From positions 124,001 through 188,000 of the forward strand of contig JALMLS010000343.1 in assembly GCA_038496445.1 (NCBI GenBank): DNA of 64,000 nt, written 5' to 3'. The notes under the pieces were generated by a model. It was not told the DNA's origin. It did no database searches and saw nothing but the letters and a program-made list of their open reading frames with translations. Below are positions 1 through 64,000 of the stretch, piece after piece. The DNA comes from Trichosphaerium sp. ATCC 40318. Taxonomy: Eukaryota > Protista > Tubulinea. Position 1 is the stretch's first letter. Each line of letters opens with the position of its first letter. The position numbers and the translations under genes are program-made.

Positions 1-1335
1 CTATAAAAGCTCCTTTCCAGTAAACACAATCATTACTGCCTGTGTTAGCTTTATCAAATCGTTGGTTTAAGTCTGCATATAGCGACAGGAAAACAAACTC
101 GCGATCAGCATGAACTTGAATGCTTTCAAAGGCTGCTACACCTGCGTCATACAAATCTTGATGTTTATCATGGAGCTCCGGATCATAGTACACAGCTATT
201 ATTTCTGCCTCTGTTGGTGTGATCCAAAGGTAACAAGTAAGACGATCATCGCTAATAGCTGATACAAACTTTTGATAGAACGATACGCATTGTCCAACCT
301 TCATAAAGACAAATACACCAACCACTAATTTTTCTAGAAGAAAAAAACAACGTCAGATTTCTTTTTCCTTTGAAATAGTTTGCGCCACTGTGCTTTAGCA
401 CTCCCGTCTTTTTTACGTACCTATTGGATGAACCTTAAATGTAAAATCTGTGACTACACCATAATTACCACCTCCACCACGTATGGCAAAGAACAAATCC
501 GTATTCTCACTCTGACTTGCAGTAACCAATTTACAATCAGCTGTTACTACTTCAGCTGATATAATGTTATCACAGCTAAGTCCATGAAGCCTTGATAACT
601 ACCTTGAATCAATACAATACAAAGAAAAAAAAGAACTTTACATACCCAACCAATACCTCCGCCAAGCGTCAACCCAGCAACACCAGTAGTCGATATTAAA
701 CCTCCAGGAGCAGCTATTTACAAAGAAAAATAAAGGTAAGTATTTGATGTTTCCGTACTCATCACGTGATTTTGTCTTTCGCGTTTTTTACTTACCAAGC
801 TTGTACAATGCTGCTGTGCCATCGAAATCATTCCATGTACATCCAGCTTGAACTTTTGCTGTACGTGCAACCTTGTCCACAGTGACGCCTCTCATTTTAG
901 ACAAGTCAATTACAACGCCACTGTCAACTAAACAGAGCCCTGCAACGCTGTGCCCTGAACGCCTTAATATAAAAAGTCGGTAGAATAAGAAAATTCTCAT
1001 GTACCTCCGCTGCGTACAGCTATTTTTTGTTTGTTTGCTTTTGCGAAACGCATTGACATTAAAATGTCGTTTGTACTCTGTTTTACCGTTAAAAGGTTCA
1101 TTTTTGCGTTGATTGGGCGTACTTTGCAGTATATAATAGCGCTAGGCTTCTTTTTAATGTCTCTATTCCATACCCGACAAGACTTTGCGTATTTGGCATC
1201 TCCTGGTAGTACTACCTTACCACGTAGCGCCTCACGTAATGTTTTGATTTGGTGCTCTGAGAATACAGGTAGAGCAATGTTTTCTTTGCCTGACGAGGCA
1301 ACCCATGATTTAATACCTGCCAACAATGTGGCCAT
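1..1335 (-). CDS. FAD-linked oxidoreductase (berberine-bridge/6-hydroxy-D-nicotine oxidase-like); 3' end runs off the window
   Basis: Spliced translation gives VWNRDIKKKPSAIIYC, RSGG|HS (flavinylation His motif split by an intron), IDLSKM, VQAGCTW, PGGLISTTGVAGLTLGGGIG and DLFFAIRGGGGNYGVVT. Confidence 0.9.
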
Positions 1336-1541
1336 GGTGGAATTGCGAACTTCACGTAGTGTATTTCAAAAAAAGGTAAAAAGTCAAACCCACTCCTTTC
1401 CAGCTGTTCAAGACGCGGTTGTACGTCAACAACTTTAGCTACTGGCTCTAACCGATCCTCATGACACTGTGAAACAACTTCCAATTATTTACACAACATG
1501 CAAGCCTTTAAAAAGACGATTTTTTTATAAAATTAATTAAA

Positions 1542-2823
1542 CTACAAGGAATACACTATCAAATAGGAAGGTAGGACTTGGTCACTGTTATAGACAACCA
1601 ACTCATCGTCTTGAAGTGTTTCACCAACTTGTCCAACAACAGAATGAAATCCTCTTGGAGGTTTTGTGATACCTGTCATCTCAAGATTTGTGCAATACGC
1701 TTTACCAGCAGCGACTTGACAAAGGAACATTTTTCGATAAGTTTTCCCATTGTGATTGAGCTCTGACCCTTTTGCATAGTCGTTTGATTTTGTAGGAGAA
1801 GAAGAGAAGTATAACCCTGGACCATATCTCAAATAACCACCAACAGCAGGTCTAGCACTTCCAGCCAAATTCAATTTAAAGCCATGTCTGCAAATATTAC
1901 AAACAGCACATCCTTGATCATTGCAAGGTCCTATGTTCTGTACAACGCCAGCGCTACATGTACAAGATGTGCCGTGAAATCGTCGAACAACGTTACCTAT
2001 ACTTGCAGCGATTCGGTGGAACTTATTTAGTTTATCCTTGCTGACACGTATATCATAAACTCTCGCTATCGTCACTCTACTTTTTTTACCAGTAGAAGAG
2101 CTCCACTTGTGTAAGAATTGATCTTTAACATCGTTGTATTTAGGATGAGCATTGGTCATTTCTGAGAGCGTAAATCCGTCTCCTACAATCAACATAAGAC
2201 GAGGAAATGCTCAAAACAGCTCCAAAAAAAAATTTCGAAATAATTTTGTTTTTGTCAAATTTTTACTTATCACGTGTTTTTACGCACCATCAAATGTCTG
2301 GTTGCATCCTTTTCTTGTTGGTAAGAGTTGCTTCAACCTTGCCAACGTGGCGTGTGTTCTTGAACAGTAATCATACGCCATGTTGCGCACTGAATCATAA
2401 CATGCATTGCGCTGGCATCCAGGGAGGCCACACGCTCTAGATGAGTGCATTTTAGGCATTGACGGCCATTCTCCCGCGCTCATAGCCATATCTGCGTGCT
2501 GCTTCCCGCAAAAATCATGTACGCGACCTACGATCATTAGCAACGTGTATTGAGTAAAATAACTAAATACCAGTCACTTTATCGAAGAAAACTGGTCTAT
2601 TACATCCATTAAGGTTGCACATTTGACAAGGGCCATGTGGGGGCTGTAAATTGCCGCCCAATGCTTTAGATGCGTGTGTACGACCACAAAAATCAAATAT
2701 ATGGCCATTTGACTCCCAGCATGGTTTCCTACACCCGTCGAATTTGCACAAGCGGCGTTGGGCCATTCTAACTGATTTTGACTTAAGCTTACTTTTGGAG
2801 AGCTTTAACTTAAACATACACAT
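1542..2823 (-). CDS. PARP-like (ARTD-fold) ADP-ribosyltransferase with three N-terminal C-x4-C...C-x3-H zinc-finger-like repeats
   Basis: Three exons. H-Y-E triad in RFHGT / YGPGLYFS / DDELVVY. Repeats end FCGRTHA, FCGKQHA, YCSRTHA. Start is the ATG at 2823 or 2766. Confidence 0.85.
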
Positions 2824-3015
2824 TTATTTCGGTGCGAAAAGAGCGATACTGGATCGAGTTGATATCATACTATCGTCTTGACCCCTTTGTATAGAGCGTT
2901 GTCGATTTACCAAAAATTCTTTCAAAAAAGTCCTAAAAGTCATTCATCAGTTTTCTCGCGTCCTTGGTCACCTTGAAAAAAGAAGCGTACATCTTCTCTT
3001 CTGTTGTGTTGAAGT

Positions 3016-5844
3016 TCATGTGTAACTTTTCCTTGTCGCCCATAGTGAGAAGCAACTTCTCGGCTGTGAATCTTGTAAGAAAACAAAGTTCAACTTGAGT
3101 TTGTGGTTTTTTTGGGGTGTACGTTTTGTTTTGTTTTGTTTGATTGCTGTTATTGTTTTAAGCTTAGCTGCTCTGCTAACGATAAAACTCCTTCCCACCA
3201 TTCGACCAAGTACAATACAATCATTAAATAGATAAAAATAAGCAGCACCTTTAAACCTTTTGTGAAAGCATTTTAGTAAAAAAAAATCAAAGAAACCAAC
3301 TTAGTACCCTCTGCTATACTTTCCTTCCAGAACAAATTTACGCCTTGGTTGCACCAATTGAAGCTCCTATATATCACGTGTTAAACACGTGGTGAGAACA
3401 ATTTACAAGAACGTACATCTCCCCAGAAAAAGTTCAAAAAGCTCCTGCGAAAAATGGGTTACACAGACCTTTGTTATCTCGCAATAACGTACATTTGTAT
3501 AGAGGTTATCTTCTCTTGGTTCTCTTGGTGCCTCTTTAATTCATTTATTTCATCTACTACAGCAGTTATAGCATCAGTAGACTTTCGAAGTAAAGGGATA
3601 TCAGGGTGATCAGCAGGCATTGTCTTTAGCAGCTCTGCAAGGAGCAGTGGGTACTTCATCAACCTCTGAACTGGTTTTATGAGCCAGGCATTTAATGGTA
3701 AGCCTCTTGAAAGAGGATCTGCAAGAGCCAAACGTAACAACCTACAAACAAATATTATTGACAAAACTTGTCATGTTAAACACGTGCGTGCTGAAAAAGT
3801 TATCGTTTTCCTTCAAGTGGGCTATATGTTCAACGGATTTTTCAAACCCCATGCAATATGGTTTGTAAGCGTTGAAAAAGGCAATCTGTATAGAAAATCA
3901 AAAAGTGTGAGAATGGAGATGGTGCGTATTTGATTGAATACCTTTGCCCAAAATATACTACCAAACATTCTGTCATTGACTGATTTGGACATCTCCGCTG
4001 ATAGATCATGTAATATCTCTGTGTTAAGCGATACAAGCATATCTATATTCGAAAAAATAATTACTGCATCCTTTGGTGATAGCTCTTGAAGAGGTTCTTT
4101 GAATACTGCTTGAAGAACTTTTAAATGCGTTGTATAAGACTAACGGGTAAAAGTTAACGCAAACTTCTCATTTAAAATGAAGTCTTACACGCTCTGATAC
4201 CATGATTTCTCTTTGACATAGCTCTTGTTTATCTTTCAATGTCAAGTTTTGCTTTTGAGAAGTCACTGAAGAGCAGGTTAAGAGGAAGAAAAAACATACG
4301 AGTTGAAAAGTTTTCACGTGCCAATAGTAGGACCCTCGTCCATTAATGCTGTAAGGTTGATACTGCACCTCACTGTCACTGGCTTTGGCAAAACCTAATG
4401 ACTACATTAGAAGTGTTTAAAACTTTTCAACGTACCATGCCATCTCCTTTTGTAGAAGGAATACGCAAAGACTTCCTAAGCAGGCAATTTAATATCTCGA
4501 AAACAAAAAAAGGCTAACCTGAAGCTCTCTGGGTCAGAAGTCGCTCTTAATCTATTTGATTTAGATTTCTTTGGTTTTTCTGGGTTATCAAGTACATCGT
4601 CCACAATACGTGCTGTAAATGGTTGTTCAGGAGCATCTGGGATAACAATTGTATTCGGATCCTGTGGAGGAAAAAAACATCAAAAATCAGACAAAGCAAA
4701 AACAAAGTTATTTCTCGTACTATTCTAACTGTTGCATATTTATCTTTGTCATTCTTAGAAACAATAACATGAAGACCTCGCTCACTATCGCCACCAGTCG
4801 TTAAAATTGTTGGATCACCAAATACAGGTTCTGCATATGCAGTAGGTGCACGTTTCGTGCGTTTCTTAATGATTTGTTTCTTATTGGAATTTGCTACATT
4901 TCTTGTAGTTGGTGTCTCTTGAACTACCACAGCTGGTGTCTTGATAGCATCAATATTTTGTTCTTTGGTTACTTGAGCATCAGTTTTGCTTGTTGCTGGT
5001 TTTTTCGTTGTATTTGTATTATTGTTTGACGTATCTAGCGTATTATTAACATGTGACATGGCTTCCGTTACAGGAATGGAAGAGTTCGGATTATCATCGA
5101 CTCTGCAAGTTTCTTTAGCTCTTTTCTTTACTACTGTAACGATCTCCTTGCTTGCCGTGTAAACCTTATCCTCCGTATCCACTGGGCCCCGTTGTTCGTA
5201 GACAGATGCTATAGGTGCATCCATACCTGCAATGGCCTCATGAGTACTATTGTTTGGCTTTTTATCTTCCGATTTTAGAAGAAGCTCTGTTGGCTTTATA
5301 GACCCATTTCGCATATATTGAGGCCTACTGTTTGATGACTTATCGCGTGCTTGAGACAAGCTTTGGCTTCTAGGCCTTGAAGTATGCGCCGTCGGCTGTC
5401 TTACAGCCTTCCATGATGTCGGTGGCGCTTCGAATAGTTGTATAAGAGCTAATGCCCTTCGTGACCCAACAGGGCTCTTTCTCGTCGGCGGTTTTGGCAG
5501 TTGGCGCCCTTCATTGATTGACCGTTTACCACCAGAAGCATTCGATTTACCACCACGTGTTGCCGAGCCAGTGTTTGTTGCTTTCTTTTTAGGTGCTGTA
5601 TTATTAGCTCGACGCTTATTAGAGGTCCTAGCGTATATTGGGGATGACACGAAAGATTTTTTTGGTGCATAAGCACTGGAATACCTCACATTTTTAATAT
5701 CTTCTGTATTGCGTCCAATCGTCTTGTCAAATCGCTTTGATTCTTTGTTATCTATGTAAATAAAAAAATTATCACGTGATAGTTTATACAAGTATAATTA
5801 AAAGTACCAGTACTAACGATAGCGTTTTTAATACTACCGGCCAT
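3016..5844 (-). CDS. RhoGEF (DH-PH) with long low-complexity N-terminus
   Basis: DH motifs REIMVSE..SYTTHL, VIIFSNIDML and LIKPVQRLMKYPLLLAEL. PH start RKFVLEG...FYLFNDCIV. ATG at 5844 (MAGSIKNAIVST|DNKE). Confidence 0.88.
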
Positions 5845-6096
5845 CAAAAAAGGCTGTTTTAGGTTTTGGTACTATTTTTTTGATTTTTTGGATCTTCAGT
5901 CTCGATTAGGCTTTGATGACTACTTTTTTTTACAAGAACACGTTTCGTTCTAGCATACTAGCGTGTAGTACACTTTTTTGGGTACACGGTAGTTAAGTTT
6001 GCGTTGAATAGTCGTGACGTGATCGATTTTCTTTGCAGCCTGCATTTTATCACTTCTCAACGGCTAGATAATTGATTAAACATATTAAGACGAACA

Positions 6097-8582
6097 ATGG
6101 ATAGTAAAGAGCGCGATGGTAGAATGCTCCTAACCGAAAAGGACTGCATTATGAATTTAGACGTGATGGATCGCATCGCTACGTTTCTGGCGCAAGGTTG
6201 CGTTATTAAGCGTAGTTTTAAGTGTTAACGTATAGTAGGAACACCAACAGAAGCAATCAGTCTACTAGCAGATAACTACGTTGGCTATGCCGCTATGGCA
6301 AACTTGGTAGGTTAATTAATCCGCGAGGAAAAGCTTTTAAATACAACTCATAGGTGTGCGATTGGCTACGCATATTGAACGTATCAGACACTGAAATAAA
6401 GGATTTGGTTAAAAACGAAATCGGTAATCTCGTAGTGCGCACTTTTGACGCTCGTAAAGCAGATTCTATATTCTCTTCAGGGGTGCGTCATTGATTTTAA
6501 CGCTTATTTGATTATTTGGCGTGTCAATTAACGTTTTTTTTTTCTCCCCTTTAGGCAGAACCAGAATGGCTTAATCAACTCATAGCATCAAAAGAAGGTC
6601 GTAGCCTTATATATCGTCTATCAGAAGACAAAATAGACTCATTGCTGATCAATTTTGCAATTCAAGTACGTAAAAAGGCGTACATACGCCATTAAAGCAC
6701 AGCGAGGACAGGCATTTTCATAATTTAAACAACTAACACGTACAACAGAAAATATCAGCTGCAGGCTACCAACACGAAATCTCGTCTCTTGCTTCAGCAT
6801 CAACTTACTTTACTGTATTCAACTCAGTATTGAAAGAAGCTGTATCTAAACTACTAAGCACAGAAGAAGCTTCTCTTGACGAAGCCCTCACAGATCTGAA
6901 GGTAAAAGCCTCTCAAAAAGTTGTTGAACATTTTGAGCTTATGACGCCTTTAGAAACTATGTTGTCACAGCCAACATACTTACTTGTATACACAACTGAT
7001 ACTAGATCAGTTATCTAGAGAAAATAACGGCAAACACTTACGTCGTTTGACACAAGAGCTAGAAAAAGAAGTTCTAAAAACGTATGTGGGAACAAAAAAA
7101 ATTGACAAAAACCTGTCAAACCTGGTTATCTATGAACGTCTAGTTTTATTTTAATATTGTGTAGAGGGTCACCTATAGCATGGAAGATACGATATTATAT
7201 GACTAGTTTATATGAGTACGTCTAAGCTTGTATACGGGATAACAATTAAATTTCTTCGAATTTAGCACTCATCCTGATTTGGCGAATGCTTTGTTTGTCA
7301 TGATATCCAAAAATACAACAAATCCAGCTGATATAAATAAAGTACACCAAGCGCTAAGCTCTAGTAACGCACCTTCTATTGATGATATTCGTATACCTGC
7401 ATTACTTGGTGCGCTTTTTCTTCTTTTTCCCCTGCCTCAATCGCAGTCATATTAATAATGTTGTACCTTCTTACACCTCCCTAGAGCTTGTTACTCGAGA
7501 TTTGTTTGATCCTAAAGTTAGTATACCTCCACTAATGGTAGAAAAATACTTCTATATTGTGGCCAGACTATCCCATCCAAGTGTACTGCTACAACTTTGA
7601 TCAAACTACATTTTTCTCATTTTTCTCTTGCTTTTGTATTTTTTGAAGTAATTTAACCTTGTTATTTAGAATGTGGATACAATGATGCTTCAAGAAACAA
7701 TCAAAACACTCAAACAAGTCCAACCAATATGCAAGAAAAATTTTCTTGGCGCAGATTTGCTTCAACAATTACCTCTTTTAAGACTAAAACTCAAAGAACC
7801 TGTTGTCTCCATGGGTATCATGCATTGGGTTAAAACTCAAATGTGTGATACAGCTGAATTCGCTACAAAATGGAACACGAAATCAGTACCGATCTACATT
7901 GATCTTCTCCGTGTTGTGCGCACTACCTTTTTTTTTCTTTTTCTCAATTTTTTTTCAAATCACCATCGATTCCTTGTGCTGACTCTCCTTTAAGATGATT
8001 GAAAACCACCCTTTGCAACACTTGAATATTTTACAAGTACTTACATCATGCTTCGAACTTGATACAGGCCTTGATGCCCTTCACGAGGTACAATAATTTC
8101 ATAGGTTTTCGTTCAAATATGATGGGTTTTTTTGCATTTGCTAAGTTGAGTTGTAGTTGGAAGTGAAGAAAGGTATCTTATCTTGTTTTATCTTCTTGAT
8201 GGAACATGGTCTTGTACTCCAAGTATTAGATATCGCAGCATCATGGAGAGTGGATCTATCACTTATACGGTTATTTGTACTAGAAGTACGCAAAGCAGAG
8301 CAAATTCACGTGTTCTTATTTTTTTCCTCTATTTTTTCTTTGTGAACAACTCACTAATGTACACTATAGTTGATGGACCTTATTGGTACACCATTCTCTG
8401 TTGAGTTCTTATGTAAGTTCATGCGTGTCATAAAACGACTTGGACCAGATACATTTGCCCAGATGCGAGAGAAATCGATATTGAAGACTTTTGTTAAAGC
8501 TGCCACAACTCAGAAACATTTATTAAATAATGAGGATCAACAAACCCTAGATAAGCTTAGATCATGTGTTGATAATTCTTGA
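6097..8582 (+). CDS. NELFCD: Negative elongation factor C/D (TH1-like)
   Basis: Spliced: DCIMNLDV..G.PTEAISLLADNYVGYAAMANLVCDWL, FDARKADSIF, LLINFAIQKISAAGY, CCHSQHTYL, PVVSMGIMHWV, LFVLEV..PFSVEF. Recognised as TH1 family. Confidence 0.85.
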
Positions 8583-8949
8583 GAATTGATATGATGATGA
8601 CGCTGTAAATAAAATATGTAACATAGATTCATGCAACAAGAAAAACCATGTCTTGTAAACCTAATCATACGCTTGATTTTTAAGTTGTTTATTGTTAAGA
8701 CTAGTACTCTTCATTCGTACTTCCGGTAATAATAACTACACTGTCGGGTTGTAATCCTATATAACGTGATCTTCCGGTGTATCTGTTAGTTGGTTCAGTA
8801 CTAATCAAGTACCACATATTTCATCAGTGGCGCTTTTTACTGCATCAAGATGCAACCAAGATAAAACAAGTAAAATCAATATATTGCTGTTGATAGTTTT
8901 ATAAATACAAAGAGTCTCAAAAGGGGGTAGGTGTAATATATAAAGGTTT

Positions 8950-10680
8950 TCAAGACTCCTTTGGTGTAGTTTCTTTATCTTTGTCACCATCACCAAGTTC
9001 TGATTTTTCTTCTTTATCGTTGTCATTGCCTTTTAAGTCTTTTTCTTTTTGTTGCTGATTTATACCGTTTTCTTCTTTATTATTTTCTTTTTTCTGTTGT
9101 ACTGTTTCCAAGTGCTTATTCCACTCAGCTAGCTCCTCTTCAGTGTTATTTACCATTATTGGTATATGTTCTATAGACTGTAATAACTTTTTATCTGTCA
9201 ATGCAAGTTGAGAAATCTTGTGCCACTGATTTGATGATTTAGTACTATCCCAAGGACCTAAAAACAACAAAAGATAAGTACATCAATCAACGTCTCAGTC
9301 CAATGAAAAATAACGAAAACAGCACTATACTATGCAATGACATTGAGTAGAGCATGTATCATCGAGGCAACAGTCAGACAACAGTGCTACACTCGGCTGA
9401 CTGAAATATGGTTGTTCAACGAATTGAAGAAAATGTTAGGCGCGAGATTGTCGTACAAGTTGATCTCATCCAATTAAGGTAAGGGTTTATATCGCCAGTA
9501 ACAGGATTTCTTCTTGAGTAATGTAAAATTTGTCCATGATGTATCTAAGTACAATCTGAGATACGGGGTTGAAAATATAAATGATTTGTTGAAACAATCA
9601 CGTGATAATTTTATGAAGAAAATTATACCTTTTGTTGTGGATCAGCTACAATCTCTTTAAATTGCCATGATGAGATACTAAGAATATCGCCTTTAAAACA
9701 ACTAACAGAACTATGATATGGGTACCTTTCTAGTAAGATTCTAAAAGCGAGCATAACATTACCATGACACACAACAACTACCTTCAATAGCAGATTGTCA
9801 GTGAGAAAGTCATAAATATTTGTTTGTTAAACAAAATACGCTACGCGCTACCTACCCGGAAGCCGGAACATGTTTCTCTAAGAGAACGTAATACTTGCTC
9901 AACGCGCAAGCAACTATTAGCAATAGATTCTCCACCACCTATTTAAGAAAGTAAGGAAACTGTCAAATACAAAAAAAAAAATCAGACAAAGTAAATGATG
10001 TTTATTGTGGTACCTGGGGCACTCCAGTAAAAAGCATCCAACTCTCTACGCTTTCTTTCGGCAGCATATAATATACGCTTCTCAGCAGAGTTACCTTCCA
10101 TGACACCCTTGTCGCGCTCACGGAGCAAGAAATCTTACAAAAAATTAATGCAAAAAAATCGGATTGTAACACAAAAATTCTAATGGGAACGATGAACGCA
10201 CCTGTAATCCATAGCGCGTTGTCCATATCTAGAATTGCTGCTGTTTCTCTTGCTCTTGCGTATTCCGAACAATAAAAACGATCAAACTGGTGTGTAATAT
10301 TGGCTTTGATCTAAGGTACGTAAGAGTGAGCGCCTGTCAAAAAAAAAAAGCGCTTCGTATTCTGTAAATCTACAAAAAAGCAAAATACCCATTGACCAGC
10401 GATTTGAGATTGGCGTCTTCCCAGCTCTGTTAATCTGTACTCTGAGTTGTGCTTTTCACGAAATCTTGGCGTCCAGTCCTTTTGAACGCCGTGTTTCGCT
10501 CTCTTCCGCGCTAAATCGGCCTCTGATTGGCCATGGCGTACCAACACTACGGTAATACCATTTAGTACACTTCAGTCCTTTAATAAAGCTCCTGAACATA
10601 CCTAAATCAATAGGCATAGCTCTAGTGGTACTGGAGTTGCATAATAGCCGGTAATCTATCTCTTCCTCCTTAATATCCAT
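8950..10680 (-). CDS. Histidine phosphatase / phosphoglycerate mutase family protein
   Basis: VLVRHGQSEA, RLTELGRRQ, FYCSEYARARETA, GGESIA, VVVCHG. Acidic C-terminal tail ends at the TGA at 8950. Confidence 0.85.
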
Positions 10681-11166
10681 TATATACTTCTTTACACACG
10701 AGTAGATGTATTAAGGTGTGCTAGAGTCCGGATAGCGCTGTTGACTCAGTTTGAAAAGGGATTTAAGGTGTACTGTGAAATCAATAATCAATACTCTCAA
10801 TTCACGCACACCTTACTCATCCCTGCCTATCTGGAAGAGCTTGGTTGCGTAATATAAGTTTAATAAAATGAGACTCTCTGCACACCAGCTCTAGCTGCTC
10901 TCACAGTTGCTTTGAAAGACCATTGACAACTACACCAATATTCTGTAACACGTGATGCGACTAAACATAGAAAAACGTAGATGGCAGTGCCAACTTGAAG
11001 CAACGTATTAGTACGTGAAACAAATCGTAGGGTATGGCCCTCACAGGACGTAGCAAAGTTAATCAAGTCGGCAACGATTTATGATAAAGGATTTCTCAGT
11101 GAAACTTCTTGCACATCACTTAACTCTTTTAAGGTTATTACGTTCATTAAACAAATGCTCGTCACA

Positions 11167-12738
11167 ATGGCACAACAACATAAAAAACCATATGCTGCTC
11201 CTGGGTCTTACGATGCTATGTGTAAGTATTTCACAGCTGGCTCGTGTAAATATGGCTCTTCTTGCCGGTTCAAACACCCTACGACCTCAATATGCAAATA
11301 TTTTGCATCTGGTTCATGCAAATATGGAGATAGCTGTCGATTCAAGCATTCTGGAACCTCAAAACCGAAAAAAACAACAAAATTTATCGTAAAACAGACG
11401 CAACAACCTCAAAAAGTTAAAGCGGGCAATATTACAAAAAAATTACGACCGGGAAGGAAGAATCAGTTCGCTAACGCAAAAGGTATTGCAATCATCTCTT
11501 TTTGAAATCCATGAGGCAAACAAAGGAAACAGACGAACGTAGAAGAGGTTTTAAGGCCCAGAAGCTCATTACCCTTTGGAAAACCCTTGTTATTTCTTCT
11601 AACGTTCTGATACAACTTATCTTTCATCAAAATTACAACATCTAACGAATCAAGTGATTTCAGCAAAAGCAACGATTATTCCACCTGCACAACCAAAAAA
11701 ACGCAAGCTAAACGGTGATTCAAACACCAAGAACAAAAAACAAAAAGTCGGACCTACAAAATCGCGTAAATCGATATTTGAACGACTTCAAACCAACACA
11801 ACAACTACACCCACTCCCAAACCCTTCCCCAAAAAACCAACAAAACAAAAAACAACTACTCGTCCTAAAAAACCAGTACTCAAAGCAAAATTGGCTCGAC
11901 AACCGACACGGAGTTCGTCTAATAAACCAAAACGACGCGTGGACGTTTCGCAGTTAAGAGTCCAAATCAATCGAACAAACAAAACGGTACATATTTTACT
12001 ACCTCGTAGTCTTTTCTTGTTTCTTATTCTCTCTTTAGAAGGATGTGGTAAAACAAGAGCGCACTATTGTCGGTTCTACCGCACGCGCCCCTCCAAAGTC
12101 GCTTGTACAAAAGAAAAAGCAGCGAGCAACAGTACACCCAAAGGTTACTAAAACACAACAAAGACCTTCGAAACCAAAGGTAAACATTTTTTAATTCGTC
12201 AGTTACTATTTTTTTTTTGCGACTGCACTGTATCTTGTGGTTAAATGAAGGTGTTACGCACCGCAACAAGAAACCTGAGGCGTGTAAAATACCTCCTACC
12301 TCTATGGGAGGTTTGAGCCGCGTTAGACCATTGTTTTACGTTAAAATCGTTTAATATACTTTTTTCGTACAAACCACTAACTTTACTCTCTAGCGAAGGC
12401 TAAAGGTTGATACTGTTCTCAAGACAATACCTCGTCCTGCGTGGGCTAAACCAAAGATAAACCTATCGCGCGAAAGGCGACTACAAAAAGTTCAGGCTCT
12501 ACGACAAACAGAATCAATCAAAATAGAAGTCAAGAAAGAACCTATCGAAACAAGGCCTGTGCAGGTGGAAAATCCAACGCTAAAGACGCCCAAAGAGGAG
12601 CCAAAGACGGAGGAAGCAGTTCAGACGCCTATAGACATTCATAAACCTACAACAAGTGTTGGAGAATACACAGATATTTTAGATCTGGGAGAAGACAATC
12701 TTGACGGCGATGATGATGACTTCGATTTTGGGGAGTAG
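11167..12738 (+). CDS. Tandem CCCH zinc-finger protein with Lys/Pro-rich region and acidic tail (probable nuclear RNA-binding protein)
   Basis: Two C-x7-C-x5-C-x3-H fingers (CKYFTAGSCKYGSSCRFKH, CKYFASGSCKYGDSCRFKH), SIFERL motif, ends DGDDDDFDFGE*. Confidence 0.8.
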
Positions 12739-12844
12739 CTCCTTGCTTTGAGGCAGTGTATAATAAAAAATGTAGAATAGAACTCATGAGTATTATTTTT
12801 TTTGACTTTTTTTCTTCGGCCGAAATTGTATTGTACTAAGTGAT

Positions 12845-14120
<1,276 letters not shown>

Positions 14121-14270
14121 GAATACCCAAACGTTACATTTTCGCGTTGGTAAATGATTTAAATAAATAAAACTCAATTTGTGACGAGTGACATCCGGAG
14201 TTTGTGTATGTTTTTCTGAGTCACAGAATTCTGACCAATTCTTGTGCACGGAGTGAGTATCATCGACTAC

Positions 14271-16823
14271 ATGCGCCACGTATTAGCGCTACTAGTGGTC
14301 TTTGTGTTACTTGACGTATCAGGCGCGTTTATGGCGTCTGAGTATGTTAACAAAAAAGAACTGCTCGATGGTGCGTATACAATACACTGGAACGTAGACG
14401 AGCGTATTGGTGTAATATACATGGCTTTGGACGTAAAAACTACCGGTTGGGTTGCTTTTGGTATTGGCGAACCTACCTCTGGAAGGTACAGCTCTTTCTT
14501 TAATTGTTTTGTACACAATTCTGAAGTGTACGCTCTAAAGAGCTAACTTTACTTTGTAATAGCATGGGTGGCTCCGACATGGTATGGGGCTATGTCAACG
14601 GTACGTCAGTTGTGCTTGTTATTTGAAAAGCTTAAATCGCCGTATTTATACTTATTTCTTATTTAGACACTACTGGAAACACAACAGTAACTGATAGCTA
14701 TTGTACAAAGGTGAAACTCCTAAACTTTTTTTTTTTCTTTTTTCGGAGCGCTTGAACTGATTCTGTTTGTGCATAGACTGGTGCTATTCCAATTCCTGAT
14801 GACATGTCTTGTAACGACTGGGCAGTCTTAAGTGGTAATCAGGTGAATGGGAGAACGATTATAGAGCTACAACGCCTACTTGACACTGGGCATAGCCAAG
14901 TACTTTTTTTTTTTGGATTTCATTGTATTTTTGTTTTGTTCTTTCCGAAAAGAGTATTCTTGTTGATTTCTCTCTAGGATAGACCTATAATGCGAGGATC
15001 TAATAGAGTAGTTATTGCTTGGGGAGACGGAGGGGATGACATATTTGGATATCACGGCACAAATAGGTGTAAGCTATAAATAAGTCGTTTTTGCTACATG
15101 GTTTATGCCCGAAAAAAATAGTCTTGACGTGTTCGCTCAATTAATTTCTTAATCTCTTTTGTAGTTGCTACTTCCATAGTTTTTTATGGAGAAGATGAAT
15201 ATTATGAGGCAACGCATCATAATTCATCAATATTTATTGGAGTTATGCCAGGTTAGATGCCATATTTCTTGATCAACAAAATCACTGTACTTACCTTTTT
15301 TTTTATTTTTAGATTTCCAACTTCCAAATCAAGTAACCACCTATGCTTGTACAGCTATTGAGATATCTGATAGTAAACCAATGCATATTATTGCGGTACA
15401 GCATTTATTTGTTTCACACGTCAATAGTTCTGCTGATTTTTTTTAATCAAAAGTACGAGCCTATCATTGACAATACAGAATTTATTCATCATATGCTTGT
15501 ACATGACTGTACAAACTCTCCTATATATGAAAACCTAGAAGGGAATATAACCACAGCATGTGCCGGTATGCCACAAGTACGTTGTCACTGTCATTCCAGA
15601 AACGCAGTAAAAGCTAATGCAAAGATTACTGTAGTTTCAAGGGTGTAAGATACTTTGGGGTTGGGCAGTAGGAAGTACTGGATTTGCTCTACCTCCTGAT
15701 ATTGGTATGCCATTAGGTAAAGATGGTGCTACGCGTATCGTTATAGAGATACACTACAACAACCCACAAAAAAAGGCAAACGAATCGGATAGGTATAGGC
15801 ATAAAATTTGCCTTTGGTTTTTCATTCGACATGGCTTACTTCTCAACCAGTTCTGGCGTAAAGATTTTCGCGACAGAACAGCTTAGACCTATAGTAGGCG
15901 GTATGATGAGTCTTGGAGACCCTCTAGTAAAAGGTGTCGATATACCAGCCCAGTCTACTGACGTACGCTATATTTGCTTATGGTTGACCGTTGGTTTATT
16001 ATTTCATAGGTCGAGCGATGGTATTCGTGTCCTAGTGAGTGCACAGAAGGGAAAGAGTGGACAGAGCAAACTATCACTGTATTTAGCTCATTTCTGCATA
16101 TGCATGAGTTTGGTAATTGTTTTATTACATCTAGTACGCCTAGCATACCCATTAACCCATACTTAGGTACTCAAATATGGACACAAATCACTCGCCCTAA
16201 TGGAACTACTTTTGAAGGCAACAGAATTGACTACTGGGATTTTGGTGTGTTTTCTTGGTGTTTTTTTTATTCTTTCTTTTTTCTGTTTTTTGCGGGCGTT
16301 GTTTTTGACTGTTGTTAGCTTTTCAACAAACTACAAGTGTAAATTATGAGATACATAAAGGAGATAGAATAAACGTGCATTGTTTGTACAACACGGCAGG
16401 TAGAACACAAGAAGTGAAGATGGGCATTGGATCAGAGCAAGAGATGTGTCAAGTATATGCATTGTACTATCCAGTAATACCTACCGTCCGCTTGTGCGGT
16501 GGAGGCGGATCAGGTGGAGTACTATGTGGTAGACTGTTGAACGTACCAAATAGATTCCCACTCAGTACGACACATTTGCTATTTTTCTGTTTGCACTTAA
16601 CTCTTTTTTCTAACTTTGTTATTGTAGTACCTGATCCAGAGTCGTTTCGTATTAAGAAATTTGAGCAGCCACCTGATGTTTGCAATGTACCTTCAAGCAA
16701 TACTAGGTAAGTTGTTGTTGAGAGATGTATTAATGAAGTTAACTTATACTTTTTCGCAATAGGAGGGTTGCTTTTATGTTTCATTTAATCTGTTTGACAA
16801 TCATTATCATGTTGGTTGTTTAA
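14271..16823 (+). CDS. DOMON + copper type II ascorbate-dependent monooxygenase (DBH/MOXD1-like); signal peptide and hydrophobic C-terminus
   Basis: DOMON GWVAFG..SMGGSD. Copper ligands IHHMLV, EIHYNNP, LHMHEFG and EQEMC. Ends in a hydrophobic tail. Confidence 0.9.
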
Positions 16824-17015
16824 CAATAGACAAAAAACTGTAAAATAACACGTGTATTGTATCGGAAATAAAGCAGACAATTTCCGTAAAATGAAACATT
16901 ACAGGACTGGTCTACATTTCGCTTGTGGTGCAACATGCCATGTAGTCATAGTTTTCTTAGCCACGCTTAGCGTGTTGGGCTAGCTTAATATTTTGTACAA
17001 ACGCTGAATGAAGGC

Positions 17016-17732
17016 TTAAAGGCTGTTTGTATTTCGTTCCCACACTGCTTTTACACCTTCAACTGTCACTTGTTTGCAACCACTTACATCTATCGTATGC
17101 ACAGTTCCAAGAGAAGCAATACCACTGTCTGTGATATTCGGGCAGTAACTCAAATCAATTTGATGAACACCAGCAAGATAACCAAGTCCAACATCAGTGA
17201 TATCTGTACATTCACTCAAGTCAATACTATGCACTCCGGCAAGAGCTTTCAATCCCTTATCTGTAACACGTGTACCTTCTAAATCAATAACTTGCACTCC
17301 AGATAATAGAGATATACCAGCGTCTGTAATCAAAGTACAACCATTCAAATAGATTTGTTTGGCTTTCCGTAGTTGATACAAATGTTTATCAGTAAGAACA
17401 TCACGTAAATCATGGCAATCAATAGCTGTATGTCTTAGCATACCACTGTAGTGTTTTATAATGTATAAGTCTTCGATATCCTTTGGGAAAGCTCTCTCGT
17501 ATCCTACACGATGGTGGACGACCTTAGAGAGGCGAAGGCATGTTTGTGCAACTGCGTATCTTGAGCGTCTCAAAAAGCTAACAATCAACGATAACACGTC
17601 AACAGGCAATCTAAGAAGACAACGTGGTTTCTTCCTCTTTTTGTTTCTTACCCTAAGGCAAGTTACACGTTTAGTTTTCTTCGTAGAACCCAAAAAGCGT
17701 TCTCAATAGTACCTTTGGAGCCTTTTGGACAT
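17016..17732 (-). CDS. F-box/leucine-rich repeat protein
   Basis: LLRLPVDVLSLIVSF F-box followed by repeats of GVHxIDLSxCxxITDxG. One 5' intron (MSKRLQR|VRNKK). Confidence 0.85.
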
Positions 17733-17927
17733 AGTTCTCTTTTCAGTTATGATTTGGCAATGCCGTTTTAATTATGTTTATTTCACACGTGCTGTGGCTT
17801 GCCCAGGAATGATTCTAACGATGTGAAGGCTTATCGTCGATTAAGAGTGGCTTTGATGTCAGAAAAATGTAGTTAAAGTGGCTTAATCCTATGTACAATT
17901 AAGCAACAAAGTTGCGTAAATCACAGA

Positions 17928-19531
17928 ATGGAAGACCAACAGGAAACGAAAAAACCAGTTTGGATTCCATTGGAGTCTAATCCTGCTGTTTTAAACAAGG
18001 TAAAATAGTGATTAAGCTTAGAATACTAATAAATTATAGTTTGTTGCTAATCTCGGCGTAAGCAAAGCATGGTACGCATTTTAAAATAAGTTCGAGTAAC
18101 GGACAACATTTTAAACGAATACAGGGGCTTCCACGACGTGTACGGCTTAGATCCAGACGTCCTGCAGTTTACACCAGCTCCATGTCGCGCTGTTATCCTA
18201 TTATTCCCTACTAGCAAAGTAAACAGGCCCTAATCTATGCTGTGATGATAATAAACTCACTACTAATAGCTCAAAGAGTACAAAAAGAACAAGCTGAGAA
18301 GATAAAAAAAGAAGGCCAGACAGTCAGTAAAAACCTTTATTTCATGCGTCAACACGTTGGAATGGCGTGTGGAAGCATAGCAGGTACTCTTCAAAGCAAT
18401 ACAAAATGTCACTAGGAACAAAAACTCCAACTCGATAACAACGTTATTCTAACACGCGAGCAACAAGCATACCAAAGCCTACCTCACAGAACAACAACAC
18501 AGCCTTTTTTTTTGACGTTTTCCGATTTTAATTGTTCTTTTTTTTTTAGTGATCCACTGCATCCTGAATAACACCAACAGTATCGATCTTGGTACGTCCA
18601 CATTTATGTTTATGTATATATTACTTACTTACATTATTTGTAAAGAAAATGATGGAGGTATGAAGAAGTTCTTGGATAGAACACTAGCAAAAACACCATC
18701 TGAGCGTGGTCACATGTTAGGTAACACAATTTTCTCCTTACTGATTTTGAAATCAAATGCATCGTACTATCGTACTCACTGATAGCAAAGGTACTGATCC
18801 TGATATAACAAAGGGTCATGGATCTGCTGCTAACGAAGGTTCTACAAACGTACGAACTATTAATACCATAATTCTGTGACTCATTCTTTCGTGCTGCAGT
18901 TGTTTTTTTTTTTGAAACAATCTGTCCAGTCTTGCCATGTTTTTACTAAATTGTTACACATAGCCAACCGACTTTTTAAAAACGGATCTACACTTCATTG
19001 GCTTTGTAAATGTAGATGGACATCTGTATGAGATGGATGGAACGAAGGTATAGCTACAGACCCCTCAAAACATTTTTAGAAAAACAAGCAATAAACTAAA
19101 AAAATACGTTAAGGAATTTCCAATAAACCACGGACCAACAACACCTGAGACTTTCCTCGTAGTACGCTTACATAACCGCAGGCATTCTATCTAACCTTTT
19201 ATGTCATAGGACGCCGCCAAGACGATAAAATCTGAGTTTGTTGCAAGGGTAAGCCCTGCTGAACTCATGTTCTCCGTTATAGCTCTTGCACCAAATCAAG
19301 CAGAAGATGTAGGGTGCGTTGTTTAAAATATGTGTATTTATTACTGTAAGATGACTTATAGCGTATAGGAGCGCACCTGCAGCAGCGCCTGTAACTCAAG
19401 AAAGTGATGTCACCGAAGAAAAGGTAAACTCTCTAGTATCTATGGGATTCGCCAAGGAAGTTGCAGTTGAGGCGCTTACAGCTACTGCTGGTAAGCTAGA
19501 CATGGCTATTAACTTGTGTCTTGGAAAATAA
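17928..19531 (+). CDS. Ubiquitin C-terminal hydrolase (UCH-L1/L3, peptidase C12) with C-terminal UBA domain
   Basis: WIPLESNP, FHDVYGLD, catalytic QHVGMACG / LHFIGF / YEMDG. Last exon encodes KVNSLVSMGFAKEVAVEALTATAGKLDMAINLCL. Confidence 0.9.
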
Positions 19532-19936
19532 ATTGCTGTTGCATACAACCACCATTTTCACGTTGTTCTTGCGGTTGTTAATATGACTTTCTTGCCTGCT
19601 TGCGTTAATGACATTCCATAACACTCCGTAGAAAACCCAAACCATGTGATTGGATCTGACAAAAGACACATCACGTGATTTTACAAAATAGTTTACTCCT
19701 ACACGTGATTATTGAGTACGCTCTTGCCGTTAAAAACAAATTCGGAACAGTTTAGAAGCTGCCTGAGGTGTCTTTCGAAATTTCTGTATCCATTTTGGTT
19801 GGTTTTAGATACTTTGGTGCATGGCATTTCTTGTTCTTTTTATTGGAACCCAAACTGATCTATTTTTTAATTTTGTTAACTTTCTATCTCCACTTTAAGT
19901 TGTTTGACTTTTCAGTTTTGCTAGCATACAACAAGC

Positions 19937-21312
19937 ATGACAAGAGTTCTTCTAGCAGTGGCTGCCCTCTTAGTAGTGGCTATCGCCATGGAAATCCCTT
20001 ACGAAATCCGCCACGAAAAGTTTAACTACGAGGATGTTAACCCATTCTTGTACAAGAACCACACGTACGTCCTTTGGTTAAAACATGATATTGCTATCTT
20101 TTTTTTCATTTTATTTCGCTCCACGTGCCCACTAACCGTTTTTTCAGTATTGGTATCGTTGGTGGTGAGTCTGTCGAGGCTCCAAACACCTTTGGATGGA
20201 CAGTAGCTCTACTTGGAAGCGGTTCTGGTTCACAATTCTGTGGTGGTTCTATCATCAACTCAAAATGGATTCTAACTGCTGCTCACTGTGTAAGCAATGG
20301 AGGACGTTACAGAATCAAAGCAGGTATGCTCGCTAGCGAAATTTAAAGTTGACCCAACAATTTTCGTTTTCTTTTTCTCTTTGGTCTTTTCTTGGTAGCA
20401 AGGGTAGTGTACACCTTGGTAGCAAGGGCAGCATTACTATTCATCACGTGAAAACAGACAATAACTAATTTGGTAGGTTCCCTTGATAAGCGCGCAAGCA
20501 ACGGAGGTGGTAAAGTGTACGTTCTACAAGTTCCCGTTTTTACGTGTTTTTGTTAAAACGAATTTTCACTATGTTGTACAGCCACGTGTACTGACTCACT
20601 ATTTAGATACGACACTGGTGCCGCTATCAGATACCCTGGCTACAACCCTTCCACCCTTGCTGGAGATTTCGCTGTAATTCCAATCGTTGGAGAAATCGAA
20701 ATGGATACTGTAACGTACGCCACGTGCATGCTTTTTTTTTTTGGTTTGTTTTGGTTATTTTACTAATCCAGTTTAGTTTCCCAATTCAATTGGCTACACC
20801 TGCTGATGATAAATGGGATGAATCTAATACTGATGCATTCACTACAGGTTGGGGTGCCATGAGCGAAGGTGGTGCTGCCACCAACTTTTTACGTTGGGTA
20901 GATGTCCCTCTTACAACGTACGATGATCTCTTTTTGTTTCTTTAGTTTTGACCCTTCTCACCACGTGTTTAGCAACGTTGAGTGCGGTAGATACTACTCT
21001 CAATACAACATTGACCAAACCATGATCTGTGCCGGTATCATCGGCCCATGCAACGGTCAAAACCAACCAAAATGCAAAGACGCTTGCCAAGGAGACTCTG
21101 GTGGTCCAATGGCAATCAACCCTGAAGGAACTTGGATCCAAGTCGGTGTTGTCTCATGGTACGCAAGTTTCTAATCTTCAAAGAGAGCCCGTTTTTACTA
21201 TTATTTCTGACTGTTTAAAAGGGGTATCGGATGTGCTCGCCCAGATAACTTTGGCGTATACGGACGTGTCTCTTACGCCAACAAATGGATCTCTGATACC
21301 ATTGGTGCTTAA
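19937..21312 (+). CDS. Secreted trypsin-like serine protease (S1A)
   Basis: Signal peptide, activation site [29 protein letters not shown]|GIGCA. Confidence 0.95.
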
Positions 21313-21455
21313 ACACCCTTGTTCTCGATCAATAAAATCTGGTTTCAACGCCAATGTTGCTTTCGTACTTTTGATCTTGCTTGAAGAAACGCTTTGACTT
21401 TTTTTGTAAATTTGTTATTTTTGTAGTTGTACAGTTGCCAATGTGATGAATTTAT

Positions 21456-24082
21456 ATGCGGGAGGCTGTATTGGCAAGAGCACAGCGCTTGCAAGGTACA
21501 AATACGGTTGTGTTACATTAAAACGTGTGTATTGCGTTAAGAAACGCTGACACGCACGAAACACATGTTTTGCGGTTGTCAGGACGCGGTTGCTGTAATT
21601 TCAGGCCTTCGCTCATAGAAATACCTTTAGAAGCTCGCGATTCGAGTATAACACGTACAATACGCCAAATTACCAATATACCGGATACTATAGACCACAG
21701 AAAACGTGTAGACTCATGGGGCCGCAAACTAAACCTAAAACAGCCTCGCCAATGGTATACGGTAGAAACAGCTGAAGTGGTACAATTGGGTGGAGCGTCA
21801 ACGCTAAAGCAGTGCGTTAAATGACGTAATTTCGTTTGCAACTTTTCCTTATTTTGCAATTCGTTTGTTTGGACGAAAAGGTCTAATAGCTCACCAAGGT
21901 ATGGTTCCCTCTATGCTACAATCATCGACGCATATCCAGAGATGATCTGGGATGCAACAAAATTCACGTGCGGACAATAAAACAAGACAAAGTGCTTCTC
22001 ACGTGATATTTTGTTTATTAGGCGTGTTCCAAAACAACACTGGGCTGATGTTTCACATCAACGTATTAGATTTGATACTATAGCACGAAAGATAAATGTA
22101 AAGATACTAGAGGATTGGTATACTATATATGCCGAAGATATTTTATGGTATGGTGGTGCTGGCGTCCTGAACAAGTACGTTTTGATTTTTGTACAAAGAA
22201 AGAATCAATACTCAATTTCTGTTTAAGATACGATTACTCTGTTGTGGATGCTCTCTCTGCTATTTATCCTGAACATACATGGCACCCAGAACAATTTTTA
22301 CGTGCTCAAGGAGAAGCTACACTGTTGTATCAACGTAAATTGATGGATGATGTTGGTGCCCGGCTCGGCGTAAAAAAACGCGAGGATTGGTATGCCTTGA
22401 CTTCATCTGATGCTTACAGGGTCGGTGGTAAACCTGTCCTAAACAAGTATGCCAATATATCTTACATCTATTACATATACTTAATATAATGCTAGGTATA
22501 ATCGATCATTACGACTTGCATTAGATGCAGTGTACTCTGAATATGTTTGGGAGAAAAAACTGTTTAGGTAAGTTTAATTGTAAAAAAAGCAGTTCTCACC
22601 TTGACGCAGGCAGAAGCTTCCAGAGGCATTTATCAAAGGACAACAACATTTATTCGATACTATAGCTAGTAGATTGAATATAAAAACGCTTGATGATTGG
22701 TATCTAGCATCACCAGAAGAGATAATGCCGTTAAGTAGCATCCTATCCGGGTAATAATTTTTTTTAACGCCTCTTTGTTCCTAAGCATGCATCTTTTTAG
22801 CCGTTATAATGGATCATTATCACGTGCTCTTGGTATGGTATATCCACATGTTGATTGGGACATATGGCGCTTTAAGTACGCATGAAGAGAAGAATTCTGT
22901 GATGAGTATTTAATTAACATTTGGGGTTTTTCACTAGGACTGTTCCCTTGGGCTATTGGAATGATATCTCAAATCAAAGAGAATATTTTGATTGTATCAG
23001 CCGCGAATTAAATGTAAAGGATATGGAAGGTTGGTATAAAGTAACACAAGGGGCTATCCACGCTCATTCAGGTGGAGGGTTAATGAACAGGTTCAATAGT
23101 CTTTTAATCTAAGATTTAAGCTTCTCATTGCTGATCGCTTTGTTGTAGATATGCAAACTCTATTTCAGCAGCTTTGGCAGCAGTTTATGATGATTGGGAT
23201 TGGGACCTTGAAAAATTCATGCACGTGATTTTCACGTGTATATGTGTTAGTTCGTACCGAGATAATAGAGATTCTAGGACTCTACCACATAACTATTGGA
23301 TGGACGGTGCAAGACAGAGACAACGCGTTGAAGAGGTTGGAGAAGAGTGGCGTGTTATGGTCCATGATGATTGGAATAAAATAAAAACTTCTCAAGTAAA
23401 AGAATCGATGCGCACGATAATCGACAGGTGAGTTAACTTTAAACAAAATCAAATTGTAAAAACTATTTATTGATCAAGTTTTTACTGTGTGTTGATTGCT
23501 TAATGTTAAATCTAGATATGCTGGATCGCTCACGAGATCATTACAGGCGCTGTACCCTCAATTTGCTTACCGTTGGAAATCAAAGTGGAAGTACGTATAC
23601 CCAAGACAATAGAAAATAAAAAAACCTTGGAAAGGTTTTGATGCTAAAACGACTTAACACTCTGTTTTAAGACAACCGAGTCGTCATTGGCAAAATCCTG
23701 ATAATGTGTTCGAATTTGTACGGTATGTGGAGCAAAAACTTAATATCACAGATGAGCGTATGTGGTAAGTAATAAATTTGACAGTTGGTTTTTTTTTTTA
23801 TAGTTTCTGACTGACCTTGTCTTAAAGGCTACGTGTGTCAACGGGTGATATTAACAGATTGGGTGGTGGAGGGGCATTACCATATTTCCGTGGTGCCTTG
23901 ACTATGCTCTATGATCCCCGTTGGATTAATCAATGGGCATCAAGGTCATTCGGCGCTGGTACCAAATCTAGACAAAGGTACAAAAAAATGCACTTTAAAG
24001 TTGCTCATATTTTTCAACTGACAAACTACAAAGGTGCCTACGAGAACACATTGTGAATATATTCAAACCAGTAATGAACTGA
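21456..24082 (+). CDS. Helical tandem-repeat protein: about 7 repeats of ~72 aa (W..QR..D.+..L.+K..DWY..GG..L.KY..S+..AL..YP..W)
   Basis: Seven aligned repeats after splicing. Resembles an uncharacterised repeat family I recall from amoeboid protists. Function unknown. Confidence 0.75.
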
Positions 24083-24534
24083 GTGATTAAAGAGCTTTGA
24101 ATAATTTGCTCCAAATTGTATTATTAGTAACAATAAAAAGTGTATTTGCCAGAAGAACATGGAGACAAGTTCAACCTTAAAACCCAAAAAGAAAAATGCT
24201 GAAAAACAAACATTGTTATCTCTTTGATATTCAATACTGTGAGATATCAATAAGGGATGGTACATGATAAATAAGAAAGATTCAGTCTTGTGAAGCTTAT
24301 AATGAAAGTGTTAGTGTTAATGGAAATCAAGAGGAGGGCGCACTGTTTTTAGGAAAAGGAATCAACAAGAATCTAGAATGAAATATTCTATTCATTTATT
24401 ATTCTCCTTCTGTTGTGTGTTGCAGCAGAAGTAGTATTTATATCCCTTTCAAGCTCAATACAGTACATAGTTGTGGTGCTCAACCTGCCATTTGTCTTGG
24501 CTTCGCATATACCGGTAGTGTTCTTACATGGCCA

Positions 24535-25125
24535 CTACTTTGTTCCTCTGACATCGAAAATGGTGAATCCCTGCCTTGTTATTGATTTACAGCCATTGAA
24601 TTTAACTGAAGGAACTCCTATCAGAGCTTTCACAGACTCATCAGTAACATTTGTACGTTGTAAATTAATGGTGTGAACACCAGACAGTGCTTTAACACCC
24701 TCATCTGTTATCAATTTACATTCTTGTAAATTAATAGTGTGGACACATACCAATGCCTTCAATCCTTCATCAGTTATATTAGTGCGCGATAAATTAATCT
24801 CATGTACACCAACCAAAGCCTTCACCTGAATCTGTTATTCTGCAACTATGCAAATTGATTGTGTGAACACCAGCCAAAGCCTTCAAACCTTCGTCTGTTA
24901 CTTAGCAGCTACGCAATCTAATAACACGTACACCAGCAAGTAAATGTAAGCACATATTTGATAATATCCAACGTGGTTGTGTACGATACTACGCAAGAAG
25001 TGGCAAGTTTGCGCAGAACGAAGTGTACAAGTTCCCTGTTTAAGAATATGAACTATTATTTCAACTGGGAGCGCTACAAGGTCACACACATGCTGGGTAC
25101 CGGTTTCTATGTACGATTTTTTCAT
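24535..25125 (-). pseudogene. Disrupted F-box/LRR paralogue of 17016-17732
   Basis: F-box LVALPVEII..AQTC..HNHVGY aligns with the paralogue. Stop at 24898. LRRs resume in another frame with a second frameshift at about 24825 (ITDSG/VKAL). Confidence 0.65.
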
Positions 25126-25371
25126 TCCAATACAATAGCTTGAACACGTGATGTGAACCCAACAAATATTCGATCCAAAAAAATTCAACCAAAAGACGTC
25201 AAACCAGTTCTTTGGCACGTGATGCTCACTTCGTACAAACATAAACGAAAGAAACCTTGTTGATTATTAAGCTAGCTAATCTGAACCATTCAGCTTTATT
25301 TATCAAGTTACAGTTGCATAGCGAGTTCCCGTTTAAAAGAGCGTTTGTAAAATACCGTATTTTTTTTGTTT

Positions 25372-27148
25372 TTAATAAAAGTCGGTTGCGCGGTTGTTCC
25401 TGACAAATGAAGCACGTCTGTGATTGATACCAACCCAGTAGAATTTCTTCCAGTAGCCCATAGGTACAAGGGAGAAAATCCAAAGTGCGGTACCACGCAA
25501 GCAAGCCTTCTTACGCCAATCATGGAAAGGATCAGCAGTCCATCTCAAGAAACTAAAACAGTCAGTCGCCAACGCCAAAAGAAAACAAAAAAAAAAAAGA
25601 AACATTTGAACCCAAACGTACGTAGAAACATCCTTGGCCATTTGAGAAATGGAAGCTGGTGTACCATCTTCGTATTCGACCATATCAGCACGAAGTGGTG
25701 GTGGCATAGAGAGCCATCCACCTTCGAAGTACATGTTGTAATATAGTTTTGGAGGAACTAGAAAGCAAGCATTAACAAAAAGGTTGACCAAAAAAAAAAT
25801 CGGTTAGTTATCACGTACCATCCTCGTAGAGTGGAGGAGGAACATATCCAGTGAGTACACCAAAGATGTAGTTCTCTTGTGGAGGATGCGTCAAAGCATA
25901 GTACGACAAATCAGGTGGCAAAGCACCGCCGTTCATGTAACGCGCCTGAAGCGAGAGTTAAAAAAAAAGGTGATCCCAGAATATGCGTGTAAAAAAAAAC
26001 CCAAACGATTTTACGAGGTTTACGTTTTTCGATTCAAAACAAAAAAAAGGTCATAAATAAATAATAGTTATATATACCACAAGGAATAGACGCTACACGG
26101 CTATGATAGAACCGCGAGACACCTATTTTCCTAAGAGGCGTAGTTTCTTTCCGGCGACACGGCGGTGCACTGCTCTCGACCCAGCAGCACCCAGGAAGTC
26201 ACCGGTACGTAGCTACAAGGTAAAAAAAAGAATTTGGAAAAAAAGACCAAACGTCAAAATTAAGCAAGTGTAGTGGTAAAAGTAGATGTACCTCTTTCTC
26301 ATTGGCGTATGGTCTAGGGATAGGATCCTTACGTGTAGCTGTTCTCTCAAACATTTCACCTTCATCATCAGGACCATCCATAACTTCGAATTCCTTGGCC
26401 TAGACGAGGATGAACAAGAGCTCGCTCAAATCAAAATGGAACTCAAAAAAAAAATGTTGTAGGTGTGTTTGACGGCGAGATTTGTATCGTCAAAACGCTA
26501 ACGCACCATTTGTGTTACTTCAGATTGAGTGTAAGACGAATCTACAAGATGTCGCCAGTATACGTGTTTAATTGGGTGACAAGCGTTTGTTACTTCCATG
26601 TATACCTGGTACGCGAAATAAGCGATTGTTTTTGTGGTTTATTGGGACGCGTTGATTGGTTTCGTCTTTTCGAGCGTAAAAATACTTACTTGGAAGCCAC
26701 GACGTAAGCTAAAGTGATCTAGAGCTTGGTAGTAACCATTGTGTGGGAATGGGTAATTTGGAGGCTCTACTTCTTCTTCAATAAGAGTGGCTTTAGCCTA
26801 GTAGATCACTAAGAGATCGCGTATGCGGTTTACGAAAGCGTACTGGGTCTTTAGTTGCGGACCAAAATGCGAAAGTGGTTCCCACAATGGCAGAGGCAGC
26901 GAGCCAATAGCGTGAAATGGACCTCTCCAAGCTAGCTTGTGCCATGCCCTACCCCTTGCATGTTAATTTTTCTTATTCTTACGACACTAGAACCACAGCA
27001 TTTCGTATGCCAATACGTGTGTTTTAATAGAAACACCGTAAAGACGTGAAGAAAAACGTACAAGGGATCGTGAAGCTTTTGACTGTGCGGAGCGTTGATA
27101 GCTTGTAACTGCATGTTGCGCAAACTTTGAGGTACCGCGACTGAACAT
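25372..27148 (-). CDS. CYC1: Mitochondrial cytochrome c1 (complex III) with atypical TNACH haem motif
   Basis: Presequence MFSRGTSKFAQHAV..., then LDHFSLRRGFQ|VYMEVTNACH, DGPDDEGEMFER, NGGALPPDLS, distal Met in [30 protein letters not shown], and a C-terminal TM segment. A 5'-UTR intron spans about 27149-27345. Confidence 0.95.
26070..26207 (-). ncRNA. Candidate intronic box H/ACA snoRNA/scaRNA in CYC1
   Basis: GC-rich island in a ~345-nt intron. Hairpin CCGGUGAC...GUCGCCGG with internal pocket, hinge AAAGAA (ANANNA), second hairpin, terminal AUA box. G-U pairs fit the minus strand. Confidence 0.6.
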
Positions 27149-27541
27149 CTAGGATACTTTCAGCACGAAATAAACACAACAGGGAGATCGAAACTGATTT
27201 GCCAAAGAGTAGAAGAAAGAATATTGAGAAAGTGAAAGCAGAAGCTTATTGAGTGTTTGTGGAAACAAAATACACTGAGAGCCGCTTGTCTTGTTTTCTT
27301 TTAATTTATGTGTGTAAATTAGCGCAAGTGTAGGATGAAACTCACCTTGAGGCGGCACTTCTTTGTTTCGTTCTCTGGTCTACTTAACAAAAAAAAATAC
27401 GCTAACTTAAGTCAAAAATGAGTTGTTACGTTGCTGTGGTTGTACAACCCTAAATAACGCTACAAACCACTACTAATCATACTGCGGTCACATTACATTC
27501 AGATCCGATGGTGTAAGTTTTTACTGACATTAAAAATGCTT

Positions 27542-29112
27542 TTACGAGCGCCGTTTGTCTTCCAAGTGGCTATAATATACTATATGCTGTGGATCTATCT
27601 CTTTTAACTTTTTCAGAAGATCATCAATATCCTTAGCGTTGCAAGTATCTTTTGTTTCTTCCTCCAGAGCCGATAAAATATTCATAAGTGTCAAGTTAAC
27701 CCCTAAACGAAACAAATAAATTAAGCGTCATACTCATCGTGAGATGTATTTTGAACATACACTTGCTGTCTGGTTCAATAGTAGCTAGTTCTTGTATTGC
27801 CTCCAGTTCTCTGTTTAGAATTTCAACGTAGCGTGATGCATTTTTTTCCTTGGCTTTTAAATGTATTTAGTGTTTTGGACAAAAAAGTGCAGTGTGCAGT
27901 TCTGAGTTTACGTACTTGTACCAAGAAGCCATTGGTGATAAACCCAAGCGCTTTGATCTTGTGGTGCTGTGTAAAACGCGTGTTTAACCAAGTCAAACTC
28001 TATGAGATGTCAGTTAAATGTAAAGAAAAAGAAACATCCTTTAACTTAGCTAAAGTAGTACGTACCATCTTCAAGCGCTGCAATTAATTCCTCTTGTGTT
28101 GTATGCATCTTTGGTAGCAAGTAGCTCCTTTGATGCCATGCAGAATAATTTGAAAAATTTTCATCTATTTTTTTGCGAGTATACTCGAACTCTGTTGTGT
28201 GAGGTACTTCTGCGCGCTAATATCATCGTTAGGAGGTAAAAAAACAACATAGAGGCAAAAATTAAAAAAACCCTCTGAGGACGTACCATCGCTACATAGC
28301 GTCTATAACACCAGCAATGAACTAAAAGAACAAAGTGTCAACGGTGTAACAAATAAAATAAAAGAAATTTGCGTACAGTTTCGATGATCGAGGCTAAGCA
28401 GCTTGGTACATAATCCCAGTTCAATTGTATAGTCTACCTTTGTTTCTGGGATATCTATGATCCATTTCCTGTGGTACCATACCTTGTTCATGTCAATAGA
28501 GAAGGAACTCAAAGCAGAAGCCACTTCGGATGAAAAAACATACCCAGTAAGACTTTGGGTATGATTTAATTGCTCTAAAGAGGAACCCAAGCTCACTTTG
28601 TAACGTCTTGTGTATTTCTTCTTCTGTTAGTTTATCCCTATATTTGTTAGTTGTTTAAACGAGTTTTTCAAATAAAAGGGGTCTGAGGTGTTATCAATAT
28701 GAGGTATTCTCGCACTCACTCTTTGTATTGATCGAGCATGAAGGTTATTATTTGTTTTCGGTAATTCCACATGTCATAACATTCAGGGTTTACTTCTAGT
28801 ACGTTTGCCGAAGCTGTCAAGCCTGTTGATGTAAAGTCTTTTTCATTACGCTACAAAGCTAACGTCAGCGTTTTCACATATAAATAACGCGTGAAACCGC
28901 ATCATTCGCGGTAAATAGGGACATCAAGACAATATCGCCTACTTTATAGATACACACCTTTTTTTGAGCATCTTTAACCGCACTGCAGTATTTTTCGGCT
29001 CGTTTCTTGTCTCGTAACTTCTCTTCGCGTTCTTTCTCGGCGGTCGTCTTTACCTTGCGTACACCGTGCTATGGGGGTAAGAATGGGTCACCTGTCAAGA
29101 ACGTACTCTCAT
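27542..29112 (-). CDS. RABGGTA: Rab geranylgeranyltransferase (GGTase II) alpha subunit
   Basis: N-terminus MR|HGVRKVKT. PPTA repeats NPECYDMWNYR, YPKSYW|VWYHRKW, DHRN|FHCWCYRR, NFSNYSAWHQRS. C-terminal LKEIDPQHIVYY. Confidence 0.9.
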
Positions 29113-29249
29113 TTGATTGGTAAAATTGACTGTTTTTTTCTTTCAGCCAAGAACAGCATTGATTACTTTTTAGCGTTGAACAATCACATTGGATGCACGT
29201 TATCCCATGTACCAACGCGTAATAATAACAGGTATTATTTGACATCACC

Positions 29250-31351
29250 ATGAACCCTCAGTTTAACTTGTGGTTTGGAAACACCTTTCAGGTACCGTCG
29301 AGTAACTAATTGTATTAATATTAACGCTTCCTTTAACTACAGTTTTGTAAAAATGCTATTGAGCGAATTACTGGTATAAATACGCCACAAGAGGTTATAG
29401 AAGGCGAACCAGACCATAAGAGAGTTTTAATTGTATTACCACTCACCAGTAAGTTCCTTTTTCGTCAAAATCTACGAGCGCTCACGCTGTGGTAGCCATT
29501 GAGGAAGTGCCATATGAAATCTTGGCCGCTATACTTGCCTACGAGAGTGCTCCTTTGAGAACTCTATTATCGCGTCGACGGGTTTGTAAGCGATGGAACT
29601 ATGTCGTTCTGAACTACACAAACGAGTTGTACATTTTGGTACGTAGTACATGAACGTTTTTTGCAATAAAGTCTCATAAAGTGATGTAGGATAAAGCATG
29701 GGTGCCGTTCATATCACGGTTTAAACAATTAAATCAACTTGTGTTTCATCTCAGCAATTTTAATGATAGGATAATACGGCATCAATTACGAGAGATCAAG
29801 TACGTTGTTTTCTTAGAAAGCCAGTACAAAGGGGAGCTCCATTTTTTTTGTTTGATCCAATGAAAATGGACTTTGTTTTTTTTTTTTTTTTGGCTTACAG
29901 AACACACTTCAAAAGTGTTGATGTTATATGGCTTAATTTAGTCTCTTAAGCTAATATTTCTAGGCATCTACGCGCTCTCAATATTCTTTTCATAGTTTCA
30001 AAGGTTGATCAAATGCGTCGGGGTAGGTTACGCACTGCTGGCGAGGGATTTTTTCAATCCTTGTCAAACCTTCGATACCTCTACATAGGCGACGATCAAA
30101 TCACTCTTCGTCAACTCATGTCCATTATAAAACACTGTAAATACCTAAAATTTCTCTCCTTGGACATTTGTAGAGGCAATCAGAGGTTGGTCGCATCAAC
30201 GCTTAATTTTAATTTCTCGCGTCTCCGATTTTTACACCTTACGGTACGCGAGAACGTATCACCAGCATACTTTGGTACGTCACAGCTTTGAGATTTCAAA
30301 GACAAATCTTTTGGTCGAAATTGCGTTTTTCTTATTCTTTACAAAAGGCGAGATAGTGCGTGGTATATCACAAACTACAACATTGCGGTATCTGGGACTT
30401 GATTGGACGCATCCTCAAAAAACACAAAAGGCGTGGGTAGACACTTTAATTCCTATTGGAGATCGTCTCATAGAGTTCCACACAGACCATTTGAACGTAA
30501 GACAGACCACAATACTATGAAAACTAACTGATTTTTAAAAAAGGTGTCCCAAGCGTTCCTGAACAGTTTATCGCGTGTAACCGCCCTTCCAAAACTCGAT
30601 TTTGCAACTCAAGACTTTGTTGTTACGCATCTAACACAATTGGAGCTTTTATGTTGTTCTTCCTTTGCGCTTGAGGGAGACAAGTCAAATTGGCTAGAGA
30701 GTCATTCTAGGACATTATCAAACTTGAATAGGCTCACTATTACAAATTCTCACATAAAGACGAATGAGCTGTCACAACTCATAAAATTTTCTTCCCTTAC
30801 ACATCTTGATTTGGTGACCGTTAATGGTAGTCTTGAGCCATTAATAGGCATGAATCAGTTGCGTAGACTTGTTGTAGCATCAACAGAGACGCCTCAAGCC
30901 ATCAGCAACGTCATTGGTCAAATGACGCAACTCTTTGATTTGGGGTACGCCTCGCGGTTTTTTTTTGAGTATCTTTTTGATGTCTACTCGAGCGCGTAGA
31001 TGATTGAGCTAACTCTTTTTTTTTATTTTTAGGCTCGTCTACAACGGTAGTGTATTGATCGACAGCCTTACTAAGCTTACACAACTGGCAATGTTGAGTC
31101 TTTTGCCTAGCTTAGTGGAAGACGCTACTCCATTCTTAAACACCTTGGAAACGATGACGTGGTTGTCTAATCTCACCATTGGAAAGGAGCTCATACCTAG
31201 CAACCTTGCTTTACTTCAAAAAATAGACTTTCTAGAAGTTTTAGCTATTATTTCTGTTGCTGATGAGCAAAATGACGGTGTTCAGCCTAATACTATTTGT
31301 GCTATACGTGAACACTTACCATTGTGTAAAATAATTGTAAAACACGCCTAG
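29250..31351 (+). CDS. F-box + LRR (RNI-like) protein
   Basis: IEEVPYEILAAIL...RRVCKRWN F-box followed by many LxxLxL repeats over several exons. Confidence 0.8.
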
Positions 31352-32465
31352 AGTGATGTACATTAAAGATTAGTTTGTTTTAACGCTATAAAATTACTAA
31401 GTGATAGCACAGGACATTGATAACAATCAGTTAAAAATACTTTCTCGGATTTTTTTTTTTCCCCTTCGTTTTTTGTTAGATGTGAGAAAGTGAGAAGGCT
31501 GAGAACTCTTTTCGAAAAAGAAAAGTAGAAAATAAAGTTGCACGTAATGCATTTAAGGGAATTAACATGTGTTCCACGTTGAATACTGCATAGATTATCG
31601 ACTTTTTTTTTATTTTTGTGTTTTCCTGTTCTATTGCTTTTATTCGCGTAGAGAATACGTATAATGCTGTTTTTTGGAGTTTTATTTTTAAAGTGTCTCA
31701 CATTTTTTATTTATTCTGTAGTATAGTTGTTACATTTTTGGGTATTTTTAACTCACTTATTGTAAAACAAACAGTTTGTACAGTTGTAACGGTTTGTATC
31801 CACAAAAAATAGCTTTTTGAAGAAAGTTTATCCAAAAGCATTTTTACAAAATAAAAAAGATCTAAAAAAACACCGATCTTAGCACTTACAACGTGAACTG
31901 TTATATATACTTGCACTCTGTGTCAATTACGCGGACTATCAGAAAGTCTCAAGGTTGAAATAAAAATGTTTATTTTTGTCGTTTCTTTTCACGGTTTTCG
32001 AAACGTCGCAGTTGTTTTTTTTAAGAAAGGGTGCCGAAGTGAAACTGTTTAACATTGTATACGATTGTTTGTTGATTATAGCTTTGTTTACCTTTTTTAG
32101 TCGTAAGTTCTGTTTTTGTCCGAAATTCGACCTCTTTAGGTAGTCTGTCATCTGCAATAATCTAAAAGGCAATTCAGACATGGGTTACGTTAAAATCCAG
32201 TAGAGGTAAGTCTACAATCTCATATTCTGACCACTTGTTGTAGTTTTAGGGAACAATCACTTTTTTCCGTTTAAAATAAAAGCAACTTTGACGCATTGAA
32301 TACGATAGGTGTCCGCGTTATAGACGTTGTTGTAAAATAGTAATTTTACCATTTTTTGGGCGTTTTTTTTTTTCAAGGGTTTTGAAATTTCGCCATTTTT
32401 CAAAGTCAAAAATACTATTTGAAATTTCATAATCAAAAAACAACCATTGGCTTCGCAACACCTCA

Positions 32466-35415
32466 TGACCTTAAAGCCGAAAACTAATACAGCGATATTA
32501 CTGCTAATATCAGTCCTTGTCATCGTATCTGGACTTGAAATAGAGTTTGGAAGAGAAGCTACTGGACCGATTAGTTTCCAGACAGGTACACCCTTCACCA
32601 ATGTTGCTCGCTTGCGTCTCCATTCCTCGTCTTCTCACTTTGCGTAATGTCTGCTCACTTTCTTTATTTAGCTCAAAATGTGTTAATGATGTACATTACT
32701 GACGCTGGAGTACCTTTATTCAGTGGACAAGTGCGTATTCAATTTTTTGCCTCCGGAAATTTTTTTTTTCGTATTTATTACAAAACGACAATCTCCACAG
32801 GTTTTCAGATATTCATATTTATATTTTTTTTAAGGAACAATGGGCGATAGGAACTGCTAATGATAACGCTGTTTTCCATGATTGGACAGACTTTACTTTT
32901 TCAGATGGGTTAGTTGTCACTGCAGAGTTTTCTGGATCTTCTATTTTGCCAAATTGCTTGGAAGGTTCGATTGGTGATGCCGTATACTGTCCTGGTATCA
33001 AAGCATACATCCGTGACACAAGTGGCGTATTAGCCTCGTACGTAATAATCGAAAAAAAATCGTCATTTTTCGTAAACATTGTGTCGTGGTGAGCGAAAAC
33101 TAACATTGTTTTATTACAGGAGCGCTGAAATATACACTGGAAGCAATAATACACTTTCTTGTGATGGAGAGTTTTGGTCACCTTCAGGTGTTTACGACAA
33201 TGGATTAGCTTTTGAACAACCTCCTCAACCTTCTATGACATTTAACTTTAACGCTGCTACTCAAGAGTTTGAGTTTGATGTAGATGCTGCGTAAGTATTT
33301 TCTGTTCATATCATTTTTTTTTCTGGATTTTTGCTTCGGCTTTTTTTCTTTTATTACATTCCGCCACTTTTTCCGTTATTCATGTGTTTGTTTTAGGTAC
33401 CTCGGTCACGGATACACTTGGGTTATTGACTTCCAACCTTTTGATAATACCGTTGACAGTACTACTTCATACAGTCTCGGAAAAGGTTCATGTGAAAACA
33501 GAGATCTTGGAGACTTTGCTAGTTCAACTTATTCTTTCTCTGAAATGTTCAACTCTGCTCCTCGTTCTGATAAAGCAGATGTAGATGGTGCTCCACCAGC
33601 TGCGCTTGACTCTGATAGTTACATGGCATACAAACAAGGTGGAAACGGATGGGCCTTGACAAGCACATCTTGCTTTGGTATCCAATACGCAAGGACTTTC
33701 TCTGCTGCTGCCATCGAAGCTTGTGCAGCTGATGTAGCCAGTCCAGGAAGCAATACACTCGTATCAGTAACGTACGTTCACTTGTTTCCCCTATGAAATC
33801 TCGAAAGCGCAGATCTGTTGCTTTGTTGTTTTTTTTTATTTGTAGCGCTATATTGACTTGTCTTAGGAATAATGGTACTTATCTTGAGTTTGCTGGTACT
33901 TTGTACGTTACAGCTATTCGTCCAAGAGACCTAAATACATACGACACTGGAGCATTAACTCCATACCTTGCTGCTGAGTTTACATTCCCATGGCAAGTTC
34001 TTTTCAACATGCAAGTTGAAACTTTGGCTGGCGCTACAGCCCAGAGAGAACTCGGTGTACGAAACACTTTCTGCTTATTTTAGTATCAGCGCTGATAATG
34101 ATTGTCAGGTTGTATTTGATAGCATCGGTCTTGTAGACGTTGGTAACGGTGAATTTAAATTGGAAGTTGAATTGACAACTGATACTTTGGACTCTGATTA
34201 TCATCTACTAGACGCCCCAACTTTTACAGATCCTGTCCCATTGGTTGTCGCATTTACTACAGTAGCAACTGTACGTATTCCCAAACTTTTTTTTTAATGA
34301 AATGAGTTATTTCTAAAACACGTGACCTTTAGCCTGATCAAGTACAACAATGGGCTTTTGAATCTGACGCTCAATCAAACTTGCTTGATTTCTCTGGTGA
34401 ATTTATCATTCAGTTTACAAGATTCGCTACAAGCGATAGTAGCGAAAAGAACATCACTATTACATTCACTGTTAGTATCACACCACAACTAACACAACGT
34501 GAAGAAACATCTTTCCTTATTGATATTACATTCCACTCTGACTCAACCTTTAACGATCCTAAATCAGTCTTTGTTCCAGAAGACAGAATATTCGTTTTAA
34601 CACAAGCACAAGGTACTACTTGAAAACCCAAAAAAAAAAAGACTATCCCTCTGTCATACCCACTGAACCATTTTTTTCTAATTTTTTTTTCAAATAGGTA
34701 ATGATGGAAGCGGAAACAAAGTTCCTTTTGACGTTGCTGATGTAAATGCTTATTCCAACAGTATCAAGAACGTTTGGATTTGTATAACTACTGATGATTC
34801 TGAACCGCTTAATGATGGTACAACCGATACAGGTTGCAGATCTTTTGCAGGAAAAGTAAGACCAAAGGCTCAAATCGTATCAGACTTTTCAGTAAGCACA
34901 GACGATAGCCTCACCACTGCTTTGGATGGTACTATCCATGCTACCCCTGCAAGTCAGAATATCAATGAAGGTATTTCTTTCTCTGCAACACCTTTGACAA
35001 ACCCTGCTGTCGGTCTTTCTGACTCTGGTATATTTTGGATTCATGTACGTTCTAATACCTTTTTTTTTTTTTTTGGTCTGTACTCAAAAAGAAAGAACTT
35101 GGCACTGATATCTTTGCTTTAGATTGAAAACATTGTATCTCAAGCCAGCGTCAAAAAGAGTGTCCATACATTCTACAAAAGGGTACGTATCTGAACAATT
35201 TTGTTAGCCCAAGATGCTGGCGTTTGATCAAAACCTACCCAAGAATTATTACTAACTTACAATTTTTGTAGGGTTTGGAACAAAACGGAGATGATGTTCA
35301 AGCACTTCTAAAAGCAAGACTCGATATGTCTATTAACGCAAGTTCACCAGCATCTAACATGTCTGTATGCTTTGTATTGATTCTATGTGCTGCTTTGACT
35401 GCTCTATTATTCTAA
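32466..35415 (+). CDS. Large secreted/GPI-type surface protein, possibly FRAS1/FREM C-terminal-domain-like
   Basis: Signal peptide, about 10 exons, Cys motifs SCENR and VWIC...GC, basic KKS..KR site, C-terminal SSPAS plus hydrophobic tail. Confidence 0.7.
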
Positions 35416-35832
35416 ATAATAGCCTCAAGTACCCCCACCTCGACGAGCTCCAACCATTGTAAATATGACTACTAAGTCATCAAAAAATTGTTAATAAAAA
35501 CATTGTCTTATGAATAATAATTGCCTCAATTGTTTGTTTTAGTACGTACCCCTCGCGATCACACTTGCGAACACCAAACTTCGATACCACAAAACCGCTT
35601 GTTCCACAAAATAGTACTTTTCTTCTTTTTTTCTTCGCTTCAAGCGCAAGAAATCAACATATGTTGAATGCTCGATAACAACACGTGAAAGTGCTACAAT
35701 AATTTTGTTTATTTTTATTTGTTATCTAAATAAGTAATTTAATCTACACATCAAACATTGGAGGCCCTAGTTTCAAAGCACGTGGTGTTTATGTTGATCA
35801 AGAGAACAAACACCCCTCCTTAAAAACAGTGC

Positions 35833-36987
35833 TCAGGTTTTGTTTCTGTTTTGGAACAACAATACAAATACGAGGTTGACAATCTCTTCGAATTCTAATG
35901 ATCCACTTTTATCAACATCAATTGTCTTGAAAAGCGAATCGACCTAAAGATAAAGTTGACACAATCCAACACAACAAAAAAAAAGTCACTTAATAACATT
36001 CTGCTTAAGTTAATGTACGCGTACAATATCTTTACGTGTTGGGATGTTGAGCGCTTTCAATAAAGGAACGAATTCTTGTGGATCAAGTCCACCTGAGTGA
36101 TCTAGAAACTAGGGTTTAGATCAAAGGAGAAGTGACGCCCCAGGTACCTTTGTCCGCAGTTAAGAAAATAACTCTACAAAACCTATTGTATGTCAGTATT
36201 TAAACATTACAACAAGGGTTCGGTACCTTAGGAACAAAGACAAACTGTGAAATTCAGAGAGTTCAATTTTGCCAGAATTGTCGCTGTCAGCCATCTTTAT
36301 CGTGTCAACTAGGGATAGACACTGCTAAAGGGGTACCTTGTACAATACTTTCAATTGACCCTCAGAGAAGTTATACCCAACAGCGCGAAGTGCTTCGCCA
36401 AGTTCCTGCAGAGTGAGTAAGCGTGCAGAGTCACCGACTAATGACTTTGTTTTCTTACCTTTCGGTCAATGTGGCCGTCCGCGTTTTTATCAATGTCATT
36501 GAATGCCTATACGATATTAAACTTTATAGATTGACAGTGTTGTCGCCACTTACTTGGTCCATAATGTACAAGTAGCCTACGCAAAGAATAAATTCAAAAA
36601 AAATAAATTAAGGCTACTAAAATAGGTTTAAATAGACGCTATTACGTACCCATAAGCATAATAAACTCATTAAAATCTACTGCGCCATTATGATTTTGGT
36701 CGACAATCTTTAGTATCGTTGATACGTTTTCCTTGCTGAATACATAATCGCAAGCGCGTAGGGCTTGTTCAAGCTCTTTTTGCTAACCGAGTAAGCGAAA
36801 TATTAAATTTAACAACACGTGGTTCTTTACATCAATATCACCGCTTCCATTCTTATCAAATTTACTGAATATTGCAGCAAATTGCTTTTTTGTGGCTCCA
36901 TCCAAAACCTCTGAGAAGTCGAGTTCTGCGGTTGCGTTAAACGTTGAAAAGTAAATTACGCTCTAATTTAGTTACAGTACCACTCAT
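35833..36987 (-). CDS. Six-EF-hand calcium-binding protein
   Basis: Loops DKNGSGDID, DQNHNGAVD, DKNADGHID, DSDNSGKIE, DK|DHSGGLD and DVDKSGSLE after splicing. Confidence 0.85.
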
Positions 36988-37416
36988 TTGTTACAACTAC
37001 TTTCTTGTCGGCAGTTTATCGGCAAAGATAACGGAATGCAACATTATGACTTAAATTGTGTGACTTAGACCGCGAGACATTCCAAAAAAGCAATTTGAGT
37101 CAAAATGTAAGACTTTCATTGGTCTTGTCAATTTCTCTCAGCGAGATCTGCCCCAGTACTTTCGAGCCACCGTTAGTGTATTCAACAAACAGACTCGGTA
37201 CGTACACCTGCCCAGTCAGTGGCAGCTGAACCAGAGACTAATAAATGTGTTGCCTTTTTTCAAAGTTTTTTTTTAATTATTATTTTATCTGTTTTACAAG
37301 GAGGGTAGTGTGACACTGCTCAGAGAGTAGAAAAAAAAGGGGGTTGAGGCAATGCACAGTGAAAAAAAATTTGACCACTCTACGCGATCATCCAATAAAT
37401 GCTTTTGAGTGGCCAT

Positions 37417-40202
37417 TCAATTGATAGAATTGATTGAAGCACCTTCGCTATTCAAGGAGCGCCCTCTTAAGCGCTTACGACCACCCACTGGTACTATATC
37501 AGGTTGTGTTTTTCTGCTTATGCTTTCAGCTTCTCTAGTAGACATACGTGATGCTGAGAAGTCAATAACTAAGCCTTTCATAGATAAAGGAGCAGAATTG
37601 ATCTAGATACAAAATGTCAATGATTTGAAAAATAAACATCATAACTTCGAGTAAAATGGCTAAAAACGTACAGAAAGTGATGATCTACTCTGCATTGACG
37701 TGTTTTCTCTTGCAACAGCACATAAATTTGCTGAAGCGCCATACTCGGACGATAAAGAGCCATTGAGACCCATTACTTGTGAATACAACTTTGTTGCAGG
37801 ATTCTTTCCGTTGTCTCCTCTAGAAGAACAAAGTAAGTAACAAGATACGAAAAGGTTTTGAAAAAACCACTTACAGTGCTGACACATTGGAGCAACTATA
37901 ACTACGACTGTTTGTGATAACATTCTCTCTACCAGCGGATGATCTTCTAACTTTTTTGTAGAACAAAGTACGCCTTGATATCTTATCGTAAACTGTCTTT
38001 TTATCTACCAGAAAACATTAGACATTGAGGTCCGAGGCGAAGAAGGGCTTGTGACAAAAATAAAAAGAAAATCCCAAATGGTTTTGGTCTTGTTTTTACG
38101 TACTGTGACGATCTCTCTTTAATTTCTTATCTGATGGCTTCCAAATAGAAAATAATTCATCTATACATGTGGTGTCAGAAGATATTTTTCGAGAAAATTC
38201 AAAAAAGGACAGTAGGCCAAAAATTATACGAAAAAAGAAAAATAAAGTCGATAGAAAATACGAAAGGGTTTTTCCTTACCTTCTCCAGAAATAACGAAAA
38301 TACCGCTATCAGGTTCGGGAACACTGACACTACGTATACGACCACCAGCGGACTGAAATGCGCAAATAAACGTTTTTTGATCTAAATGCAGACGATGAGC
38401 TAAAACTCAAACAACAGCTTTTAAAACACATTAAACGTGTTACGTACGTGCTGTATGAGCATGCCATATACTTACAGCTCCGTTTTGACTTCCAGTAACC
38501 AAATATCTGTTGTACAACAAACAAGTAGAAGTGATGCGATAACGTCTGAGGAACACCATTAGCATGATAAGAAAGTGAAGGGAATTAAATTCACTACTTC
38601 AGAAAAAAAATTGTGAACAGTTTTTCCGTTCAATAAGACATTAGTCCAAAAAAAAGTAAATGCACATAGTGTTAGTCTACGTACGTGTCTCCAAACTTGT
38701 ATGGACGTGAGCGTGATACTTCGTATATTGGGCAAATCTCTTTAGAAGCTACACTCAATACAGATACACCACCATCAGCGTAACCAATAACGAACGAATG
38801 AATGCCATATTCGTATGTTAAACATGAAATTGGCACTTTTCCTTCAATAGCCTTTGTCTTTGACACTCCTTTATCATCCTAAATGGTTCACAATAAGTAT
38901 TAAACTACGTATTATATAGTTACTGGATCTTTTTTATGAACGTAATAATAACATACCCTGTAGAACAAGTATAATGTATCAGTCGTACAACAAGCTATAG
39001 TATTACCTCCATAGGCTACTGCCATGATAGGAAGAGTTAACTCAAACGAATCTTGTTGGTTAGGTGTCACCTGACCCTAAAACCGGAGTGTGAGTAGATT
39101 AGGAAGGTACAGAAGGTTTGAATTTAGAAGGCGGAAAATAATGTACTTACCGATAATAGGGCTACACCAGTATCAAGATCCCATAGTTCTACTTCATATA
39201 TAGAAGCTAGAAGTAATGTATTTCCCTAAAAAAGGATCTCAGTATACTTGTTTTGCATAAAAAACTACACAAAGTAGTGCGTACCTTAACACTGCTTAAC
39301 TTAGTGAATTTCAAGCTTTTTGGCACTTTTCGCTTGAAAGTTTTCTTAAAGACTGTGAGTTCTTTTACCTTGAGACGTGGGTATGTCTCGAATGGCACTT
39401 TTAATACCGCTTTATCCATTACGATAATAATGTGTTGAGAGTTGCTCACTACGAGCTTTATACCTCCTTTACGGAATAACATAACAGAAGCCTGTGACTG
39501 TTGTTCTAGCAATGATGTTACTCATGAAACATTTCAAAAAAAAAAAGGTTTTGCTTTACGCACCAACGTTAAATATATGTAAACGAGGGCAGTTATCCTT
39601 CCAGTATACAGAGCAAACCCACGGATACGCGCAGTTTACAAAATGCGGTTGAGATAAATCTAAAACGAAATAAGGTCAGGCTACTTTAGAATCGGTTTCG
39701 GTTGTGTTCCTCACAAGTATTGAAAGCGTTTACGGCATAAAAAAAAATAAAGTCGCCAAACTACAACCCGAAAAAGAATATTGGCTATAAACCAAGCTCA
39801 AACCCCGCCACATACCTGCGTTAAGTTCTATATCGTGCTTTTTCTTTCCAACTGAATCCCACACCAAGTATCTACCAGTGTTTTTGTATAGAGCCACAAG
39901 GTGCTTGGCGCCAAGTACTTTCACCCTTTCCAAACTCATAGAGCGAGAATTTAAAGAAGGGACAAAAGCTTGATCAAGATCTAGTGTTTTAAGCTCTTTG
40001 GATGACTATAGTGTATTAGTGGTTGTTTTAGTTCTTTAAACATTGGTGGCGGGCAATTAGCTGGAACTCCTCGTTTTTGTTTTCAGTATTTGCGTACGAG
40101 CTTCTTAGGCATTGTGTCTTTGCGAATAGCCATCTTATCAGAATTTGACCACGAGGAACGTCTAATTGAGTTATCTTGCTTGAATTCTTTCTTAGACTTC
40201 AT
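37417..40202 (-). CDS. Hypothetical multi-exon protein, probably beta-propeller (WD40-like)
   Basis: Consistent splice sites and beta-strand motifs YLVWDS, ELWDLDTG, ISCLTY..FVIGYADGGVSV. No firm family call. Confidence 0.55.
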
Positions 40203-42220
40203 GTAGTGTAGTGGGTAGTGGTGTTGGTGCGCGTGTGTTCGATTTTGTGATCACTGGGAGCAGTGTTTCTATGCTTTGTGTAAATTTTACGAATAATAAA
40301 AAATAAATCTAGCTTAATAAAATTGTGTTCAGTTCTTCTGCTTGTATCAACGAGTGTAAAAACGTTGTTTGGAAACTATATAACCCAAACGGTAGTTGAT
40401 CAAAACTACACAGTCCCTGACGCTCTCTAATACGCTAAACCATCGTACCTTCGGTAAGGCGTCTAATACGCAAAAGAGGAATGTGGTCTCCAACAAAACT
40501 CCATACAACCGAAAAGCAATCTCTTGCGCTCTTTCATGACGCTTAAAGTTAGAAAATCGTAAAAGAAAGCCACGCCAATCATTTTCAATCATTTTAAAAA
40601 GCGCATTCACAGTTTGCAATTAAAACAACTATTACCATATCGTAGATATTGCATACGGCCAGCATACTATGTAGTTCAAGAACATTCACCAGTTTATCGG
40701 CGTAGAAATAAGCTTTTATCCTTTTTTGCTTTTGTTATTCTGTAAAGTGTACTTGAGCTTTAAAAGCACCCCTATCGATAATTCATAGTACTTTAGGTCT
40801 TACTCAGAGCGTTTTAATGTTACAGAATACCCAATAATACGAAACGATTTTCTTGTACTCACACAACATAAAGTAGAATTCAGCACTTACGAAAACCTCG
40901 CCCTGTTCACCTGATTTAACACCACGTTACTTTGTAAGGAAATACATAGGTTTAATTACGTTGTAAGCTCGTACCTGTAAGGAGTAGCGATATAGCTCAA
41001 GCCCATAACAAGTAGGTACAATCCGAAAAATGGTCAAATGTCGGGTTTAAGATTTGAGAAAGTGAGAGAAACAAGCGAATGGTTACAAATGGTTATTTAT
41101 TTTAATAAGAGTATCGTCCTAAGCGTAGGACTAAAGTTGCGTCTGCACAAGGTACAAGAGACGCGTTTGCTACTTCTTGCAATTTGAAAGCATACTCAGG
41201 TTTTTGAGCGTCATACGCAATCCTGAGTGGTAGTTTATAATCATGAGACTTCTGCCAGTGGTGTAGCACTACGTTTGTCAGCGTTTGTCACGTGAAGAGA
41301 AAGGAAAGAATAGGGGTAAAAAAAAGTTGTTTCATAAGTAATAGTTAGTGCTTCATTTATCCTCAGAAGTCGTCATCTGTAATCATAGATGTTTTGGAAG
41401 GAAAAAAAAATGTTCACCAAAGAAAACGTACCAAAAAAAGTCTCATAGTGTCACCGTGACAAAGCTGCTTGTCATTGCGTCTTCTGGCGAAATTTTGGAG
41501 ATTGGAGCATCAAGGCGTTACACCCTGTGACGTCCATGTACTGCTCACGTGTGTGCAATCAATGTTAGATAGCTGTTATAAGCTATACGCATGTTGGTTT
41601 TTTTGATGCGTTGCGATAGCATTTAGAGATTTACTGTTGTAATCTCAGAAATGACACGACCTGACTTGGTCAACTATGCATAATTGTCTCACACAAGAAA
41701 ATCTGGTGGTGTACTGCGTGTCATTGGGTTTGTGCTGCGTTCCCAAAGTTATAACCGTAAATTAGATACTTTCTTGATTGTTACCAAACAATTGACTGTT
41801 ACTCCTCATCTCGTAATCGGAGTACTAAACAAGCCTGTCACCTCGAACTACAAAATACGTTATCGAGAGTGGTCACAACCTCATTCGCAGGCTGCGCGCA
41901 TATAACGCTTTTTTAGGAATACACTCAAGTGTGTTACCAAACTAGGTGCAACAGCTCTTTCACCTCTCGATTTCGAACAATCTCGGACTTCGCTCAAATT
42001 TTGTTTGTTGAGCTTGCTTTTACTCCAATACCACATACTAGATAAAGGTTGTTTTACTATTTTCTCGTATTTACAAGCTTTGCTTTGCGCTCCTAGCGGT
42101 CATGCACGATGATTACGTTGTACAAGTCCAAATATATACTTTTTTTGAGAGTGCAATGTGAGAATATTTTTTGCTTTCGGAGCAATCTGTCAATCCCTTT
42201 GGTTATCACATAATACCACG

Positions 42221-43372
42221 TTACAAGATTATGCAGCGCTTATCGGGGTCATTGGTATTACCGCTTTGATGGCGTTTTATTTCATTTATGAGGAGTAAAA
42301 ATGCTTGCTCTACAAAAAAAAATTAGAACAAGTAAACACAAGTGAACAACTACGCGCGAGAAAAAACGAAACCCAAGAAAAAACACAAGAATGTCGTGCG
42401 TGCAATAATTTATACGCCTTTGCCAGTACGCCACAAAAAGGTAGTGATTATCACTACGAATTAGCGGCATTGCGTCATGCATTCACAAAAAAAAAAAGCA
42501 GAAAAAAAAAATCTCAAAAGTGTCTACACACTTTCAGAAAACTTTTTTTCTTGCGTACCAACATTAACGTTCTCTTTAGCACTAGTTTCTACAAAAGCAC
42601 ATCCCCATTCTTCCGCCTTTGCTTTTCCTTCTGCAGTAGTTACTTTCCTAAAGGCGCCAGGCTCGTAAGAATTGAAATCTGTGTAAAGAATAGTACTTCG
42701 TCACCAACATACCTTTGCCCTTCTAAATCAATTTTATTGCCCACTAATATTCTTGGCACTGAATTGCATCCAGATTCGTTTAGAATCTTCTCATTGATTA
42801 TCTCAAGCATTTCAAATGAATCACGAGAGTTTACTAATGGTTTAGCGTAAGTTAACGCAAATTGAAGATAAAAATACAAAAAAAAAAGCAAAAAAAAAAA
42901 AAGGTTTTTGCTTTGATTCGAGTTTTACCTGCGTATATAAGGATATAACCATGCACACCAACTACGTAGCGGTTTGTAAAGGGCGAATATTCATCCTACG
43001 TCAGATGAGCGTAAAATCAGGTGCGTGTGCTTACTTGACCGGCTGTATCGAGTATTGCGGTATCATAACTAACGCCATTCTCCTCTATGACTTTGCGGAA
43101 CGTGTCTTCAATTGTCTACGAGAAGGTTTTAGTGATCTGTTTTTACTTGCTTTTTTCGACTCAAGGCGAACAGGGAGATGTAGGAGTTACGTATATGCCT
43201 GTCACAATGGTTTTAAAAGACGTACTGGATGGTAATTCTCGCTGCAGCTGCCTTGTGTAAATTGCTGTGTTACGCTTGATTTGCCTTATTACGTGTTAAT
43301 AGGCAATTGGAATTCTATCACGTATTTACCTACGGCTCTGAAGCCCATGACGACTACCTTTCTTGTCTTCAT
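42221..43372 (-). CDS. RHEB: Rheb-family small GTPase
   Basis: G1 GFRAVGKS with the Rheb-diagnostic Arg, YHP|TIE, DTAG|QDEYS, VGVHGY, LVGNKID, ETSAK, ends CIIL*. Confidence 0.9.
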
Positions 43373-44153
43373 TGTTACAATATGTTTTGTAATTCTCCAG
43401 GAGGAGGAATTACATCTTATGGCTCCTTTACAGGGCGTCAATTGTTTTTTTACTCAGGTTGAAAAATTAATTGCGTAGATTTTTTGCAGCATTCGAATAA
43501 AATTGGTATCAGCGATGTATTCGCTGTAATCAATAGATCTTCAGGAACTATGCTATGCGCGACTTGACGTCGGGTCTTCCTCAGGCTTAACAGCTACAGT
43601 ACCGGTTTTGTTGCAAAAAACAAGCTTTTTGTTGCACTTATTCTTAGGCTATTCACTCGGAGCACTATGGAATGTAGTGCGCCTAACGCAATTGCTATCT
43701 AAATATTAACTACGCCATCACGTGTGGCTACCACAATCTGACCCGCTCGCACTGTAATGTTATCTATTGTAACTAGTAACAACGAAGCGTCAAAATTGAG
43801 TGACGTAATGTCACGTGTTGTTTCTGTAACAGCATCGTAAATGTTGCGCTCGGGAGTTGTTTGTGTTTCCAAAACTAATCGAGTCTCTGGAACAAATGAG
43901 AGCGAGCGTTTTTAGACGTCACGCAACCTCTAAAAGGCGTCATTCAAGCTACAAGGAGCCCGACGCCAGTACGACCTTACACGCCAAATAAGGGTAAAAA
44001 GATTGCTCACGTGAGGTAAGGTGCCTGTGGGAGCGGTAGCAAACAAAAACCAGCTCCAGCTGAAAGATTTCAGGTGCGCTGAGTGAAGTGTGAACTACGA
44101 AAACTCATAAAAAATCAATCGATTCAAATCAATTTGGCGACTAGAGATAAACA

Positions 44154-46050
44154 ATGCCTAGAAAGGTACGTACTTGATTTTAGTCGTGTTGCGCCAAAAT
44201 ATCAACCTCAACCAGTTACTACAAGTGCTAAACGATACGTCCTACCACTGTAGTACCTGGTGTTGGTGCCGTGTGTGCCGTTGCGGCTTCCAAATGCGTT
44301 CTTTTTTGTATTTATGCGAAACACAGTAATGTTGCAAATTCTATCAGAATAAGCTATTTTGATGCTTTTGTTTGTGTTTTCGTGCCGTTGAGTCTTTCAA
44401 CGGTTAGTTTTTTTTCATCGCCAAATTTTTTTACCGTTACATGTGTTTTGGTACGTACTAGTACCCATTCCCTTTAAAACCTAATTTTAACTCGAAACGC
44501 GAATTATGGGTTTCCAGCTCTACAAAAAGTGCAGTACTCCTTTTTAAAAGCTCGCCACAGGCCTTTTTTCTCTAATTACCATAACTGCAGCTCTGTTGAG
44601 TATTTTATAACGCAGGACGATGTGTTTAACACAAACGTCGTTGTAGACCAGCCAATCACATTAATTTTTTTACAAAACGAGCACCAAAGCGCAACAGCCC
44701 CTAGTTTTATACTTCGAAAACAAAAGTTCAACTTTGCTTTTTAATCTCACTGCTACTTATAGAACGCTTCAGACCCTCAGAACCTCGTTGGTAAACGTGT
44801 AGAAATTTTCTGGGAGGATGAAGACGAGTGGTTAGCTGGTACCGTGACTAAATACAACAAGGTGCGATAAATAACTCTATCTACGCCATTGGTTAACGTT
44901 TCGACACGACGCAAACTTTTTTTTTCGACTTTCTTTTCTTCCTTTCGCTTTTTTCTCTTCGTTTACTAACGCTTTGTTAGAGGAAAAAGCAATACGAGGT
45001 GAACTATGATGATGAACCTAGCGATGAGGAGGATGTTTTGGAAGAGTACGATGAGGAGATTTGGAGAGTTATCGACGATGAAGATGAATCCGAAGACGAA
45101 GGTGAAGAGGACGTAGGAGAGGAATACCAAGGTGATGAGTATGAAGAAGATTCAGTCTCTGACACGAGAAAACGCAAAAGAAGCTCTAGAAGTACTATTT
45201 TACCGTAAAATTTGTTTTCTGACCTGTTACAACTTAGGTTCTACTGGACCAAGTTCTAAGAAGCTAAGAAGAAGCCCAAGAGCACGTAAGCCAAGACGAT
45301 CACGCGATCTTGACGATGAAGCGCCTGTTACTCGCAGACGCAGCTCGCGCACAGTACGCCTATCTTGCTTAGAGATGCTGTATTCACCAATTTTTAGTCT
45401 CCTGCCAAGAAAAAGCCAAAACCAAAGCCAAAAGCAAAGCCAAAGGCTAAGCCAGCAACTAGAGGCCGTAAAAAGGCACCACCTACAAGACGCAGGAGTG
45501 GTAGAAAAGCAGCTAAGAAAGAGGAATCTGTTGAAGAGTCTTCTGTACGTGGTAGCACTCATGCACGTCATGTTTGTTTTATTAACGCTTTGTACTTAGT
45601 CTGAAGATGAAGCACCTCCAACACCACGACGAAGCCCAAGAAAGAGCAGAGCTTCAAAGAAAAAAGAGCCTGAATCTGAATCTGAATCTGAATCTGAATC
45701 GCATGAAGACAACGTAAGGGCTGCTGAAAGAAAACAAAAAAAAATATCGAACATTTTTTGAAGAGTTCAAAACCTTTCACCTTTTTGTTTATTTTGTGCT
45801 TATATTATATATTTAGCCTGGTGAAGTAGTTGTCTATGACTTTTCTGCAAAGATACCTTCATGTAAATACGTCAAATCTGGATCAAAAGGGGATTTCAGC
45901 CTTGAGGCTGATGAAGAAGGTTATCAATTCAGTTTGAAGATTCCTATCAAGGGCAATGAAAAAACTAAATGGATGCAGAATCTATTAAATGAATGCTTCA
46001 AGGAGACTGGATTATCGGCGCTTCCTAAATTTAAAGGATTGGCAAAGTGA
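44154..46050 (+). CDS. Tudor-like domain protein with acidic and Lys/Arg-rich tracts (probable chromatin protein)
   Basis: LVGKRVEIFWEDEDEWLAGTVTKYNK|RKKQYEVNYDD, D/E tract, SPAKKKPKPKPKAKPKAKPATRGRKK, (SE)n repeat. Confidence 0.75.
45671..45700 (+). repeat. (TGAATC)5 coding microsatellite encoding Glu-Ser repeats
   Basis: Directly visible in the sequence. Confidence 0.9.
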
Positions 46051-46662
46051 AAGTCTTTCTAATAGAAGAAAAACATGAATTGCTCAATGAGCGCCCAGGG
46101 TTTTTGTTTTGTTTGTAATACTTTTTTTGTTTTTTCAGTTAAAATAAAAAAGGCTGTTGTTTATGAATCACGTGTTGTTTGTATGAAATGGTGATTGGTA
46201 GTGAAGCAGTATTTACAAGCCTTGAAGATTATATTCTGATAAAAAAAGAGTACTTTTGTAGTTTGTTTTTGTTCAAACACCAAATCTTGTCCTAAATCGA
46301 CTTGGTTTTTGTTGCACTGAGTTTCGTTTGATGTACTACTCAAATCTGTGGACGGCCTATTTATTTAGCGCCTAGTATGGTAGATTATGATCAATATTTA
46401 TTAGTCAAGCACTCAACATTAACTCAATAGTTGTTTTTTGTCATCTGCAATCACAGATTTCCAATTGATCGCTACCCAACTCTATAAAGCGTAAACAATA
46501 GTCTTATATGATGTAGTTAGGATGTCACATCCCTAAACAAGATTAGCGTTGCAACGTCTTATTCTTTGCTTGTTGTCTTTTGTAGGAACAAGCGCTCAAA
46601 TTTGCTGGTTGCAAGCGAACTTAATTGTACCTTAAGTATCTAAACGCTTATTCTTGAGAACT

Positions 46663-47446
46663 ATGATGCAGCTATTAACTCTATTCGTTTTGTGCTTTGC
46701 TGTATTAATATCAGCGCAAACGAGACCACAACCTTCCGAAACATTCTCAGGTACGTCAAGCCAAAAATTACAAAAAAACTTTTCGCAACACGTGTTAACT
46801 AATACAAAACGGTAGCCGTTACTGTTGTTGAGATTCAGGTCGCCGGAAAAAAGGTTCTAGGTAAAGGCTCAATAGCAAAAGATTATAAAAAAGGCATGTA
46901 CGTTGCCAAAGAGACGTTTGAAGACGACCACGACTATGATTTCTACAAGTTGGAGCGCTTTGACCTGGTAAACAAACTTTTTTTTTTGTGAACGAACTTG
47001 GCCTTGTTTCTAGCTTCTCACGTTTGTTAAAGGGAAAATCTTACGATATCTCTGCAAATGGTACAAAGTGTAAGCAATCATCTTTGAGTGGTAAGATACC
47101 TTCTTCTTGGAGTTGGATAGCAGACGCTAAAAAGCTTGGTAAAAGACACTATCAAGGTTTAACAGTTGATTTATGGACATTAACTGTGCGTCATTTGTAA
47201 ACAGCTTGTTTCTTTTTTTCTGACAGTTATCAGGTCGGAAAAACAACACATGGTATTGGAGTGGACGAGGGTTATCCCAATGCACCTGTTGTCATCATAG
47301 AGGAAAGTGCATTCGTCAACTATACAACACTGGTGAGTTTTTTTGTTTTGTTTGAGTACTAAATGACTCGGTTATAGATTATTGATTGGCAAGTTAGTGA
47401 CCCTCCAATGGCAAATTTTCAAGTACCAACAGAATGTAATAACTAA
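46663..47446 (+). CDS. Secreted ependymin-related (EPDR/LolA-fold-like) protein, copy 1
   Basis: Signal peptide, RPQPSETF, LERFDL|GKSY, central Cys, VDLW, C-terminal FQVPTEC. Five exons. Confidence 0.65.
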
Positions 47447-49283
47447 ATTATTGCCCTCATGGCCATTGGTTACTAAAACAAACGCTTTCTTAGATATGTT
47501 TTTTCATGTTTTTTTATTTCTCAAGTTGCTTTTGGGAAATGACCGTGTACTTCATTATTGGGTGTAATTGGCTGCTTCCCAAACTATTTATGCTAGTACA
47601 CTAAATGGGGCGAACCAAAGATCGAGATGAATCACATTCCATGCAGACACAGCAAAGGTTGGTTTTTTTTTGATAAGCGTGCGTTAATTTGAGGGATTGG
47701 TTGACAGTTGAAACAATTTGTTGTGATGAACAATTTATTCAATAGCTAAGTGCTTGGTTATTACAAATGGCTTGTAAGCGTTTCAAGCACGGAACTATTA
47801 GTGATAGAGCGTCAGCGCGTGTAGTTTACTTCTTATAACAAAAGACTGGCTCTTTTGAAATTTGCCTGGCATTTTGTGGCTCAAAGGTTCAAAAAAACGT
47901 GATTTGCTCCTTTGAACCTATGTACTTTCCTTTTAGCTGGAAAAGGTTGTTTTATTGTTTAAAACCATGGAAGAATACGTGCCATAGCGTCAGAACCCCG
48001 CTTGAATCTTTTCGGTTGTTTTCTGTTCATGATTCCAAACGTGATAGCGTCTTTTGGTTTGTTGTGTTCAGTGTGACATTCTTTGTATAACGTCGTGGCC
48101 ATCACTTGTGCTGTTAGTGAATTGATGTCAAAGTATAGTCATAGCTACGCCAGACGCGCAGCATGCTTTGTGAGATGGTTTTGCAGAGCCACGAGCGAAA
48201 TCACGCAATTTGTGACGAATAATCTGCAATGGTTATGGAACGTACAACCAGCTTTGTTGCTTGTGGTTGAAGAGGTTTTTAAGCATGTACAACTTAACGT
48301 TGACTGCTAAAAAGTTGTAGATACATTCGTACCTCATCGTATGGCCGTACATGTGTAGCATAAACAGGTTGAGCATTTGCTGACAAATAAATTGAGACGG
48401 ATGATTTTTTACTTACGTCCTGTGACCTTATGTGTAGCCTTCGTGCGTTGGTAGCGTATGAGACTATGAGCGAAGCTTAAATTAACTTTGTATCATTGGA
48501 AGAATCCCAAGCCATTGAGGTACGCCCTTGCTAGTACGGTGTGAGTGATATCAAGCTACTTGAAAAAGTAGTTAAATATAAACGGGTTTTAATGCTTCTC
48601 ACCTCACGCAGTAGTCTTTAGATTAGGCGCAAACATATAGTCACTCATAGAGATTCAAAGCTCTGTAAAACACTGGCTACTTGCATCAACGAAATACGTT
48701 TCCAGTAGAATAAAAAACTTTAAGGAGCATAAGGTTTTGTTTAAAAGCAATGCTAGGAGTCAACAGCATCAAAAGCCAGTTCATACCGGATTTAGTCCGC
48801 AATTCTACTTTGTACTTTTACGGTATTACTGTACAGAAAAAACCCCCGTTATGCGTAGGTGTGTCTGTGTTCCATACCGCACCAATTTGCGTCGTTTGTC
48901 AATAAATTTGTAAGCGGAAAAAAGGAATAATCGTTTAGTTGCACGTTTGTTGCAAAACATCGCCGAAATGGTTCTCACGCGCGTAAATAGGCTTAAGAAG
49001 GCTTTAAGAGTGTTTTGAAATGTGCATTATCCATATTTGAGTATTTTAAAAGGATATTTCTGTGAAGTGTATCCCACTATTTATTTTTTGGATAGTTCAT
49101 CATGTATAAAAGTCAGGCAGTTTTTATTTCTAATGGATCGGCATCCTAGCGGTGCTGATCTGTCCTTCAATGGGCGCCGTCCACTGACTTATAGTTGCAC
49201 GTTATTCTAGAACCTGATGTGCAATAGTCGTCGTAGGTCTTAAAGTGGCATAGGCGTCTAGTAAGGGCGATGTCTGGGATCCT

Positions 49284-49397
49284 TAAAGGTACGTTTCTAA
49301 TCTCCCTAGAGGCACGACGGATGGATGACATGATAAAGGTACGTTGTTAATCTCCGTAGGTACAAGATGGATGGATGTCACAATAAAGATACGTTGT
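49284..49397 (+). repeat. 50-bp tandem repeat, about 2.3 diverged copies
   Basis: TAAAG(G/A)TACGTT recurs at 49284, 49334 and 49384, with shared TAATCTCC and GATGGATG. Confidence 0.85.
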
Positions 49398-49622
49398 ATA
49401 AAATATCAAAGTCCTGCAGGACTAAAGGCCAATGAGTGGCCGTGACTTTTTTATATTTTACATTCAAAAAAAAAATACCACAGCTTAGATCTGCCTCATA
49501 TTAATTCGAGTATTTCGCGCTTATCTATAGTGTCTGTGGAAAGAGCAACATGGAAAAATCTTGCTGGCTCGTTAAGTTACCGCACCTTAAAATAAGTTTC
49601 AAAACGCATATTCTTGATAACT

Positions 49623-50403
49623 ATGATGCAGCTATTAACTCTATTCGTTTTATGTTTTGCTGTGTTAATATCAGCGCAAACAAGACCACAACCTTCTGAA
49701 ACATTTTCAGGTACATTAAAGCCAAAAAATTACAAAAACTTTTCGTACCACGTGCTTACTACAACACTGTAGGTATCACTGTTGTTGAGGTTCATATCGC
49801 GGGGAAGAAGGTTCTAGGAGGTGGTACATTCGCAAAAGATTATAAAAGAGGCATGGAGGTTGCTAGAGAAACGTTTGAAAACCATGACTATGATTTCTAC
49901 AACTTGGAGCGCTTTGACCTGGTAAACAAACTTTTTTTTTATGTCACGAAGTTGGCCTTGTTGACCACGTTTCTTAAAGGGAAAATCTTACGATATCTCT
50001 GTAAATAGTACAAGGAGTTGTAAATCGTCGGATTTGCATGGTGAGATACCTTCCTCTTGGAGTTGGATAGCAGACGCCAAAATGGTTGGCAAAAGACACT
50101 TTCGTGGAGCAACGGTTGATTTGTGGACCTCAACTGTACGGCATTTGTCAGTTTGTTGTTTCTCACGTTTCTCAGGTTGGTAAAACAACACATGGTATCG
50201 GTGTGAACGAGGATAATCCTAATAGGCCTGTTATCATTGTGGAGGAGAGCGCAATCGTCAACTATACTGCATTGGTCAGTTTTTTTTTCTCAAATCTTTT
50301 TGATTTTGTATATTACCATCTGACTTGGTTATAGATTATTGATTGGGAAGTTCACGAGCCTCCATTAGAGTATTTTCAAGTGCCAAAAGAATGTAATAAC
50401 TAA
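49623..50403 (+). CDS. Secreted ependymin-related protein, copy 2 (tandem paralogue)
   Basis: Near-identical exon 1, the same intron positions as 46663-47446, ends FQVPKECNN*. Confidence 0.65.
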
Positions 50404-50547
50404 ACTTGTTACTCCCATTGCCATTCACTGTTTTCTTAATTTTTCTCAATAGTTCTTGTTTTTCGTTTTTTTTAAGGGCAGGAAGGAGTCACGTGAAAAA
50501 ACCGCAACGACAATAAGTAGCTTGAGTCTTTTATTGGATTCTTTAAG

Positions 50548-51904
50548 CTATACTTTTAAGTTACTCATATCTTTCTCCAGAGATTCTACTGCATTGTCAT
50601 CTCCCTCTTTTTTGGTTGTGGGTTTTCCTTCTTCTTTCTTAGTTTCATCTTTCTTGTTTTCACCTTCTTCTTTCGTTGTTTTCTTGTCTTCTCCTGTTCC
50701 GGCTATTTTATCGTACGACGCAATAATTTTAGGCATGATTTCTCCTATCTTACCACGAATAATTATATCAGCAATCTAAGAATAGAATATTGTAAGCAAA
50801 GAATTGGATGTGAAAATCTACATACGTGGTCCATATCTGTTGGGTCTTTGTTCAAAAAGATGACTTTAGCGCCAGCCTTTTTAGCTGTCAATGGAAGCAT
50901 GTTTGCTGGTGTTACAGTCAAAGATGATCCAGTCATTATGAGCTAGGTATTTAACATTAATGTTTAGGTACAAGTGTTAAAAGTGAACGTACCACATCGC
51001 ATGTCTTACAACTAATAATAGCATTTGAAAGAATATCATCGGGTAATCCCTCACCGAACATGATGACATCAGTCTTTACTTTGTTACTACCGCATTTAAT
51101 ACAAGCTGGCGGCAGTGATTTCTAATATTATTACTTAGTAAACGTCTTGTTGCACAATCACGTGATAAAAAAACCAAAAAAAAAAACCAAACAACTTTTA
51201 TTTTCTCAAAAACAAATTAAAATACGCACTGTGAAGAATGCTTTCACCTCATCGGCAGTGTACTTTTGGGAACAGTTGAGACATGTTCCTGTTTTAGCGT
51301 GGCCATGTACTTCATATACAACCTTACTTCCAGCTGCTTGATGAAGCCCTAAGATGCGGGTTAACCCCAACATGAAATGGGAAAGAAATTTAAAAAAAGA
51401 ATCACAAAAAAATCCAGTTAACTCTTTTCTGAACTCATTCTGTACCATCAATGTTCTGTGTGATTATAGCCTTTACCTTTCCATATTTTTCTAATGTAGC
51501 AAATCCTTTATGACCAGGGTTTGGGAATGCTTTGCTCAAAATTTCGCTAACGGCTTTTGACATGTCCCAGAATGGTTTAGGATCCTTCATAAATTGCTGT
51601 TTGACGCGTTAGCGTGAAAACCGAAAAAGAACCGAACCTGATAACTCGCACAAACGTTTGGATCAAATTTCGACCATAGTCCGCCCTTTAAGAACGTTTT
51701 AGAGCAAATCAATGAGAAAATACCTACCTCTGAACGGAAATCGGGTATGCCACTCTCAACAGACATACCTGTGTTATCTTTAGCCTTTCAACGCGTATAA
51801 GAAGTGATTTATGTACCTGCTCCAGTAAATACAGTAACCGACTTGGATTTAACGAGTATTTCAGCTACTTGTTCTATTTGTGCGTCTATTGTTGGTTCTG
51901 CCAT
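50548..51904 (-). CDS. Sirtuin (Sir2/CobB-family NAD-dependent deacylase)
   Basis: TGA|GMSVESGIPDFRS, PNPGH, ITQNID|GLHQAAG, EVHG, CxxC..CxxC, DVIMFGE, GSSLTVTPA. Confidence 0.93.
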
Positions 51905-52461
51905 TGTGTAAATTTAGTTCTATTGAAATTTATTTTGTGCCAACCTTTTAAACGATTTCAATGAAAATAATTCTTTTGCAGTTAAAACTCGGCCAAGTTT
52001 GTTGAGTTGTGCCAACTTGTGTTTTTTAAAAGTACATTTAGGCTGTGTGTCTATGTCCCAAGGTACTTATTTCATACATGCGAAGGATGAGGGTAACTTG
52101 TAGGTATTTATAAATGATGTTTCACAAAATGACATTAATGGCAAACAAATTTCTTCCAAAAAAAACAATAACAGGAAAAAAACCTAGCGAGCCGGCTGTG
52201 CTAATATTACCTTGCTACAAACACGTGTTTGTACTTTTCGGTGCTATGTTAGTTGGTCCATCCATGTAACAATTTTATATACACTACTTTAACACGCATT
52301 TCGCCTTATCCAAAATGCACGTGCTCTATGGTAGGGAGCTACGCAAACAATAATCGTTTGGTTTAAAATAGTACCTATCCTTATATCTTTATGATTAAGA
52401 CGATTTCCAATGTCACCAACCAATCAATGAAACGCGCTTGTGCCAAGATAATTTTTTATTA

Positions 52462-54626
52462 TCATTTTGCTAGTTGGATACTTTGACTGACTGCAGTGAT
52501 GACTTGGTTGTTTGATAGTCTTAATGAAATCTTGAAAAAACACGTGTCACCTACGAAAGGTATACTTGTTTGGATTTTACCACCTGGTGGCGTATTGCTA
52601 ACAAGTGTTTGGAATGGACCTGCGCTTGAATGAGAAACTTCCAAGCCAATAGTTGCTCCTTAATTTTCATCAGTTTGTAGTTAAGATGATTCGAATGTAC
52701 CAGGTCTTTGAGCATCAGGGATAGTTGCTTGGTATTCTATGAATTGCACAGCAGGTGTAGATTTAAAAGTACGATCTTTAGGTAAGTTTATAAACCGAAT
52801 ATTTGGCAAAGTAGCAACGGAGGTCTCACGAAAGACGTCTGGTCTGTTTTTACCTAGGATTGTTTAGCTTTCTTTTTGGTTATTTTCTAGCTTGCAAAAG
52901 AAGACCGTACTAATAGTCTGGACGATGGCAATATCTGCAAATCCATTGTGATCTATAAAGTAGATTTAATAAGTGATAGAAGTAGTGTCTTCGGGAAGTT
53001 GTCACAAGAAGAAAAATCTACTTTTTGTTGGTTTTTTATACACGTACCAACATCACCCACTGTCAAAGCGCGTCCTGTAGAAGCTTGTGGATCCGTATTT
53101 AAAGTATATAGAAGTTCCCAGTCATTACTATTATATGTAAATATGGAAACTTTTCCAACTCCTAATGCAACAAGGTCATTTTGCCCATCATTATCCATGT
53201 CCCAAATCATCGTCTCTAAGGATCAGCTGTTATCACAGTTATATCAAAATTTTTATTACACACCTCTATATCCGCTCTTATCGCTTCCATCAGGTAATCC
53301 AACAGAAATATTCTTCCACGCGCCATCCCATGTGTAAGCCTTACAATTGACCGTTAAAACAAATTTAAGTATTTGGCAGTTTTAAAACGCACTTGTATGC
53401 CTCCAGCGTTTGTACACATTACAATCTCATCGCCAGGACCTCCGAAAAAGTGACCTATTGAAGCACCGAAAGGACCAAAATTATTAGAAGGTAGCCCAGA
53501 AGTAATATCTAGACAGAAAAGAGTAAGATACTCATAGGTCAGTTGAAAACTTAGAATTTTGTTGAACCTTTAAATCCTCCTTTCCCATCCCCCATATACG
53601 CAGTACCCCTCGAGTTGCTTTTGTAAATTATTATATCAAAAAAAAATACAAGCAAGAACGTCAATACCTTGTCCCAAAATCGAGAGTTCCATCATTGTTA
53701 AAATCAGCAAATGAGAACCTAGCAATCAAAATCATTTAATACAAGTTCGCAAAGTGGATGTAGATTGTAGTACCACATATCTGAGTTACCACCAACCCAA
53801 CCAAAAGATTGCTTCCATTCGCCAGTTCCACGTTGGTTAAGGTAAATATGAGTCCCAGCACAGCACCCAAAGCTGTTGGAACCTATGTCGAGCCAACCAT
53901 CGGAATCTACATCTCCAAGATCAGTACCAAACATACCCCATTCTTCGCCTATGTCACGAACCAAGTAATAAGTATGTGAAGTGAGAGAAAGAAGAAATTA
54001 CCGTTTTCTGCAAGGCCTTTGTTAAATGCTGTCCACTTTCTACCAGAACCATCACCCAAGCCAGCGCTTAGAATACGTTCTCCCAAAGGATCTTCTTTGT
54101 CATAGTCGTGGTGTACCCTATCGAAAACTTTAGTGCCATGAACGGAGGTGTTGTACCTACCCAAAGGCAGCATCAGGTTTACCGTCATTATTGATATCGC
54201 CAATTGCTACGCCACCATATCCAAAACGACCTATCCTTTTTCGGTTAGATTGGAGCTCTTTTTTCTTGTGACAAATACGCACCGTACTGATACAGGTCCC
54301 AGTTGCCTTTACCGTCACCGAAGTAACTCATTATACCATGAATTTGGGTATTAATATAAGGCGAACCATGGTCGCCAACGCTAATAATATCAACCTGGAA
54401 GAAAGAGCTTGTTAACGGTTTTTTTTGGTGTTAATTTTTGTTTTTGGTATTTTTCTTAATTAATCACGTGATTGCTTACATTTCCATCCATATTAACGTC
54501 TGCCATCGTCAGTGTCGTTTTCCCTTTGTCCCACGCTATATTATGCATCCCCATTGAACTTTGCACGTATTCTAGACTACTTACAGCCAAAATACAAAGT
54601 GAGAAAGCTAATAAGAACCGTAACAT
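52462..54626 (-). CDS. Secreted FG-GAP/VCBS-repeat protein
   Basis: Signal peptide. Repeats ADVNMDGN|VDI, GDINNDGKPDA, GDVDSDGWLDI, ADFNNDGTLD, WDMDNDGQNDL. Confidence 0.85.
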
Positions 54627-54817
54627 TGAGAACTATACAAAACAATTTTTTGTGACAGATTTTCTAGAAATCAGTTTGACTTTGAAGCTCGAGTGTGACA
54701 CTCCTTCATTAGAACAAAGTGAATATCTTCAATACTGACTTAATACGGACACAAGCGTTAGAGATGGTGACTAGGTAATGAAGGCAATGCTGTGGCTTAT
54801 GGTACACTGTTTCTATT

Positions 54818-55510
54818 TTAAAAATACAAGTTTGCTTCATTTTTTAGTATGTAGTCTGCCATACCCTGTCCTATCCATCTGTTCTTAACCATCTCGTTTA
54901 ATAGTGTCTTTTTAGATGTAGTACTGCTTGCTGAGTGAATGACTTTAAAAGATTCACGTATTTTTGTAGATGAGATATCTGCTAGTTCCTCTTCTACTAA
55001 GAACACGCGTTGTTGCTGTTTTTTTCGCGTTTTACGCGTTTTGGCACTGTTGTTACCAAATTCTTGTTTTAATCTTTCTGTGTCTCCCTTTCGTGCTATC
55101 ATTACTGAGTAAAACGCTGAAGAGTTCCTGGCCCTTGATGGGTTGGCACGATCTCCGCCCGTTACGATTACTTTGTTTAATTCACCATGTTCGCTTTTTA
55201 ACTCATCTGCGTACTGACTGAGGCATGCTTTTGCACATCCGAAGGTATTTTCGCAAGGCAGTATCCATTCCGCTTCCTCGTTAACCAACAATCGTATTAA
55301 CGCCAGTCTATGCTTTTTGGGCATAGCCAAGGCACCTAGCTTCTTTTTGACGTATCCATTCGGTGCTGCAGCCAAAAACCCGTGCAAAACGCAGCCTTCG
55401 CCAAATTCAACCTCCAGAGCCTTCTTTGCTGCCTCTAAAGCGCGCAAATGACATAAATGTACGGGATTAAACGCACCTCCAATACACAATATAAATTTGG
55501 TCTCAGCCAT
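54818..55510 (-). CDS. Nucleotidyltransferase (NMNAT/NadD-like, HxGH superfamily), intronless
   Basis: GGAFNPVHLCH, HRLAL, VTGGD, ISSTKIR, terminal YILKN..LY. Confidence 0.8.
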   Translation of the reverse strand: MAETKFILCIGGAFNPVHLCHLRALEAAKKALEVEFGEGCVLHGFLAAAPNGYVKKKLGALAMPKKHRLALIRLLVNEEAEWILPCENTFGCAKACLSQYADELKSEHGELNKVIVTGGDRANPSRARNSSAFYSVMIARKGDTERLKQEFGNNSAKTRKTRKKQQQRVFLVEEELADISSTKIRESFKVIHSASSTTSKKTLLNEMVKNRWIGQGMADYILKNEANLYF

Positions 55511-55599
55511 GCTATACTGCCTTGCTGTAGAGTGTTGCAGCTTGACAGGTTGCCGCTTAACGTATTAAGCTTCGCTTTTTTTATTTAACAACTGCTGCC

Positions 55600-58310
55600 A
55601 TGCTACCGTCACTGGCGGAGTTCATGTTGGGTAATAGCAGCGCGCCAACCTCTGGTTCAAATAGTACTTATGATAAATGCGCGTGGGACTCTGGACCAGC
55701 TTATATTGGTACCCGTAGTGTATAAACGTCATTGACAGTAGTAGATTATCGTTATGTTCATGAATGCATGTTTGATGGCAAATGGGAAGCAACACTGCTG
55801 TTATTCGTATCCTTACATACTTCATCGCTGTTTTATGAAAACGTCAGTCAAAATTTCATCTACTTTTATCCTGAACGTTTGAGATAATATGGATGGTGTT
55901 CTTATTCTATGTACTTATCAGTACTACAACAAAGTACGCGATTATTTGGTTTTAAGCGTACTTTAATATTTATTCGCCAATAGGTATTTCTGCCCTGCTC
56001 TCTCACGCATGTCTGAGCGTCTACGCTTGTCAAACCACATAATCGTAAGTATTTTTTTCTGATTTTTTGGTTGTGAGCCAAGCGACAATCCATCTACGTA
56101 GTTTATTACTAGAGGAGCTCGCGGATTAAAATCACAAGCAGCGGAAAAATGCGATTTTCCTTCTATGAGGCTTGTCGTTAACTTTTTTTCTCTCTTCTCG
56201 TAGGGCGTTACGTTTGTTGCTATAGGAAATGGTGCTCCTGATTTATTCACAACGTTCGCAACTGTCAGGTTTAACGAATTCGATATCGCCTTCGGAGGGC
56301 TTCTAGGCGCTGCAGTAAGCAACCATTAACCGCTTTTACAATCCTGTTTTTTTATTTTAGAACCTTCAACGAAAACAGTTTTTTACCTGTTGCTCGCTGG
56401 GAACCTTTCTTGGACTTATGAGGCTAAACCTAGATATTCTCTGTTACCATGCTTGTAGCTGTAACAGTACTTGCTTCTAAAGGGAATGATCCAAGTATCG
56501 CCAGGCGTCCTTTCTTTAGAGACTTGGTTTTCTTTCTTCTTTCACTTGGTGCAGTTGTTTACATTTTTTCAAATAAAAAGGTGCGTTCGTTGGTGCCCTC
56601 TACCTTCAAGTAGGCTTCGTGAGACCTGTGACTTGGATTTATCGGACATATTTTAAAAATATCTTCGCCTGTCTGAGCACGTGTGATAAACCGATTGTGG
56701 GTTTGTTTAATTCGTTTTTTTTTAGGTTGAAGTTTGGGAAGGAGCCATGTTAGTTTGTTTGTGGGTATTGTATATTATCTTTGTGTTGGTTGCAAGAGTA
56801 ATATACCAAATGCGTCAACGCGCAAGGCGTAAGGAGTTTGGTATACTTGACGGAGAGGACGAAGAACTACTGAACACCGTGTGCGTTATTAATTCTTTTG
56901 AAGGCGTTTTTATCGTTTGAAAAAAAACCTGATGAACTGTCATTAGTGATGCAGGTGCTGCAGGAGATACATTACTGTTCGAAGATATCCTGTATTTTAC
57001 AAATAAGAGAGAGTCAAAACAAGGTACCTTTGTGTTCTTGAACCATCGGATTTTTTTCTAATTTTTTGTTGCTTAGATCCGTTCCTTCGCAATTCAGGTA
57101 CATTGTTTATCCATAATGTGCTCTATGTTGTGCTTAATTTGTAAAAATTATAGAGCTTGCGTTTCAGCAAGAGGATGATACAATGTGGTCGCGTTTCAAG
57201 AGATATGTCCAGAGGAATGTATCTAGACTTGGATGGCATTCTAAAACAACACGTGAAAGAGTTATTTTTGTTCTTCAATCACCTCTCACTTTTCTAAGAA
57301 GCGTTACAGTACGTTCACACATTCGTTAATCACGTCACGTCTTAATCGCTTTCAGATACCTCCAGTACAAGAGTCAACATGGAACAAACTTCTAGCAGTG
57401 GTTTGCATGGTTGGAGGTCCTACTTTCCTTCTCTTTGCTACTAAGAGTGAGTTTTTTCTTCAGCATCTTTTTTTCAACTTTTTGTTCTTGGCTTTCTAAT
57501 GGTTTGTTTTAAGCGATTGCCTTGGGTTTCACAATAAAGAGTACTGGGGGATTCTTTCCTATAGTATCTATTGCTATTCTATTGGGTATCATATTAGCTA
57601 TCGTTGTAGCACAAACAACACAAGAAACGGAGCCACCAAAGTTCTTTGTTGTGCGTTTTTTACCCTTTTCTTTCTGTTCAAAGAATACGCTCTCCTCCTC
57701 GGTTTTTTGTCTCCCTGTGTGTTTAATTTTATGATAGGTTATCGTTATATACGGATTTATAATATCTGCATCGTGGATGTATTTATCTTGTCTCGAGATT
57801 GTATACATGCTTAAAGAAGTATGTGAAATTATGCATTGGTCAAAATCTATCATTGGTCTATTGATACTCGCTTGGGGTAACGCTGCATCAGATCTAGTTG
57901 CTAATATTGTTCTTGCAAGGTACGTTAACGTATATATAATGATCACGTGTCAGTGGTAGTGAATGTAGACGACTAAACAAGTTTTCATTAGGAGAGGATT
58001 TGGATCTATCGCTATCGCTGCTTCCTATGCTGCGCCTACATTTAATATCTTGCTTGGACTTGGTCTTGGGTTCTCTTTTAGAGCTGTTACAGATAGAGGA
58101 AGTATACCTGTTACTATTGATAATAACACATTGGTTGCTTTGGTGTTTTTAGGCGTTATTGTACTTCTTACACTTATTATTGTTCCTTTGTCAAAGTGGA
58201 AGATTAGGTTACCTTTTGCTTTAAGTATTGTCATAATCTATATCGTTTTTATGATTGTTTGTGTACTTACTGAGCTTGATGTTATATTCAAAAAGCCCAT
58301 ATGGACATAG
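55600..58310 (+). CDS. Cation/Ca2+ exchanger (CCX/NCLX-like, SLC8B1/SLC24-type)
   Basis: Alpha-1 repeat GVTFVAIGNGAPDLFT, alpha-2 repeat GLLILAWGNAASDLVAN, PFFRDL, multiple TM segments. Confidence 0.9.
55807..55883 (+). other. U12-type (minor) GT-AG intron
   Basis: 5' site GTATCCTT, branch TCCTGAAC 7 nt upstream of the intron end, no pyrimidine tract. Removal keeps the frame (LLLF|IIWM). Confidence 0.8.
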
Positions 58311-58609
58311 AGATAAGGTAGTACTTACTTTTAATAAACATTTGTACATAGCAATAAAAAATTAAATTTCAAAAAAAATGACTTAAGGAGTTTTTTGTAT
58401 TGCTTTTGACACGTGATCTTTTTGTGAAAAATTATCTATACACTTTTGCATAGTGCTTCTTACGTATTATACACTCCGAACAGATTTAATTAAAAAGATA
58501 GCGAGAAGGTACAGGAAAGTTGTTTTGTTTTATTTTTTTGAAAACGGCTACTATTTTTTGTTTGCTTCTCTCTCGTGTGGAAGTCAAAATAATACATTTA
58601 TACAAGACT

Positions 58610-59371
58610 TTAAGCATCGTACTGGGGACCTTGATATGTCCACCAAAAGTATGGACCACCAAATGTTTGTGTCCAGTAATGATTAAACTTCTTCTGTCCG
58701 TCGTCGTTTTGAGAATAATAATACCCAATCCCAACGTCATAAAAGTAAGGACTAAGCATGTTCCTTAGATGTCCGCGGCTACCTAAAAGCCTTGTAACAG
58801 CAGTAATAGGATCAGATATACCTACAGCAATATTCTCTCCAGTATGATGGTACTTTACAGTGTACCCTGCGTTATCTATTCTCTTACGAGAAGCAACACC
58901 ATCAGGTGTCAAATGTGATACATAATCTCTTGTTACCATATCTACTGAATGTAGTAAAGCAGCTATAACGAGTTCTCTGTTTAAATAAAAAGGTCTCAGC
59001 TTACGCTTTTTCCTTTCTATATTTATAGCGTTTAAGTGTAATACAGTCATGTTGCAATGATCACGTTTAGAAGACTCAACATGAGACAAAGCGTCATTTG
59101 TTTTTTCTTCTTGTTGTTCGGCATATGGTTTAATAACTCCTTTCTCCCATGCTTTATGTGCTTGTAGGTCATCACCAAATAGTCCGTTTCTTCGATAACC
59201 TTTATCGCTGTCTATATCATGCTTAATACCGTCGTATAGGTTTCGGTAGTACGTCAGCGTGTTGTTGACAATGTCTACTGCTTCTTCGCATATGTCTAGG
59301 GCTGTTTTTGCTTTAACTGTAACGATTATACAAACGAGTATTGTTGTTGTTAAAAAATAACCCAGACGCAT
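58610..59371 (-). CDS. Secreted CAP/SCP-domain protein (bacterial YkwD-like type), intronless
   Basis: Signal peptide, INIER, AALLHSVDM..YVSH.TPDG, GENIA, SRGHLRNML, VGIG..YWTQTFG. Confidence 0.88.
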   Translation of the reverse strand: MRLGYFLTTTILVCIIVTVKAKTALDICEEAVDIVNNTLTYYRNLYDGIKHDIDSDKGYRRNGLFGDDLQAHKAWEKGVIKPYAEQQEEKTNDALSHVESSKRDHCNMTVLHLNAINIERKKRKLRPFYLNRELVIAALLHSVDMVTRDYVSHLTPDGVASRKRIDNAGYTVKYHHTGENIAVGISDPITAVTRLLGSRGHLRNMLSPYFYDVGIGYYYSQNDDGQKKFNHYWTQTFGGPYFWWTYQGPQYDA

Positions 59372-60021
59372 GTCTGTGGAGATGTAAAGCTAAATAAGGT
59401 CAGTTGTGAAACGTTACTAATTTAAGCCATTTTTAGAATAATTGCCTTATTGGAATGAGAAACTGCGATTTTTCGGGCATTTTATGACTATCTATTCAAT
59501 AGGAATACGTGAGTCGCCTTCGGTCTTAAAAAATAATTTGAAGCAAAAGGCGTCAAGTTAAGAACCTGGACAAAACAAGGTTTACGGATACTCGTAATAA
59601 TCTGGAACGATCGTGGAGGATTAACACGGTTGTGTTGCATTAGCACCAACAAGAATCAAGCTTGGTCTTCTGCTTGTACGTTCTAGGAGATGTGGATTGT
59701 AGATTCAATGGATGCAAATAAATGATGGTTCAACATTTTTATGGTATTCTTTTCGTACGCACTTGCTTTCGTATATTAAACGTTAACCAAGAGGTACCGT
59801 AGCTCTAAGTAGGTATAGAATTCAATGAGTCTAATGGTAGTGAGATAGGGAACAGTCCAACATCATCTCACATATGATATGTGCGGTGATACATTATTTT
59901 GCTTACACGTGTACTTTGTATCCGGTGATATAATCCAAAAGTTGCAAGAATACTTCTTTTGCACCTTCAAATCACCACTGTGAGCAACTACACTCACACT
60001 ATTATCCACTGTTGTTAAGGC

Positions 60022-61584
60022 ATGTGTTTAAGTGTTTGCATAAGGTTACACGCCCTACGACCATCAAACATGTCTGCATCACCTGTAAAACAAATATGCA
60101 TTACGCCAGGGGCTACTATCACTTCATCACAGTACTTTAGACAACTTCCACCGGAGCTATTTGAGATGATTGTATTCAGACCACCATCGGACCCCATTTT
60201 AACCCCTATAGCGATTAAACGCACTTGTAAGTATTTCTACAACCAGATATCTGCTTCAAGCCCTCAGTGCTTGATAGCCGCTCACAGAGAGCATTTCCCT
60301 TTCTATACCACCGATTTTCCATGTTTCAAAGGCCAAGACTTTACTTCATACTATTGGCAGTACCTGCCGTTATTGTTAGGCTACGTACGCCCTAATTTAC
60401 GAGAACAAGTGCTTGATTACGTCACAGTATCAACTATTGCTCACGATATTGGTCAAGACTACAAAACAGAAGTAAAATTCTCTGTAGAGGCAGTACTCAT
60501 ACTACTTCATGCTTGTCAGCGAGTATGTTCTGGCACCATAGATCACGTGATAAATACGGATAAGTTAGTTGGGTATTTTGATCCGGAGTTCACAGAGACT
60601 GTTGAGGAGGGCGAATATCAGTGTTCAGATAATGATGAAGTTTACCCTGAGGAGTTCGAATATCCTGACGCCTATCCCAAACATACAGGTGGTATCATAT
60701 GTGATACTATTTGTATTCATGATATTTGGGACGAATATATGACTATTGAACAGGTTAAAGCATGGCACAAGCATCTTGGCAATAATGATATTTTTCACAA
60801 AAGGGATGCTTTCGGCAGAACATTGTTGATGCGTTATATTAGATCTTTCATTGACTTCGATGGCAACTCTATTTTCGATGATCCTGTTTATCAGTACATT
60901 GTTAAACATAGCAATACTAGTGCACGTGATTTATCAGGGAAGACAGCGCTCATGTACCTTGGTAATGTCATTGATGATTTTGATATACAAAGAATAGACA
61001 ATGACTACAACTTGATAAAAAGAGATAACAAGGGATGGACTTGTTTATATCATCAACCGAAATGGATAAATGAAGAAAACTTGGATTATATCTTTTATGA
61101 TATGCTTGGAGAGACTGAACTTTTTTGGCTTTTGCTTAGGTTACGTATGTTTGATAAAGTTGAGTTACTATGTATACATGCTCCCAACTTTCAGGAGATG
61201 GAGATTCATAAACCTTTTGGTCCACATAACAAAACTGTTGCTTTTGTTCTTGTAGAAATGGCCCAAGAAGTAGTTAGCAAGGTCTTGCCAACTGCCAACA
61301 TGTATCCTCGCTATTCAGCTGCTTATGATCTAGTTAGAAGAAGAGAGAGATTCCCTGTGTCTTTTGTTGATAGAATATGTTGTGATCACAAAGGATACAA
61401 TCCAAACCACCAAGATGATGAAGGAAATACAGCATGTATGCTTGCTTATAAATATGGAAACCATGAAATTGTAAGGTCCTTGATAGTAAACAAACAGACA
61501 GATTGGAATTTAAAGAACAAACAGGGAGAAAGTTTAAGAGATATACAAGAAGCTGCGTATAAGAAATTGAGAGAAGAACAGTAA
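60022..61584 (+). CDS. Intronless ankyrin-repeat protein with N-terminal F-box-like and histone-H3-like segments
   Basis: RQLPPELFEMIV; HDIGQDYKTEVKFSVEAV; ankyrin starts DAFGRTLLM, DLSGKTALM, DNKGWTCL, DDEGNTACM, NKQGES. Start may be 60070. Confidence 0.8.
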   Translation: MCLSVCIRLHALRPSNMSASPVKQICITPGATITSSQYFRQLPPELFEMIVFRPPSDPILTPIAIKRTCKYFYNQISASSPQCLIAAHREHFPFYTTDFPCFKGQDFTSYYWQYLPLLLGYVRPNLREQVLDYVTVSTIAHDIGQDYKTEVKFSVEAVLILLHACQRVCSGTIDHVINTDKLVGYFDPEFTETVEEGEYQCSDNDEVYPEEFEYPDAYPKHTGGIICDTICIHDIWDEYMTIEQVKAWHKHLGNNDIFHKRDAFGRTLLMRYIRSFIDFDGNSIFDDPVYQYIVKHSNTSARDLSGKTALMYLGNVIDDFDIQRIDNDYNLIKRDNKGWTCLYHQPKWINEENLDYIFYDMLGETELFWLLLRLRMFDKVELLCIHAPNFQEMEIHKPFGPHNKTVAFVLVEMAQEVVSKVLPTANMYPRYSAAYDLVRRRERFPVSFVDRICCDHKGYNPNHQDDEGNTACMLAYKYGNHEIVRSLIVNKQTDWNLKNKQGESLRDIQEAAYKKLREEQ

Positions 61585-62046
61585 TATGCACAACACTAGC
61601 AACTATGATAATGTTAAGGAAATGTTAACAAAGACACAGCCATGTACTGTATTATATATTTTTAAACCAACAATGTGTTGTTAAATGTTCTACATCTCAT
61701 GTGCCACAAGTTTAAGGGTGTGCACTCAGCAACGATTTGCCTCACAATAGGGAAATACAACGCATTGCAATGGTCAATGTTATTATGCTAAGCAAGAAGG
61801 TAGTATAAATAATGGCGTTGTAGCGGACATGTGTTAAGAATATTCTCATGTCACTTGTAAACAAAAAGTGAATATTGGTCACGGAGTTCAGCCGACAGAT
61901 GGATATAAATCGGTGATCAAGTCTTAGAGTTTCTACAAGTTCGGAAAATATGCTGTTCTATGATTTTCGCAAAATGTTTGTCTGGAAAACGTGTTGTCAT
62001 CTGTAACTTACGGTTCTTAAACCAACAGTAAACTAGTCGCAACAAC

Positions 62047-62906
62047 ATGAGCACCTCTTCATTTCACCTATCAATTATATACGCACTTGTAATATTTGCG
62101 TTGATATCTCTTTCACTTGGAGCTATAAGTACGTTGTTAACAGTGGTCAGTAAGCACTAAAGCTACTGTTGTTAACCTTTTTGAATTGTGTTAATCTTAC
62201 AGCACTCAAGGCGAGGGTGATAGTGGACTATGCTCTTTGGCTATTGGTCTTCCCCCACACCGTAGCTACTTTGACCCGGATTTTGGAGTGACGACTGCAC
62301 CAAACTTTCCACACTTTATTGTTGATAATGACGTTAGAGAATACAGCGCTGACTCTAACCCTGATGCCCCTAACAGTCGGCTTATGATAATTGACTTCAC
62401 AGATAATATAGTAGAGTATAGAGTCGTTCTAGGAGAAGGTGTAAACATCCAAATATTGGAATGTAGCTTCGAAACTGCCACTTTTGATGGTACACAGCAT
62501 ATTTCTAACAATAGACACCCCTAATTATATACACTATGGTAACCTTGTTTAACAGGTTTTACTATCCTTGAAAACTCACTTAATGTGGAGGTAACAAACA
62601 CAATGAATTCATTCAGGTTTGTATTCCTTAATTTTTTGATAATGCTACACGTGTCATAGTTCACGAATTGATAGTTTTATTGTAGCGCAACCTTTCCTAG
62701 TCAAAGTGCTTTTAATCCAAACATTGTACTCAGAATTCTATTTGACGACTTACCACCGCCATCGACCGCTGCGCCTACAACACCACCACCAACAACGTCT
62801 TCACCAACTGCACCACCTGTATACGCAAATGGCAGAAAGCCTTGTATTCGGAGGCTATCTCAAATAAATTAACTATCCATTCTTCACCTTATAGACCTTT
62901 AAATAG
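62047..62906 (+). CDS. Small secreted protein with Pro/Thr-rich tail; 3' end uncertain
   Basis: Signal peptide MSTSSFHLSIIYALVIFALISLSLG, in-frame exons, PPPSTAAPTTPPPTTSSPTAPP. Confidence 0.55.
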
Positions 62907-63174
62907 AAACCAATGGTTCCTAGCCTTCCCTCTACACTACGGGTGGTAAACGTCACTTCTAACCAGACAATCGTAGCTATCCTAAATAGCACAACACTTT
63001 GAAACTCAATCACAACACGAAGCACCAGGTTGATTGATCTTGATTTTAATCACAAAAACTATTTCCTAAGTTCGTAGTTACGGAGGCACCAGATCGGATA
63101 AAAAAGTATATCTCCGAGATAGAAGCTAATAAGCTTACAGTATACATCTAAAGCTGTTTAAGAGCATTTTATTC

Positions 63175-64000
63175 TTATATTTCAGCTATTAAATACAGTA
63201 TCATTCTACCCGACACCCTATGTTTCTTCCCTTTTGAGTCAGTATCACACAACCTTGTAGTGATCTGAAGAGAATCGCTGTGAGTCTTAAAAGCACCTAG
63301 AATAGCCAAAGCACGTGCTTCAATATGAACACTACCCATAAAATCATCTGAACCGATTTTGTCTTTATCAAATATTTGTATCACTAATTTATCCTTTCCA
63401 CTAACATTAAACTCAACAGAACTTAACTCTTGTTCCTTCCACATAGGACTTGTCTCTTTTTTTTGAACACTAGACTTAAACAGAATCTCATTTTCCTTTA
63501 AAACTAGCAAGTATGGATCGCTTGTACCACCTATGTCCTTAGCAGCTAAATCATAGCAACAAATTCTTTCCATTTTGATCTTCATAACTGTATCACGAAG
63601 ACTCTCATATTCCTCTTTTGATTCGTCCGATAAACAACTACCATCAATCTAAAGAAGTCAAGTTAGCACTGAGAAAGACATAAACTGAAGTCGTTTACCT
63701 TGAAAGGACAAAGAAACTCTTTGTTTGCAACGAGATCAAGAGACCTCTCACACTCGCTTACTAATTGGAGGTCTTGAAGCTTCTTGGAGCGTATCTCATC
63801 TGCAGTGAGTACTTTAAGCTTTTGCTTGTTCCCTGCAGCTCTCAAGATGTTAACAATAGTTGAATCAAGAGTTTTATCTATGTTCAGAGCTTGGAGAGGT
63901 TCAGATTCAGCAAGAAACTCGTCCATCCCATCAAACAACTTTTTTACATCATAAGATGAATACATACGCAAGAAATTCTTAGCTGCTTTGCTAATACCAT
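63175..64000 (-). CDS. C-terminal part of a C2-domain protein; 5' end outside the window
   Basis: DLAAKDIGGTSDPY, SPMW, IFDKDKIGSDDFMG, with the Ca-binding Asp residues present. Confidence 0.88.

Follow-up and report, generated by a model that had tools for sequence, protein, structure and literature searches.

Single-thioether attachment of haem in mitochondrial cytochromes has been called unique to the Euglenozoa in the 2021 KCCS paper, where it is also referred to as a mystery of almost 50 years (PMC8262978), in agreement with the original prediction for this locus, which had taken the Euglenozoa as the known natural exception. Cytochrome c1 from this group carries a conserved FAPCH motif (PMC8262978), in which the first (proximal) cysteine is replaced while the second cysteine and the histidine are kept, and KCCS has been described on the euglenozoan side in kinetoplastids only. 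A further reference system is provided by engineered AXXCH (C15A-type) variants of cytochrome c, in which a single cysteine beside the histidine suffices for attachment by HCCS, and whose pyridine haemochrome is shifted to the red (PMC4158909). In vitro, ordinary HCCS is able to mature AXXCH cytochrome c, the yeast enzyme accepts AXXCH but not CXXAH, and an upstream Tyr/Phe has a role in HCCS recognition (PMC4158909). Moreover, AXXCH variants still bind HCCS (PMC11727520), whereas no detectable maturation of single-cysteine apocytochromes by E. coli Ccm is given for a study as cited in PMC4158909. Maturation of the AXXCH variants shows that an ordinary System III enzyme can carry out single-cysteine chemistry.

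The locus described here lies in a 64-kb stretch of DNA that was analysed as a whole, hereafter the window. Three-frame translation and inspection of splice sites resolved a CYC1 gene on the minus strand (25372-27148) with eight coding exons, which join into an open frame of 951 nt and 316 codons. Exon 1 (27062..27148) contains the ATG and the putative N-terminal targeting part of the presequence, which is basic (six K/R and one D/E in the first 40 residues), and exon 2 (26844..26948) encodes the first of two hydrophobic segments of the protein (residues 43-61), which would fit the sorting part of a bipartite mitochondrial presequence. The predicted mature domain begins in exon 3 (26690..26797), which ends with the conserved SLRRGFQ, and is followed by the haem-binding exon 4 (26507..26605), which reads VYMEVTNACHP at its start, and by exon 5 (26292..26399), identified by its match to PF02167 and by spliced contigs. 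Exon 6 (25819..25945), which ends in phase 1, encodes the haem-pocket segment NGGALPPDLS. The distal ligand Met229 is found in exon 7 (25622..25757; codon 25705-25707, in SMPPPL), and the stretch formed by exons 7 and 8 aligns with solved c1 chains, placing Met229 on bovine Met160. Exon 8 (25372..25552) contributes the C-terminal membrane anchor, corresponding to the second hydrophobic segment (residues 272-290), and the TAA stop. The presequence, PDLS segment, distal methionine and membrane anchor, all of which had been predicted to be intact, are thus present in the 316-residue protein. All seven coding introns are of the GT..AG type, as is an additional leader intron, which brings the total to eight.

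The haem motif occupies positions 26576..26590 of the minus strand, where the codons ACA AAC GCT TGT CAC specify T-N-A-C-H, that is, Thr106 (26588-26590), Cys109 (26579-26581) and His110 (26576-26578), with Asn and Ala between Thr and Cys. The joint of exons 3 and 4 reads LRRGFQ|VYMEVTNACHP, and exon 4 aligns end to end and gap-free with the solved c1 chains from fission yeast, Candida, budding yeast and mammals (e.g., VYREVCSACHS); in the alignment to bovine c1, Thr106 corresponds to Cys37, Cys109 to Cys40 and His110 to His41. The Thr106 codon differs from TGT/TGC at all three codon positions. These observations bear out the original prediction in its reading of the spliced gene, in the gap-free replacement of the first cysteine by threonine, and in its argument that a codon three substitutions away from cysteine makes a base error unlikely, the codon being verified and cDNA agreeing with it. 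In place of the two-cysteine CxxCH that defines the haem site of cytochrome c1, genomic DNA and three cDNA data sets alike show TNACH. No alternative frame encoding CxxCH was detected in the gene region, and an alternative CxxCH exon was rejected for that reason. A substitute cysteine further upstream was also rejected: the only cysteines of the whole protein are C109 and C274, so that no substitute CXnCH motif is possible.

The transcription of the gene was evaluated by comparison with four runs from four studies (X1, X2, X9 and X12). All seven predicted joints are confirmed by spliced contigs of X1, X2 and X9 (three studies, three organism labels), at depths of 7.9, 456 and 157, respectively. 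Exon 4 shows no difference from the window in any of the three, codon 106 being read as ACA (Thr) in the transcript contigs, and the single difference listed for X1 elsewhere is synonymous. Since spliced cDNA of three studies matches exon 4, an assembly or base error and a silent pseudogene are both ruled out. Nuclear RNA editing of codon 106 was rejected as well, as cDNA equals DNA. The earlier impression that the gene is functional therefore stands in that the gene is intact, spliced, expressed and constrained, while the one-thioether haem itself is predicted from sequence and known chemistry.

Several features of the transcript lie outside the coding exons. The leader intron (27149-27345) is a 197-nt GT..AG intron that ends directly before the ATG and is spliced out in run X1, where the loose end of the contig at 27150 matches window positions 27348-27365; a partial 5' UTR exon (27346..27363, minus strand) is joined through this intron to the ATG exon. 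Because the X1 leader intron runs up to the ATG, the locus itself encodes the 5' end of the mRNA, which is joined by cis-splicing. The X2 contig, on the other hand, is colinear with the genome into the leader intron, through at least 27200, which points to alternative leaders or start sites. Intron 5 (25946-26291), at 346 nt, is by far the longest intron of CYC1, and its core (26060-26215) is a GC-rich stretch of approximately 150 nt, for which two sense-strand hairpins are predicted (-53.1 kcal/mol, z = -2.1). A separate 225-nt contig covers 25983-26200 in run X1, and a comparison of the GC-rich stretch with Rfam gave no match at E <= 1; the stretch could represent an intron-borne small RNA, or simply a retained intron. 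In addition, intron 7 (25553-25621; 69 nt) is in frame and free of stops, and a 139-codon genomic open reading frame (25372-25791) reads through exons 7 and 8 across it. Retention of this intron would add 23 residues just before the FLRW segment.

We then focused on the membership of the protein in the c1 family and on its conservation. The PF02167 profile matches exons 4-8 colinearly over profile positions 21-217; exons 4-7 alone score 28.9-61.5 bits, above the gathering cut-off of 22.8, and exon 8 scores just under it (19.0). Comparison with database c1 sequences by blastp gave E-values down to 1e-83, and the closest of these is at most 48% identical to the window protein. The protein agrees with canonical c1 (PF02167) in domain order, in the RRGFQVY helix, in the His/Met ligands, in the PDLS segment and in the C-terminal anchor, and departs from it (bovine Cys37/Cys40/His41/Met160) by the Thr in place of Cys37 and by an unusually large divergence. 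For a position-by-position analysis, a set of 117 full-length c1 sequences was used, comprising fungi, animals, plants, stramenopiles, a chlorarachniophyte, holozoans and many unnamed sources. The column of residue 106 holds Cys in all 117, and the axial-ligand columns (His110 and Met229) are conserved in 117 out of 117 and retained in the window c1. When columns at least 93% conserved in this set were considered (68 columns), the window c1 was found to keep 61 of them, including RRG, Y102, C109, H110, the PDLS block and M229. The seven deviating columns are C106T, P153T, L199V, G209Y, I227L, G274C and K300N, G209 being otherwise invariant. In a maximum-likelihood tree of c1, the window sequence sits on an end branch of 2.25 substitutions per site (median, 0.36). 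Given the 61 columns kept and the length of this end branch, the window c1 is constrained but fast-evolving.

Based on these results, we consider it probable that the window gene is the working nuclear CYC1 of the organism, whose product holds its haem by one thioether and is matured by an HCCS-type synthase. A thioether cannot be formed by threonine, so haem attachment is predicted to occur through Cys109 only. With Thr at position 106, only Cys109 could add to a haem vinyl group, and the iron would be ligated as usual by His110 and Met229; a single thioether would thus secure the haem, in the topology of euglenozoan c1 (FAPCH) and of engineered AXXCH cytochrome c. We infer such a single-thioether haem from the primary structure combined with known chemistry. 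Maturation would depend on System III, through a synthase of the HCCS type, and not on System I, since AXXCH is accepted by HCCS, while no maturation of single-cysteine variants was detected for E. coli Ccm. In this respect, RRGFQVY, the stretch recognised by HCCS, is preserved, and Tyr102 precedes position 106 by four residues, the spacing seen in other c1. The synthase could be specially adapted, but need not be, as ordinary HCCS matures AXXCH cytochrome c. Finally, a codon three substitutions away from cysteine in an otherwise constrained gene suggests that the cysteine may have been lost long ago, and that the protein has since been kept without it.

It could be argued that a normal CxxCH-bearing CYC1 does the main work in this organism, and that the TNACH gene is a divergent paralogue, either relaxed, specialised or condition-dependent. 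In run X1, a very large assembly, a second c1-like transcript of divergent sequence is indeed represented by short pieces, which align to window positions 25513-25549 and 26890-26945 and read AQNKTSRSLG where the window has AQSKASRSLG, and AQMAYDISN where the window has SQMAKDVST. Its depth is approximately 2.6-4.4, compared with 7.9 for the main contig (roughly one third to one half), and the very long branch of the window c1 would also fit relaxed constraint after duplication. However, the second transcript is aberrant at the near-invariant positions K253 and V255 (SQMAKDVS segment) and is thus not canonical-looking, and X2 and X9 lack it, the deeply covered TNACH transcript being the only c1 contig there. 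Moreover, the second transcript could correspond to a paralogue or to a related strain or species, and the latter may be represented in an assembly of that size. The window c1, for its part, retains most of the highly conserved columns and both axial ligands. Altogether, we regard a division of labour between two copies as unlikely. On the question of a second CYC1, raised together with the original prediction, the TNACH copy is clearly not silent, but pieces of a second c1-like transcript do occur in X1.

A less probable explanation, which we consider rather doubtful, is that Thr106 is a young or strain-limited variant of the cultured or sequenced lineage, tolerated but not a trait of the lineage as a whole, and that relatives, perhaps including the source of X12, keep the cysteine. 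X12 represents a variant approximately 98% identical to the window gene, with four listed differences, of which two are synonymous and two fall in one codon and together give T153V. Its exon-4 piece has three differences at positions that are not among the listed sites; codon 106 falls in a terminal part of this piece (12-14 nt from its end) in which sites apparently go unlisted, and a change between ACA and TGY also takes three substitutions. In addition, no close relative was present in the searched collections to show that the threonine is conserved. Nevertheless, three differences in exon 4 are unremarkable, as the other exons of X12 differ by 2 to 7 positions each, the distance of three substitutions from a cysteine codon argues for age, and the identical sequence occurs in three studies under three organism labels.

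It is also conceivable, but very improbable in our view, that the protein is a decaying or haem-less c1, in which covalent haem has been lost or is being lost, e.g., in the course of a shift away from the classical respiratory chain. Decay would be in line with the very long branch and with substitutions at seven columns of high conservation, among which G209 is otherwise invariant, but the frame is intact over eight exons, the transcript contigs are deep, and His110, Met229, Cys109, PDLS and RRGFQVY are all kept. Furthermore, the listed difference in X1 and those in X12 outside residue 153 are synonymous, T153V being the remaining change in X12. Lastly, no point was found in favour of an assembly or base-calling artefact, or of a gene brought in by a euglenozoan contaminant or endosymbiont, and these are extremely improbable, as exon 4 is identical in three independent cDNA data sets, GC content is uniform (37-40%) over the 64-kb window, the gene has eight canonical GT..AG cis-introns and a genome-encoded leader that is cis-spliced rather than trans-spliced, and the protein combines TNACH, not FAPCH, with a classical bipartite presequence.

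When the preferred reading, a working CYC1 with a single-thioether haem, is set against the described systems, the window c1 resembles that of Euglenozoa (trypanosomatids and Euglena) in the replacement of the first cysteine, in the retention of the second cysteine and the histidine, and in concerning the same subunit of complex III. In contrast to euglenozoan c1, the first-cysteine position holds Thr instead of Phe, and the motif is devoid of an internal Pro, which comes after the His instead, so that the sequence is TNACH and does not conform to FAPCH. The window protein also differs in its classical bipartite presequence, and the gene in being dense in GT..AG introns. As for the engineered AXXCH cytochromes c, these are laboratory variants of a soluble protein, obtained at reduced yield, whereas the window encodes a natural, membrane-anchored c1, known from DNA and mRNA. 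A search of the literature for 'TXXCH' returned no paper, and no report of a single-cysteine c1 outside Euglenozoa was found in the literature searched on c1, HCCS, Heterolobosea and Rhizaria; a previously documented TxxCH c1, which would have spoken against the novelty of the original prediction, was hence not encountered in this literature. What would be new here is the lineage and the replacing residue, while the phenomenon itself is known, and it is for DNA and mRNA that the case is established.

Regarding the origin of this condition, the dense GT..AG introns, the cis-spliced leader, the TNACH motif and the classical presequence argue against Euglenozoa proper. The original prediction had judged an intron-dense genome of this kind not to look euglenozoan, which fits these features of the window, but the c1 tree gives no reliable placement. 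In this tree, which contained neither amoebozoan nor discobid sequences, the window c1 pairs weakly (83/86) with that of the foraminifer Nonionella stella; as both branches are long, this pairing was not relied on as a placement. We lean modestly towards a second, independent natural origin of a single-thioether mitochondrial cytochrome, fixed in a non-euglenozoan amoeboid lineage and matured by an ordinary HCCS or by a co-adapted one dedicated to c1. An independent origin depends on placing the organism, which the c1 tree cannot do because of the long end branch of the window sequence. Within Discoba, Heterolobosea form the sister group of Euglenozoa, and should the organism turn out to be a heterolobosean, its position outside Euglenozoa would not be a distant one, and the claim of an independent origin would need rethinking. 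In the heterolobosean amoeba BB2, to which published mitochondrial G-insertion editing is confined, and in Pharyngomonas, ccmC and ccmF are lacking and HCCS is expressed (PMC5421314).

Searches for relatives of the window c1 in public data were also performed. A representative library of 1.84 billion sequences, queried with exon 6, returned only generic c1, at most 48% identical and all with CxxCH. A set of 5.8 billion proteins was searched with profiles that combined a foraminiferan c1 backbone with the window exons, once over full-length proteins and once over fragments of 62-196 aa, and no close kin of the window c1 was listed at either length. Since the window protein would score 338 and 222 bits against these profiles, the organism and its close kin are absent from this set in those lengths. 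A degenerate DNA pattern for VYxEVxNACH gave six matches in metagenome contigs, each attributable to chance, five of them being genes for ribosomal protein L31 from bacteria and the sixth (L001) an unassigned frame in which a stop follows the His. Look-ups of the exact products of two open reading frames of the window returned no record. A similar picture emerged for a single-exon open reading frame of the window (54821-55510, minus strand; 230 aa) resembling cytidylyltransferases/NMNAT, for which only three proteins among the 5.8 billion pass E <= 1e-5, the best match being 44% identical (an MMETSP transcript) and uninformative as to lineage; these matches show that the lineage is poorly sampled in public protein data. 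Other exons in the window belong to neighbouring genes, and encode a PARP catalytic domain (1545-2195), tandem CCCH zinc fingers (11155-11502), the C-terminal domain of a copper type II monooxygenase (16312-16707), an F-box plus LRR (17019-17693), a CAP/cysteine-rich secretory domain (58613-59371) and a C2 domain (63178-63585). None of these domains has a bearing on haem attachment.

The preferred reading makes concrete predictions, namely an alpha-band at 553 nm, a corresponding mass of the haem peptide, and an effect of a T106C back-mutation. If true, the window c1 would represent a second natural case of single-thioether haem, with another replacing residue and in another cellular background, and a comparison with the euglenozoan one would become possible. 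One could then look for accompanying changes in c1, cytochrome c and the synthase, and ask whether a single bond alters redox potential, assembly or stability. In case the lineage is a deep heterolobosean, the gene could instead represent the euglenozoan condition of Discicristata at an early stage. A second natural case would also mean that HCCS-type enzymes tolerate a single-cysteine substrate in nature, beyond co-expression in E. coli.
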